This document shows, in pieces, positions 1-41,147 of a stretch of DNA of 41,147 bases. Both the position numbers and the translations under genes were made by a program. The stretch spans positions 7,651 through 48,797 of the forward strand of contig DBQW01000039.1 in NCBI GenBank assembly GCA_002305395.1, given 5' to 3'. Below the pieces are notes generated by a model, which searched no databases, was not told the DNA's origin, and saw nothing but the letters and a program-made list of their open reading frames with translations. How positions within the stretch are numbered: position 1 is the stretch's first letter; each line of letters opens with the position of its first letter. This DNA is from Candidatus Berkelbacteria bacterium UBA1384. GTDB taxonomy: Bacteria > Patescibacteriota > UBA1384.

Positions 1-1326
1 TTCTACTTTGGCTTTGTCGGTATCGGCACCGCCTGTTGCTGTGGTGGTAGATTTTTCTTTGCTCTCTTTATCGTCTCTGGGAGTGTCTTTGCCTTCTGTT
101 GTTGTTCCTGCACCTTGGCCACTTGCACTTTCTGCTCTTTCTGCGCCTGGGCCACTTCCTGCTCCGGCAACATCGGCACTCTGTGTACTCCCCTCGCCAG
201 CCCCTTCGGTGGGTTTATCTTTTTCCTCTGTGCCCCCGGGCTTTTCTTCCTCTTCGGCTTTAATAACTTCTACACCATCGGGGCAATTACCAGCGGTCTC
301 GCTTATAAGTTCGCTGTATTTCTCGCTACCAAGCGAAATGATGTGTTTTGTAAATTGGGCGAGGGTGCCATAGTAATACTTTTCTTTGTCGTCTCCTTTT
401 TCTTTGTAGGTGTAACACTTTTTCTCTTGTTCCGTGGTTGTTTGTGTAGTGGGTGTGTTTTTTTCAAAGGTTAGTGTGGCAAGAGTAGTTTGTGTGTCGC
501 AACGGGGCTTTAGATAGTCTGTTTCTAGGTAACGGTTTTCACCTTTGTCGTCGCCGATTGCCTTTGCCCACACCTTGTACTTGTATTCTTTGCCTGGGAC
601 TAGCATTTGCCCATTTGGTCTTATTTTGTATTGCTTAAAGAGCACTCCTTCTTTAGATGTGCCGTTGGCTAAAATAGTGCGATAAAACCAGCCATCTATT
701 TTTTTACCCTCTTTGTCGTACATTTCTACTACAATTTCTTGTGCTTTGCTAGAAGTTTGTACAACTATGGGCAAACTTAGGTAGGTGCAGATTGCCTCTC
801 TTGCTCCGTCCCACGAGCCCCCCCCTCCACCGCCACCACTGCTAGAGACGGTATAGGTACCCGCAGAAGAGGCACCACCGCTGGTTGCAACGCGAGCACC
901 GCCACCGCCGGAAGAACGACCAGAACCACCACTCTTGGAAGCACTCTGCCTCTCGGCAGCCTCTATTTTTTCTTTAAGTTCAGACTTACCGCGAAGTAAA
1001 TTAGCGTGAAAGACAGTTAATTTCTCAGACAAAGAAGAACCGGCCGGTCCATACCTTTCTAGCACCTCCCGTGAGTCTTTAAGTGCATCTTCGACTGCCC
1101 CCAATCGCCCCTTGTCTGTCAAGACCTTAGAGGAAAGACTAGAATTAAGACTACTAAAAATACCACCAATACTTATGTATCCATTTTCGCCTGTTACGCC
1201 AACCAAATGAGCGCGTGGGATGGCACCAAAAGCTCCCCTCGCCCGATCCAGCCAATCGCTCGCTCTTGCGTTATTCATGGGCAACAAAAATACAAGCAAG
1301 AATAATAAAATTAAATATTTCTTCAT
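1..1326 (-). CDS. secreted hypothetical protein; the window truncates its C-terminal part (partial)
   Basis: ATG at 1326-1324 is preceded by GAGGAA. The N-terminus MKKYLILLFLLVFLLPMNNARA looks like a signal peptide. I checked the frame by hand over many lines and found no stops down to position 1. There is a G/S-rich linker and a K/E-rich tail. The + strand ORFs 8..373 and 115..474 are low-complexity antisense artefacts. Confidence 0.75.
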   Translation of the reverse strand, partial: MKKYLILLFLLVFLLPMNNARASDWLDRARGAFGAIPRAHLVGVTGENGYISIGGIFSSLNSSLSSKVLTDKGRLGAVEDALKDSREVLERYGPAGSSLSEKLTVFHANLLRGKSELKEKIEAAERQSASKSGGSGRSSGGGGARVATSGGASSAGTYTVSSSGGGGGGGSWDGAREAICTYLSLPIVVQTSSKAQEIVVEMYDKEGKKIDGWFYRTILANGTSKEGVLFKQYKIRPNGQMLVPGKEYKYKVWAKAIGDDKGENRYLETDYLKPRCDTQTTLATLTFEKNTPTTQTTTEQEKKCYTYKEKGDDKEKYYYGTLAQFTKHIISLGSEKYSELISETAGNCPDGVEVIKAEEEEKPGGTEEKDKPTEGAGEGSTQSADVAGAGSGPGAERAESASGQGAGTTTEGKDTPRDDKESKEKSTTTATGGADTDKAKVE

Positions 1327-1356
1327 TGCGCTTTCCTCGCTTTTAATATTTTCTTT

Positions 1357-1365
1357 ATTATAGCA
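1357..1365 (-). promoter_or_regulatory. extended -10 promoter candidate (TGCTATAAT on the minus strand) for the secreted-protein gene
   Basis: The reverse complement reads TGC-TATAAT about 30 nt upstream of the ATG at 1326. There is no good -35. Confidence 0.4.
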
Positions 1366-1410
1366 AATATTTTTGCAAATGTTTTTTGCGGGGAGGAGGT
1401 AGAGGGGGTA

Positions 1411-2094
1411 GTTCTCGCTGCCACTCGAACAGTAATGTGTGCCACGGTCGTTGCCCTTATCGTTCGAGGTGTACCCACCGAGAACTACCTGCCGTTGGAA
1501 CTGCACCTTGCCCGGAGTTCTCGCTGCCGCTCGAACAGTAACAGGCGCCACGGTCATCATTTTTTTATCGTTCGAGAGAACGCGCGTAGTGCCATCTCGA
1601 GAACTACTAGACGCTGATACTGAAACTGGCGTTTTAGCTTGCCCCGCCTTTTTAGGCGGGGTTCTCGCTCCCGCTCGAACAGTAAAGGGGTAGCGGAGAG
1701 TTCTCACTGCGTTCGAACAGTAATGTGTGCCACGGTCGTCGTCCTTATCGTTCGAGGAGCGAAGCGACGAGAACTATCTATCGCTAGTATCAAGCCTCAC
1801 GTGGTAGTTCTCACTTCGTTCGAACAGTAAAGGGGTAGCGGAAAGTTCTCACTGCGTTCGAACAGTAATGGGTGCCACGGTCGTCGCCCTTATCGTTCGA
1901 GGTGTACCCACCGAGAACTACCTGCCGTTGGAACTGCACCTTGCCCGGAGTTCTCGCTTCCGCTCGAACAGTAACAAGATAACGTGATAGTTCTCGCTTC
2001 CGCTCGAACAGTAAAGAGATGACGGAGAGTTCTCGCTGCCGCTCGAACGGTAAAGGGGGTAACGCAATAGTTCTCGCTGCCGCTCGAACAGTAT
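1411..2094 (+). repeat. mosaic hairpin-repeat cluster C1 (10 F-type and 4 R-type units, 1 GC-hairpin H element)
   Basis: F units (GTTCTCGCTKCCGCTCGAACAGTAA and variants) lie at 1411, 1517, 1661, 1700, 1807, 1845, 1950, 1990, 2029 and 2070. Inverse R units (TTATCGTTCGAG..CGAGAAC) lie at 1457, 1565, 1745 and 1890. The cluster sits between divergently transcribed genes. Confidence 0.95.
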
Positions 2095-2102
2095 GGTAAA
2101 AT
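2094..2102 (+). promoter_or_regulatory. extended -10 promoter candidate (TGgTAAAAT) fused to the last repeat unit
   Basis: TG-G-TAAAAT lies 22 nt upstream of the TTG start at 2125. The AAGGAGG Shine-Dalgarno is at 2115-2121. Confidence 0.4.
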
Positions 2103-2124
2103 ACAAAGTGTACAAAGGAGGTTA

Positions 2125-4851
2125 TTGAGTCCAAACGCGAACCCGAGACGCAGAATTTTCGGTGTAGCCACCCTTGCTATAACCACTTTTTTGCTTGCCT
2201 TAATTTGCCTGTGGATAACTTTTTTTTCTGCCCCGCACACAGCAGTTGCACAATACAACCCAAACCAAGCAGTTATTAACCCCGAACTGACCTCCGTTGC
2301 CAAAGCCGCCGCGCGCGCCAGTGATTTTTTTCTAATTTCCTTTAACGACGCTGGGCAGGCTCTAGGAAACGCACAAATATCTCCTGTTATACGAGCACTT
2401 TGGAGAAAAGTTTTTGGCCTTACTCTTACGGTTTATGCAGTAATAGCCATAATTATTGGCTTTGGTTATATTTTACGCCTTAACTGGCTTAACAAGTGGC
2501 GTCGCTATGTCCCATGGCTTTTTGTTTCCGTAATTTTTGCCGCTCTAAGCTATGTAATTGCAATGGGTTCTATTAGTATTGTAAGCAAATTCATTGAGGG
2601 GGTTACGCATTCAGTAACAGGTGTAGGAATTGTAAATCTTAGCGGGCAATACACAGGGTTTGACAGCCTTAAATCTATGCCCAGTATCGATAGCGCAGAA
2701 AGTGTGCAAAACACCATCGCCCTGCTAAAACTACTAACATGGACAAGCTACACACTGGGCGCTGTCTTTTTTATCCGCAATTTTATACTGTGGATTATGA
2801 TAATTATTATCCCTCTTATTTTTCCCTTAATTGTCTTTCCTGTCACCCAAGCAGTCGGCAAATTGTGGCTTAAAGAATTTGTTCGTTGGCTTTTTTACGG
2901 AGCGTTAGTCGCCCTATTTCTTACAATTTCTAATATAATATTCGCACAAATTCAACACCTAATAGCATCACCACTTACTCCACAATCATATCCTCAAGAA
3001 ACAGAAATTAGCTTATTCCTGCCCGATGCAACAAGTAATAAAATATATGTCAATGACGATCGCACCTACTACCTTTATTTAGTAAGCATAATTATGCTCT
3101 GGATTTCTGTTGTGCTCCCCTTCTTTTTATTGCACTATGGCATTAAAGGTGTCGAACAAGTAGCGACGGAGTGGTACAACCAAGGCAAACTTAACCCCCG
3201 CTTACAAAGCATTATTGGGGCACTCCAGGCGCCAACAGGAAAAGGCACCAGAACCGTTGCCGGGTCACAAACGCCACAAGCATCTGCTACAAGCGAAGGA
3301 AAAAAAGCCTCTCCTTCGCCCTTAACCTCTTTGCGCTCTCTTATTACCGGTAGTGGCAAAGAAAAAATCATCGCCCCCACCGAAGCCCGTCCCCCCACTG
3401 GCATTGCCACCATGGAGCAAAAGGCACCCATTTCTTCCCTTGATCTTGGCATTGCCCCCATACCTAGCACTCCTCCCCCCGGTAGCACCCCTCTTGCCCC
3501 ACAGCGCCCCCTTAACCTACAACCCGCACTAATACCAGGGGTAAGCGTAGCACCCCTTGCCACAACGCCTACTCCCTCCGCAACACAAAAAACAACAGTT
3601 ATAAGCAATATTTTAAGGCAAACAGGCTTAAACGAGCTTAGCAGGGTAACAGAAGAAGTTGCGGAAAGCCGTGTGCAAAACAGTCGCCTACAACAAATCG
3701 CCCGCCTCGAAACACAGCCAGCACGCTTGGCGCAAGTTGTTGCCCAAGCAAATATGTTAAGTAATCCTGCACAAGCCCCTACCGAGGCACAACGCAGTGC
3801 TATTCTTGCAATGAAAAACAATATTTTGTCGCAGGGTTTAAGCAACCAAACTCAAGGCATTATTGCTCTTGCTCGTAAAGACACCGGCAGTATCGCCAGC
3901 CAAAACATTACCCGCGAGCTTACAGAACGCAACCTCCAAGCGGTAAAAGAAAAAACAGAAAAGATACTACAAACCAACCAAGTTACCAATTCTAATACCA
4001 CAAAAGAATTGGAGCAACTGGCGCAAAATATTAGCAAGTACCAAAACACTCCTCCTTATAAAGCAAGCGAAAAAAATGCTCTGGGTAAACAAATAGAACA
4101 AGCGATGCGTGGCTTTTCGCAGGGCAAAGAAGCACCCACGGCAACCGACCGCTCTACTGTGGGAGCGCTTCCCGCCCCCGTCTCTGCCAAAGTCAAGCAG
4201 GCAAGCGAACTTCCTGCCACCAAAGAGGGCGACGACCTCCTTGGTTCTATGAACGTCTTAAACACCACCGAGGTAGCAGAAGGCATGGGCGGTGGCAAGG
4301 TAGAAGACATTTTAACAGAAGACGAAAACATTGACACAATAGTTGCCGACCAAAACGATAAAAACGATTTCGAGAAAACCAAAGCCCACTGGATTGCTTT
4401 TTACCGTGATACCCCCGTTCCTGCAAGCGATAAAATTACCAGCCGAGAAGACTGGATAAAAGAACAAATCAAAGAGCAAGAGCCTTTACTTGCCGATATC
4501 ACGCAAGGCGATTACGAAAAGCGCGAAAAAGCACTAAACCGCCTGCAAAAAATACTGCCGTTCCTCTTGTTGGGCAACTACTCCTTACTCGACATTACGC
4601 TTTACCTTAAGGCAAAAATTGCCGCCGCCCACACTGTCCTCGATGAACTAAAGCATTCCCAAACCTCCCAAACCCAATCCTCACCAGAGAAAAACGCGCA
4701 AAATGCCCCTCCCCACTCGGGCATAACAAAAACTGTAGCGCCAGAACAAAACATGCAAAACACGCCCGCCCATCTCGATTACGAGAAAAACAAAACACAC
4801 ACACCGTCTGACACAGTGGATCTCCTTAGTATTAACAACAAAGCACAATAA
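2125..4851 (+). CDS. large polytopic membrane protein with a long hydrophilic tail (paralog of 27240..30356; possibly TrbL/VirB6-like)
   Basis: 908-aa ORF with a TTG start after AAGGAGG. It has an N-terminal anchor, a multi-TM block containing GYILRLNWLN (compare ANILRLNLNT in the 1038-aa protein), a P/T/S-rich linker and a Q/E/K-rich tail. The TrbL/VirB6 label comes from pattern recognition only. Confidence 0.6.
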   Translation: MSPNANPRRRIFGVATLAITTFLLALICLWITFFSAPHTAVAQYNPNQAVINPELTSVAKAAARASDFFLISFNDAGQALGNAQISPVIRALWRKVFGLTLTVYAVIAIIIGFGYILRLNWLNKWRRYVPWLFVSVIFAALSYVIAMGSISIVSKFIEGVTHSVTGVGIVNLSGQYTGFDSLKSMPSIDSAESVQNTIALLKLLTWTSYTLGAVFFIRNFILWIMIIIIPLIFPLIVFPVTQAVGKLWLKEFVRWLFYGALVALFLTISNIIFAQIQHLIASPLTPQSYPQETEISLFLPDATSNKIYVNDDRTYYLYLVSIIMLWISVVLPFFLLHYGIKGVEQVATEWYNQGKLNPRLQSIIGALQAPTGKGTRTVAGSQTPQASATSEGKKASPSPLTSLRSLITGSGKEKIIAPTEARPPTGIATMEQKAPISSLDLGIAPIPSTPPPGSTPLAPQRPLNLQPALIPGVSVAPLATTPTPSATQKTTVISNILRQTGLNELSRVTEEVAESRVQNSRLQQIARLETQPARLAQVVAQANMLSNPAQAPTEAQRSAILAMKNNILSQGLSNQTQGIIALARKDTGSIASQNITRELTERNLQAVKEKTEKILQTNQVTNSNTTKELEQLAQNISKYQNTPPYKASEKNALGKQIEQAMRGFSQGKEAPTATDRSTVGALPAPVSAKVKQASELPATKEGDDLLGSMNVLNTTEVAEGMGGGKVEDILTEDENIDTIVADQNDKNDFEKTKAHWIAFYRDTPVPASDKITSREDWIKEQIKEQEPLLADITQGDYEKREKALNRLQKILPFLLLGNYSLLDITLYLKAKIAAAHTVLDELKHSQTSQTQSSPEKNAQNAPPHSGITKTVAPEQNMQNTPAHLDYEKNKTHTPSDTVDLLSINNKAQ

Positions 4852-4852
4852 T

Positions 4853-6442
4853 ATGTTCCGCCTTAAATTAATACTGCTCTTGGGCCTAGTATTTGTTTTT
4901 ACTGGTTGTGGCAAAGAAGGCCACTTCCTTGGTCGAGACGATGTTTCTGCCGCCTCTGTTTTGGCTCCTCTCGATGGCATTCTTGCCAGCGTGGCTCAGG
5001 ACCCCAACATACTTTATGCTTCGCCCAACACCAAACAAACCATTGACATTGTTTTTAAGAAGGACGACAAGCCATTTGAGGGCTACAATAACAACTCTGT
5101 TGATATTTTAACAATGCAACAAACTCTTGCCAAACTAGCGCCAAGTAATACAAATCCTGTCTATCGCTATTTTCGTTACGCGGAAGGAGTAAGTATTCCT
5201 GCTTACAAACTCTTAGAGGGCACCAACATTACAATCGACAAAACCTACAAAGGGGAGAATAGCAAGCCCCTTAAAACCAATATTGCCCGCACCAACTCTC
5301 AAAACGACGATACTTCAAGCCCCACCGGTTTAATGCCCGTTTTTGGCCGGGTGTTAAACCCCAACTTAAAACGATGGTCTTCTAACCCCGAGCTTTTTAC
5401 CCTGCGCAAAGATTATTTAACGCCAAACGCCACCACCGAGGAAGAGAGCTGGGAGCAAAGAAAAAACTACTTAAGCTCTTATAGTTATAGCGAGCCTGAA
5501 AAATTGGTACTCGCGCCCACAGACAAAAATGAAAAGCGTCCGCCGGCATTAATTTTTGTTCTTTACAAACCCAGTAACTACTGGCAAACAGACAACCGCT
5601 CAAGCAGAGAACAAGAGAACGAGCTTTATTATTTCGATGTTTACTATAGCATCGACCAATGGAATATATTTGTAGACAAACAAAGTGGCACAGTAGAACA
5701 AGACAACCACCCCGACGGGCTACGCCTTCCTAATAAGTTTGGTATCTGCAGTTATAACGATACCTCTACGTCATCACAAGCTTCGATCGTTATACCCAAG
5801 ACGCCCCCTAGCTACCTACAAGACGCACCAGGCTGCCATCCTTCCCCTACGCTCCATAGAGAATGCAGTCTTTTTGCTGTTAACGGCCACTGTTGCTCGT
5901 CTTCTGGCGATTGCCCCCAAGAAACCCCTATTTCACCAAACCTCACCGTCGATGGCGATCTAAAATTCACTTTAATTACTATGCTTACAGACTCTAACTA
6001 CACAGCGCTTGCGCAACAAGATCAAGAGACGTATAAATACAGCCAGCCCGATGTTAACCTTTGGGTTAAATATGAGTTTATCGAAATGCTCCAAAATGGA
6101 GATGCTACCTTTAAGGTTATTAGCGATAAACTTAAACCCCTTAATGAAAAAAACAGATTTTCCCCTAAAAATAATCTCCAGGTTCCCCCTTGGCTTTATA
6201 GCAAAGATGCGGTTGAGCAAAATATGGTAGCATGCAAACCTGCCGAAGATCCTCAAAAATGCGTTCTAGATCATGCACGCTACAAGGTGCAATACACTCC
6301 CACCGAAACTTTTTACCACAACCGCGTCTTAATTGATAAAGAGACGAAAACTATATACGAACGCACCTCCGGAGCAAAAGAAGGCGCCCGTAAAGCCGGC
6401 GCAATACCAGATTGGTTTTGGTGCTGGTTTATGCCAGAGTGA
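4853..6442 (+). CDS. lipoprotein, hypothetical
   Basis: 529-aa ORF starting 1 nt after the upstream stop. MFRLKLILLLGLVFVFTGC has a lipobox-like FTGC. There is a Cys-rich patch (CHPSPTLHRECSLFAVNGHCCSSSGDC). Confidence 0.8.
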   Translation: MFRLKLILLLGLVFVFTGCGKEGHFLGRDDVSAASVLAPLDGILASVAQDPNILYASPNTKQTIDIVFKKDDKPFEGYNNNSVDILTMQQTLAKLAPSNTNPVYRYFRYAEGVSIPAYKLLEGTNITIDKTYKGENSKPLKTNIARTNSQNDDTSSPTGLMPVFGRVLNPNLKRWSSNPELFTLRKDYLTPNATTEEESWEQRKNYLSSYSYSEPEKLVLAPTDKNEKRPPALIFVLYKPSNYWQTDNRSSREQENELYYFDVYYSIDQWNIFVDKQSGTVEQDNHPDGLRLPNKFGICSYNDTSTSSQASIVIPKTPPSYLQDAPGCHPSPTLHRECSLFAVNGHCCSSSGDCPQETPISPNLTVDGDLKFTLITMLTDSNYTALAQQDQETYKYSQPDVNLWVKYEFIEMLQNGDATFKVISDKLKPLNEKNRFSPKNNLQVPPWLYSKDAVEQNMVACKPAEDPQKCVLDHARYKVQYTPTETFYHNRVLIDKETKTIYERTSGAKEGARKAGAIPDWFWCWFMPE

Positions 6443-6456
6443 TATAATAAAGTAGT

Positions 6457-7581
6457 ATGAACGATATAAAAATTAATGTGCGCCCCCGTATCCCCACCGC
6501 CACCTGGCGTGAACCGCTTAGTAGTATTATGCTTGATTCCCGCGCCCCTGCCACTAGCCCACGCGGGCGCTTAATAAAAAACCTCCTTCGCCACGCCGCC
6601 GCCACCGGCTCTTTTTCCACCATTCTTTCTCCTTTCGAGATGCAAACGTACGGTCGTGAAGCAAAAAGAGAGGGTATGGAGCCCGCCCTTTACCACGCCA
6701 CAGTCAAGGCAGCCAAAGAAAGACTAGCGCCAGTTTTTAACCGTCCCGGGACATGGCGCCTATTCCTGCGCCTCCCTCCGACAAACGAACATAGCGGGCG
6801 CCATATTTTTAATTTCTCTGCTCTCCCCGAAAGGGGTGATAACTGGTCTTTAGCTTTTACCCGCCCCCGCTCAGAGGTCAACAACCTCCACCAAGACACA
6901 GCGTTACCCCCAGAAACAAATAATTTACTCGATGGCATTTTCAAAAAAAGAAGAGGTCGCCTCGCAATTTTGGGCTCGTCGCCCGGGCGCGCCCACACTA
7001 CCCATTTAATTAAAAAATACCTCAATAGTAAAAACATCGGTTACCACAATTTTGTCGAACATCACCATCACGCCCTTCACCCCCACAACACATTAAGCGC
7101 TTCGTTGCGCGACGCTATTCCCCTGGTCGGCCTATATCCTGCCACTGTTTTCGACACACTTTCTCTTGCCGATAACCTTTTTCAGTTACGCCAAATCCCT
7201 GGAGTCTCCATTGCCAGCTTTTACGCTCCTAACAAGAACTATTTTGATAAACTAACCTCGCTCCAACTCCTCCCACCAAATTTTTTTGATGCCATTGTGG
7301 AGTCGTATCTTCTTCCTAAAACGTGCGATAAGTGTATGCCGTCTTATATTCCCGCGGTCCGCTTTGCCCCTATGCGCCGCATTGCCTCCTCCCGAGGTCA
7401 GCTACTACACGTGCACCCCCTAAAAATGGAAAACAAAGACTGTCCCCACGAAAAACAATTCCACCTCCTCCACAGCATTTACCGCCCCGGGGCAAAAAAA
7501 CCCAACCTTGAAAACCAGCTCTACGACCTCGCACTCGACCACGTTATTAGTGCCAACACTCTTGCCCGCTACACAGCATAG
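6457..7581 (+). CDS. hypothetical basic protein (R/P/H-rich), third gene of the operon
   Basis: 374-aa ORF, co-directional and closely spaced with the two upstream genes. I see no recognisable domain. Confidence 0.6.
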   Translation: MNDIKINVRPRIPTATWREPLSSIMLDSRAPATSPRGRLIKNLLRHAAATGSFSTILSPFEMQTYGREAKREGMEPALYHATVKAAKERLAPVFNRPGTWRLFLRLPPTNEHSGRHIFNFSALPERGDNWSLAFTRPRSEVNNLHQDTALPPETNNLLDGIFKKRRGRLAILGSSPGRAHTTHLIKKYLNSKNIGYHNFVEHHHHALHPHNTLSASLRDAIPLVGLYPATVFDTLSLADNLFQLRQIPGVSIASFYAPNKNYFDKLTSLQLLPPNFFDAIVESYLLPKTCDKCMPSYIPAVRFAPMRRIASSRGQLLHVHPLKMENKDCPHEKQFHLLHSIYRPGAKKPNLENQLYDLALDHVISANTLARYTA

Positions 7582-7582
7582 C

Positions 7583-9214
7583 TTATTCGATCACCGGCTC
7601 TTTAAGGTAAGCTAGTTTTTGCGTGAACTTCCCCAAAAGCGGATAGAAGCTATTCATAAAACCTTCCATATCAACAATGTTTTGTGCCGCGCCGTACCAC
7701 AGTGGAAGGCGAAAGTCGGTTTGCGCAAACCTTTTCGCCCACTCGAACTCAACACCCATACTCAAGGCAAAGGGCAGGTATTGCTCGAACTCGTTTTCTA
7801 AACTATCTTGGACCGTTGCTTTTTTGTTAAGCGCCAAATAGTTACGAAAAGCAAGCCATTTCCGCGCCTCTGCTTTTCCCTTGATCGTCTTCATAGAGAT
7901 ACGACCGGCAAAAGCAATCGCTAAAAAACCCATACCCACAAGCCCCGCCCACAGGAGCAAAGTGTATTTTGGATCGCGCGCTGTCGCCATGGTAAATATA
8001 AAACCTCCACCGCCAGTAAAAATCATAATTAGGCCATAAACGCGGTAGCGCCAGTGGACAAGCGCAGGGTTTTTAACAAAAAACTCCATCTTGGTAATTT
8101 GCTCGTATATTTGCTCGTAAACACGTGTTACTCTTTTACTAAAGAGGTCGTTGCTCACTCTTACCTCTATTTCTTCGCCAGTGCTCAATGTTTCTCCGTG
8201 CTTAAAAAACTCGTCTATTAAAGTTTGTTCATAGGTACGCAAACTCTTCCATTCTAAGGAGCGAAGATTTTTTTTGTAAATTAGCATTTCACCGTCTTTA
8301 TCTTCGATACCTAAAAAACCTCTGTTTGCTAAATCGAGAATGGTCGATAAAATTTCTTGGCTTCTTATACGACCGTGCAAAAGCACACCTACCAGTGGTG
8401 GGGGTAAATTATCGGGCGGCGCTTGTAACACCGCCAGAGGGGGACGCGCTAGGCTTTCACCAGTTGTACGAGCGTAAATGTTGACCAAAACAATAAGACC
8501 AACAAGGGGCAAGAATATGCTAAAAATAAGCCAAGAAAAGCCACTAAAGTTGTTGACAATTCTTTTAAGCGCCCCCATTACCCCTAGCTCGAGATAGCCA
8601 CGAGGAAATTCTAAATAAACCGTAACTTGTGCCGTGGGGGCAATACTCTCGGCCTCCAAAACAATAGTTTGGTTGTTATTGGTAAAGTAGCTCGCCTTAA
8701 CAGTGTCCACACCATGGGCGGTAATTAAACGACGCCCCTCTTCGGGTATGGTTTGGGGATCAATTGCTTTGGGAAGATTTACATTAACACGAAGACTGTT
8801 GATATAGCCCTGAACCGGATGGCGTGTTTCCCCGTCGAAAATTATAATTCTTAACACATCGCTACTGACTTGATGTTCTACAACAGGATTAACACGCTGT
8901 CCCCCTTGCCTTACTGCACCTCCTTTTGTAATTTCGAGATTAATTGTTTCCGCCCCTACCTCCCCAACACTGAGTGTTGATTCCGGTATGTTTTCGTCGG
9001 GCAACGCCGGTTCTGTAATAAGAGTATCATCGTCGGGCAACGCCGGTTCATCGGCAACAACACGCAAGCCATCTACCCATGCCGTAATTTTTTGCATTGG
9101 TTGAAAGTATAAGTTCGCCACGCCAAGCGCAATACCGATTGCGGCAAAGAAAAAAAACTTACGCCACAAAAAACTAGTACCTCGTAATAATTCTGCCCAA
9201 ATACTCCTTCTCAC
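7583..9214 (-). CDS. DUF2207-like membrane protein
   Basis: 543 aa. It has an N-terminal TM, a beta-rich ectodomain, a central TM and a C-terminal module resembling the DUF2207 paralog at 19835..21523 (..YLPFALSMGVEFEWAKRF.. versus ..YLPYAIVFGLTGKWAKAF..). An in-frame 36-nt duplication (tcgtcgggcaacgccggttc at 8994 and 9030) gives EPALPD twice. Confidence 0.7.
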   Translation of the reverse strand: MRRSIWAELLRGTSFLWRKFFFFAAIGIALGVANLYFQPMQKITAWVDGLRVVADEPALPDDDTLITEPALPDENIPESTLSVGEVGAETINLEITKGGAVRQGGQRVNPVVEHQVSSDVLRIIIFDGETRHPVQGYINSLRVNVNLPKAIDPQTIPEEGRRLITAHGVDTVKASYFTNNNQTIVLEAESIAPTAQVTVYLEFPRGYLELGVMGALKRIVNNFSGFSWLIFSIFLPLVGLIVLVNIYARTTGESLARPPLAVLQAPPDNLPPPLVGVLLHGRIRSQEILSTILDLANRGFLGIEDKDGEMLIYKKNLRSLEWKSLRTYEQTLIDEFFKHGETLSTGEEIEVRVSNDLFSKRVTRVYEQIYEQITKMEFFVKNPALVHWRYRVYGLIMIFTGGGGFIFTMATARDPKYTLLLWAGLVGMGFLAIAFAGRISMKTIKGKAEARKWLAFRNYLALNKKATVQDSLENEFEQYLPFALSMGVEFEWAKRFAQTDFRLPLWYGAAQNIVDMEGFMNSFYPLLGKFTQKLAYLKEPVIE

Positions 9215-10203
9215 TAGCCTCCTATGTGCAACATTAAACCCTTGTGTCGCCTGCTTAAATTATACACCAATAACTCTATTCCTGCCTCTGGCGCAATAGC
9301 CCCTGTTTTAATGTTGATGTCTGTTTGCGCGATAAACTGATAAGTTTTTGCAAGCCACGACCAACTCAAGTTTTTCGCCAAAGGAGTTAACTTACCCACC
9401 ACAAAAGGCATTATTTTTGCCCGTCGCGCAATTTCCGCATAGGGTGTTTTTGCCTCCAAAAGACCCTTAACATAAACGAGAGCACGATACTGGTAAGCAA
9501 TCGCCCCTAAAACCAAAACGGGCTCACTTTGTGCCCTTAGGGCGGCGAGATGTCCCACCATAACCTTGTCGTTGCCTGCTTTAAGAGCATCGAGTAAGGC
9601 AAAGCTATCCCCTACTACCTTGCGCGGCAGGAAGAGGTCGATATCCCTGCTTGTTACTGTGCGACCAAGGCAGTAAAGACGCAGTTGTTCTAAGATGTTT
9701 TGTAGCTGCCAACCGTTGCCCTCTGTCCCCGCCAACAAAAGCCTTTGCGCTTCGCCCTCTATGTCGATATTATTTTTTGTCACCAGTTCAAGGGCGAACT
9801 TTTCCCAGCTAACCTTCGAGAGTGTTTGTAATTCTATAAAATAAGAAGACTTAAAAAGGAATTTATAAAGCTTTGTTCTTTTGTCGACGTTATTTTTTTC
9901 CAGTATTATCACATTAACCGTTGGCGATTTTTTTTGTATTTTTTTTATAACTACCTCGCTGTCGAGGCCCTTTGTCGTCAAAAGGTTTTTAACGACGAGT
10001 GTCTTTTCTTGCGCAAAAAGGCCAGTAGATAAAAGTTCGTTTATTAAACGCTCTTCCTCGAAATTGTCTTCGCAATCTATAGTAACTACATTTTTTCGCC
10101 CTGCATCGAGGCGCGCAATAACCTCTTCTAACTTCGCCTGGCGGCGAAAATCATCGTTGCCAAAAATGAAATACAAACCATCAATCATAATTTTTTTCTG
10201 CAT
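9214..10203 (-). CDS. holA: DNA polymerase III delta subunit-like protein
   Basis: 329 aa. The size, the N-terminal ..LYFIFGNDDF.. segment and the helical C-terminal domain fit HolA. It overlaps the upstream gene by 23 nt. Confidence 0.6.
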   Translation of the reverse strand: MQKKIMIDGLYFIFGNDDFRRQAKLEEVIARLDAGRKNVVTIDCEDNFEEERLINELLSTGLFAQEKTLVVKNLLTTKGLDSEVVIKKIQKKSPTVNVIILEKNNVDKRTKLYKFLFKSSYFIELQTLSKVSWEKFALELVTKNNIDIEGEAQRLLLAGTEGNGWQLQNILEQLRLYCLGRTVTSRDIDLFLPRKVVGDSFALLDALKAGNDKVMVGHLAALRAQSEPVLVLGAIAYQYRALVYVKGLLEAKTPYAEIARRAKIMPFVVGKLTPLAKNLSWSWLAKTYQFIAQTDINIKTGAIAPEAGIELLVYNLSRRHKGLMLHIGG

Positions 10204-11404
10204 TCCCGCTGGTCATTAGCGCGGCGGCAAGCCACCACAAAATTGCGAGATCGTTTTTGAAAATTGGGGTATCTACTAGCCCATAAAAAAGTATTGCTAA
10301 AAAGAAAACCAAGGGCATAAGAGCTTCTTTTGTAGGCGCGCGAAAATGGGGACGCAAAAGAATAATAACCCACCATACAAAAACTAGAAGTGCAAGCCCA
10401 CCCATACTCGCCCAAATATGCAAAAATAAATTATGGGCAGATAAGGCAAAGGGGGCAATAAATTCGTCGTAATTAACTCTTCCTTTTGTTAGGGTGGTAA
10501 AGTAGTCTTGGTAGTTACCCAACCCCGCGCCGAGCAATGGCTTTTCTTTGATAACCTCAAGCGTTGTGCGCCAGACCTCCCAACGCACGTTGTTACTTGT
10601 AACGACACGCCCCGCATTGGTTGAGGCGTTAAAATCGGGGCGCGCAAAGTAAAAAACAACTACCGCCATAGCTAGCGCGAAGACAGCAAATAAAAATGTT
10701 TTATGCTTAATTTTTCCCCCAAACGGTAGGTGGTAAAAAAGCATATAGGCGCCACCAAGCGCCAGGGACCCCACAAGTGCTACCACTGCCCCTCTACTTT
10801 GCGCGCCCGCAAGAGCGACTGCCATAACAAGTGCCGCCACCACACTAACCACGCGCCATATTTTTTGGTACTTAATAGCTCCTATGACCGCCAGGCTTAC
10901 AATGGGCGCTAAAAACAAGCTTAAATAATTTGCCGAAGCAGATACGTCGAAACCATACCAGCCGAGCCAGCGCCCGTCGTTTGCCCTGTGCCAACCACAA
11001 GCAGAAAACAAACTAACAAGCGCGACTACTCCCCCCGTAAGAATGAGTGTCTTTTTTACAAGAGAATATTGGCGACTTGCCACGACCATAATATAAATAA
11101 GTAAACCATCGACAAAAAAGGCGCGCCAGTAGCCGAGACCGGACAAGACATCGGGGTTTACAAGGGCGCTTATTAAACCCCATACGCTCCAGAGAGCAAT
11201 AATAAGAACGTGGCGCGGAGGAAAAACTGTCCAAGGGTGGGTAATAATTTTTCGAAGCCTGTCTTTGCCGTAGAATAAAAGCCAAGCAAGAAAGCCGAGG
11301 TAAAGAATTATTTCAAATGCGTTCGTAGGAACACCTAAAAGAGAAAAACGAAAGGGGTAAAGAGGTGTAGAAAAAATTATTGCCGATAAAATATATTTTT
11401 CCAT
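10181..11404 (-). CDS. O-antigen ligase/polymerase family (Wzy_C-like) membrane protein
   Basis: 407 aa and polytopic. It carries the ..GAQSRGAVVALVGSLAL.. motif typical of Wzy_C/WaaL-type proteins. Confidence 0.7.
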   Translation of the reverse strand: MEKYILSAIIFSTPLYPFRFSLLGVPTNAFEIILYLGFLAWLLFYGKDRLRKIITHPWTVFPPRHVLIIALWSVWGLISALVNPDVLSGLGYWRAFFVDGLLIYIMVVASRQYSLVKKTLILTGGVVALVSLFSACGWHRANDGRWLGWYGFDVSASANYLSLFLAPIVSLAVIGAIKYQKIWRVVSVVAALVMAVALAGAQSRGAVVALVGSLALGGAYMLFYHLPFGGKIKHKTFLFAVFALAMAVVVFYFARPDFNASTNAGRVVTSNNVRWEVWRTTLEVIKEKPLLGAGLGNYQDYFTTLTKGRVNYDEFIAPFALSAHNLFLHIWASMGGLALLVFVWWVIILLRPHFRAPTKEALMPLVFFLAILFYGLVDTPIFKNDLAILWWLAAALMTSGNAEKNYD

Positions 11405-11410
11405 TAGGCG

Positions 11411-12820
11411 TTACTTTTTATTAAGGATTTTTTCTTGGTTGGCAATAAGTAAAGCAAGAAAGACCCAAATATAAACGATGTATATGGTAGAAAATGTTAT
11501 ATATTGCGCGAGTATTGCGATAATACCGAGCGTAAAACCCGCGAGCGTGGCCTTGTCGAAATCGTTGTCGGCAACAAACCAGGCTTGCACCGAACGAACA
11601 AGGACAAAGCCGAAAAAAAGTACAAAAAAGATAATCCCCCAAATACCAGTTTCAACCAGTGTTTCTAGATATTGGTTATTAACTATCGGCTGGTAACCCT
11701 CTGTTTGTGATTGAAACTTTTCGTCTAATTCTAGTTTGCCGTACCCTCCCAGCCCCACTCCTCGCCAGGGGTAAATACGCCACCACTCCACCGCAAGCTC
11801 GGAGGCATCTTTTCTCGAGACAACGGATTCCGCATGGAGCCTCGACACACTTAGGTGGGCAATAATTTCATCGCGCGCCTTTGAGCTCGATGTTGTAAAA
11901 AACGCCAAGGCCATCACAAGGGCAAGTGTTAGTATAGAGGCGACAACAACAATATTGTCGCGCGCAAAAAACCTTTTATACTGCCATATTATTAAAAGTA
12001 AGCCTCCTACGCCAAGACCCAAGTAAGCACCACGAGATAAAGTTAAAACGATACTCGATAAAAGCAGTAAACTAATCAAAAGGGCATAATTGCGCGTTAT
12101 ACTTTTTGTTCCCCCGTAAAGAAAATAACAAACGGCAAGGAAAAATGGCACAAGTAAATAATTGCCATAGTAAAGAGGCTCGCCAAGCGTAGAATGGACG
12201 CGAGGAAAACCAAAGGTGCTTTTATCGTAGCCCGGCTTTATACCTGTTATTTCGAAGGGGAGACCAACAAGATCACCGAAAATTTGAAAAAAACCAAACA
12301 AGGCAACAATGGAGGCAACAATAACAACGGCGATATTGGCTTTTCTTAAAATTGATGTTTCCCCTGTTAATTGTATGGTAAGCCAAAAACCCACAAGGGC
12401 AACAAACCAGAACAAAATGACCATTAAAGTTCTGTTCGGATCAATACTTACAGCGTACGACCAGACACCAACGAGCCAGAACAATAGCGCGAGCCAAAGA
12501 GCTAAGGGGGTTTTTAAGCTGGCTCTGTTTAAGAGGAAAAGGGCGAGCCAAGCAAACCCCACCACGGCAATAACAAAATGAACTGGTTTAACCGTCATTC
12601 CCCCTACACTTACAGTCAGGAGGCGTTCAAAAGGTAGAGTTGCAATAATCAACAAAATACCGAGAGCAGGGTTTTTAATAACTGCGACAAAAAGAATTAC
12701 TCCCACCGTGGCGGCAAGCAATAAAATAAGACCGGGAGTGCCTAAAACATAAAGAGCACCAGCCATCACCATCGCCAATACGACGTAAAGCAAATTTATA
12801 AGATAAACCTTATTTTTCAT
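11411..12820 (-). CDS. O-antigen ligase/polymerase family (Wzy_C-like) membrane protein, second copy
   Basis: 469 aa and polytopic, with the ..LTLSRGAYLGLGVGGLLL.. motif. Confidence 0.7.
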   Translation of the reverse strand: MKNKVYLINLLYVVLAMVMAGALYVLGTPGLILLLAATVGVILFVAVIKNPALGILLIIATLPFERLLTVSVGGMTVKPVHFVIAVVGFAWLALFLLNRASLKTPLALWLALLFWLVGVWSYAVSIDPNRTLMVILFWFVALVGFWLTIQLTGETSILRKANIAVVIVASIVALFGFFQIFGDLVGLPFEITGIKPGYDKSTFGFPRVHSTLGEPLYYGNYLLVPFFLAVCYFLYGGTKSITRNYALLISLLLLSSIVLTLSRGAYLGLGVGGLLLIIWQYKRFFARDNIVVVASILTLALVMALAFFTTSSSKARDEIIAHLSVSRLHAESVVSRKDASELAVEWWRIYPWRGVGLGGYGKLELDEKFQSQTEGYQPIVNNQYLETLVETGIWGIIFFVLFFGFVLVRSVQAWFVADNDFDKATLAGFTLGIIAILAQYITFSTIYIVYIWVFLALLIANQEKILNKK

Positions 12821-13931
12821 AGCAAAGCTTGCTCACTATCGCCTCTCCTCTTTTGATATTTTTTTTACTGTCGTAATGCGCGAGTGCATATTTTCTGCCC
12901 GCTCTGGAGAGTTCTTTTGCGCGTTTTTTATTGTTAATAATCGTTAAAAGACTTTTTGCCAAGGCACTCGGGTCTTTTTCGGGAACAAGGAGGCCGATTT
13001 TCCCGTTGATGATATACTCTGGTATTGCGCCACTTTGGGCGGAAACAACGGGGGTGCCACACGCCAACGCTTGCAGGTTGACTGTTCCCACCTGCTCTTC
13101 CCATTTCGGCACGGTGCGAGAAGGATAAACACTTACCGTCGCCGCTCTAAAAAGCGGAGGTAGGTCCGTCTGTTGGCGCAAGCCAAGTAGAGTTATTTTT
13201 CCTTTTTTTCTATTGCCGGCACGATATTTTTCGACTTCGCACTCCATAGGACCTGTGCCCACAAAGACCAAGTGTGCCGGCGTAATATCGATAACTTTTT
13301 CATAAGCATTAAGGATGTCGGCAATACCCTTTTCCTCCACTAAACGGCCGACATATAAAATAACAGGTATTTGCCATTTTGGCTCTTTACCGTTTTTTTG
13401 GGGAGAGAAAAGTTCGGTATCTACCCCCCAGACACCCCACAAAGCACGAACTATTTTTTTCTTTTCTACGCCGACATCGAGGAGATTTTTCTGCGCGCCT
13501 TTGTTGAGAACAAAAATTAAATCTGTTTTTTTACAATAAAGCCGGAGAATAAGTTTAACAAGGGGCGACAAAACACCAAAGCGGGTATGGGGAGGGCGAT
13601 TTTCGAGCATAGGAAAAATAAATTTTGCCCCCACCTTGCGTGCCGCCTTTTGTGCGGCGAAAGAAAAAATAAGTGCTTTTTTTGAGGCATACGGCTCGGC
13701 ACCCTGAATAACCGCGGGAGCAAGGCGTGTTAGCTTACGGTATAGGTGGCGAGCATTGTCGAATTTAATAGCGCGTACCGCGCCACCCTCGAGTTCTTTG
13801 GTACCGATATCACCGTAGGGCGCCTTAAAATAAAAGTGCACTATTTCAAAATCCTTAAAATGACGCAGTGGCTCGTGAATATCGCGCCTTATTGCCTCGG
13901 TAACAAACGCCAACACAGGTTTGCTAGCCAC
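12810..13931 (-). CDS. glycosyltransferase family 4 (GT-B)
   Basis: 373 aa with ..ACGTPVVSAQSGAIPEYIINGKIGLLV.., an E-x7-E-type C-terminal GT4 signature. Confidence 0.85.
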   Translation of the reverse strand: MASKPVLAFVTEAIRRDIHEPLRHFKDFEIVHFYFKAPYGDIGTKELEGGAVRAIKFDNARHLYRKLTRLAPAVIQGAEPYASKKALIFSFAAQKAARKVGAKFIFPMLENRPPHTRFGVLSPLVKLILRLYCKKTDLIFVLNKGAQKNLLDVGVEKKKIVRALWGVWGVDTELFSPQKNGKEPKWQIPVILYVGRLVEEKGIADILNAYEKVIDITPAHLVFVGTGPMECEVEKYRAGNRKKGKITLLGLRQQTDLPPLFRAATVSVYPSRTVPKWEEQVGTVNLQALACGTPVVSAQSGAIPEYIINGKIGLLVPEKDPSALAKSLLTIINNKKRAKELSRAGRKYALAHYDSKKNIKRGEAIVSKLCYEK

Positions 13932-15003
13932 GAAGAACCTCCTCGTACACCTCTACCGTTTGGCGAGCAGTTTTGCGCCAACTAAACTTTTTCGCTTGTT
14001 TTAGAGAAGCGGTTGTCATTTTTTCGCGCAATGGCTTGTCGCGCAAAATACGCAAAATCGCCTTGACCCAGCTTTCAACATCTTTAGGCGACAAAAGTAC
14101 ACCCGCGTCTCCTACAACTTCGGGAATACTCGATGTGTTACTTGCCACAACAGGTGTACCGCAACTCATCGCCTCCAGAGGAGGCAAACCAAAGCCTTCG
14201 TATATAGAAGGAAAAGCATAAACATCGGCCCCGTTATACAAATAAGGTGCCTCTTCGTCTTCTATATAGCCAGTAAAGATAACAAACTTCTCGAGCCCTA
14301 AGTGGCGCACCGCCTCAAAAAGATTTTCATAATACCATCCCTTTTTACCCGTAATAACGAGTTTTATATCGGGCATCATTTTATGAATACGGTTAAAAAC
14401 ACGAATCAAAAACTCAAGATTTTTACGGGGATTAAGAGTGCCAATATGCAATATATAGCGCCCGTCGATATAGTATTTATCGAGAATCTTATCAATTTTT
14501 CGTCGGTCTTTGATGGGCTTAAACCGACTTCCTGCCGCCTCGGGGATAACCACCATTTTTTCCTCTGGCACCCCAAGGTGTTTGATAAGATCCTGCTTTG
14601 TATGCTCGGAAACACAAATAATTTTATCGGCAAAACGATAAGAGAAAGGCATCCACCGTGCAAAATATTGCCTTGAGTAAAAAGGAATATCGCCGCCAAA
14701 CAAAATAGCAATAATATCGTGTACGGTAACTACTGTTTTACCCTTAAAAAAGACAGGGGCGGAAAAAGCTGGTTGGTGCAAAAGATCGACGTGCGCGGCA
14801 CGAGCAAGACGAGGAAGTTTAAACTGGTCCCACAAAAAACGGCGTGGCGCATTAAAGTCACGCTCCTCCGCTGGCTTAAAAAAAGCGTATTTGTTTTTTT
14901 TATCAATTTTTTTTAGTTGCTCGGTAAGATTAGAAACATAAAAACCAAAACCGGTTTTTTGCCCTAAGGTTGTCTGTATGTCGATACCTATTTTTGCCAC
15001 CAT
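13924..15003 (-). CDS. glycosyltransferase family 4 (GT-B)
   Basis: 359 aa with ..FPSIYEGFGLPPLEAMSCGTPVVASNTSSIPEVVGDAG.. Confidence 0.9.
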   Translation of the reverse strand: MVAKIGIDIQTTLGQKTGFGFYVSNLTEQLKKIDKKNKYAFFKPAEERDFNAPRRFLWDQFKLPRLARAAHVDLLHQPAFSAPVFFKGKTVVTVHDIIAILFGGDIPFYSRQYFARWMPFSYRFADKIICVSEHTKQDLIKHLGVPEEKMVVIPEAAGSRFKPIKDRRKIDKILDKYYIDGRYILHIGTLNPRKNLEFLIRVFNRIHKMMPDIKLVITGKKGWYYENLFEAVRHLGLEKFVIFTGYIEDEEAPYLYNGADVYAFPSIYEGFGLPPLEAMSCGTPVVASNTSSIPEVVGDAGVLLSPKDVESWVKAILRILRDKPLREKMTTASLKQAKKFSWRKTARQTVEVYEEVLRG

Positions 15004-15045
15004 ACCTCTTTTGTTGCTTACTTTTTACTGTATCACGAAAACTTG

Positions 15046-16149
15046 CTAGTTTGCTAACGGAACGACTTTATTGTACACCGCGGCGGTTTCTTTAACTGTT
15101 TTTTTCCAACTAAATTCTTTTGCCCTGCCCAGCCCCTTTACCCTTAAAACGTTGCGACTTGCCTTATCGGTGATGAGCCTTTTTAGACCCGCCGCCCAAG
15201 GCACAACATTAGGAGGCATAACCATTGCCGCCCCATGGGCTACCTCCGGCATACTAGATATATTGTTAGTAATTACGGGCAAACCACAGGCCATTGCCTC
15301 TATTAAAGGAAGACCAAAACCTTCGTAAAGAGAGGGAAAAGCAAATATCTCTGCATGATTCATAATTTCTACCAGTTTTTTGTCGCTTACATAGCCCCAA
15401 AACTTTACTTTTTTGCCCATCTTTTTGGCATGGGAGAAAATCGCCCCATCGTTCCACCCTTTGGCGCCAACCACCCATATTTCATATTCGTCTTGCAACT
15501 CTTGTGGCAACCTTAAAAAAGCATCGAAAAGAAGTTTTAGGTTTTTTCTTGGTTCAACTGTTCCCACCGCCAATATTATTTTATCTCTTTTAATGTAGTT
15601 AAGAGTACGAAATATAGGGTCTAAACCCAAGTGGACAACAGTAATTTTGTTTTTTGCTTCTGGCAAATATTTGACGATATCGTCTTTCGTTGCTTTGGAG
15701 ACAGCGATAATATGATCGGCGCGGCGAATTGCTTTTATTGTGCGCCTATTTTGGTTGCCCGACACTTTTTTCCCGCGCAACTGTGGAAACAAAAAAGATG
15801 TCATATCGTGGATAGTTAAAACAAGTGGTTTTTTTGTAGCTAAGGGTGCCTCCCAAATACTGGGCGCATGCCAAAGATCAACTTGGGGCATAAATAAATC
15901 GGGCCAAGAAATGGGGCCACCCCAGAGTGAGTTTTTGAATTCACCGGGTACTCTTTTGGTGGTAAAAGGACGCGTACCGGTAATGCTTTTAATTTCTTTA
16001 AGCTTGCTTTTTGCTCCCCGCATAAAAGTAAAGAAAAAACGGACATCGACGTTGGGATATTGCGCCATATAAGCTACTAGGTTTTTCGTGTAGCGCCCGA
16101 TACCCGCTTTTTCGTTGATACCCCTTGTCCCATCTATGCCGATTACCAT
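15046..16149 (-). CDS. glycosyltransferase family 4 (GT-B)
   Basis: 367 aa with ..FPSLYEGFGLPLIEAMACGLPVITNNISSMPEVAHGAA.. Confidence 0.9.
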   Translation of the reverse strand: MVIGIDGTRGINEKAGIGRYTKNLVAYMAQYPNVDVRFFFTFMRGAKSKLKEIKSITGTRPFTTKRVPGEFKNSLWGGPISWPDLFMPQVDLWHAPSIWEAPLATKKPLVLTIHDMTSFLFPQLRGKKVSGNQNRRTIKAIRRADHIIAVSKATKDDIVKYLPEAKNKITVVHLGLDPIFRTLNYIKRDKIILAVGTVEPRKNLKLLFDAFLRLPQELQDEYEIWVVGAKGWNDGAIFSHAKKMGKKVKFWGYVSDKKLVEIMNHAEIFAFPSLYEGFGLPLIEAMACGLPVITNNISSMPEVAHGAAMVMPPNVVPWAAGLKRLITDKASRNVLRVKGLGRAKEFSWKKTVKETAAVYNKVVPLAN

Positions 16150-16170
16150 AATAATTTACTCCAAAATACA

Positions 16171-17637
16171 TTAAGAGGCTTTTGTTTCCCCTTTAATTAT
16201 TTCTCTTAACATTTCTTTGCTCACCGCTTTTGTTGCAACCACGACCACAAAGTACACAAGGCTACCTACCAGCATAGGTAATACAATGAATGTGTTACGT
16301 AGTGGCAGGATTGCCAAAGCCATTATAATACCACCCACTATCGCTTTTGCGCTCGCCGACCCGTTCAAGCGAAAATCGATGAAGTTATGCAAAAGATGGC
16401 GGTTAACAAGAAGAACACATAGTTCCGTAATAATAGTTGCCACCGCAGCACCAATGTAGCTAAATTTTGGAATAAGCAAGAGGTTTAAGACAATGTTGAG
16501 TAACATAAAACAAAGGTTTGGTAAAAGCAAAGCGCGCTGTTTGCCAGCGGCGATAATCATATTATTAAATATGCTTGTGAGGTAAGTTAAGATTATTGTG
16601 ACCGCAAGAACCTGCAATGTACTCACCGCTGTCATCGGATAACCTGCGATACTAAATGTACTTGTACGAATAAATTCGCTGCCGGCAACAATATTGATTA
16701 TTGGCCTTGCCAAGGTGATAGCACCAACCATTAGTGGCACCGAAAGAAGCATCATAAAATCGAACGATTTTTGCATAGCACCGCAAAATTTTTCGAGCTT
16801 TTTTTGCGCGAGGTAACCCGACATTATTGGGAAAATTATTCCAATAAATAATGCGGGGAGAGCCAAAAGGACTTCGTATATTTTGTAGGGCGCACCGTAG
16901 ATACCAATATCGACCTGTGTCTTCATTACACTCAACATCACTGAATCAATCTTAAAATACACTATCGCTAAAATACTCGCTAATCCCACCGGCCAACTCT
17001 GTTGCCAGAGATAGCGCCAATATTGCTTGTCGAACTTAAAGCGAAGTTTGACACATTGATTAGCATAAAAGGTATTAATAACAAGACCGACAAAAGCACC
17101 TACGGGGTAAGCAGAAAGAAGCGCTAAAAGACCGTATTGGAGGCGTGAAAAGAGAATTATTAAACCAAGAGTAGTAAGACGGGAAGCAACATCACCCAGC
17201 ACCGCTCTGTCGGCCTTAAGATTGGCTTGCAAAACAGCAACGACCGTTCCCTGTATGGTCCCCCATAGCATAGAAAGGGCAATAATGCCGATACCAAGAT
17301 TAACAACCAGAGGATAATCTAGTAACCAACCCACCGCAAAACATAAAGCATAAACAACAAGAGCAAAAATAGTTCTAATACTTAAAACATTGCCTGCCGC
17401 CTTTTCTGGTGAAACTTTTTTTGCCCCTAGTTCGCGCAAAAGGATAAGCATAAAGCCAAAATCGGCAAAGGTACTGAAAAGGCCGACAAAGGCAAAAACT
17501 GTTGTGTAATTGCCAAAGCCGGCAACACCGAGGTAGCGAGTTAGGATGCCAATTGCCACAATGGAAATAACGGTATTCACAGCGCGGCCGACGATCTGTG
17601 CCGCCGTATTGTAAGCAATTTTCCGTTTAAGGCTCAT
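16171..17637 (-). CDS. wzx: polysaccharide flippase (Wzx/MOP superfamily)
   Basis: 488 aa with about 12-14 TM segments. The N-terminus ..KIAYNTAAQIVGRAVNTVISIVAIGILTRYLG.. is typical of Wzx-type transporters. Confidence 0.8.
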   Translation of the reverse strand: MSLKRKIAYNTAAQIVGRAVNTVISIVAIGILTRYLGVAGFGNYTTVFAFVGLFSTFADFGFMLILLRELGAKKVSPEKAAGNVLSIRTIFALVVYALCFAVGWLLDYPLVVNLGIGIIALSMLWGTIQGTVVAVLQANLKADRAVLGDVASRLTTLGLIILFSRLQYGLLALLSAYPVGAFVGLVINTFYANQCVKLRFKFDKQYWRYLWQQSWPVGLASILAIVYFKIDSVMLSVMKTQVDIGIYGAPYKIYEVLLALPALFIGIIFPIMSGYLAQKKLEKFCGAMQKSFDFMMLLSVPLMVGAITLARPIINIVAGSEFIRTSTFSIAGYPMTAVSTLQVLAVTIILTYLTSIFNNMIIAAGKQRALLLPNLCFMLLNIVLNLLLIPKFSYIGAAVATIITELCVLLVNRHLLHNFIDFRLNGSASAKAIVGGIIMALAILPLRNTFIVLPMLVGSLVYFVVVVATKAVSKEMLREIIKGETKAS

Positions 17638-17673
17638 AGATTATTTATAAAACTACTAAACTATTTTAAAAGG

Positions 17674-17749
17674 TGGCGTGCCTGGCAGGATTTGAACCTG
17701 CGACCTTCAGCTCCGCAAGCTGACGCTCTATCCACTGAGCTACAGGCAC
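17674..17749 (-). tRNA. tRNA-Arg (anticodon GCG), CCA encoded
   Basis: Hand-folded cloverleaf: GTGCCTG TA GCTC AGTGGATA GAGC G TCAGC TTGCGGA GCTGA AGGTC GCAGG TTCAAAT CCTGC CAGGCAC G CCA. Confidence 0.9.
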
Positions 17750-17865
17750 ACAGAAACGTAAACGCCAATTTAGTATGCCACTGTACGATATTATTGTACC
17801 TGTAAAATAGGATTTAATCAATATTTTACACCCGTTACTTTTATGGGCAGACGAGAGAATCGCTT

Positions 17866-18310
17866 TTACCGTTCGAGGGCTACTGCCCGAGAACTATCAG
17901 ACGTTGATACTACACCTCGCGCTGTAGCTTGCCCCGTCCGATTCTCTGGCGGGGTTCTCGCTTCCGCTCGAACAGTAACAGGTGCCACGGTCGTCGCCCT
18001 TATTGTTCGAGGTGTAATCGCCGAGAACTCCTGACCGGTAATATCAAAACTCACGCAAATAGTTCTCGCTTCCGCTCGAACAGTAACAGGTGCCACGGTC
18101 GTCGCCCTTATTGTTCGAGGTGTAATCGCCGAGAACTACTAGACGCTGATACTAGGACTAGCGTAATAGTTCTCACTGCGTTCGAACGGTAACAGGATTA
18201 TCGTTCGAGGTGTACCCACCGAGAACTACCTGCCGTTGATGTTACACCTGACCCGATAGTTCTCGCTCCCGCTCGAACAGTAACAAGATTATCGCCTCGC
18301 TCGAACAGCA
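17866..18310 (+). repeat. mosaic hairpin-repeat cluster C2 (8 units plus 1 partial, 1 H element)
   Basis: The pattern R-L-H-F-s-R-L-F-s-R-L-F-R-L-F has a period of about 107 nt. It contains two identical 75-nt F-s-R modules (17954-18028 and 18062-18136). Confidence 0.95.
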
Positions 18311-18340
18311 TTATCTTCTCTTTTAATATCTACTACAAAT

Positions 18341-19813
18341 TTATTTTATAAGCTCGGATAACGACCAATACACAAAGCCTTTTTTGCTTTTATCTGGCCA
18401 CCACTCTAGGTCTTCTGTGTCGCAAATTAAATAATTTTCTCCTCCGCTGATTTTACAATACGCACTGCGACTTGGTTGTTTAACCTTAGCGCCAGTTTTT
18501 CTATCGATGACATAAAAATCATTGCCACCAGGGTAATCAATCTCGTATCTACGGTGGATACTTAGCGGGCGATCAATCGTATTATAGAGATGCTTGGCAT
18601 CATTGTAACCTTGTTCATCTATCTCGATTATTTTTCCACTGATTAGGTCAATCTCTATGTATTGGTTGTAACCCTCTCTCTGGTTGATTGATACTGGCAC
18701 CTCGACCAGGATTGTATCTTTATCCTTACCGTTTTTAAACTGATCGCGCGAACGCAAGGCGTATGAATCGGTTGGCAAAACCGTGTGGCGGTTGCCGTTA
18801 CTATAGTATACCTGAGAAGGTCGCGGTATCACAACTCTTACCGTGCCCTTTCTCTTGTTATTAAAAACAGTATATTCTTCATGTCCGCCCACCATATTGG
18901 AGGATGCCGTAAAGCGAAATATAAAATAATCACCATAAATTTCTTCCGACACTCCTTTATACGCTTCGTAACTATAAGAGGCTGTACTAATAAAGGTTTT
19001 GGTTTTTTGCTTAAAGTCATAGTAGGCAATGTAATCATTTTCGTCAAAATACCAGATGCCGTCACCAGGAAAAACAATTCTATCCATTAAAGAAAGTGGG
19101 TGCGTAGAAGAGGTTGGGACAAAGGTCCACAGTTTACTATTTGTATAACTTTGATTTTGCCTCTCTAGTATCAGATTGTTTACTGGATTATAGGTTATCG
19201 CCGTTACAAGGGCAGGCAGCACCAGCAAAAGCAACATAACGCCTGCCAATTTTTTACCTGGTGCGGCGGGAATCTGCCTTGCTAAAGACCTTGCTTTTTT
19301 GAAGGCGAAAAATAATAGGATTAAAGAAACAATAACTGCTACCAGTGGTATAAGTATAGCCTCGGGGGGAATACCATAGTCGGCATGTAGCATAAACCAT
19401 ACCCAAAAAGATTCTATTATCGATATACAAATTAAGGAGCTAATTAATATAACAGATAACAACAGCTTGCGAAGGTAGCAAAATAATTCGTTCCTACTAA
19501 CTACAGTGTAGCGCGTTTGTATCAAATAATAAGCTATGGTCACGAGACAGGTAAATACAACGAGCACAATAGCCCCTATTACCGAGACTATCGAAACAAG
19601 TCTTGCAACATACAAGTACGTTAACAACGACACCAGCAAAACAGCCAACACATAACATATCCCTGCGTAAACTGTTCGTATGCGCACCTTATGGGTTGGA
19701 ACTGTTGATGACGATTGTGCTTGCGATGCTAGCGAACCTTCGCCTTGTGCTACATTATGCACAGGTGGTGAAGCTTTTTCCGACATTGCTAACCCCTCTT
19801 CTATTATGCCCAA
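18341..19813 (-). CDS. hypothetical membrane protein (N-terminal multi-TM region, C-terminal beta-rich domain)
   Basis: 490-aa ORF. It has several hydrophobic helices in the first 200 residues and an aromatic/charged C-terminal domain. Confidence 0.75.
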   Translation of the reverse strand: MGIIEEGLAMSEKASPPVHNVAQGEGSLASQAQSSSTVPTHKVRIRTVYAGICYVLAVLLVSLLTYLYVARLVSIVSVIGAIVLVVFTCLVTIAYYLIQTRYTVVSRNELFCYLRKLLLSVILISSLICISIIESFWVWFMLHADYGIPPEAILIPLVAVIVSLILLFFAFKKARSLARQIPAAPGKKLAGVMLLLLVLPALVTAITYNPVNNLILERQNQSYTNSKLWTFVPTSSTHPLSLMDRIVFPGDGIWYFDENDYIAYYDFKQKTKTFISTASYSYEAYKGVSEEIYGDYFIFRFTASSNMVGGHEEYTVFNNKRKGTVRVVIPRPSQVYYSNGNRHTVLPTDSYALRSRDQFKNGKDKDTILVEVPVSINQREGYNQYIEIDLISGKIIEIDEQGYNDAKHLYNTIDRPLSIHRRYEIDYPGGNDFYVIDRKTGAKVKQPSRSAYCKISGGENYLICDTEDLEWWPDKSKKGFVYWSLSELIK

Positions 19814-19834
19814 ATGATAAAAAATACTTTAGTA

Positions 19835-21523
19835 TTACCAGCTTCCGCCACCGCCACCGCCAAAGCCACCGCCACTAAAACCGCCACCGAAACCAGAGGA
19901 ATCACCACTTTGGGGGTGCGAGGCTAGCGCTGCTCCCATATTCGCGTTCATTCCCGAAAGGGTGTGGGCAAAGACCATAGTGTCAAAAGGGTGGCTCCCT
20001 ACATACCAATCTGGCGGGTTGACATCGAGCCCCTTAAAGGCCTTCGCCCATTTTCCTGTAAGGCCAAAAACAATTGCATAAGGCAAATATTTTGAAAAAA
20101 TATTTTTATCTTCTTCGAAGCGGGCGCGATACCTTTCGGCGGTATAAATAAACATACGAAACCCCTTTGTTTGCCTTAGCGCCTCTGCTCCCTCTTTAGT
20201 TTTGCGTGGCATAGAGAAGCCAAACCATAGTGCGAAAGGAGATAAAACAATGCTACAAATTATCGCTGCGGTGATACTGTCTGTTAATAGCCCGAGCAAA
20301 AACATCATTCCAATAGGCAACAAAAGGGCAAGTAAGGTATAACGTACCCGGGTGGAGTTGGGGTTTTCCTCAAAATACCCCTTATCCATAATCTCGTTAT
20401 AAAGGACACTTTTTAAGGCAGGGATGTGAACGTAAAAATTATTTTTCAGTTCGCTGATTTTTTTAGATTGCGTGTCGCTAAACACAGACGTAAGCAACAT
20501 TTTTTCAAAGTCAGAGAGGGGCTTAGTAGCACTTGGCACTCTTTTAAGGGTATAGTCTTTTCCTTTTTTTGGTTCGTGGATAGTAATATAGCCACGCGAT
20601 GCAAGTTGAATGATGCCTGCTGAAATATCGAGCATATCGACACGCTCGTCCTTAAGCACTCCCATCATCGATGGGGTGAGGCCGTCGGGGGGAGCAAATT
20701 CAGGCGCCACCGCCTTATTAACAAGCGGATCTCGACCGTGCGCACGCCATGTAAAGTAAAAAATAATCAGCGTAAGAACAAGTATAAAATAACTAATATT
20801 GTCGAATAAAAAACCGGTGGTTAGCGCTGCTTTACTAGGAGGATTAAGTGTTCCCTTGGGTGCACCAGCGACAACTGTTAATCCTTCGCCCGGGGTAAGA
20901 TTTTGCGCCAAAAAGTGTGCCCTTGCTCCTTCTGTTTCGGCAACGCAATTATTTTCTGTAGAGCCAGCTAAGCCCGAAAAACACAGTGTTTTAAGCGCCC
21001 CTCCCTTGGTGGGAAAATTAACCTCCGCTCTCGCACTCTCGATCGGCACCGACCAGTCGTTGCCCGTTACGTTCCAGTAAAGCTCATCATTTTCTAGAAA
21101 CCTAATTCCTCTTTTGATTTCGTACCTAATAACATAAGTTTGTTTGCCGGAAACAGTGATATCGGGATCGCCAATTTTAATAGTTTTTTTACCGAACCAG
21201 CCACTCGATTCGTACGGCAGTGGCGAGCCGTTAGCGTTAGTTACAGCAATAACTTTCATTTTTAGCTTGTAACTCTGGCCACTATTGTTGTAGTAGTTTA
21301 AAGGGATATAGCGATAAATACCGTGCTTTTGCTGTGTGCCAAAATCAACAGATAAGGTTTCTGTAATATCGAGGACTGCGTCTTCGCTAACGTTAATACT
21401 GCTCTTAAATTCCTCTATTTTCCAACCACTATCGCCTTCTTGTGCATAGGCGTATTGAAAAAACACACAGAATAGTGCCAAACACAAACTAACCGTGGCA
21501 ATCCATTTATCAATAATCTTCAT
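19835..21523 (-). CDS. DUF2207 domain membrane protein
   Basis: 562 aa. It has a signal peptide, the characteristic N-terminal ectodomain (..GIYRYIP.., ..YVIRYEI.., ..ELYWNVTGNDW..), TM helices and a Gly-rich C-terminus (GGGFSGGGFGGGGGGSW). Confidence 0.85.
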   Translation of the reverse strand: MKIIDKWIATVSLCLALFCVFFQYAYAQEGDSGWKIEEFKSSINVSEDAVLDITETLSVDFGTQQKHGIYRYIPLNYYNNSGQSYKLKMKVIAVTNANGSPLPYESSGWFGKKTIKIGDPDITVSGKQTYVIRYEIKRGIRFLENDELYWNVTGNDWSVPIESARAEVNFPTKGGALKTLCFSGLAGSTENNCVAETEGARAHFLAQNLTPGEGLTVVAGAPKGTLNPPSKAALTTGFLFDNISYFILVLTLIIFYFTWRAHGRDPLVNKAVAPEFAPPDGLTPSMMGVLKDERVDMLDISAGIIQLASRGYITIHEPKKGKDYTLKRVPSATKPLSDFEKMLLTSVFSDTQSKKISELKNNFYVHIPALKSVLYNEIMDKGYFEENPNSTRVRYTLLALLLPIGMMFLLGLLTDSITAAIICSIVLSPFALWFGFSMPRKTKEGAEALRQTKGFRMFIYTAERYRARFEEDKNIFSKYLPYAIVFGLTGKWAKAFKGLDVNPPDWYVGSHPFDTMVFAHTLSGMNANMGAALASHPQSGDSSGFGGGFSGGGFGGGGGGSW

Positions 21524-21591
21524 AGCTAAAGTTTAACACAAAAAAAACTTTTTAGTCCACTGGTTTATGACACAGATTGTGGCTATAGCTA

Positions 21592-21620
21592 TTGACTAAT
21601 AATATAAAATGTGGTACACT
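21592..21620 (+). promoter_or_regulatory. sigma70-type promoter, TTGACT-N17-(TGg)TACACT
   Basis: The -35 TTGACT is at 21592-21597, followed by a 17-nt spacer. An extended -10 TG precedes TACACT at 21615-21620. It lies 30 nt upstream of the ATG at 21650. Confidence 0.6.
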
Positions 21621-21649
21621 AGCCTGTCCCTTTGAAAGGAGGGATAGTT

Positions 21650-21865
21650 ATGAAGAAGCAGGGGGTGAGGCACATGATCCTCACCGCTGTACTGGTAGAT
21701 GTCCTGTGCCTCCTGGAGGTCGCCATCGGTCTTGGAGCGGCGGCCGCGATCCATTGGGTATGGCACCGTGCCATGCCCGAAAGCACCACCACAGTGTGGC
21801 AGATCTGGATCACGCTGGTGAGCCTGGCGCTCTTGCGATACAAGGTTAGTGAGATAATGACATAA
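21650..21865 (+). CDS. small two-TM hydrophobic protein (71 aa) in a GC-rich cassette
   Basis: ATG at 21650 lies 6 nt after AAGGAGGG. The product is MKKQGVRHMILTAVLVDVLCLLEVAIGLGAAAAIHWVWHRAMPESTTTVWQIWITLVSLALLRYKVSEIMT. The TTG at 21632 given by the ORF track lies inside the RBS. Confidence 0.6.
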   Translation: MKKQGVRHMILTAVLVDVLCLLEVAIGLGAAAAIHWVWHRAMPESTTTVWQIWITLVSLALLRYKVSEIMT

Positions 21866-21875
21866 GCACGTATTG

Positions 21876-21906
21876 GGGCTTGGGTCTTACCTAAGCCCTT
21901 TTCTTT
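21876..21906 (+). terminator. rho-independent terminator
   Basis: GGGCTTGGG-tctta-CCTAAGCCC (one G.U pair) is followed by TTTTCTTT, 10 nt after the stop codon. Confidence 0.7.
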
Positions 21907-21946
21907 AAGGTTCAGGCAGAGGCGAAAATTTCACCCGCAGCACTCA

Positions 21947-22501
21947 TTACTGTTCGAGCGGGAGCGAGAACTTTCCGTCATATCCATTATTGTTCGAGCG
22001 GAAGCGAGAACTACCGGGTCGGTTTCAATATCAACGCTTAGGAGTTCTCGGTGGGTATACCTCGAACAATAAAAAATGACGGCTGGGAGCTTGCCCCGCC
22101 CGGTCTCGGCGGGGTTCTCTCGAACGATGAAAAAATAACGACCGCTACCTCTTTACTGTTCGAACGTAGTGAGAACTTTTTTACTGTTCGAAGAGCATCC
22201 GCCGCAGGCGGAACGATGAGAACTATCACGTTAGTCCTAGCATCAACGGTAGATAGTTCTCGGGCAGTAGCCCTCGAACGATAAGGACGACGACCGTGGA
22301 CCCATTACCGTTCGAGCGGAAACGAGAACTTTCCGTGACCTCCTTTACCGTTCGAACGTAGTGAGAACTCTTGCACCAGTTCCAATATCAACGTCTAGTA
22401 GTTCTCGGTGGGTACACCTCGAACAATAAAAAAAGACGGCTGGGAGCTTGCTCCGTCCGTCAGTGGGCGGGGTTCTCGTCGCTTCGCGCCTCGAACAATA
22501 A
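21947..22501 (-). repeat. mosaic hairpin-repeat cluster C3 (about 11 units, 2 H elements), inverted orientation
   Basis: The + strand carries TTACTGTTCGAGCGGRAGCGAGAAC (F reverse complement) and GTTCTCGGTGGGTAYACCTCGAACAATAA (R reverse complement). It includes one hairpin-less unit (GTTCTCTCGAACGATGA) and one long-insert unit with CCGCC-gca-GGCGG. Confidence 0.95.
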
Positions 22502-22555
22502 ATTGATATCTTTATCATTTGTGGGTTCTCACCTAGTCCTCGTATGTTTATACTA

Positions 22556-22807
22556 CTATTTCCAAAAACCACTAATCAATTTTTCTTTTTTTATTCTTGA
22601 CCATCCTTTAATTTGTTTCTCTCTGCGAATTGCCGCGATCTCGGTTTTAAACTCTTGTTTCCACAAAATTCTTCTTGGTTTATTTTTAAAAGTATGTTTA
22701 GCACCTTGCTTATTGATATGTCGATACAGCCTCGAAGTTGTATTTTTAGTATGCCCAGTGTAATAACTACCATTATCACATAGCAAGATATAGGTATAAT
22801 ATCTCAT
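22556..22807 (-). CDS. GIY-YIG nuclease superfamily small protein (UPF0213/YhbQ-like)
   Basis: 83 aa. MRYYTYILLCDNGSYYTGHTKNTTSRLYRH..GAKHT.. matches the GIY-(x10)-YIG style core (YTYIL..YYTGHT) of stand-alone GIY-YIG proteins. Confidence 0.8.
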   Translation of the reverse strand: MRYYTYILLCDNGSYYTGHTKNTTSRLYRHINKQGAKHTFKNKPRRILWKQEFKTEIAAIRREKQIKGWSRIKKEKLISGFWK

Positions 22808-22867
22808 TGTATTTGCCCTTCGATAAACTCAGGGCATTCGACTTTTTATTACTTATAGTAAGTCGAA

Positions 22868-22957
22868 TGGCGGTGAGGGTGGGATTCGAACCCACGGACC
22901 CCTTGCGAGGTCAACACATTAGCAGTGTGCTGCTTTCGACCGCTCAGCCACCTCACC
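22868..22957 (-). tRNA. tRNA-Ser (anticodon GCU), class II with long variable arm, CCA encoded
   Basis: Hand fold: GGTGAGG TG GCT..AGC A GCACA CTGCTAA TGTGT (variable arm GACC..GGTC) GTGGG TTCGAAT CCCAC CCTCACC G CCA. Confidence 0.9.
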
Positions 22958-22970
22958 TTAACTACAAAAT

Positions 22971-22998
22971 ATTATAACCCATCGGGTTTGTTTATCAA
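22971..22998 (-). promoter_or_regulatory. sigma70-type promoter TTGATA-N16-TATAAT for tRNA-Ser
   Basis: Read on the minus strand, the -10 ends 14 nt upstream of the mature tRNA 5' end. Confidence 0.5.
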
Positions 22999-23050
22999 TA
23001 CCCGCGCCCCTCTCACGCAAGGGACAAGGCCAAATACGCACGGCGTGCTC

Positions 23051-23344
23051 TTACTTCTTCAGCTTGAGATCTTTAACTAATTTGGTGTAAACCTTTTCGT
23101 CTTTTCTGTGTAAATAGTTCAAAAGGCGCCTTCTTTTACCCACCAAAATCAAAAGTCCACGCTTGGAATCAAAATCGTGAATGTGTTTTGTTAAATGCTT
23201 TGCAAGCTGGCTGATTCTTTCTGTTAAAAGAGCAATTTGCACACTCGTTGAGCCGGTATCTTTCGCACTCGCCCGGTACTTTTTAACAAGGTCGGTTTGC
23301 TTATTTGCTCCTTCTTTAGTTTTACTTGCCACTTTTTCCGCCAT
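23051..23344 (-). CDS. rpsO: 30S ribosomal protein S15
   Basis: 97 aa with ..TGSTSVQIALLTERISQLAKHLTKHIHDFDSKRGLLILVGKRRRLLNYL.., a canonical S15 sequence. Confidence 0.95.
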   Translation of the reverse strand: MAEKVASKTKEGANKQTDLVKKYRASAKDTGSTSVQIALLTERISQLAKHLTKHIHDFDSKRGLLILVGKRRRLLNYLHRKDEKVYTKLVKDLKLKK

Positions 23345-23721
23345 TATTTCTCCTTCTTAACAGTTTTTGCCTTGGCTGTTTTTGTTGCTCTTTTAGGGGT
23401 TTTGCCCGCCACCTTCGAGGCACCCTTTTTGGTGGCTACTTTTTTAGTTGCCGTTTTTGCCTTTGCCTTGAGGGCAACAGCTTTTGTTGCCTTGGGGGTA
23501 ACCCCCACACTTTTTGCAAGTTTCGCCTTGAATCTCGCTGCCTTATTGGGGTGGATAATATTATTTTTCGCAGCTTTATCTATTTTGGAAAACGTAGCAT
23601 TAATATTTTGCGCATTCACCAAACGAAGCGCTTCTTTTAAAAGTTTTTTTTGATTTGCATTTCTTTTTTCTTTTCGCAAACTGGCGCGCAAAGCCTTTTT
23701 TGCCGACTTAATAATAGGCAT
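23344..23721 (-). CDS. rpsT: 30S ribosomal protein S20 with a K/A-rich C-terminal extension
   Basis: 125 aa. MPIIKSAKKALRASLRKEKRNANQKK.. is a canonical S20 N-terminus. The TAATG stop/start overlaps with rpsO. Confidence 0.9.
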   Translation of the reverse strand: MPIIKSAKKALRASLRKEKRNANQKKLLKEALRLVNAQNINATFSKIDKAAKNNIIHPNKAARFKAKLAKSVGVTPKATKAVALKAKAKTATKKVATKKGASKVAGKTPKRATKTAKAKTVKKEK

Positions 23722-23773
23722 TTTTTCTCTCTTTTGCTTTAATAATGGTAGTAATAACGCTTACTACTCTGCC

Positions 23774-23802
23774 ATTGTACCTCAATCTCTTGTCCTTGAC
23801 AA
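23774..23802 (-). promoter_or_regulatory. sigma70-type promoter TTGTCA-N17-TACAAT for rpsT-rpsO
   Basis: Read on the minus strand. Its -35 overlaps the -35 of the divergent + strand promoter. Confidence 0.55.
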
Positions 23803-23823
23803 GAGGGGCGTCTATGATATGAT
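23796..23823 (+). promoter_or_regulatory. sigma70-type promoter TTGACA-N16-(TGa)TATGAT for the DHH phosphoesterase gene
   Basis: The -35 is at 23796-23801 and the -10 at 23818-23823. The -10 contains the ATG at 23819 proposed by the ORF track. Confidence 0.5.
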
Positions 23824-23857
23824 AGTCAACCAAACAGCAGTTAATTATTTTTTTATT

Positions 23858-25102
23858 ATGGAATTATCGCCAAAACAACAAGCAGTCGAACTAATTCGTG
23901 CGAGCCACCGTGTTCTTATTGTTGCCCACGAAAACCCCGATGGCGACGCACTGGGAAGCTCCCTTTCTCTTGCCCTTGCTCTTAGCAAGCTTAAAAAAGA
24001 TGTAACCACCGCCATTGCCGGCCCCCTCCCCCCAGTTTATAGTTTTTTACCCAACATCGATATGGTTAATAACGAGGTATCGGGCGCAAAAGAATTTACA
24101 GTAACAGTAGATGTTAAAGATGTCGAAATAGAAAAGTTGGGCTACAAAACAGACGACAAAAAGAAAAAGTTAAGTATTATTATCTCTACCAGTTCTGGTA
24201 ATATCGAACCAAAAAACGTTACCCTTGGCGCAAGCACCACCCCTTATGACCTTATTATCGTTTTAGATTCACCCGATCTAGACAGGCTAAGCACAATTTA
24301 CGACAACAACCCCGACTTGTTTTACGATGTACCGGTTATTAACATCGACCATCACCCCTCTAACGAATACTTTGGTAAAGTAAATTGGATCGATGTAACA
24401 GCCGCGAGCACCTCGGAAATCCTTGTTTCCTTGATAGAGGCACTAAGTGCCCCCAATAAAGGAGAGCCAGCGCAAACACTTATGGACCCCGACATCGCCA
24501 CCCTCCTTTTAACAGGGCTTACAACAGACACAAACAGTTTTCAAAATGCAAATACCACCCCCAAAAGCTTAACCGTTGCGGCGCAGCTGGTGGCAAGCGG
24601 GGCGCGCCAGCAAGAGATAATTCGTAATATTTATAAAACCAAACCCCTTACCACGCTTAAACTATGGGGGCGAGCCTTGAGTAACTTACGCGAAGTTAGT
24701 GAGGCAGGTTTTGTTTTTGCTACCTTGGCAAGTGCCGATTTTGCTGACCTCGGAGCAGAAGAGCAAGAGGCAAGTGGCGTAATCGATGAGCTTATGAAGT
24801 CCACAGGAGGAGTAGATTTTGCCATGCTTATTAGCGAAAGAAATGGTGGTGTTCATGGCTCGTTGCGCTCCATAGACAAGGGGGTCGATGTCTCTACAAT
24901 TGCGCGCATTTTTGGCGGTGGCGGACACGATACTGCAGCTGCTTTCCACCTCGATAACACCACCCTAGAACGCGAGCTAGAAAGAATTATTACCAAAATT
25001 ACTTCTTTCCGCCAACGCAACACCAGCGCCGATGAGCGCCCGGCGGCAATGCCCGCCATTGAAATCGAGAAAAAGAGCCAAAACGGCTCCGATAAATGGT
25101 AG
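23858..25102 (+). CDS. nrnA: DHH/DHHA1 phosphoesterase (NrnA-like oligoribonuclease/pAp phosphatase)
   Basis: It carries ..ILIVAHENPDGDALGS.., ..NIDHHPSN.. and ..GGGGHDTAAAF.. motifs. I prefer the start at 23858 (MELSPKQQ..) because the ATG at 23819 lies inside the predicted -10 box. Confidence 0.8.
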   Translation: MELSPKQQAVELIRASHRVLIVAHENPDGDALGSSLSLALALSKLKKDVTTAIAGPLPPVYSFLPNIDMVNNEVSGAKEFTVTVDVKDVEIEKLGYKTDDKKKKLSIIISTSSGNIEPKNVTLGASTTPYDLIIVLDSPDLDRLSTIYDNNPDLFYDVPVINIDHHPSNEYFGKVNWIDVTAASTSEILVSLIEALSAPNKGEPAQTLMDPDIATLLLTGLTTDTNSFQNANTTPKSLTVAAQLVASGARQQEIIRNIYKTKPLTTLKLWGRALSNLREVSEAGFVFATLASADFADLGAEEQEASGVIDELMKSTGGVDFAMLISERNGGVHGSLRSIDKGVDVSTIARIFGGGGHDTAAAFHLDNTTLERELERIITKITSFRQRNTSADERPAAMPAIEIEKKSQNGSDKW

Positions 25103-25104
25103 GA

Positions 25105-25474
25105 TTATCGTTCGAGGTGTAATCGCCACGGTCGCCATTTTTTATCGTTCGAGGCGCAGAGCGCCGAGAACTTCCGATCGTTGATACTGGAACTCGCGCA
25201 GGAGTTCTCGCTTCCGCTCGAACAGTAAAGGGCATGACGAGTAGTTCTCGCTTCCGCTCGAACAGTAAAGAGGTAGCGGTCGTTATTTTTTCATCGTTCG
25301 AGAGAACCCCGCCGAGACCGGGCGGGGCAAGCTCCCAGCCGTCATTTTTTATTGTTCGAGGTGTAATCGCCGAGAACTCCTAAACGTTGATATTGAAACC
25401 GACCCGGCAGTTCTCGCTTCCGCTCGAACGGTAAAGGGGGTAACGGGGAGTTCTCGCTTCCGCTCGAACGGCAA
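25105..25474 (+). repeat. mosaic hairpin-repeat cluster C4 (about 8 units, 1 H element)
   Basis: It starts 3 nt after the stop at 25102 and ends 8 nt before the convergent stop at 25483. It contains the exact reverse complement of a 105-nt segment of C3. Confidence 0.95.
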
Positions 25475-25482
25475 CACGGCTA

Positions 25483-26703
25483 TTACTGCCCGGGTTGCGA
25501 CGGCAAGTTGCCTGGCGCACTACTTAACCCCGCTAACCAGTTACCAATTTGAAACAATTTTTCCGGTACACTTACCCCAGCCATCCCTCTCTCTCCTAAA
25601 GAATTGCTGTTAGAGGGCATTCTCCCCATCGTTTGCTCCTCGCCACCAAACCAATAACGCCCTGTTTGGCTATCGCCCATAGTAACATCGATTACTCGCG
25701 AAGAGTCAATCCCTTCCTCGTTTTGTGCCTCTAGGCACTCACGGATTTTCTTTTCCGGGATTTCGCCAAGACTTTTTTGAAAGGTATCAAACCAAAAGTC
25801 GATATCTTCTTTAAGAAACTCTAGTGGTCCTCCGTCTTGAGTTAAGGCCTCATATACCTCGATGGGGCCACTGTTTTCCGCCACACTAATACTAAACGTT
25901 TCTCCCACCTTTTGCCAAAAAGCCTTTTCTCCGACATCTTTTGGACTTTCGAACTGGTTGGGATAATTTTCCATAATAAAACTGTCTAGCTGGAGACCTT
26001 TTAGCCTTTCTGCAACAAAGCTATTTTTGTCGCCCTTGGCGCTTTCGTATTCGTGAAATCGCTCGGCAATTACCTCTTGGGCAAAACTCCACTGCTCACT
26101 GGGCGATTTGCCACTTGCTAAATATTTTTGCGCCTGGCTTACAGTAAAATGACGCTCTAAGCCAACTATTCCTTGGTTGTTTATATATTTCCTTAGGTGG
26201 TCTGCAATTCCTTTATCACTCGCCCCACTGACAAGGCTATTATGCAAGCCTTCGAGGTCAACCACTGCTCCAGTGTGCACAATAGCGTGGGAGAGTTCGT
26301 GGCCAATTAAATACCCTATTCTCCCTTTTAGCTCTGCTTCATCGGTAATTTCGTTACCTTCTTCATCCTTAAAAGCGTTTTCAAAAAGGCGAAGTTTTTT
26401 TCCTTTTTCTAAGTCCCACACAAAGGCCGCAAGCATTGCCTCTTGCCCCTGGTCGTTTGGCGACATCTCTATTCGTTCGCCCACCAATTCCGCCAAGAGA
26501 TCGGTGCTTAAACCAAACTTTTCCGCTACTTTTGTAAAAGTTTCTTTAACCAGCTGTTCGTGCTTACTTAATACATCCGTAGCAAACTCTACGTTTATTT
26601 CGGCACGAGGTGGTGATAACTGCTCTCCTGTTTCTTCTTGCGTTGCCTCTTCTACTGTTTGCTCCTCGGGTTTAATTACCATTTCTGCTTCTAGGGTTGT
26701 CAT
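25483..26703 (-). CDS. acidic hypothetical protein with an HExxH motif (putative zinc metallopeptidase-like)
   Basis: 406 aa with ..IGYLIGHELSHAIVHTG.. It is the last gene of the operon headed by the 1038-aa membrane protein. Confidence 0.55.
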   Translation of the reverse strand: MTTLEAEMVIKPEEQTVEEATQEETGEQLSPPRAEINVEFATDVLSKHEQLVKETFTKVAEKFGLSTDLLAELVGERIEMSPNDQGQEAMLAAFVWDLEKGKKLRLFENAFKDEEGNEITDEAELKGRIGYLIGHELSHAIVHTGAVVDLEGLHNSLVSGASDKGIADHLRKYINNQGIVGLERHFTVSQAQKYLASGKSPSEQWSFAQEVIAERFHEYESAKGDKNSFVAERLKGLQLDSFIMENYPNQFESPKDVGEKAFWQKVGETFSISVAENSGPIEVYEALTQDGGPLEFLKEDIDFWFDTFQKSLGEIPEKKIRECLEAQNEEGIDSSRVIDVTMGDSQTGRYWFGGEEQTMGRMPSNSNSLGERGMAGVSVPEKLFQIGNWLAGLSSAPGNLPSQPGQ

Positions 26704-26715
26704 TGTTATTATTTT

Positions 26716-27228
26716 TTAGTAAATACTTTCTGGGCTTTCTAGTACCCTGGCATAATACATTTTTTCCGCCACCCGAATAGAAAGCCAGTTTTTTTCTTCT
26801 GGGGAAAAGATACGCCCACTGTTAAGAAAGCCTATAATTTCCCCGTCTCGCAACGCTTCGAGGCAAGGCAAGACCACTTCCGAGGCAATTAGCAGATCGT
26901 CGAGCCAATAGGGGATACTTTCGGGGTTGCGAACAATTCCCGGATAGTACTTGCTTAACAAAAAGTGCGCCTCGTCGAGCTCCTGGTCGCTGTACTGTAC
27001 CTCATTGCGAATATCGTTAAGCACTTTTCTTACCGGCTCAATACCAGCCACTATTTCTTGCAATGGCAATTTGTAAAGGTGGTTAAAAACTAAATAAAGC
27101 GCCGTATTAAACTTATTGTTAGTTGCCGCTTGGCCACACAAAACAAAAAACTGCACTCGTGCCAGGAGGTACTCCTCGACTATTTGCTCTACTTCTTTGG
27201 TAGAATTATTATTTACTGTGTTGGCCAT
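26716..27228 (-). CDS. hypothetical small cytosolic protein
   Basis: 170-aa ORF, tightly spaced between the flanking operon genes. I see no recognisable motif. Confidence 0.65.
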   Translation of the reverse strand: MANTVNNNSTKEVEQIVEEYLLARVQFFVLCGQAATNNKFNTALYLVFNHLYKLPLQEIVAGIEPVRKVLNDIRNEVQYSDQELDEAHFLLSKYYPGIVRNPESIPYWLDDLLIASEVVLPCLEALRDGEIIGFLNSGRIFSPEEKNWLSIRVAEKMYYARVLESPESIY

Positions 27229-27239
27229 TTTTATTCTCC

Positions 27240-30200
27240 CTATTGTCTAGTAGGTGGTGGTGGTAGATTGTTCCTTGATGGCTGGACAGGAGGTGGGGTC
27301 GGTTTTCTTAGCATTGTCTCCGTTGCTTGCTGCGCTAGTCTTTGCCCTGCTAATTGACCAGCTTGCATTCCTTCTGCCGTCCTCTGAAACGCGGACGCAA
27401 CTGCCTCCATCCTAGTCATTGCCTGGGTGAAATCGGCGCTATTTACGCCTCCTCCTCCTCTTGAGTCTACAGCACTTGCAAGTATTCCTTGTATTTTTTT
27501 ATTTACGTCCATTTCTCTATTATTCCTTATAGCGTCCATAGCGTCCATTTGTTCCGAGGATTTTTTGTCCATGTGCGCACCAAACGCTGCCGCGGTATAA
27601 AGTACAGCCTCTTCGTTTACATCTGCGTCCTTAAACGCATCTCTAATTTCTCGCACTGTTCTGTTGCCAAGCTCCACGGCCTCTGGAGAGGCGGCGCCAG
27701 TCCTACTTAATACCTCTCCTAGTTCTTGTATTCTAATATTCGGTCCACCATAAGTACCCATAGCAGGCATCAAACCTTCCGCCGGGTTATAGCCAGCAAC
27801 TGCCCGCTTTCTTTGCTGAATTTCGTAGGCGGGCTCTCCAGTAGTAAGCATTTCGCTAAACGTGGCACTCGCCCCATAAGAACGACCGGCGGATTTAAGA
27901 AAGTTAGAGGCCATATAGAGCTTAGAAAAATCATCGAGGTTTCCCTTGTAACCAATCTGTCGCGCCATTGGCCACGCCTTGCGCGGCGACTGCTCTATAA
28001 GGCGCGCTATTTGGTCGGGCGATAAGTTGCGGCTTAACCGCCTTACTTCTTGCAACAGCTCGGGGTACTGCCAGTAACGATATTTTTCCGCATATTCACC
28101 CACTACAGTGCTTCCTGCCACCTGCTCGCCTGCGAGCATTTCGAATGCTTTTGTGCCAAGAAACATTTCTCTTCTTAGTTTTTTAAGGTTTGCCTCTCTG
28201 TCTCTTGTTGCATCGAGGGCGTTTTCCCCGATGCTCATTAGATTGCCTAGGCTAAGCCACTTCATTAAGGAGTTTACCACAGCCGAGCCCTTCCCCTCCG
28301 TTTCGCCAGCGGCAATTTTTTTGGCGGCATCTCTGTAGGTTCCCTTGTCGTCTACTCCTTTTTGTGCCGCCAAAAGAGCCCCTGGTGAAGCCATTCTGCC
28401 ACCTTCATCCATAAGCGATTCCCTATACATTTCAACCGCTCTGAGTTCAGCTCTCTTCCTTTCTTCTTCGTTAAGCTCACCAACTACTTTTCCTCCATCT
28501 CTTGCCACCTCTAGCTCTGCCTCTCTTTTGAAGCGGCCGATACCTGTATCTAAATCATACTTTTGGTTTATTTTTGCCACCTCTTCATTGTACCTCTTCT
28601 CTTCCTCGCTAAGAAGCCGCTCTCTATCGACAGGGCTAGTGTTGTTATCACTCTCGATTTTCCCGATTTCCTTTAAATGCCCCCGTTCTGCTTCTTCCTG
28701 TTTTCTCGTATGCTCCGTTTGTTGACCTTCTTTCAGTAAATTGGCAGCGATACGAGCCCTTGCCCTTCCCCCACCCCAGGGCGACCGTGCACCTTGTTCT
28801 ATAATTCTACTTAATACTTGCTCCCTATCTTTTCCACTCTTCACCGCAGCTTGCACTTCTTGTTTCACGCCACCCCTACCGATTAACCGCCACCCCCCTT
28901 CTGCGTACCTCGAGCCCCAGGTGTCAAACCTGCCCATCACCCGGTCTTTTACCTCTTTACCCCTTTGCAGGGCGGAGCCACCGACGGCAAGACCACCAAT
29001 ACCTAACCCCATAAGCGCCTTGGCGCCGTCTTTTGCACCATTGGCAAGAGCAACAGCGTCTTTACCCAGCATAAAAGGAATGCGAATTGCAAACGCAAAA
29101 AGTGCTACACAAACAAAAATAGGGGCCGAGACACCGGCGATCTCCGCAACGGATTGTTTTACTGTTACACCGGGGGTAAGCCACGCAAACATCGCTTTAA
29201 GAATAGTGGCCATAATCTTGCCCACATTGGCAAGACCTATTATTACACTAGCAGCATATAGAATAAGCATTGTAAGTGGCCACATTATTATCCAGTTCAC
29301 AAGGATCTGTAACCATTTATTAAACGCCTTTTGCGTTTGGGGTAGCACCGCGCACATAATCATTGCCGGAGCAAACATTGCAATTGCGCTTACAATAATT
29401 GGTTGAAAGGTTAAAATTAGACCCAATATTGTCATAACAATAAAAAGACCAAGGAAAATTACTCCTATTACAATTGCTATAAGCGGAGCAATGGGAATTA
29501 AAAGAAACAAGGGGGCAATTATTGACATAAGTGACTGGAGCAAGCCATCGATGCCACTAATAATGGCACTATACATAGAGTCAGGAATAACCTGGTTGCT
29601 CATACCATAAACCAAGCCAATAAAAAGCCAACTAGTATTGGCAGCAATAAGCGCCCCAATTAAAAGAGGAAGCATACGCTTAACGGCGTAGGTATTTAGG
29701 TTTAAACGCAGAATATTGGCAAAGGCAACAATAATAAGCACGAGCACCCCTAAAATGTTCGCCAACTGCGTTAGTCCCCGCCAGACCACATACGCCCAGC
29801 CAGACCGCCCCTTAAGGAATTGGTTGATTTCTGGATTATCACGACTTGCGACAATGTTTTTAATATCAAAGGCGTATTCCAGCATTTTCGCCAGAGCATA
29901 GCCAACTTTATCACCAATAAAACAGAAAACCCGACCAAGAAGTGAGCCTACTATCCCCGCTTCTTCCTCGAACTGCTCCCTGCATTTTTTTACAAAAGGG
30001 TCTTCGCTGGCGGCGCTAGCGGCGGGATCCGCCGAAGCGCCACTAGCTGTTGTGCCCGCGCTAGTTGCGGCAGTAGATGAACCGGCAGTAGCGGAAGAAC
30101 CCGGGGAAGAACTAGTTGTGGCGGGAGAGGAGGCAGTAGGCGAAGGGGTGGCAGAGCCAGGGTCACTTGCCACACTTGCACCAGTTGCGCTAGGGATGGG

Positions 30201-30356
30201 CGCATCGCTTGTTGGTAGAGGGTCGGCGCCTACTGTTTTGGGAAATCCACCACCCAAAATAGCAGAAACGCTATAGGTACCACCGAACAAAACAACAACG
30301 GTAATGAGGGAGATTATTATCTTCTTTCCCCTGTTGATTGGCCTATATTTTGCCAA
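27240..30356 (-). CDS. large polytopic membrane protein with a long hydrophilic tail (paralog of 2125..4851; possibly TrbL/VirB6-like)
   Basis: 1038 aa with a TTG start after AAGGAGGG. It has an N-terminal anchor, an S/T/A/P-rich linker, a multi-TM block with ANILRLNLNT, and a roughly 550-aa E/R/K/A-rich tail ending in a P-rich stretch. Confidence 0.6.
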   Translation of the reverse strand: MAKYRPINRGKKIIISLITVVVLFGGTYSVSAILGGGFPKTVGADPLPTSDAPIPSATGASVASDPGSATPSPTASSPATTSSSPGSSATAGSSTAATSAGTTASGASADPAASAASEDPFVKKCREQFEEEAGIVGSLLGRVFCFIGDKVGYALAKMLEYAFDIKNIVASRDNPEINQFLKGRSGWAYVVWRGLTQLANILGVLVLIIVAFANILRLNLNTYAVKRMLPLLIGALIAANTSWLFIGLVYGMSNQVIPDSMYSAIISGIDGLLQSLMSIIAPLFLLIPIAPLIAIVIGVIFLGLFIVMTILGLILTFQPIIVSAIAMFAPAMIMCAVLPQTQKAFNKWLQILVNWIIMWPLTMLILYAASVIIGLANVGKIMATILKAMFAWLTPGVTVKQSVAEIAGVSAPIFVCVALFAFAIRIPFMLGKDAVALANGAKDGAKALMGLGIGGLAVGGSALQRGKEVKDRVMGRFDTWGSRYAEGGWRLIGRGGVKQEVQAAVKSGKDREQVLSRIIEQGARSPWGGGRARARIAANLLKEGQQTEHTRKQEEAERGHLKEIGKIESDNNTSPVDRERLLSEEEKRYNEEVAKINQKYDLDTGIGRFKREAELEVARDGGKVVGELNEEERKRAELRAVEMYRESLMDEGGRMASPGALLAAQKGVDDKGTYRDAAKKIAAGETEGKGSAVVNSLMKWLSLGNLMSIGENALDATRDREANLKKLRREMFLGTKAFEMLAGEQVAGSTVVGEYAEKYRYWQYPELLQEVRRLSRNLSPDQIARLIEQSPRKAWPMARQIGYKGNLDDFSKLYMASNFLKSAGRSYGASATFSEMLTTGEPAYEIQQRKRAVAGYNPAEGLMPAMGTYGGPNIRIQELGEVLSRTGAASPEAVELGNRTVREIRDAFKDADVNEEAVLYTAAAFGAHMDKKSSEQMDAMDAIRNNREMDVNKKIQGILASAVDSRGGGGVNSADFTQAMTRMEAVASAFQRTAEGMQAGQLAGQRLAQQATETMLRKPTPPPVQPSRNNLPPPPTRQ

Positions 30357-30417
30357 CAGACCCTCCTTTGATAGTATATGCTACTATTATACTAAATATT
30401 ATAAAAAATATCTCTAG

Positions 30418-30438
30418 TGTTACGGTCCATAACATATT
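30418..30438. promoter_or_regulatory. inverted-repeat box TGTTACGGTCCATAACATATT (copy 1 of 3)
   Basis: This 21-nt sequence is identical to 41127-41147, and the core TGTTACGGTCCATA recurs at 40627-40640. It lies 62 nt upstream of the 1038-aa gene start. ATGTTA/TAACAT-type arms flank CGGTCCA. Confidence 0.6.
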
Positions 30439-30512
30439 GTAAAAGTTCATTAACATATTGGACTTTTGAGAATCTATAAATGTATTAATAATGTATCACA
30501 GTAGCGTTTTCT

Positions 30513-30550
30513 GCATTTACTTCGATACTGGGAAGTATCGAAGTAAATGC
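30513..30550. other. perfect 17-bp hairpin with GGGA tetraloop
   Basis: GCATTTACTTCGATACT-GGGA-AGTATCGAAGTAAATGC. There is no flanking T-run on either strand. Confidence 0.8.
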
Positions 30551-30576
30551 ACCGTAATATAAAGTGGCAAGGGTTT

Positions 30577-31101
30577 TTATCGTTCGAGACGCGAAGCGCC
30601 GCAGTCGTCGCTCTTATCGTTCGAGGTGTAATCGCCGAGAACTCTGAACCGTCATTTTATCGTTCGAGGATTATTATCCGAGAACTATCTACCGTTGATG
30701 CTAGGACTAACGTAATAGTTCTCGCTTCCGCTCGAACGGTAAAGGGTGCCGCGTCGTTACTCTTATTGTTCGAGGTGTACCCACCGAGAACTCTGAACCA
30801 TCATCTTATCGTTCGAGGCGTAATCGCCGAGAACTCCCGATTGCTAGTGCTGAAACTGACGTTGTAGCTTGCCCCGCCTTTTTAGGCGGGGTTCTCGCTT
30901 CCGCTCGAACAGTAACAGGTGTGACGGAGAGTTCTCGCTTCCGCTCGAACAGTAAAGGGGGCAACAGTCGCCATTTTTTATTGTTCGAGAGAATTGCGCG
31001 TAGCGCCATCTCGAGAACTACTAGACGCTGATACTGGAACTCGCGCAGAGTTCTCGCTTCCGCTCGAACGGTAAAGAACTCTCACTCCGTTCGAACGGTA
31101 A
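30577..31101 (+). repeat. mosaic hairpin-repeat cluster C5 (about 11 units, 1 H element)
   Basis: It has F and R units plus tandem R-R junctions TCTGAACCRTCAT. It ends 70 nt upstream of the lysK start. Confidence 0.95.
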
Positions 31102-31170
31102 CAAGTTTCTCGAAAATCTGCTATTTGCTGGTATTGTGCTTTGATCACAAACCGAGTAGAGTAAAAGATA

Positions 31171-32709
31171 ATGAATAAATATTGGGCAAGCCAAATTGCC
31201 GACCAAGTTTTAATAGGTCGCCCCGGCACCATTACTCTTGCCACAGGCATCACTCCTAGTGGTCCATATCATATTGGTCATTTGCGGGAAATGATCATTA
31301 CCGATGCCTTAAACGACGAACTGGCAAGCCGTGGCGTTAAAACCCGCTTTATTTATTTTATAGACGACCTCGATAACCTCAGAAAGTTATATCCCTTTTT
31401 ACCCAAAAGCTTTGCGCGTTACGTTCACTACCCTATTTGCAACATTCCCTCCCCCGAAAAATCGGGCGAAACCTACACGCAATATTTTCTTAAACCCTTT
31501 GAAGAGGCGCTAAAAAAACTGGGGATAAGTGTCGAGTTTCACTATGCCCACCAGTACTACCAACAAGGAAAGATGACCAGCTCCATTACAAAAGCTCTAG
31601 AAAAAAGAGACGAAATTGCAGAGATTCTTTCTCGTATTTCTGGTCGCAAGCTTCCTGAGGATTGGCAACCCTTTGAGCCCCTCGATAAAACAACGGGCAA
31701 AATTCGTGGAGCACGCATATTAGATGTAGATACAAAAAACACTCGCGTCCGCTATTTAAGCGAGAACGGCAAAAAATACTGGGCTGATTATTCCAGGGGA
31801 GAAGGGAAACTACCATGGCGCATCGATTGGCCAGCACGTTGGGCGTTGCTCGATGTCGCCTTTGAGCCTTTTGGCAAAGAACATGCAGCCGCCGGTGGTA
31901 GCTACGACGTCGGCGCGGAAATAGCGCAAAAAATCTATGGCAAAACTGCCCCGGAGTACGTTGTCTATGAGCATGTCTATCTTAAAGGTGAGCAGAAAAA
32001 AATGAGTGCCTCTCTTGGTAACTTAATTTCGCTAGACGAGTTTTTAAACATAGTACCGCCCGCCGTTGCCCGCTATTTTGTTTTACGCTCGCGCAACGAG
32101 CGCCACATTGTTTTTGATCCTGGTGAGGGCTTAATGCAATTAACCGACGAATTTGCGCGCTTGGAACAAAAAGTAACGGAGGGGCAAGCAAGTACTGCCG
32201 AACAAAGCGTGTACCGCCTGTCGCAGGTTACCGACGAAAAAGTTTCTATCGAGGTTCCCTTTAGCCACCTGGTCAACGTGGTACAGGCCGCGCAAGGCAA
32301 TATCGACGAAATTCAACGCCTCCTTAAACGTACAGGTCATGTTGCATCCTTAAAAAGCGATGCCGAACTTAAAGAGCAAGTAAAAAGAGTAAAGTTGTGG
32401 CTTAAAAAATATGCCCCCGAAAATATTAAATTCAAAATTCTTAGCAACCCCCCTTCGCTTACCCTCGAAAACAAAGAGGAAAAAATGTTGCAAGCCGTAG
32501 CGCATACAGTAGAGCATGGCCTTGTCGGCATTGATTTACACAATGCTATTTACGAGGCGGGACGCGCAGAGGGCCTTAAGCCAAGAGAGACATTTGCTTT
32601 GATTTACAAAATATTTCTTGGAAAAGATTCAGGACCAAAAGCAGGCTTCTTTTTAAGTATGCTCGAAAAAGACTTTGTCTTGCAACGGCTAAGGCATTAT
32701 ACAAAATAA
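31171..32709 (+). CDS. lysK: lysyl-tRNA synthetase, class I
   Basis: 512 aa with a HIGH-type motif (..PSGPYHIGHLRE..) and a KMSKS-type motif (..KKMSASLGN..). The length and layout fit class I LysRS rather than class II. Confidence 0.85.
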   Translation: MNKYWASQIADQVLIGRPGTITLATGITPSGPYHIGHLREMIITDALNDELASRGVKTRFIYFIDDLDNLRKLYPFLPKSFARYVHYPICNIPSPEKSGETYTQYFLKPFEEALKKLGISVEFHYAHQYYQQGKMTSSITKALEKRDEIAEILSRISGRKLPEDWQPFEPLDKTTGKIRGARILDVDTKNTRVRYLSENGKKYWADYSRGEGKLPWRIDWPARWALLDVAFEPFGKEHAAAGGSYDVGAEIAQKIYGKTAPEYVVYEHVYLKGEQKKMSASLGNLISLDEFLNIVPPAVARYFVLRSRNERHIVFDPGEGLMQLTDEFARLEQKVTEGQASTAEQSVYRLSQVTDEKVSIEVPFSHLVNVVQAAQGNIDEIQRLLKRTGHVASLKSDAELKEQVKRVKLWLKKYAPENIKFKILSNPPSLTLENKEEKMLQAVAHTVEHGLVGIDLHNAIYEAGRAEGLKPRETFALIYKIFLGKDSGPKAGFFLSMLEKDFVLQRLRHYTK

Positions 32710-32746
32710 ATTGTTTATTAGCCTTTGCTCCGTTATTGTATTTGGC

Positions 32747-33401
32747 TACTATTCGAGCGGAAGCGAGAACTTTTTTACTGTTCGAGCGGAAGCGAGAACT
32801 ATCACGTTAGTCCTGATATCAGCGTCTGATAGTTCTCGGTGAGTACACCTCGAACAATAAAAAATAACGACCGTTGCCCCCCCTTTACTGTTCGAGCGGA
32901 AGCGAGAACTTTTTACTGTTCGAAGAGTATCCGCCATAGGCGGAACGATGAGAACTATTTACGTGGGATTTGATACTAGCGGTCGATAGTTCTCGTCGCT
33001 TTGCTCCTCGAACGATAAAATGACGGTTCAGAGTTCTCGGGTAGTAACCCTCGAACAGTAAAAACCTACGGTCAGGAGCTTGCCCCGCCCCACCGGGCGG
33101 GGTTCTCGGATAGTAATCCTCGAACAATAAAAAATGATGACCGTCGCCCCCTTTACTGTTCGAGCGGAAGCGAGAACTAATGCGACAGTTCCAGTACTAG
33201 TGATCGGGAGTTCTCGGTGGGTACACCTCGAACAATAAAAAATGATGACCGTCGCCCCCTTTACCGTTCGAGCGGGAGCGAGAACTGCCTCGTCATTTTC
33301 AGTATCAACGCTAGTAGTTCTCGAGATGGCACTTCGTGCGTTCTCTCGAACGATAAGGGTAACGACCGCGGCACCTGTTACTGTTCGAGCGAAGTGAGAA
33401 C
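32747..33401 (-). repeat. mosaic hairpin-repeat cluster C6 (about 15 units, 1 H element), inverted orientation
   Basis: It begins 38 nt after the lysK stop. R-type inner stems here include GGTG/CACC, GGGT/ACCC and GGAT/ATCC. Confidence 0.95.
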
Positions 33402-33462
33402 TTCGCTTAAAAAGGCGGGTTTCTTGGTACTTGTGCAGCATTAATTATTTTTTGTTATAATA

Positions 33463-34257
33463 ATGGCAATGAGTACACGTGCCTGGGTAATATGGGTTGT
33501 GGTAATAGTCGCTATTATCGGTGGTGGCTTTTTTGCCTATTGGTATTTTGCGGTACGCGGTGCCGTAAGCGCCGATGTATCCACAGATACCACAAACCTC
33601 GCCACTACCGCCACCCCCGCCAACACTACAATTACAATAAAAGAAGGCTGGAACTTCGTTTCTTTCCCCTATAACTCGGTAACCTCGGTACAAGCACTGC
33701 AAACAAAACTCGCCACCAGAACAGAACTAAAAGGTATGTACCGCTGGTCTGGCTCGACGTGGTCTGATGTCATTGCAGAAAATGTCTTAAAGCCTGGCAC
33801 CGGTTATCTTGCCTATTTTAGCAAAGCGGCAACGGTAGATCTCGGCACCACCAAAGAAACAGCCTACAAAAAAGCCGAAGTGCCTCTCGCCAAAGGTTGG
33901 CAACTAGTGGGTAAGCCAATCGACAGTACCGTAACTTTTAAGGCAACGGGAAGCACTTCGAGTAGTTTCTTACCCCATAGCGATTTTTCAATAAAACTCA
34001 CCGATGGCACTACTGGCTCTATGCTAGAGGCAATCAGCAAAGGCTATATTAGCGCCCCCCTCTTTATGCAAAATAATCAATCAAGCTACTCGTATCTTAA
34101 ACTTTATGACTTATCGGGCAACAGTGTTCCCGATTTCAGCGCCTTTTGGGTTATGCCAAAGTCAAACAATGTAGAAAGTATAATTTTCTCCACGGGCGGA
34201 AGCGCCACTGGGACCACCGTAAGTCGTTCTAGCCTAGAAACAGGTGATGCACGCTAA
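33463..34257 (+). CDS. hypothetical membrane-anchored surface protein
   Basis: 264 aa with an N-terminal TM (AWVIWVVVIVAIIGGGFFAYWYF), a T-rich linker and repeated GW(N/Q)(F/L)V motifs. Confidence 0.7.
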   Translation: MAMSTRAWVIWVVVIVAIIGGGFFAYWYFAVRGAVSADVSTDTTNLATTATPANTTITIKEGWNFVSFPYNSVTSVQALQTKLATRTELKGMYRWSGSTWSDVIAENVLKPGTGYLAYFSKAATVDLGTTKETAYKKAEVPLAKGWQLVGKPIDSTVTFKATGSTSSSFLPHSDFSIKLTDGTTGSMLEAISKGYISAPLFMQNNQSSYSYLKLYDLSGNSVPDFSAFWVMPKSNNVESIIFSTGGSATGTTVSRSSLETGDAR

Positions 34258-34277
34258 ATACAAAGGAGCCGTTACTA

Positions 34278-34306
34278 TTGACAAACCTGTGCAGTTATGA
34301 TACACT
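34278..34306 (+). promoter_or_regulatory. sigma70-type promoter TTGACA-N17-(TGa)TACACT
   Basis: It has a consensus -35, a 17-nt spacer and an extended -10. It lies about 120 nt upstream of the UDG start, which implies a long leader. Confidence 0.55.
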
Positions 34307-34427
34307 ACCTATAAGCTTTTCAGTTCTATTTTCGCTTGCGTTGATAACACTTGGTGTAGCGCTACTTTTGTGAAAATGCCTTCCGTCTCGTCTTAACCAT
34401 AATTAATAAGTTGAACTTAGAAGCAAA

Positions 34428-35000
34428 GTGACAAAAGAACAAAAATTAAAATCAATTGCCGATACTCTGGCAAAGGATATGAGCCTGCCCCTAAAAGAGG
34501 GAGCGACAAACGATGTTCCAGGCACAGGCAGTGCTAACGCCGATGTAGTTTTTATTGGCGAAGCCCCTGGCAAGCACGAAGATGAAAAGGGCGTCCCCTT
34601 TTGTGGCGCGGCAGGCAAATTCTTAGACGAATTGCTTGCAAGTATAGATCTTACAAGAGAGGATGTTTTTATTACCAACATTGTAAAACATCGCCCTCCG
34701 GAAAATCGCGATCCTAAACCAGAAGAGGTGCAAGCATATTGGCCATATTTAGAACAGCAACTAGCGGTTATTGAGCCAAAAGTAATTGTAGTGCTAGGCA
34801 GACATTCGTTAGCACGGCTTATGCCCGGCTTAGGTACTATTTCTATGCTCCACGGACGGGCGTTCAAAAAGCAAAATAGAACCTATATGGCACTTTACCA
34901 CCCCGCAGTCGCTTTATATAACGGCGGTATGCGTAAAGTACTGCTAGAAGATTTTCAAAAGCTCGGCATTTTACTAAAAAAATTAAACATTAAGAAATAA
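34428..35000 (+). CDS. uracil-DNA glycosylase superfamily protein, family-4-like
   Basis: 190 aa with a GTG start. Motifs present: ..FIGEAPGKHEDEKGVPFCGAAGKFL.., ..NIVKHRPPENRDP.. and ..LYHPA.. Only one Cys is present. Confidence 0.8.
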   Translation: MTKEQKLKSIADTLAKDMSLPLKEGATNDVPGTGSANADVVFIGEAPGKHEDEKGVPFCGAAGKFLDELLASIDLTREDVFITNIVKHRPPENRDPKPEEVQAYWPYLEQQLAVIEPKVIVVLGRHSLARLMPGLGTISMLHGRAFKKQNRTYMALYHPAVALYNGGMRKVLLEDFQKLGILLKKLNIKK

Positions 35001-35065
35001 TCATTTATTGGGCATAAAATCTCTTTTTATGCTTGGTATAAAATAAAAGGAAACAAGAAAGAGCT

Positions 35066-36985
35066 ATGGATAACAACCAACCAGGAAAGCCACGCATTAC
35101 AAGCTGGCACTCCGAAATGACATTTCGTCCCCGTACTACGCAACCAAACGAAAAGCGTGATTTTTCGACGCGCGACGATGTCCTACAGGGTCGCAATCGC
35201 GCTTCCAACACCTATAAAACCGAGCATTATACCCATAGCAACCACAAAAACGGTGGCAATGGTACCTCCCATAGTGCAAAACCCGCCCCCACCACCCTTA
35301 ACATCCCTCCGGTGCGGGGCAAGTTAAGAATTATACCCCTGGGCGGTCTTGGGGAAATAGGGAAAAATATGACAGCGTTGGAGTTTAACGACACTATTGT
35401 TATTATCGATGCTGGCACCATGTTTCCCGACTCCTATATGTTTGGTATCGACCACTTGATACCCAATACTTTGTACGTAGAAGACAGAAAAGAAAAAGTA
35501 AAAGCAATAATCTGTACGCACGGTCACGAAGATCACATCGGTGCCTTGCCCTACATTGCCAAAAAAATACCAGCACCCATTTATGCTGCCCCTTTTACTA
35601 AGGGCTTAATTAGCCTTAAATTAGAGGAGCACGGTATTAGAAATATTCCCCTAAATTCTATAAAAGATGGTGATGTTTTGAAGTTTGGCGATATAAGAAT
35701 TGAGCCTTTTGCTGTAACACACTCTATCCCCGATGCGCTTGGTTTTTCTATTCGCACCCCAAGTCAAACCCCCGGGGGGAAAAGCACCCACATTGTGTGG
35801 ACGGGGGACTGGAAATGGGACCCCACCCCTGTTGCGGGTAAAGCGATCGACGAAGAAAGGCTGACCCGCTGGGGGAAAGAAGGAGTTGATATTCTTTTTG
35901 CCGACTCTACCAACGCAGAAAGGGCAGGAAGCACCATTTCCGAAAAAGAAATTGGCAAGAGTTTTAAGGAGATTTTCTCCAAGGCACGCGGGCGAGTAAT
36001 TTTAGCAACCTTTGCTAGCCAAATACATCGCGTTCACCAGGTCATTCGCTCTGCCGTGGAGACCAACCGCAAAATCGCTTTCTCTGGCCGCTCTATGGTG
36101 CGTAACGCCGAATTAGCAATTGAAATGGGCTACATCGATGCCCCCAAAGAAAGCATTATCCCTTTAGAAAAAGCAAAAAGTATTCCTCCCGATAAACTCC
36201 TAATCGTCTCTACCGGTAGCCAGGGCGAGGAAATGTCTTCTTTGTTTCGTATGGCGCAAGGTTCACATCGCCAGTTCAAGATTAAAGCTGGTGATACCGT
36301 AGTCCTTTCCGCCTCTCCCATCCCCGGCAACGAAGCAGCTGTTGGCGATATTATCAACAACTTGTTCCGTCTGGGGGCAAACGTTGTCTATGGTAAAGAA
36401 ATTGACGTTCATGTTTCTGGCCATGCTTACCGCGACGAAATGGCGAAGCTGATAAACATCCTCAAGCCCAAGCATTTTGTCCCTATCCATGGCGAATACC
36501 GCCACCTTTCACTACATAGTGCGTTGGCAAAACAAAACGGGGTAGAAAACACCATCATATTAGAAAATGGCAATATTTTAGAAGTTGCCGAAGGAAAAGT
36601 GGAAAAATCGCAGTGGCATATACCCGCCGAGAGTGTATTGGTAGATGGGCTCGGTATTGGTGATGTTGGTAATATTGTATTGCGCGATCGCCAAGCGATG
36701 GCATCGGATGGTATTTTTGTGTGCATTGTAACAGTTGATCGACGTACACACGAAATTATCACCAGTCCCGACATTATCTCTCGCGGTTTTGTTTATATGC
36801 GTGCCGCAGAAGAGTTAATCCGCGAAGCGCGCTCTGAGGTGCGCCGCATCTTTTTGGCAGAGGCCGAACGCACAGGGAATGACTGGGCACAGGTAAAAAA
36901 TGCGCTTCGCGAAAAAATGAATAAGTTTCTCGAAAAAAGGACTAAACGCCGACCGATTGTTATACCGGTTATTATCGAAGTGTAA
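35066..36985 (+). CDS. rnj: ribonuclease J (metallo-beta-lactamase/beta-CASP)
   Basis: 639 aa with ..CTHGHEDHIGALPYI.., a beta-CASP region and the typical RNase J C-terminal domain. A low-complexity N-terminal extension of about 80 aa precedes the core. Confidence 0.9.
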   Translation: MDNNQPGKPRITSWHSEMTFRPRTTQPNEKRDFSTRDDVLQGRNRASNTYKTEHYTHSNHKNGGNGTSHSAKPAPTTLNIPPVRGKLRIIPLGGLGEIGKNMTALEFNDTIVIIDAGTMFPDSYMFGIDHLIPNTLYVEDRKEKVKAIICTHGHEDHIGALPYIAKKIPAPIYAAPFTKGLISLKLEEHGIRNIPLNSIKDGDVLKFGDIRIEPFAVTHSIPDALGFSIRTPSQTPGGKSTHIVWTGDWKWDPTPVAGKAIDEERLTRWGKEGVDILFADSTNAERAGSTISEKEIGKSFKEIFSKARGRVILATFASQIHRVHQVIRSAVETNRKIAFSGRSMVRNAELAIEMGYIDAPKESIIPLEKAKSIPPDKLLIVSTGSQGEEMSSLFRMAQGSHRQFKIKAGDTVVLSASPIPGNEAAVGDIINNLFRLGANVVYGKEIDVHVSGHAYRDEMAKLINILKPKHFVPIHGEYRHLSLHSALAKQNGVENTIILENGNILEVAEGKVEKSQWHIPAESVLVDGLGIGDVGNIVLRDRQAMASDGIFVCIVTVDRRTHEIITSPDIISRGFVYMRAAEELIREARSEVRRIFLAEAERTGNDWAQVKNALREKMNKFLEKRTKRRPIVIPVIIEV

Positions 36986-37004
36986 AACAGACCTTCATTT
37001 TATG

Positions 37005-37033
37005 TTTACACCTTAGCTTTTTTTAGCTATAAT
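37005..37033 (+). promoter_or_regulatory. sigma70-type promoter TTTACA-N17-TATAAT for tRNA-Glu
   Basis: The -10 ends 14 nt upstream of the mature tRNA 5' end. Confidence 0.55.
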
Positions 37034-37046
37034 TTTGCAATGGTGC

Positions 37047-37122
37047 GCCGCGTTCGTCTAGTGGCCCAGGACACCGCCCTCTCACGGCGGAAACACGGGT
37101 TCAATTCCCGTACGCGGTACCA
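37047..37122 (+). tRNA. tRNA-Glu (anticodon CUC), CCA encoded
   Basis: Hand fold: GCCGCGT TC GTC..GAC A CCGCC CTCTCAC GGCGG AAAC ACGGG TTCAATT CCCGT ACGCGGT A CCA. Confidence 0.9.
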
Positions 37123-37129
37123 GATTAAT

Positions 37130-37156
37130 TCCCCTGCGCTTATGGGGATTTTTTAT
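37130..37156 (+). terminator. weak rho-independent terminator after tRNA-Glu
   Basis: TCCCC-(9-nt loop)-GGGGA is followed by TTTTTTATT. The stem is short. Confidence 0.4.
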
Positions 37157-37363
37157 TATTATTCGAATGGAGTGAGAGTTTTTTACCGTTCGAACGAAGT
37201 GAGAACTATCGGGTAAGGATTAGCACCAACGGTAGATAGTTCTCGGTGGGTACACCTCGAACAATAAAAAGTGGCGGCTGAGAGCTTGCCCCGTCCGAAT
37301 CTCCGGCGAGGCTTGCCCCGCCTTTTTAGGCGGGGTTCTCTGGTAGTAACCCTCGAACAATAA
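37155..37363 (-). repeat. mosaic hairpin-repeat cluster C7 (4 units, 2 tandem H elements), inverted orientation
   Basis: It ends 10 nt before the stop of the GT2 gene at 37373. Confidence 0.9.
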
Positions 37364-37372
37364 AAATAGTAA

Positions 37373-38152
37373 CTAGGTGTTATTGCTATACTTACCCCGT
37401 CTTAGGTTTCTTTTTATTGTAAAAAGTTCAAAAAAAGTTTGCCTTATTCCACGCGAGGCTCTAAACTTGCTACCCTCTATGTGCGCCCAACTCACAGGTA
37501 CTTCGACAACAGACAAATTGTTCGCCTGAGCAATAGCAAGTACTTCAAGGTCCCACCCCCACCTTTCTATTTCCGATTTAGGAAAAATTATTCTGGCGGC
37601 GCGGCGCGAAAAAAGCTTAAAGCCACACTGAGTATCACAAAGATTAATTTTTAGCACGATTCTTGCAAGTAAGTTACCAGCCCTCCCTATAATTCTTCTC
37701 ACCAAGGGCTGGCGCACTTTAAGCAACGTCCTATCTAAATAACGAGAACCATACACAATCTCTTTACCTCTTCTTCCGTCGATAAGTCTTTGAACATCCT
37801 CTATTGGCGTTGCAGAATCTGCATCCATCATCAATATCCAGTCTTTTTTTGCTTTAAGTGAGGCAATTTTAATAGTCTTTCCCTTGCCAACATTTTTGCG
37901 AAACGTAACAATTTTAAAATTCTTCAGCCTGTGTTTTTTGATAAACTCCTTAACAACTCTTTCTGTTTTGTCCTGTGAACCATCGTTATAAACCATAACT
38001 TCAAAATTCGAAAAATTTTTTCTTAAAAACTTTTCTATATCTTTTAACGTCGCAGTGATTCTCTTTTCTTCGTTGTAGGCAGGAATAATAACAGACAGAC
38101 TGAGTGAATAACTCTTCCCCTTGTCGCTCCCAACGTTCTTTTTACGGTTCAT
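37373..38152 (-). CDS. GT2 family glycosyltransferase (polyprenyl-phosphate sugar synthase-like)
   Basis: 259 aa with ..LSVIIPAYNEEKRI.., ..YNDGSQDKT.. and ..MDADSATPIED.. (DxD-type). Confidence 0.85.
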   Translation of the reverse strand: MNRKKNVGSDKGKSYSLSLSVIIPAYNEEKRITATLKDIEKFLRKNFSNFEVMVYNDGSQDKTERVVKEFIKKHRLKNFKIVTFRKNVGKGKTIKIASLKAKKDWILMMDADSATPIEDVQRLIDGRRGKEIVYGSRYLDRTLLKVRQPLVRRIIGRAGNLLARIVLKINLCDTQCGFKLFSRRAARIIFPKSEIERWGWDLEVLAIAQANNLSVVEVPVSWAHIEGSKFRASRGIRQTFFELFTIKRNLRRGKYSNNT

Positions 38153-39894
38153 ACACTGTTATTAGCCTTAAAATCTTGTGGATAAAAGAGCAAGAAAGTG
38201 TGCCCTAAGCGCTCCGCGATATGAGTATTGTGAGAAATACATGGATAACGACCGAAATGACTATTTGCAATATTAACCGAAACAATAAGAACATCACCGT
38301 CTTCTAGTTTACTACAAACATCATCGCCCGCCATTTCTGATAGCTTGACGTGCGCCACACTCCTGTAAAGAGAGTCCGCCCCTACAATATAGCCTATAAT
38401 CAGCCTGCTGTCTGGATGTTCTTTTGCATATTCTGCCAATAAATATGCTTCCTGCCCCCAGTCAGTGTTAGAGTCACTCAGGTACTTATAACCGTTTTTC
38501 CAACCACCAGAAAGTTGAGAAAAATAACTTATTCTATTGGGACTATTGCAGGCAAGATCAACAATAAGCCAAATAGAAAAAAGCGCCAATAAACTATATA
38601 CCATTATCTTACGCGTTGCTATCATCTTCCAGGCTAAATATCCTATCGCTGGGGCCGTAAGTAGGTAAAATGGTAATATATGGCGTATGCCAATATGGAT
38701 ACGACCCAGGGAGGCACAAAATACATAAAGTACAGCAAAAAAGGACATTAATAAAATCACGCCTTGTTTTTTTCTTATTGCAAGGAATAGCCCGCCTGCT
38801 AGTAGGACCAATAATGCAGTGGGTGTTTTGTAGTAAATTGCATAAACAAAAAATTGACGAAAGCCGAAATCGCTAAATTCCCCATTAAGATATGACCTAT
38901 GCCCACCTATATTATGGTGGTAAACAACATTATAACCCTCTGCGTAACGCAAAAAGGGAACTACTAATGTCTTAATAACCGGATTGCTAATCTGTACCAT
39001 CCTGACTTGAAAGAGGCTTGCATCGACTGTCCTTTTTCCCAATAAAGCACGATGCTCAATTAAAACGTAAGACGACCAAACAAGAAATAAACAAACAAAC
39101 AGAGAAAGAAAAAATCTCAAAACAAAAGGTAATATTTTCTCTTTTTTTACAACAAAAAAAACAAACAATGAAACCATCGAGAGTGCAACAAAGAAAAAGC
39201 CACTAAATTTCGCCAAAAGTACTAGACCACAAGCCGATCCCCACCAAACATATCTTGTCAATTTCTGCGGTTCCTGTGCTAGATTATATGTCGCTATAAA
39301 CAAAAACCAAACCGCAACCACAAGATGTATATCGTTGGTTGTCAATGCACCATGGGCAATAATATTAGGATTAAGAGCAAGCGCGGCTAAACTACCCACC
39401 CCCGCCCATATATGCCACCTGCAAGTCATCCACCTAAAAACAGAATACAACATAGTCAGAGTCAAAATTACTGTAGGAAGGCGACCTAGAAAAACTATTA
39501 ACTTAGTCGGGCTTCCGCTTTCGTGAAAAAAAATCGTCCCCATTTTCCACTGATTGTTGTCGGGAGCCTCGTTGATGGCCGTGTCGATATTTGGCTTTAA
39601 GGGCAAAACAAAAACACCAGAGAGGATTTTGTTTAACGGTGGATGTTCATTGTTAATCACCATATCCCCTCGCAACAACATTCTTACCCCAGCGGGAATA
39701 TAGACTGTTTCATCACTGACAATAGAAAAGGTTAGCGCATTCCATAAAAGCCAATAAGCACTCCAGGCAAAAATTATTATTGCTAGCAGCCTTGGCAGAA
39801 AATGCTTACCCTTATTGCTTGCCTTGAGCGTAGCAAGCGATTTCTCCACACTTTTGTCCATAAATACTTTGAGTATATAAAAGTTTTTGAACAT
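38149..39894 (-). CDS. GT39/GT83 (PMT/ArnT-like) polytopic glycosyltransferase
   Basis: 581 aa, polytopic. The N-terminal loop ..SDETVYIPAGVRMLLRGDMVINNEHPPLNKIL.. resembles the DE..HPPL.K signature of PMT_2/ArnT enzymes. It overlaps the GT2 gene by 4 nt. Confidence 0.75.
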   Translation of the reverse strand: MFKNFYILKVFMDKSVEKSLATLKASNKGKHFLPRLLAIIIFAWSAYWLLWNALTFSIVSDETVYIPAGVRMLLRGDMVINNEHPPLNKILSGVFVLPLKPNIDTAINEAPDNNQWKMGTIFFHESGSPTKLIVFLGRLPTVILTLTMLYSVFRWMTCRWHIWAGVGSLAALALNPNIIAHGALTTNDIHLVVAVWFLFIATYNLAQEPQKLTRYVWWGSACGLVLLAKFSGFFFVALSMVSLFVFFVVKKEKILPFVLRFFLSLFVCLFLVWSSYVLIEHRALLGKRTVDASLFQVRMVQISNPVIKTLVVPFLRYAEGYNVVYHHNIGGHRSYLNGEFSDFGFRQFFVYAIYYKTPTALLVLLAGGLFLAIRKKQGVILLMSFFAVLYVFCASLGRIHIGIRHILPFYLLTAPAIGYLAWKMIATRKIMVYSLLALFSIWLIVDLACNSPNRISYFSQLSGGWKNGYKYLSDSNTDWGQEAYLLAEYAKEHPDSRLIIGYIVGADSLYRSVAHVKLSEMAGDDVCSKLEDGDVLIVSVNIANSHFGRYPCISHNTHIAERLGHTFLLFYPQDFKANNSV

Positions 39895-39942
39895 TTAACT
39901 TTGCGTCGACCACTACACACCAAAGCCATCTCGATTATTTTT

Positions 39943-39971
39943 AGTATATGCAACTATAAATACCTAGTCAA
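39943..39971 (-). promoter_or_regulatory. sigma70-type promoter TTGACT-N17-TATACT for the GT39-GT2 operon
   Basis: Read on the minus strand. The -10 ends 48 nt upstream of the ATG at 39894. Confidence 0.55.
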
Positions 39972-39996
39972 AACGCAATAATACTTATTCTGTCGC

Positions 39997-40039
39997 TTAA
40001 AAAGGAAAGGCCTTGCAGAAAAGTGAATTCTGCAAGGCC
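39997..40039 (-). terminator. rho-independent terminator of the GC-rich ORF
   Basis: A perfect 12-bp stem, GGCCTTGCAGAA-(7-nt loop)-TTCTGCAAGGCC, is followed on the minus strand by TTTCCTTTTTAA. Confidence 0.75.
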
Positions 40040-40092
40040 TGTGTGTAAGCCGTCCCCCCTGACGGCTCTATCTTCCAGCCACCTGGCCGGTC

Positions 40093-40473
40093 CTACTCTG
40101 GCGCGTACTCGGGCCAACCACCGTTGGCCTCAAAAATCGTGACCTTAGGCGGGAGAAGACTGAGGCTAAAAACGGCTTCGGGCCGTCTCCCTCGCGCTGG
40201 CCGCACAACGTAAAGTCTGTCGCCCAGACCGCGGGCGATCTCCAGCCCTGCCTGCTTCAGGGCATAGAGTGCCGTGGGGCTCGCCCTCTCCAGCCTGCGG
40301 TCACTAATGATGCCCCCGAAGAGGGTAAGAAGGGCTCCATTGACCGGTTCGCTCGGCATGGTCAAACAGAGCCCGGGGTAAACCTCTGATCCAGAGACCA
40401 TCAGTCTTCCCCCCTCGCGGGAGACATCTACCCCAGGTATTCCAGCAAGTCTTTTTTCGATCCCTTGCAACAT
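40093..40473 (-). CDS. hypothetical protein in a GC-rich cassette
   Basis: 126-aa ORF with ATG 10 nt after GGAGGTG. Two 60-nt lines I counted by hand gave 63-65% GC, against about 43% in the neighbouring GT39 gene. I recognise no domain. Confidence 0.6.
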   Translation of the reverse strand: MLQGIEKRLAGIPGVDVSREGGRLMVSGSEVYPGLCLTMPSEPVNGALLTLFGGIISDRRLERASPTALYALKQAGLEIARGLGDRLYVVRPARGRRPEAVFSLSLLPPKVTIFEANGGWPEYAPE

Positions 40474-40592
40474 CTTGTTGCTGCACCTCCGCTTTCAAAT
40501 CCGCCCTGACCTAAGCGAGACCTCCTCTCTGCTTTGTGTCAATGCACCGGGCGGATAGCGCTCCACACGCAAGCGTTGAGCACTATGGAGAA

Positions 40593-40641
40593 ATGGTACT
40601 ACTATCATTACCTACTGTCAAGAACGTGTTACGGTCCATAC
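40593..40641 (-). promoter_or_regulatory. promoter TTGACA-N17-TACCAT preceded by the IR box (copy 2)
   Basis: On the minus strand the order is TATGGACCGTAACA-N5-TTGACA-N17-TACCAT. The box-to-(-35) spacing matches the sRNA promoter at 41093-41147. Confidence 0.55.
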
Positions 40642-40681
40642 AAAAGAAGAGCAAACTCCTCGTTACATTCTTTACCGTTCG

Positions 40682-40951
40682 AGCGGGAGCGAGAACTCCC
40701 CGTTACCCCCTTTACCGTTCGAGCGGGAGCGAGAACTACCTCGTGAGGTTTGATGCTAACGTTTAATAGTTCTCGAGATGGCGCTACGCGCAATTCTCTC
40801 GAACGATAATCCTGTTACTGTTCGAGCGGGAGCGAGAACTATAGCGCGAGGTGTAGTGCTGGCGGTTGGGAGTTCTCGAGATGGCACTACGTGCGGTCTC
40901 TCGAACGATAAAAGGACAGCTGGGTCTCGGGCAGTAGCCCTCGAACAGTAA
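40682..40951 (-). repeat. mosaic hairpin-repeat cluster C8 (6 units), inverted orientation
   Basis: It has three F reverse-complement units (TTTACCGTTCGAGCGGGAGCGAGAAC). It also has two long-insert R units (GTTCTCGAGATGGC(G/A)CTACG(C/T)GC..TCTCTCGAACGATAA) and one GGGC/GCCC R unit. Confidence 0.95.
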
Positions 40952-41012
40952 GAATAAAAGGCACGGGACGGCAAAAGGCATACATCGGAATTAAATTAAC
41001 ATCTGCAGTTTT

Positions 41013-41086
41013 ATAAAAAAAATTCCCGCTGGTCCGGTGCATCGGACCAGCGGGGTCGCGGAGGAGGCCTGCAAGTCTCATCAGGC
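41013..41086 (-). ncRNA. candidate small RNA (about 74 nt) with an anti-Shine-Dalgarno stretch
   Basis: It is bounded by a consensus promoter and a perfect terminator (CCCGCTGGTCCG-6 nt-CGGACCAGCGGG followed by AATTTTTTTT). The predicted RNA has hairpin GCCUGC-12 nt-GCAGGC, single-stranded CUCCUCCGCGA, then the terminator. There is no SD before the only ATG. Confidence 0.5.
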
Positions 41087-41092
41087 AGGCAG

Positions 41093-41147
41093 ATTATATA
41101 ACAAGACCACTTAAATGTCAAATGCATGTTACGGTCCATAACATATT
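41093..41147 (-). promoter_or_regulatory. consensus promoter TTGACA-N17-TATAAT preceded by the IR box (copy 3)
   Basis: On the minus strand the order is AATATGTTATGGACCGTAACA-N5-TTGACA-N17-TATAAT. The box reaches the last base of the window. Confidence 0.6.

Follow-up and report, generated by a model that had tools for sequence, protein, structure and literature searches.

A stretch of 41,147 nt from Candidatus Berkelbacteria bacterium UBA1384, called the window throughout, carries a dense family of short intergenic palindromes in which an invariant frame encloses a covarying hairpin. On balance, we read these units as a new, lineage-restricted family of extragenic palindromes resembling REP and BIME elements, which probably act as DNA and whose hairpin foot would be read by a putative protein.

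Unit anatomy

The pattern GTTCTC-N(0-25)-TCGAAC has 68 exact matches in the window, compared with 0.02 expected from 100 dinucleotide shuffles. Full parsing yields 71 units, 69 of them exact and two with one frame mismatch. An earlier note, made by hand from the sequence, had counted about 78 units; that number proves too high, although the dense family it described is real. The exact units occur on both strands (37 on + and 32 on -), and their inserts measure 8 nt (n = 28), 12 nt (n = 20), 7 nt (n = 8), 13 nt (n = 4), 23 or 24 nt (n = 5) and 26 nt (n = 2), with no insert in the last two.

A whole unit spans about 40 nt and consists of a leader of about 15 nt (...ACG...A), GTTCTC, an insert of 0-26 nt, TCGAAC and the tail RRTAA; frames, insert and tail together form a core of 17-48 nt. 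GTTCTC and TCGAAC are invariant, and the insert between them varies. The tail reads RGTAA in class A and RATAA in class B, and within a head-to-head A/B doublet the two class inserts are 7-8 nt and 12-13 nt long. The complement of the typical class A unit at 1950..1974, TTACT-GTTC-GA-GC-GGAA-GC-GA-GAAC, contains a foot of 4 bp, followed by tandem G.A as an internal loop and by a 2-bp stem that a GNNA loop closes. Inward from its frame, the long-insert class B unit at 1565..1604 presents GAGA/TCTC, an internal loop, GCAC/GCGC and a TAC loop; GCAC/GCGC is imperfect there, and the commonest form of long-insert class B carries GCAC/GTGC. Further copies of the accessory G+C-rich module listed in Table 1 lie at about 30866-30890 and 37310-37334.

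Table 1. Clusters and representative units, linkers and segments, in positions of the window
Feature	Positions	Strand	Source
Cluster 1, 14 units, class A on +, class B on -	1411..2094	.	
Cluster 2, 8 units, flanked by tRNA-Arg and the gene 18341-19813 (both -)	17866..18310	.	
Cluster 3, 11 units, class A on -	21947..22501	.	
Cluster 4, 7 units and, at the left edge, a truncated one	25105..25474	.	
Cluster 5, 9 units plus degenerate edge units	30577..31101	.	
Cluster 6, flanked by two + strand genes, 13 units including one with a frame mismatch	32746..33401	.	
Cluster 7, 3 units	37155..37363	.	
Cluster 8, 6 units (one with a frame mismatch)	40672..40951	.	
Typical class A unit, GTTCTC-GCTTCCGC-TCGAAC-AGTAA	1950..1974	+	window parse
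Typical class B unit, GTTCTC-GGTG-GGTA-CACC-TCGAAC-GATAA, with 4-bp covarying inner stem	1890..1918	-	
Long-insert class B unit, 23-nt insert	1565..1604	-	
Long-insert class A unit, 26-nt insert, with second nested TC/TC internal loop and TCCGCC/GGCGGA stem	22181..22223	-	
Accessory G+C-rich hairpin module, GCTTGCCCCGCC-TTTTTA-GGCGGGG, joined to a unit head	1637..1661	+	
Head-to-head linker, B to A unit, 31 nt (usual length 32), two unit leaders of about 16 nt back to back	1919..1949	.	
Tail-to-tail linker, A to B unit, 21 nt, core GCCACGGTCGTCG	1869..1889	.	
172-nt multi-unit segment of cluster 3, 96.5% identical to 25258-25429 (cluster 4)	21992..22163	.	

Intergenic location

All 71 units of the window lie within eight clusters that total about 3.7 kb, or about 9% of its length, as first described. 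The clusters fill eight intergenic gaps longer than 100 bp; the earlier figure of 12 such gaps becomes 10 with our gene calls. Cluster 1 separates two divergent genes, one that starts near 1326 on the - strand and one at 2125 on the + strand; cluster 5 also lies in a divergent gap, upstream of the gene for class I lysyl-tRNA synthetase. Cluster 4 fills a convergent gap, starting 3 nt past one stop codon and ending 9 nt before the other. Cluster 3, which adjoins an 83-aa GIY-YIG gene, follows a terminator-like hairpin at 21875-21899, and cluster 7 lies in a convergent gap directly past the terminator-like hairpin of tRNA-Glu. Scans for consensus promoters and terminators reveal no consistent relation to the clusters.

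Comparison extends to 0.96 Mb of related contigs among the metagenome matches listed, which represent several strains and not one complete genome. This set contains at least 1,512 units in at least 244 clusters, about 1.6 units per kb. The 12 frame positions and TAA are perfect in 1,393 units of the related contigs, with one mismatch in 179 and two in about 100; the tail tag, TTAYY on the other strand, retains TAA in 1,419 of 1,512 units.

Units are excluded from real genes, both in the window and in the related contigs, so the equal frequency in coding sequence that would point to simple oligonucleotide bias is not seen. Frame-like matches occur at only two places inside window genes (24192 and 25926), each with a mismatch and without the RRTAA tail. 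ORFs of 150 aa or longer make up 73% of the 0.96 Mb but contain just 96 of 1,492 units. About 40 of these 96 were inspected, and each is explained by a spurious ORF that crosses a cluster or by a start called too far upstream.

Arrangement of units and linkers

The alternation of two classes in opposite orientation, first noticed in the window, is nearly absolute in the related contigs: among about 1,200 neighbour pairs, A/B neighbours are inverted 798 times and share an orientation 5 times. Head-to-head A/B pairs (n = 448) mostly stand 32 nt apart, tail-to-tail A/B pairs (n = 350) are spaced by 21-22 or 5 nt, and tandem pairs (241 A-A and 133 B-B) by about 15 nt. The commonest arrangement is the head-to-head doublet, bounded by an 11-nt terminal inverted repeat, TTAYYGTTCGA...TCGAACRRTAA. 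Singlets account for 16 of the 244 clusters, and most units stand in arrays of 3-19. The proposed BIME-like architecture thus holds with an even stricter grammar, given the fixed spacings and the single polarity found in 232 of 244 clusters.

Linkers keep the lengths recorded earlier (21-22, 31-33 and about 15 nt), but they do not form the small vocabulary that the earlier note proposed, since 290 of the 448 head-to-head linkers are distinct, with a mean pairwise identity of 0.57. Their cores CGT.AG and AaCGgT are conserved, and variable runs extend to 7 nt at most. For 61% of the 32-nt linkers, a relative within 3 mismatches exists at another locus.

Fixed sites with reshuffled interiors

Comparison between two species shows that cluster sites are fixed, intergenic and inherited vertically, and that their interiors are reshuffled fast as multi-unit blocks are duplicated, deleted and exchanged. 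Of the syntenic gap pairs compared, 46 carry a cluster on both sides, 2 on one side only and 208 on neither. Below 99% amino-acid identity, all 22 pairs differ in unit number; at or above 99%, 20 of 24 have equal numbers. The near-identity of the 172-nt segment shared by clusters 3 and 4 (Table 1) shows recent exchange or copying between them. Blocks shared between clusters vary in where they start and end. One site is filled at locus L002 and empty at locus L029, with flanks too diverged to define the ends of the insertion.

Hairpin covariation and folding

The hairpin covaries while the frame remains fixed, as the earlier note maintained: the covariation score is 0.298 versus 0.081 in shuffles, and none of 500 shuffles scores as high. 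Across the 51 distinct 12-nt inserts, positions 3 and 10 form a Watson-Crick pair in 39 (shuffle mean 14.1, maximum 24) and positions 4 and 9 in 43 (shuffle mean 20.1, maximum 32). By formal count, the inner stem is 94.6% paired versus 81.7% in shuffles, with 48 double-sided cells versus 15.9, and slid controls reach no more than 48% pairing. Templated repair within palindromes could be an alternative origin of such covariation, one that operates without selection.

A TC/TC mismatch is fixed beside the foot and recurs as a module within the 13-nt and 26-nt inserts. On the other strand, the Y-GA-R context would by established rules favour sheared tandem G.A pairs. The loop has the form G..A on the GTTCGA strand in five classes (245 of 265, 475 of 490, 97 of 143, 82 of 86 and 66 of 68 units), but in none of the 378 units of the most abundant class B form, with its 12-nt insert. 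According to work reported by Hirao and by Chou and Reid, DNA mini-hairpins with GNA or GNNA loops, d(GCGAAGC) among them, are unusually stable. Calculated by the nearest-neighbour method, single units have modest DNA folding energies of -2.4 to -5.3 kcal/mol. Because these energies are not significantly better than those of shuffles, the case for folding is built on covariation and motif rules.

Range and relation to known repeats

The family is apparently confined to a narrow lineage, judging from the genomes searched: the unit is found in 1 of 185,579 species genomes, and 34 kb of the corresponding region in a sister genus, represented by the 742-kb contig ERZ27247363 k141_2523160, contain none. 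Searches of 50,697 phage and 72,556 plasmid records and of 2.9 million viral contigs give no match to the unit. In Rfam, only three tRNAs of the window reach threshold, and the clusters have no match even at E up to 1. Searching full-text papers for the unit sequence, and the literature on Patescibacteria repeats, likewise returns nothing, so within Rfam and the literature searched the family matches no described repeat.

Several known classes can be set aside. CRISPR arrays consist of identical direct repeats and unique spacers, whereas these clusters hold units in both orientations and mutually related linkers. MITEs of the Correia or IS630 type run to about 100-400 bp, end in inverted repeats of at least 10 bp and duplicate a TA target. 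A single unit falls well short of this size, the head is preceded by TA in just 866 of 1,512 units, and matching transposase ends were not found. Integron attC sites would offer a likeness if recognition is by structure, as they combine short foot boxes, a centre of variable sequence and length, and unpaired features that set polarity. However, attC sites span 57-141 nt, carry RYYYAAC...GTTRRRY boxes and occur once per gene cassette with IntI nearby, and the units lack all of these: their GTTCTC...TCGAAC frames place GTT outermost, and they are 17-48 nt long and tandem, without cassettes and with no integrase in the window.

A probable DNA-level palindrome family

The closest likeness is to the REP and BIME elements of E. 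coli and other Enterobacteriaceae. Both are short imperfect palindromes, of about 20-40 nt in REPs and 17-48 nt here, strictly intergenic and of high copy number (hundreds in REPs, here at least 1,512 units in 0.96 Mb). In both, units of two types alternate in orientation, and the linkers between them have set lengths. Both also have a conserved mismatch that makes the palindrome asymmetric, a short conserved tag beside the hairpin, clusters that vary between strains, and a role as targets of IS110-family elements. In the present family, an IS110-family element is inserted exactly at TCGA^AC in two different units; IS621, of the same family, inserts into REPs in the same way.

The differences are equally specific. 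Only the 4+2-nt foot is conserved here, with a distal stem of 0-26 nt that changes by compensatory substitution. Density, at about 1.6 units per kb and 9% of the window, is several times that of E. coli REPs, and promoter gaps are occupied as frequently as gene 3' ends. The host belongs to a small-genome Patescibacteria lineage, and no RAYT was found in the 0.96 Mb searched. REPs carry GTAG or CGTC at one end of the palindrome (PMC3733652), whereas the tag here is TTAY (RTAA). Since the tag differs and a RAYT was not found, membership in the REP/RAYT family proper does not follow. Pseudomonas REPINs also resemble this family in that an inverted doublet with a short spacer is the commonest form and in their vertical, position-conserved and lineage-restricted inheritance. 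Unlike REPINs, the doublet halves here belong to different classes and so form no single long perfect hairpin, the units mostly stand in arrays of 3-19 rather than as dispersed doublets, and no RAYT is detected in the DNA searched.

Under the DNA-level reading that we prefer, GTTC and GAAC would pair as the foot of a hairpin when the strand is unpaired or a cruciform is extruded from the duplex. The always-mismatched TC/TC would then form a fixed 2x2 internal loop, with tandem G.A on the other strand, and render the hairpin asymmetric. The insert would supply a distal stem-loop in which pairing alone is required, hence its free covariation. A putative trans-acting, structure-specific protein would read the invariant foot together with the flanking A and TAA, which would explain how frames stay nearly perfect while linkers of fixed length drift. 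Near-perfect frames across two species, set beside drifting linkers, suggest selection or drive on every copy, and thereby such a reader. Recombination between identical frames may be what reshuffles the clusters.

A more speculative version, which we hold only tentatively, places the system outside RAYT biology altogether. A putative lineage-specific protein would read a "frame plus any hairpin" code, composed of the GTTC/GAAC foot, the tandem G.A loop and the TAA tail on single-stranded or cruciform DNA, and would either copy the units or use the sites for organisation or regulation of an ultra-small bacterium's chromosome.

Search for a partner protein

The units might instead be non-autonomous, REPIN-like elements of a single-copy Y1 HUH transposase, either a RAYT or an IS200/IS605 TnpA-like enzyme, whose gene lies outside the sampled DNA. 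Such an enzyme would cleave the GTTCGA strand at the conserved TTAY, immediately 5' of the hairpin, and copy head-to-head doublets to new sites. A hairpin with a conserved mismatch and an adjacent tetranucleotide follows the substrate logic of RAYT and IS608 TnpA, which act on GTAG plus REP and on TTAC, respectively (PMC3733652, PMC3479197). The prevalence of doublets with an 11-nt terminal inverted repeat, the near-identical linkers at different loci and the filled and empty site at L002 and L029 also fit, and sampling restricted to related contigs among the matches listed could have missed the gene.

Even so, this origin appears unlikely. A RayT profile built from 120 homologues, all from Enterobacteriaceae and therefore narrow, finds nothing among 7,362 six-frame segments of the 0.96 Mb (all E >0.4). 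A strict search for the HUH...Y motif in the same contigs yields no candidates, and reading 104 small basic ORF families by eye reveals no RAYT or HUH candidate, which extends to 0.96 Mb of listed contigs the absence of a RAYT already noted for the window. Because a RAYT gene normally sits between copies of its own REPs, the scan should have captured one. New sites are rare (2 of 48 cluster-carrying syntenic gaps). The signs for a REPIN-like doublet as replicating unit, with singlets as decaying remnants, are mixed: doublets dominate, but shared blocks vary in their ends and only 16 of 244 clusters are singlets. A relaxed HUH...Y search returns two candidates that form one orthologous pair; its member L081:2210-2602 is rejected as an HUH enzyme, with the motif merely 11 residues from the N-terminus and no Pfam match.

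Other searches for a partner also come back empty. Pfam analysis of 50 proteins identifies only IS110, rve and IS256 transposases along with housekeeping genes, and PDB sequence searches with five orphan proteins find no partner. No integrase is encoded in the window, and a tyrosine integrase occurs only on contig L133, which is atypical at 57% G+C. The 83-aa GIY-YIG gene at 22556-22807 was considered as a partner and rejected: it is single-copy, and similar genes occur in relatives without the repeats.

RNA-level and other explanations

The earlier note left open whether the structured element is single-stranded DNA or RNA. Its structure and fixed frame are borne out, and the RNA half is less likely than the DNA half. 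As RNA, the units would serve as UTR hairpins against RNase J or PNPase, as terminators or as processing sites. Both RNase J and PNPase are encoded, E. coli REPs stabilise mRNA upstream of them, and the loops GGAA, GGGA and GAAA are GNRA tetraloops, a common RNA motif, as are tandem G.A pairs. Clusters 4 and 6, at least, may be transcribed because they lie between a stop codon and a terminator-like site.

Gene context nevertheless makes an RNA role improbable. Cluster polarity is unrelated to gene direction (23 versus 20), and clusters occupy 23 divergent, 43 tandem and 6 convergent gaps; divergent promoter gaps make up about one third of the contexts. Terminators lie upstream of clusters 3 and 7 and of the L002 cluster. 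These three features, unbiased polarity, divergent gaps and positions past terminators, make action as DNA the likelier reading. In addition, GNA triloops are typical of DNA rather than RNA, and Rfam offers no match.

Stem-loop TIGR guide-RNA arrays for a Tas (Nop-domain) protein occur in the same host phylum and share tandem hairpins, and at about 40 nt the units come superficially close to the TIGR unit of 36 nt. In CPR bacteria, such arrays have variable palindromic stems with few conserved adjacent nucleotides, and the loop of each unit's stem contains a pair of hypervariable spacers, 8-12 nt long and each flanked by boxes C and D (PMC12045711; bioRxiv 10.64898/2026.09.09.750476). The present units share the variable stems and sparse conserved nucleotides but have neither dual spacers nor the box C/D pattern: their loops are 3-4 nt, and their linkers have conserved cores with variable runs of at most 7 nt. 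The 244 clusters are dispersed genome-wide across all loci instead of forming arrays beside an effector gene, and no Nop-domain protein occurs in the window or among the loci proteins examined, which makes a TIGR origin very remote.

Least credible of all is an origin in short-read metagenome assembly or in simple oligonucleotide bias: assemblers do often break at clusters, for instance in one Logan contig of 3.5 kb whose ends fall at clusters 7 and 8, but of 26 orthologous clusters from independent assemblies whose flanks match at 100%, 25 agree at every base, mostly unique linkers allow long k-mers to resolve the clusters, and unit-free genes and a strict grammar contradict bias.

Biological implications

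Patescibacteria genomes are very small and gene-dense and are thought to be poor in repetitive DNA. Ordered hairpin mosaics that take up about 9% of a 41-kb stretch are a load that needs explanation in such a genome. With positions that are stable and contents that differ at about 1-4% flank divergence, the clusters offer very sensitive strain markers for uncultivated organisms. Many of them occupy promoter gaps adjoining surface-polysaccharide and membrane-protein genes, where they could cause gene expression to vary.

If the RAYT-independent reading is true, the family would be a new class of structure-specified genomic element, with about 1,500 sites per genome, and not a REP relative. A family truly without a RAYT would mean that BIME-like architecture can arise and persist by another route, which would bear on how REP-type elements are maintained.

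Abundance and conservation of the framed units

The REP/BIME-like framed hairpin units, GTTCTC-insert-TCGAAC-RRTAA, are a real and reproducible family confined to a narrow Patescibacteria lineage, and one apparently undescribed so far. Over the 41,147 nt of the window the frame GTTCTC-N(0-25)-TCGAAC has 68 matches, compared with 0.02 in dinucleotide-preserving shuffles. Requiring the tail gives 69 exact units plus two with one frame mismatch; the dense recurrence described in an earlier note stands, while its count of about 78 does not. Every parsed unit lies in the eight clusters listed there (about 3.7 kb, 9% of the window), which by our own gene calls fill eight of ten gaps longer than 100 bp, not eight of twelve. 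Coding sequence holds only two frame-like matches (24192 and 25926), each mismatched and without the RRTAA tail. The observation is real, and assembly artefact is excluded, since 25 of 26 clusters with 100% identical flanks are identical between independent assemblies.

Stem covariation within a fixed frame, as originally proposed, is borne out by counting. The 12-nt inserts comprise 51 distinct sequences, of which 39 and 43 keep Watson-Crick pairing at the first and second variable stem pair, where shuffles average 14.1 and 20.1; each pair occurs in four types. In a formal count, pairing is 94.6% versus 81.7% in shuffles, double-sided changes number 48 versus 15.9, and the covariation score is 0.298 versus 0.081, a value reached by 0 of 500 shuffles. 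Slid controls pair at most 48%, and the 7-nt class shows A-T/G-C switches. Because the frames had served to find the units, their conservation was assessed in a separate count: all 15 scored positions are intact in 1,393 units, 179 have one mismatch, and two-mismatch units exceed chance by about 100. Linkers between units keep their length at a mean pairwise identity of only 57%; the 448 head-to-head linkers include 290 different sequences.

Unit anatomy and arrangement

A survey of 959 kb (the window and 135 loci of related DNA) gives 1,512 clean units in 244 clusters, or 1.6 units per kb, with a median of 5 and a maximum of 19 units per cluster. Insert length defines the classes: class A (tail RGTAA) has inserts of 8 nt (490 units), 7 nt (265) or 26 nt (44), and class B (tail RATAA) has inserts of 12 nt (378), 13 nt (143) or 23/24 nt (154); 31 units have no insert. 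In 86% of units the base just before GTTCTC is an A, and 1,419 of the 1,512 end in TAA. Upstream of every GTTCTC comes a leader of about 15 nt that contains a conserved ACG, so the basic unit measures about 40 nt; the 32-nt head-to-head linker consists of two leaders back to back. A third hairpin module, fused to some unit heads, explains a 56-nt variant of this linker. One unit contains three tandem copies of a 24-nt sequence.

At the hairpin foot GTTC pairs with GAAC, and the next two positions are invariably TC opposite TC, or GA facing GA on the complementary strand; inserts of 13 and 26 nt contain this 2x2 mismatch module again. Sheared tandem G.A pairs are favoured by a pyrimidine-GA-purine context. 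On the GTTCGA strand, five classes carry G..A loops (245/265, 475/490, 97/143, 82/86 and 66/68 units), the 12-nt class being the exception (0/378). Very stable DNA mini-hairpins result from GNA/GNNA loops with a C-G closing pair, and the 13-nt class contains the exact sequence GCGAAGC. Standard nearest-neighbour calculations give single units modest folding energies, no better than those of shuffles. With slightly better than even confidence, we favour the reading that a putative protein recognises the units at the DNA level, through the invariant foot; that they act as RNA seems unlikely.

The units follow the BIME pattern, very strictly applied. Neighbouring A and B units, described earlier as alternating in opposite orientation, are inverted in 798 cases and share orientation in only 5; they stand head-to-head in 448 (mostly 32 nt apart) and tail-to-tail in 350 (21-22 or 5 nt apart). 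Tandem pairs lie about 15 nt apart (A-A 241, B-B 133), and 232 of the 244 clusters have a single polarity. This polarity shows no relation to the orientation of neighbouring genes (23 versus 20 in tandem contexts). Replication direction does not set it either, since GC skew keeps its sign over almost the whole window and cluster polarity there splits 4 to 4.

Cluster-bearing gaps are tandem (43), divergent (23) or convergent (6). An intrinsic terminator precedes clusters 3 and 7 and a cluster in L002, and clusters 4 and 6 are flanked by a stop codon on one side and a terminator-like site on the other. Separately, a 34-nt perfect palindrome, conserved before genes in two species, looks like a putative operator for a dimeric regulator, and two upstream regions separated by about 10 kb share the motif TGTTACGGTCCATA.

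Coordinates of unit clusters and associated features (L numbers denote loci of related DNA)
Feature	Location	Remarks
Unit clusters 1-8	window, about 1411-2094, 17866-18310, 21947-22501, 25105-25474, 30577-31101, 32747-33401, 37155-37363, 40682-40951	
tRNA-Arg	window 17674-17749	anticodon GCG
Class I lysyl-tRNA synthetase	window 31171-32709	
Stand-alone GIY-YIG nuclease gene	window 22556-22807	- strand; 83 aa; adjoins cluster 3
Third hairpin module, GCTTGCCCCGCC-N5-6-GGCGGGG	window 1637-1661, ~30866-30890, ~37310-37334	
Palindrome ATTTACTTCGATACT-N4-AGTATCGAAGTAAAT	window 30515-30548; L002 ~1967-2000; L029 ~12183-12216	
Motif TGTTACGGTCCATA	window 30419-30444, 40627-40640	
24-nt tandem copies	L002 1341-1430	
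IS110-family element	L082 1083-2333; L038 8504 to contig end; L058 1-615	1,251 bp; junctions L082 1082/1083 and 2333/2334, L038 8503/8504
rve-type, IS256/Mutator-type and zinc-ribbon transposase genes	L035:990-2102, L114:1918-3171, L111:989-1918	beside clusters
Isolated units	L133 9820-9844, 11143-11198	contig Ga0209514_10000594
HU/IHF-type proteins	L138 18782-20290; L140 6435-7928	sister genus
Membrane protein gene(s)	L062 5200-9573; window 18341-19813	three versus one
Variable stretch with indel	window 28359-28691; L086 2046-2367	in orphan gene 27240-30356

Host lineage and range

Window genes are bacterial, including DNA polymerase III delta, RNase J, ribosomal proteins S15 and S20, glycosyltransferases and DUF2207 proteins. 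Many orphan proteins, the class I lysyl-tRNA synthetase and tRNA-Arg(GCG) fit Patescibacteria (CPR); the latter two are unusual in bacteria and consistent with that assignment. An exact scan with the commonest unit matched one of 185,579 species-representative genomes (Patescibacteria group bacterium Go_SlDig_bin_412, 15 loci), at least 120 contig stretches from digester and activated-sludge metagenomes, and no viral contig. Orthologous proteins among unit-bearing loci peak at 95-100% and 80-92% identity, so at least two species share the family. A sister genus, with RNase J 70-71% identical in the same local gene neighbourhood, has zero units in 22 + 12 kb, which marks the family as a lineage-specific expansion; a repeat scan of its 22-kb locus found no other family of the kind.

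A contig of 57% G+C with a phage-type integrase bears two or three isolated units (the repeat-bearing lineage has about 45% G+C); possible explanations are horizontal transfer, another host or a chimeric contig.

Relation to known systems and partner proteins

REP/BIME elements are the closest kind, and the units resemble them in length, in placement outside genes, in copy number and in the mosaic rule. The BIME/REPIN-like reading first put forward thus holds for grammar, location and abundance, but the defining GTAG/CGTC tag (PMC3733652) is absent. TIGR stem-loop arrays, which are present in Patescibacteria, were for that reason considered seriously; they carry two hypervariable 8-12-nt spacers between box C and box D per stem and a Nop-domain gene alongside (PMC12045711; bioRxiv 10.64898/2026.09.09.750476), but the units here have no such spacers, and no Nop-domain gene appeared among the window and loci proteins examined. 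Size, boxes or orientation rule out attC sites, MITEs and CRISPR. As to an already described repeat, Rfam, phage and plasmid collections and the literature gave no match.

A RAYT-like mobiliser, so far unseen, seems unlikely. As in the window itself, where the earlier note saw none, no RAYT/HUH transposase appeared in 0.96 Mb from several strains (no closed genome) by a narrow RayT profile, by motif searches or on reading 104 small basic ORF families. Pfam searches on 50 proteins and PDB searches on five orphans returned unrelated genes only. The GIY-YIG nuclease gene is single-copy in the data set, and similar 86-87-aa genes in sister-genus loci L138 and L140, which show no units, mean that it is not repeat-specific. 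Close to the lysyl-tRNA synthetase gene, the same two loci also code for proteins of about 500 aa that contain an HU/IHF-type DNA-binding domain.

The lineage carries insertion sequences of IS110, rve and IS256 types; a zinc-ribbon protein beside one cluster has a DDE-like core without a Pfam match. The IS110-family element (Pfam DEDD_Tnp_IS110 and Transposase_20) lies within two different class B units, exactly at TCGA^AC, so the unit is its specific target. IS621 and similar IS110-family elements target REPs in E. coli, making this insertion a further functional parallel.

Cluster dynamics

Syntenic gene pairs have a cluster in both genomes in 46 cases, in one only in 2 and in neither in 208. 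Unit number is the same in 20 of 24 pairs at 99% protein identity or more and differs in 22 of 22 below it; where flanks are less than 99% identical, unit content differs in 10 of 10 pairs, with edge units usually kept. Different clusters share unit blocks, such as a 172-nt stretch in which clusters 3 and 4 of the window are 96.5% identical, and for 61% of 32-nt linkers a relative with no more than three mismatches exists at a different locus.

Genes also vary between strains. One strain, with flanks 99% identical to the window, encodes a 490-aa membrane protein as three tandem paralogues, 50-58% identical, where the window has one, and a 1,038-aa orphan gene contains a variable stretch in strains otherwise 94-97% identical.

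Shared positions, differing contents and shared blocks indicate that cluster position is old and inherited and that duplication, deletion and exchange rapidly renew the interior, with expansion and contraction mainly inside fixed clusters.

What the first reader, a model, noticed from the sequence alone, without database searches (positions are those of the whole stretch)
41013..41147. Candidate roughly 74-nt sRNA with a perfect sigma70 consensus promoter, an anti-SD motif and a perfect terminator
Read on the minus strand, the signals are:
- TTGACA (41121-41116), a 17-nt spacer, then TATAAT (41098-41093).
- About 7 nt later the transcript, GCCUGCCUGAUGAGACUUGCAGGCCUCCUCCGCGACCCCGCUGGUCCGAUGCACCGGACCAGCGGGAAUUUUUUUU.

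The predicted architecture is:
- A 5' hairpin, GCCUGC/GCAGGC.
- A single-stranded CCUCCUCCGC stretch.
- A 12-bp perfect terminator stem plus a U-run.

CCUCCGC is complementary to GCGGAGG at the ribosome-binding site of the adjacent GC-rich ORF (start 40473). CCUCC would also pair with other strong SDs in the window. The only ATG in the transcript has no SD, and the resulting ORF runs through the terminator, so a coding role is unlikely.

I infer a trans- or neighbour-acting translational repressor RNA, possibly an antitoxin-like partner of a GC-rich cassette.
Basis: partly seen in the sequence, partly recalled or inferred. Interest (0 to 1): 0.6.

Follow-up and report, generated by a model that had tools for sequence, protein, structure and literature searches.

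The report
Small RNA beside its hypervariable target
A roughly 70-base small RNA gene in a tiny Patescibacteria genome looks real, and it probably base-pairs with the leader and ribosome-binding site of the fast-evolving orphan gene next to it, which is a familiar kind of regulator in a barely studied group.

Summary

Rfam has no match. The unit recurs upstream of the same 126-aa orphan ORF in all 5 loci with DNA context, including one diverged same-genus genome, G001. Both RNA and ORF were found only in G000 and G001, of 151 and 162 class genomes.

The proposed CCUCCGC/GCGGAGG pairing with the Shine-Dalgarno site (SD) is the best accessible helix. It persists in G001 as CCCCCGC/GCGGGGG. A second site was missed: the terminator loop matches an internal loop of the leader over 9 nt, 11 nt in G001. 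The neighbouring leader ranks 1 of 146 SD-bearing 5' regions.

Weak points: two independent lineages, no covariation within the RNA, no decisive RNA data, and an ORF of unknown function.

The ORF is hypervariable between near-identical strains. Two more C-rich small RNAs exist. This is a new member of a known kind.

The parts
41127..41147 (-). Right end ('RE') of a dispersed mobile repeat, ending ...GGACCGTAACA. It is present in G000 only at this locus, and the contig ends inside it.
   Evidence: Searches show the same 21-22 nt at many contig ends. Searches show that L021 and L023 lack it here. Searches show the matching left end on contig C31, after gpmI.
41122..41126 (-). TGCAT, a 5-bp target-site duplication of that insertion, lying directly upstream of the -35 box.
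   Evidence: C31 ends ...GTTTTGCAT followed by the left end, and C42 reads right end, then TGCAT, then TTGACA; the uninserted L023 reads ...GTTTTGCATTTGACA.
41093..41121 (-). Sigma-70-type promoter of the small RNA: TTGACA, 17 nt, TATAAT.
   Evidence: scores it 12/12. One search finds it to be 1 of 3 such sites in the genome. G001 keeps it as TTGACA-17-TATAAC.
41015..41086 (-). Predicted small RNA of about 70 nt. The start at G41086 is inferred; the 3' end lies in the T-run.
   Evidence: The sequence is identical in L021, L022 and L023 and 76% identical in G001.
41067..41086 (-). 5'-terminal hairpin, GCCUG / 10-nt loop / CAGGC.
   Evidence: fold. G001 has a longer hairpin at the same place, also starting at the predicted +1.
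41055..41066 (-). Single-stranded C-rich linker, CUCCUCCGCGAC. CCUCCGC occupies 41064-41058.
   Evidence: cost to open 0.1 kcal/mol. It pairs with GCGGAGG (total -11.4) and with the GGAGG loop (-6.9).
41025..41054 (-). Terminator hairpin of 12 bp. The loop AUGCAC plus CGG of the stem (41042-41034) is complementary to the leader.
40652..40971 (.). Array of dispersed palindromic repeats (REPIN- or MITE-like) between the small RNA and the ORF promoter. Its length varies between strains and it is not part of the unit.
   Evidence: The gap between the small-RNA terminator and the ORF's -35 box is about 50 nt in G001 and about 0.4-1 kb (the array) in G000, L023 and L021.
40593..40621 (-). The ORF's own promoter, TTGACA-17-TACCAT. 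A variant copy of the RE repeat lies at 40639-40627.
   Evidence: scores it 10/12. G001 has TTGACA-17-TACTAT.
40474..40586 (-). Structured 5' leader of the ORF (start inferred). P1 hairpin 40586-40555 and P2 domain 40554-40501.
   Evidence: 42 predicted pairs, 2 of them with changes on both sides; almost invariant among the strains.
40542..40550 (-). CCGGUGCAU, partly in the internal loop of P2. Complementary to the small RNA's terminator loop and stem.
   Evidence: the 7-bp accessible helix totals -7.1. In G001 the match is 11 nt and the accessible 8-bp helix totals -11.9.
40521..40525 (-). GGAGG in the apical loop of a P2 hairpin (GGGGG in G001). A second site for the C-rich linker.
40482..40492 (-). 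Ribosome-binding region GCGGAGGUGCA. GCGGAGG pairs with the linker, and the overlapping GGUGCA can pair with the loop.
40093..40473 (-). GC-rich orphan ORF of 126 aa ('ORF126'), hypervariable between near-identical strains.
40008..40040 (-). Terminator of the ORF, identical in G000 and G001.

Best explanation
The region holds an independent small-RNA gene of about 70 nt.

Anatomy:
- a near-perfect constitutive promoter;
- a 5'-terminal hairpin;
- a 12-nt single-stranded C-rich linker;
- an intrinsic terminator.

Proposed mechanism (inferred, not shown):
1. The RNA acts on the mRNA of the next gene on the same strand, a 126-aa GC-rich orphan with its own weaker promoter and a structured leader of about 113 nt.
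2. Binding starts as a loop-loop contact. The terminator loop AUGCAC(C) meets the internal-loop GGUGCAU of the leader.
3. It is completed by the linker CCUCCGC pairing with the Shine-Dalgarno GCGGAGG, or first with a GGAGG hairpin loop.
4. This blocks ribosome binding, so the ORF is kept low while the small RNA is made.

What is shown: the sequence signals, the synteny, the co-occurrence and the complementarities. What is inferred: transcription, the pairing, and the direction of the effect.
For: Signals: the promoter is 12/12 and the terminator is perfect. This is 1 of 3 such promoters in the genome. The fold has z = -5.6.

Genomic context:
- The upstream gene gpmI has its own hairpin in L021, L023 and G001, so the unit is bounded on both sides.
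- The unit sits upstream of ORF126 in 5 of 5 loci with DNA context: G000, G001, L021, L022 and L023. L021 and L022 are the same over the part compared, so there are 4 distinct loci.
- The covariance model finds true matches in 2 of 151 class genomes, and ORF126 in 2 of 162. They are the same two genomes.

Pairing:
- In the accessibility-weighted scan the best helix is linker against SD in both cognate pairs: -11.4 in G000 and -12.7 in G001. The G001 RNA loses it on the G000 leader.
- Both partners differ between the lineages, yet a 7-nt match is kept: CCUCCGC/GCGGAGG against CCCCCGC/GCGGGGG. The GGAGG loop is GGGGG in G001 as well.
- The loop site is 9 nt in G000 and 11 nt in G001. The extension comes from a G-to-C change in the RNA and a U-to-G change in the leader, each of which breaks a pair within its own molecule.

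Specificity:
- Among 146 GGAGG-bearing 5' regions of G000, the neighbour is 1st for the loop site and 1st for the sum of both sites (-18.4 against -15.7 for the next). It is among the best 5 for the linker site.
- Genome-wide, only 3 places outside the gene's own antisense strand combine at least 9 nt against the loop region with at least 7 nt against the linker within 150 nt. One of them is this leader.
Against: - There are only two independent lineages. G000, L021, L022 and L023 are near-identical strains with flanks 96-99% identical, so their identical small RNA says little.
- Within the RNA, 0 of 17 pairs show a change on both sides. The stems are supported by conservation only.
- The linker segments that pair are offset by two alignment columns between the lineages. 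This is kept complementarity, not a clean one-for-one compensatory substitution.
- The 7-mer GCGGAGG is common, 112 copies. At least 57 other genomic sites match the linker region over 9 nt or more, most of them not at an RBS.
- The thresholds were chosen after the matches had been seen.
- Start sites are inferred.
- The one metatranscriptome contig over the RNA covers 40913-41096 at depth 2.9. It runs about 100 nt past the terminator and a few nt upstream of the predicted start, so it shows no discrete species and may be DNA.
- The SD lies 12 nt from the ATG, which is rather far.
- Two other C-rich small RNAs are not followed by a same-strand gene of this kind, so a general anti-SD role is possible.
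Confidence: 0.55

Rival explanations
1. The RNA is a general trans-acting anti-SD small RNA, like the C-rich RsaE/RoxS class. Its CCUCC-rich linker would dampen translation of many mRNAs with strong SD sequences, and the neighbouring ORF would be one target among many, or a coincidence.
For: - The genome has at least three small units with near-consensus promoters and unpaired C-rich or CCUCC motifs. These are this one, one on C32 with CCUCCUC in the terminator loop, and one on C12 with a C-rich terminator loop.
- All three are kept in G001.
- Of 146 SD-bearing regions, 5 reach the linker energy of the neighbour, among them a 9-nt and a 10-nt helix.
- GCGGAGG lies in 12 RBS-like contexts. One is an rplR-like gene on C18 that shares the 11-mer GCGGAGGTGCA.
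Against: - The loop site is unique to the neighbour among the 146 regions: -7.1 against a 5th percentile of -3.2.
- Small RNA and ORF co-occur in strict synteny and are both confined to one genus.
- The CCUCC core itself is not kept in G001. It becomes CCCCCC, which would mispair with ordinary GGAGG sites.
Confidence: 0.2
2. There is no regulatory RNA. A strong orphan promoter and a terminator happen to lie together, for example a terminator that insulates against read-through from gpmI, and any short transcript is a by-product.
For: - There is no direct evidence of transcription.
- There is no covariation in the stems.
- Intergenic DNA in this genome is full of hairpins and repeats.
Against: - gpmI already has its own hairpin upstream.
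- Promoter, hairpin, C-rich linker and terminator are all kept in G001. Identity is 76% over the unit, while gpmI is about 80% and the ORF 67%.
- The two-site complementarity to the neighbour would be unexplained.
Confidence: 0.12
3. The RNA binds the ORF126 protein, as a type III antitoxin does, or binds another protein, rather than acting by base pairing.
For: The order RNA gene, terminator, protein gene resembles type III loci as described in the passages read from PMC4147584. The protein has no known function.
Against: - The RNA has no tandem repeats.
- The ORF has its own conserved promoter and is separated from the RNA by 0.4-1 kb of unrelated repeats in some strains.
- The protein varies by about 30% between strains whose small RNA is identical. 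That fits poorly with a specific RNA-protein interface.
- This reading does not explain the complementarities.
Confidence: 0.08
4. The transcript encodes a small protein starting at ATG 41081.
For: A 64-aa frame is open from 41081 to 40887.
Against: - There is no SD, and only about 5 nt lie between the predicted start site and the ATG.
- The frame runs through the terminator.
- The ATG is absent in G001.
Confidence: 0.02

Closest known systems
Type I toxin-antitoxin antisense pairs with several contact sites or non-overlapping genes (par RNA I/RNA II of pAD1; tisB/IstR-1; zorO/orzO)
   Same: - A small RNA from a strong promoter lies next to its target gene.
- It is complementary to the long structured 5' leader and blocks ribosome access.
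- par uses more than one region of pairing.
- IstR-1 and the Orz RNAs are encoded beside the target mRNA's coding region rather than opposite it.

   Basis: passages read in PMC4147584. That pairing in par starts at the terminator loop is my recollection, not read here.
   Different: - The genes here are in tandem on the same strand and do not overlap, so no complementarity comes for free.
- The target encodes a 126-aa protein predicted as alpha/beta and soluble, not a hydrophobic peptide under 60 aa.
- Toxicity is unknown.
C-rich anti-SD small RNAs of Firmicutes (RsaE/RoxS)
   Same: - Short RNAs with unpaired C-rich motifs that pair with G-rich SD regions.
- No known need for Hfq.
- Several C-rich small RNAs in one genome.

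   Basis: search listing and the starts of the abstracts of PMC6158497, PMC5419742 and PMC8216469. The rest is recalled.
   Different: - No Rfam match to RsaE or to any other family.
- The motif here is CCUCC or CCCCC in a linker, not the conserved RsaE loops.
- The best target is the adjacent gene and uses a second site outside the C-rich motif.
- The family is confined to one genus.
Kissing-loop antisense control (CopA/CopT, RNA I/RNA II of ColE1)
   Same: A fully complementary hairpin loop on the regulator meets a loop on the target as the likely first contact. This comparison is recalled and was not read here.
   Different: Those pairs are transcribed from opposite strands of the same DNA and are fully complementary. 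Here the regulator is encoded separately and matches over only 7-11 nt per site.
Type III toxin-antitoxin loci (ToxIN)
   Same: The order is RNA gene, terminator, then protein gene (passages of PMC4147584).
   Different: - No tandem repeats in the RNA.
- A separate promoter for the ORF.
- No match of the ORF to defence-system profiles.

Membership tests
Any Rfam family (including RsaE, hammerhead, 6S, SRP, tmRNA) | Match to the family covariance model | tested here: not met
   At gathering thresholds the window gives only 3 tRNAs. At E up to 10 on 39900-41147 there are only 4 chance-level hits, none over the RNA as a whole. The CUGAUGAG in the 5' loop is not kept in G001.
Bacterial small RNA gene (independent transcription unit) | Own promoter and intrinsic terminator, outside coding sequence | tested here: met
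   One search gives a 12/12 promoter and a 12-bp stem with eight T. No plausible ORF is present. The upstream gene has its own hairpin.
Bacterial small RNA gene (independent transcription unit) | A discrete transcript is detected | tested here: inconclusive
   Only assembled contigs of public runs were available. One metatranscriptome contig spans 40913-41096 at depth 2.9, and it may be DNA or read-through.
Bacterial small RNA gene (independent transcription unit) | Conservation with structure-preserving change | tested here: inconclusive
   In G001 16 of 17 pairs are kept, but 0 pairs show a change on both sides, and there are only 2 distinct sequences.
Type I toxin-antitoxin system | Antisense RNA complementary to the toxin mRNA at or near the translation start | tested here: met
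   pairing of the linker with the SD and of the loop with the leader, ranked 1 of 146. This is computational only.
Type I toxin-antitoxin system | Small hydrophobic toxin, usually under 60 aa | tested here: not met
   The ORF is 126 aa. The AlphaFold model is alpha/beta with mean pLDDT 77, and no family matches.
Type I toxin-antitoxin system | Toxicity of the protein, relieved by the RNA | not testable with these tools
   This needs an expression assay.
Type III toxin-antitoxin system | RNA made of tandem repeats, co-transcribed with the toxin through a leaky terminator | tested here: not met
   The RNA has no tandem repeat. The ORF has its own conserved promoter, and up to about 1 kb of unrelated repeats lies between the two.
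RsaE/RoxS-type C-rich small RNA | Unpaired C-rich motif complementary to SD sequences | tested here: met
   The linker is unpaired, with a cost of 0.1 kcal/mol to open, and pairs with GGAGG and GCGGAGG.
RsaE/RoxS-type C-rich small RNA | Sequence or structure homology to the family | tested here: not met
   No Rfam match.
TIGR (Tas-associated) guide-RNA arrays, considered for the repeat array at 40652-40971 | Two alternating 8-12-nt repeats with 9-nt spacers, next to a Nop-domain gene | tested here: not met
   The definition was read in passages of PMC12045711. The units here are about 60-130 nt, have inverted arms of about 27 nt, and are scattered over 35 contigs.

The most novel reading that the evidence does not exclude
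The small RNA and ORF126 form a new kind of RNA-controlled two-gene module in Patescibacteria. A constitutive antisense RNA would hold down a fast-diversifying, possibly toxic or defence-related, soluble protein through a two-site kissing and anti-SD interaction. This would be a type I-like toxin-antitoxin or abortive-infection logic with a large, non-membrane effector. The module would be one of a genus-specific set of C-rich anti-SD small RNAs, the first riboregulators described for this radiation.
Probability: 0.15. Interest if true: 0.7.

Novelty: new member of a known kind. Interest (0 to 1): 0.5.

Why it matters
My two literature searches found almost nothing on riboregulation in Patescibacteria (see Tried and rejected). 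These organisms have tiny genomes, few regulators and no cultured model for this lineage.

This locus is a concrete, testable pair of small RNA and target, with defined contact nucleotides. It could be checked in a heterologous reporter without growing the organism.

The target is itself odd. It is an orphan gene that differs by about 25% in DNA between strains whose flanks are about 99% identical. The module may therefore mark a locus under an arms race.

If the pairing fails the test, the finding is still a clean example of a conserved small RNA gene, but of little wider weight.

Tried and rejected
Known RNA families. Rfam gave nothing at the curated thresholds, nothing at E up to 10 over the locus, and nothing at E up to 0.01 over the two other small-RNA loci. 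The hammerhead idea, from CUGAUGAG in the 5' loop, was dropped because there is no model match and the motif is lost in G001.

More lineages.
- The covariance model R1 found only G000 and G001 among 151 class genomes. Two weak extra hits (E 0.0077 and 0.058) were inspected and resemble only the terminator.
- The scans by protein gave 1 locus in genome contigs, 3 in metagenome contigs and none in viral contigs or the phage records.

RNA evidence.
- All 8 runs listed by the run search hold less than a fifth of the sampled words. The 4 that were laid are assembled contigs.
- They show that the small RNA and leader DNA or RNA of a strain like L023 is present in wastewater and activated-sludge libraries. 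They show no ends, no strand and no level.
- The lack of cover over the ORF body is not a finding, because the alleles differ.

Function of the protein.
- Pfam's best hit is Imm45 at E 0.22, below its cut-off.
- The single NCBIfam row (E 0.093) is chance-level, and PHROGs and PADLOC give nothing.
- Foldseek against PDB gives no hit better than E 0.3.
- The Atlas's best score is 0.79, under its own lead threshold.
-.

Empty-site test. I tried to define an empty site for the cassette in other genera of the family. The downstream glycosyltransferase has a different upstream neighbour in G002 and G003, and G001 lacks it, so nothing could be concluded.

Anti-SD within the leader. RNAalifold paired UCUCC just after the -10 box with the SD. 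I set this aside because that stretch is probably upstream of the transcription start.

TIGR arrays as a reading of the neighbouring repeats: rejected on unit size.

Not in print. My searches were 'Patescibacteria / small RNA / noncoding RNA' and 'Candidate Phyla Radiation / sRNA / terminator'. The second returned only the TIGR-Tas paper; the first listed it, plus three gut or rumen microbiome papers unrelated to riboregulation, among those holding 'Patescibacteria'. These two searches do not prove that no paper exists. Supplementary files were not opened.

Full report
WHERE THE WINDOW LIES

The window is positions 7651-48797 of contig C42 of a 647-kb assembly in 43 contigs. The assembly is 94% complete with about 44% G+C. 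The record title of its same-genus relative names a 'Patescibacteria group bacterium'. The finding sits at the very end of the contig.

THE OBSERVATION

On the minus strand, one search finds:
- TTGACA (41121-41116), a 17-nt spacer and TATAAT (41098-41093), a 12/12 match;
- a terminator at 41054-41025 with 12 pairs, 10 of them G-C, and a 6-nt loop, followed by AA and eight T.

A 12/12 promoter occurs only 3 times in the genome, and an 11/12 promoter 37 times. The 78-nt stretch folds at -38.1 kcal/mol with z = -5.6, and 0 of 200 shuffles fold as well.

One correction is needed. A start 7 nt downstream is G41086. That gives an RNA of about 70 nt whose 5' hairpin is GCCUG/CAGGC, because GCCUG is repeated in tandem.

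No Rfam family matches. The only ATG opens a frame that runs through the terminator, and it is missing in the relative.

CONSERVATION AND CONTEXT

A DNA search of 41 related genomes found the unit in one other genome, G001, of the same genus. Identity is 76% from the -35 box to the terminator. In G001 the unit is followed after about 50 nt by a homologue of the next promoter, leader and ORF.

The ORF encodes 126-127 aa and is 49% identical between the two genomes, so it is a real gene. Its family is very small:
- 6 proteins among 5.8 billion;
- 2 representative clusters among 1.84 billion;
- 2 of 162 genomes of the class.

A covariance model of the small RNA found true matches in the same two genomes out of 151. 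Its two weak extra hits are ordinary terminators.

Three metagenome contigs carry the ORF, two of them identical over the part compared. All have the small RNA upstream, directly after gpmI and that gene's own hairpin. RNA and ORF therefore travel together in 5 of 5 loci with context.

These contigs are near-identical strains of G000, with flanks 96-99% identical. Their identical small RNA adds little. In effect there are two lineages.

Between the small RNA and the ORF promoter lies a variable array of dispersed palindromic repeats. The gap is about 50 nt with no array in G001, and the array fills about 0.4-1 kb in G000, L023 and L021. The two genes are therefore neighbours, not one fixed transcript.

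THE TARGET LEADER

The ORF has its own promoter, TTGACA-17-TACCAT (TACTAT in G001), and a leader of about 113 nt. The leader folds into:
- a 5'-terminal hairpin;
- a second domain, P2, closed by CCGCCC/GGGCGG;
- inside P2, an internal loop and a small hairpin that shows GGAGG in its loop.

Of 42 predicted pairs, 2 have changes on both sides. By eye:
- the small hairpin changes GAGA/UCUC to GAAA/UUUC;
- a 5-bp hairpin over the start codon changes GCAAC/GUUGC to GCAGC/GCUGC.

COMPLEMENTARITY

| Pair | Linker with SD | Total (kcal/mol) | Linker with the hairpin loop |
|---|---|---|---|
| G000 RNA, G000 leader | CCUCCGC with GCGGAGG | -11.4 | -6.9 |
| G001 RNA, G001 leader | CCCCCGC with GCGGGGG | -12.7 | -9.1 |

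The G001 RNA loses the SD helix on the G000 leader. The G000 RNA keeps it on the G001 leader through a G-U pair.

A second site was not noticed before:
- The terminator loop AUGCAC plus CGG of its stem is complementary to CCGGUGCAU in the leader. GGUGCAU of that stretch is predicted to be unpaired.
- The match is 9 nt in G000 and 11 nt in G001.
- The extension comes from a G-to-C change at the loop-closing pair of the RNA and a U-to-G change in the leader. Each breaks a pair within its own molecule and creates one between the molecules.
- The order of the sites is right for antiparallel pairing.

HOW SPECIAL IS THIS?

- GCGGAGG alone is common: 112 copies, 12 of them in an RBS-like context.
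- At least 57 other sites match the linker region over 9 nt or more.
- Only 3 places in the genome outside the gene's own antisense strand combine a match of at least 9 nt to the loop region with a match of at least 7 nt to the linker within 150 nt. One of them is this leader.
- Among 146 crudely defined GGAGG-bearing 5' regions, the neighbour ranks 1st for the loop site (-7.1 against a 5th percentile of -3.2). It ranks 1st for the sum of both sites (-18.4 against -15.7 for the next) and is among the best 5 for the linker site.
- These thresholds were set after I had seen the matches, so the figures are indicative only.

WHAT SPEAKS AGAINST

- No pair inside the RNA shows a compensatory change.
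- There are only two lineages.
- The linker segments are offset in the alignment.
- Start sites are inferred.
- The RNA data are assembled contigs. One metatranscriptome contig covers 40913-41096 at depth 2.9. It runs past the terminator and could be DNA.

THE ORF

ORF126 is 60% G+C against 35-45% in its flanks. It has no significant family, defence-system or phage match and no structural neighbour.

Among G000, L021 and L023:
- The leader and the downstream gene differ at about 1 base in 100.
- The ORF differs at about 25% of bases, with sharp edges about 8 nt before the ATG and at the stop codon.
- dS is about 0.5, dN/dS about 0.43, and transitions outnumber transversions about 3 to 1.
- The L023 allele looks like a mosaic of the others.

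This fits old alleles exchanged by recombination between conserved flanks. It is not what a diversity-generating retroelement produces, because the changes are spread along the whole gene, and no reverse transcriptase was seen in the ORFs I listed for 38500-41147.

MECHANISM AND FILING

The most likely reading, at about 55%, is a neighbour-acting antisense repressor of translation. It would have a loop-loop first contact and an anti-SD second contact.

It works like type I antitoxin RNAs with separate contact sites, and like the C-rich anti-SD small RNAs of Firmicutes. It is not a member of either group:
- the target is not a small hydrophobic peptide;
- no RNA family model matches.

Rivals:
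- a general anti-SD small RNA (about 20%), favoured by the two further C-rich small RNAs in the genome;
- no function (about 12%);
- a protein-binding RNA (about 8%);
- a coding transcript (about 2%).

VERDICT

This is a real and conserved small-RNA gene. It is a new member of a known kind, in a lineage where such regulators are undescribed as far as my two searches reach. Interest is moderate.

Noticed in passing
window 41122-41147; G000 contigs C31 and C42 ends; about 28 exact copies genome-wide: A mobile element is inserted between gpmI and the small-RNA promoter in G000 only, with a 5-bp duplication (TGCAT). Its left end is on C31 and its right end ('RE', ...GGACCGTAACA) on C42, and L021 and L023 show the empty site. 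Of 38 copies allowing one mismatch, 22 lie exactly 5 nt upstream of a TTG -35 box and 22 precede a promoter scoring at least 8/12 at that fixed offset. The background rates are 2.2% and 1.2%. Two of the downstream genes are tRNAs and one looks like rpmH by eye. Many contigs end in this repeat. G001 has 1 exact copy. An element that lands directly upstream of -35 boxes would be unusual.
   Followed up: partly
window 40652-40971 and 15 other stretches of contig C42 (10 of them inside the window); G000 genome-wide: There is a very abundant family of palindromic repeats (REPIN- or MITE-like). The inverted arms are TTAYYGTTCGAG...CGAGAACT and AGTTCTCG...CTCGAACRRTAA, around a diverged centre of about 30 nt, often in arrays. 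The arm-end motif occurs 447 times in 647 kb, and about 4% of bases lie within 20 nt of a motif. Counts in relatives are 296 in G001, 57 in G003, 20 in G005, 10 in G004 and 3 in G002. This is striking for so small a genome.
   Followed up: partly
window 40093-40473: ORF126 is hypervariable. It is about 25% diverged in DNA between strains whose flanks are about 99% identical, with sharp boundaries at the ORF ends. dS is about 0.5, dN/dS about 0.43 and the transition/transversion ratio about 3. One allele looks mosaic. G+C is 60% against a genome figure of 44%.
   Followed up: partly
G000:C32, about 18915-19035 (+) (L030, about 516-636): A second candidate small RNA of about 83 nt. Its promoter is TTGACT-16-TATAAT behind a variant of the RE repeat. 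The 5' hairpin has a GGGGGUG loop, and the terminator loop carries CCUCCUC. It is 80% identical in G001, with a compensatory G-C to A-U change in the 5' hairpin. No Rfam match.
   Followed up: partly
G000:C12, about 289-410 (+) (L031): A third candidate small RNA of about 87 nt. Its promoter is TTGACA-17-AATAAT behind the RE repeat. It has a GCUGC/GCAGC 5' hairpin and a long terminator hairpin with a C-rich loop that holds UCCUCCC. It is 75% identical in G001. The linker and the CUGGUCC stretch resemble the small RNA of the finding, so the two may be paralogues. No Rfam match.
   Followed up: partly
G000:C12:613-1410 (-) (L031): Another GC-rich orphan ORF, 265 aa with no Pfam match, convergent with the third small RNA.
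   Followed up: no
window 40008-40040 and L017, about 1870-1915: The 33-nt terminator hairpin after ORF126, with its T-rich tail, is letter-for-letter identical in G000 and G001, although the ORF is 67% and gpmI about 80% identical in DNA. This is unexplained.
   Followed up: no
G000:C18, minus strand near 10719: The ribosome-binding site of an rplR-like gene (my reading of its first residues) shares the 11-mer GCGGAGGTGCA with the ORF126 site, so it could be a second target of the small RNA. It ranks 8th of 146 in the two-site score.
   Followed up: no
G000, for example C42:38088-38260 (+), C8, C34, C40, C41: A conserved 'head' of about 150 nt with a perfect 16-bp hairpin (GCATTTACTTCGATAC...) lies between repeat arrays and the RE repeat. 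The hairpin motif occurs 32 times. The short core CCAATATGTTA/TAACATATTGG joins different partners in different copies, as if it were a recombination or inversion site.
   Followed up: no
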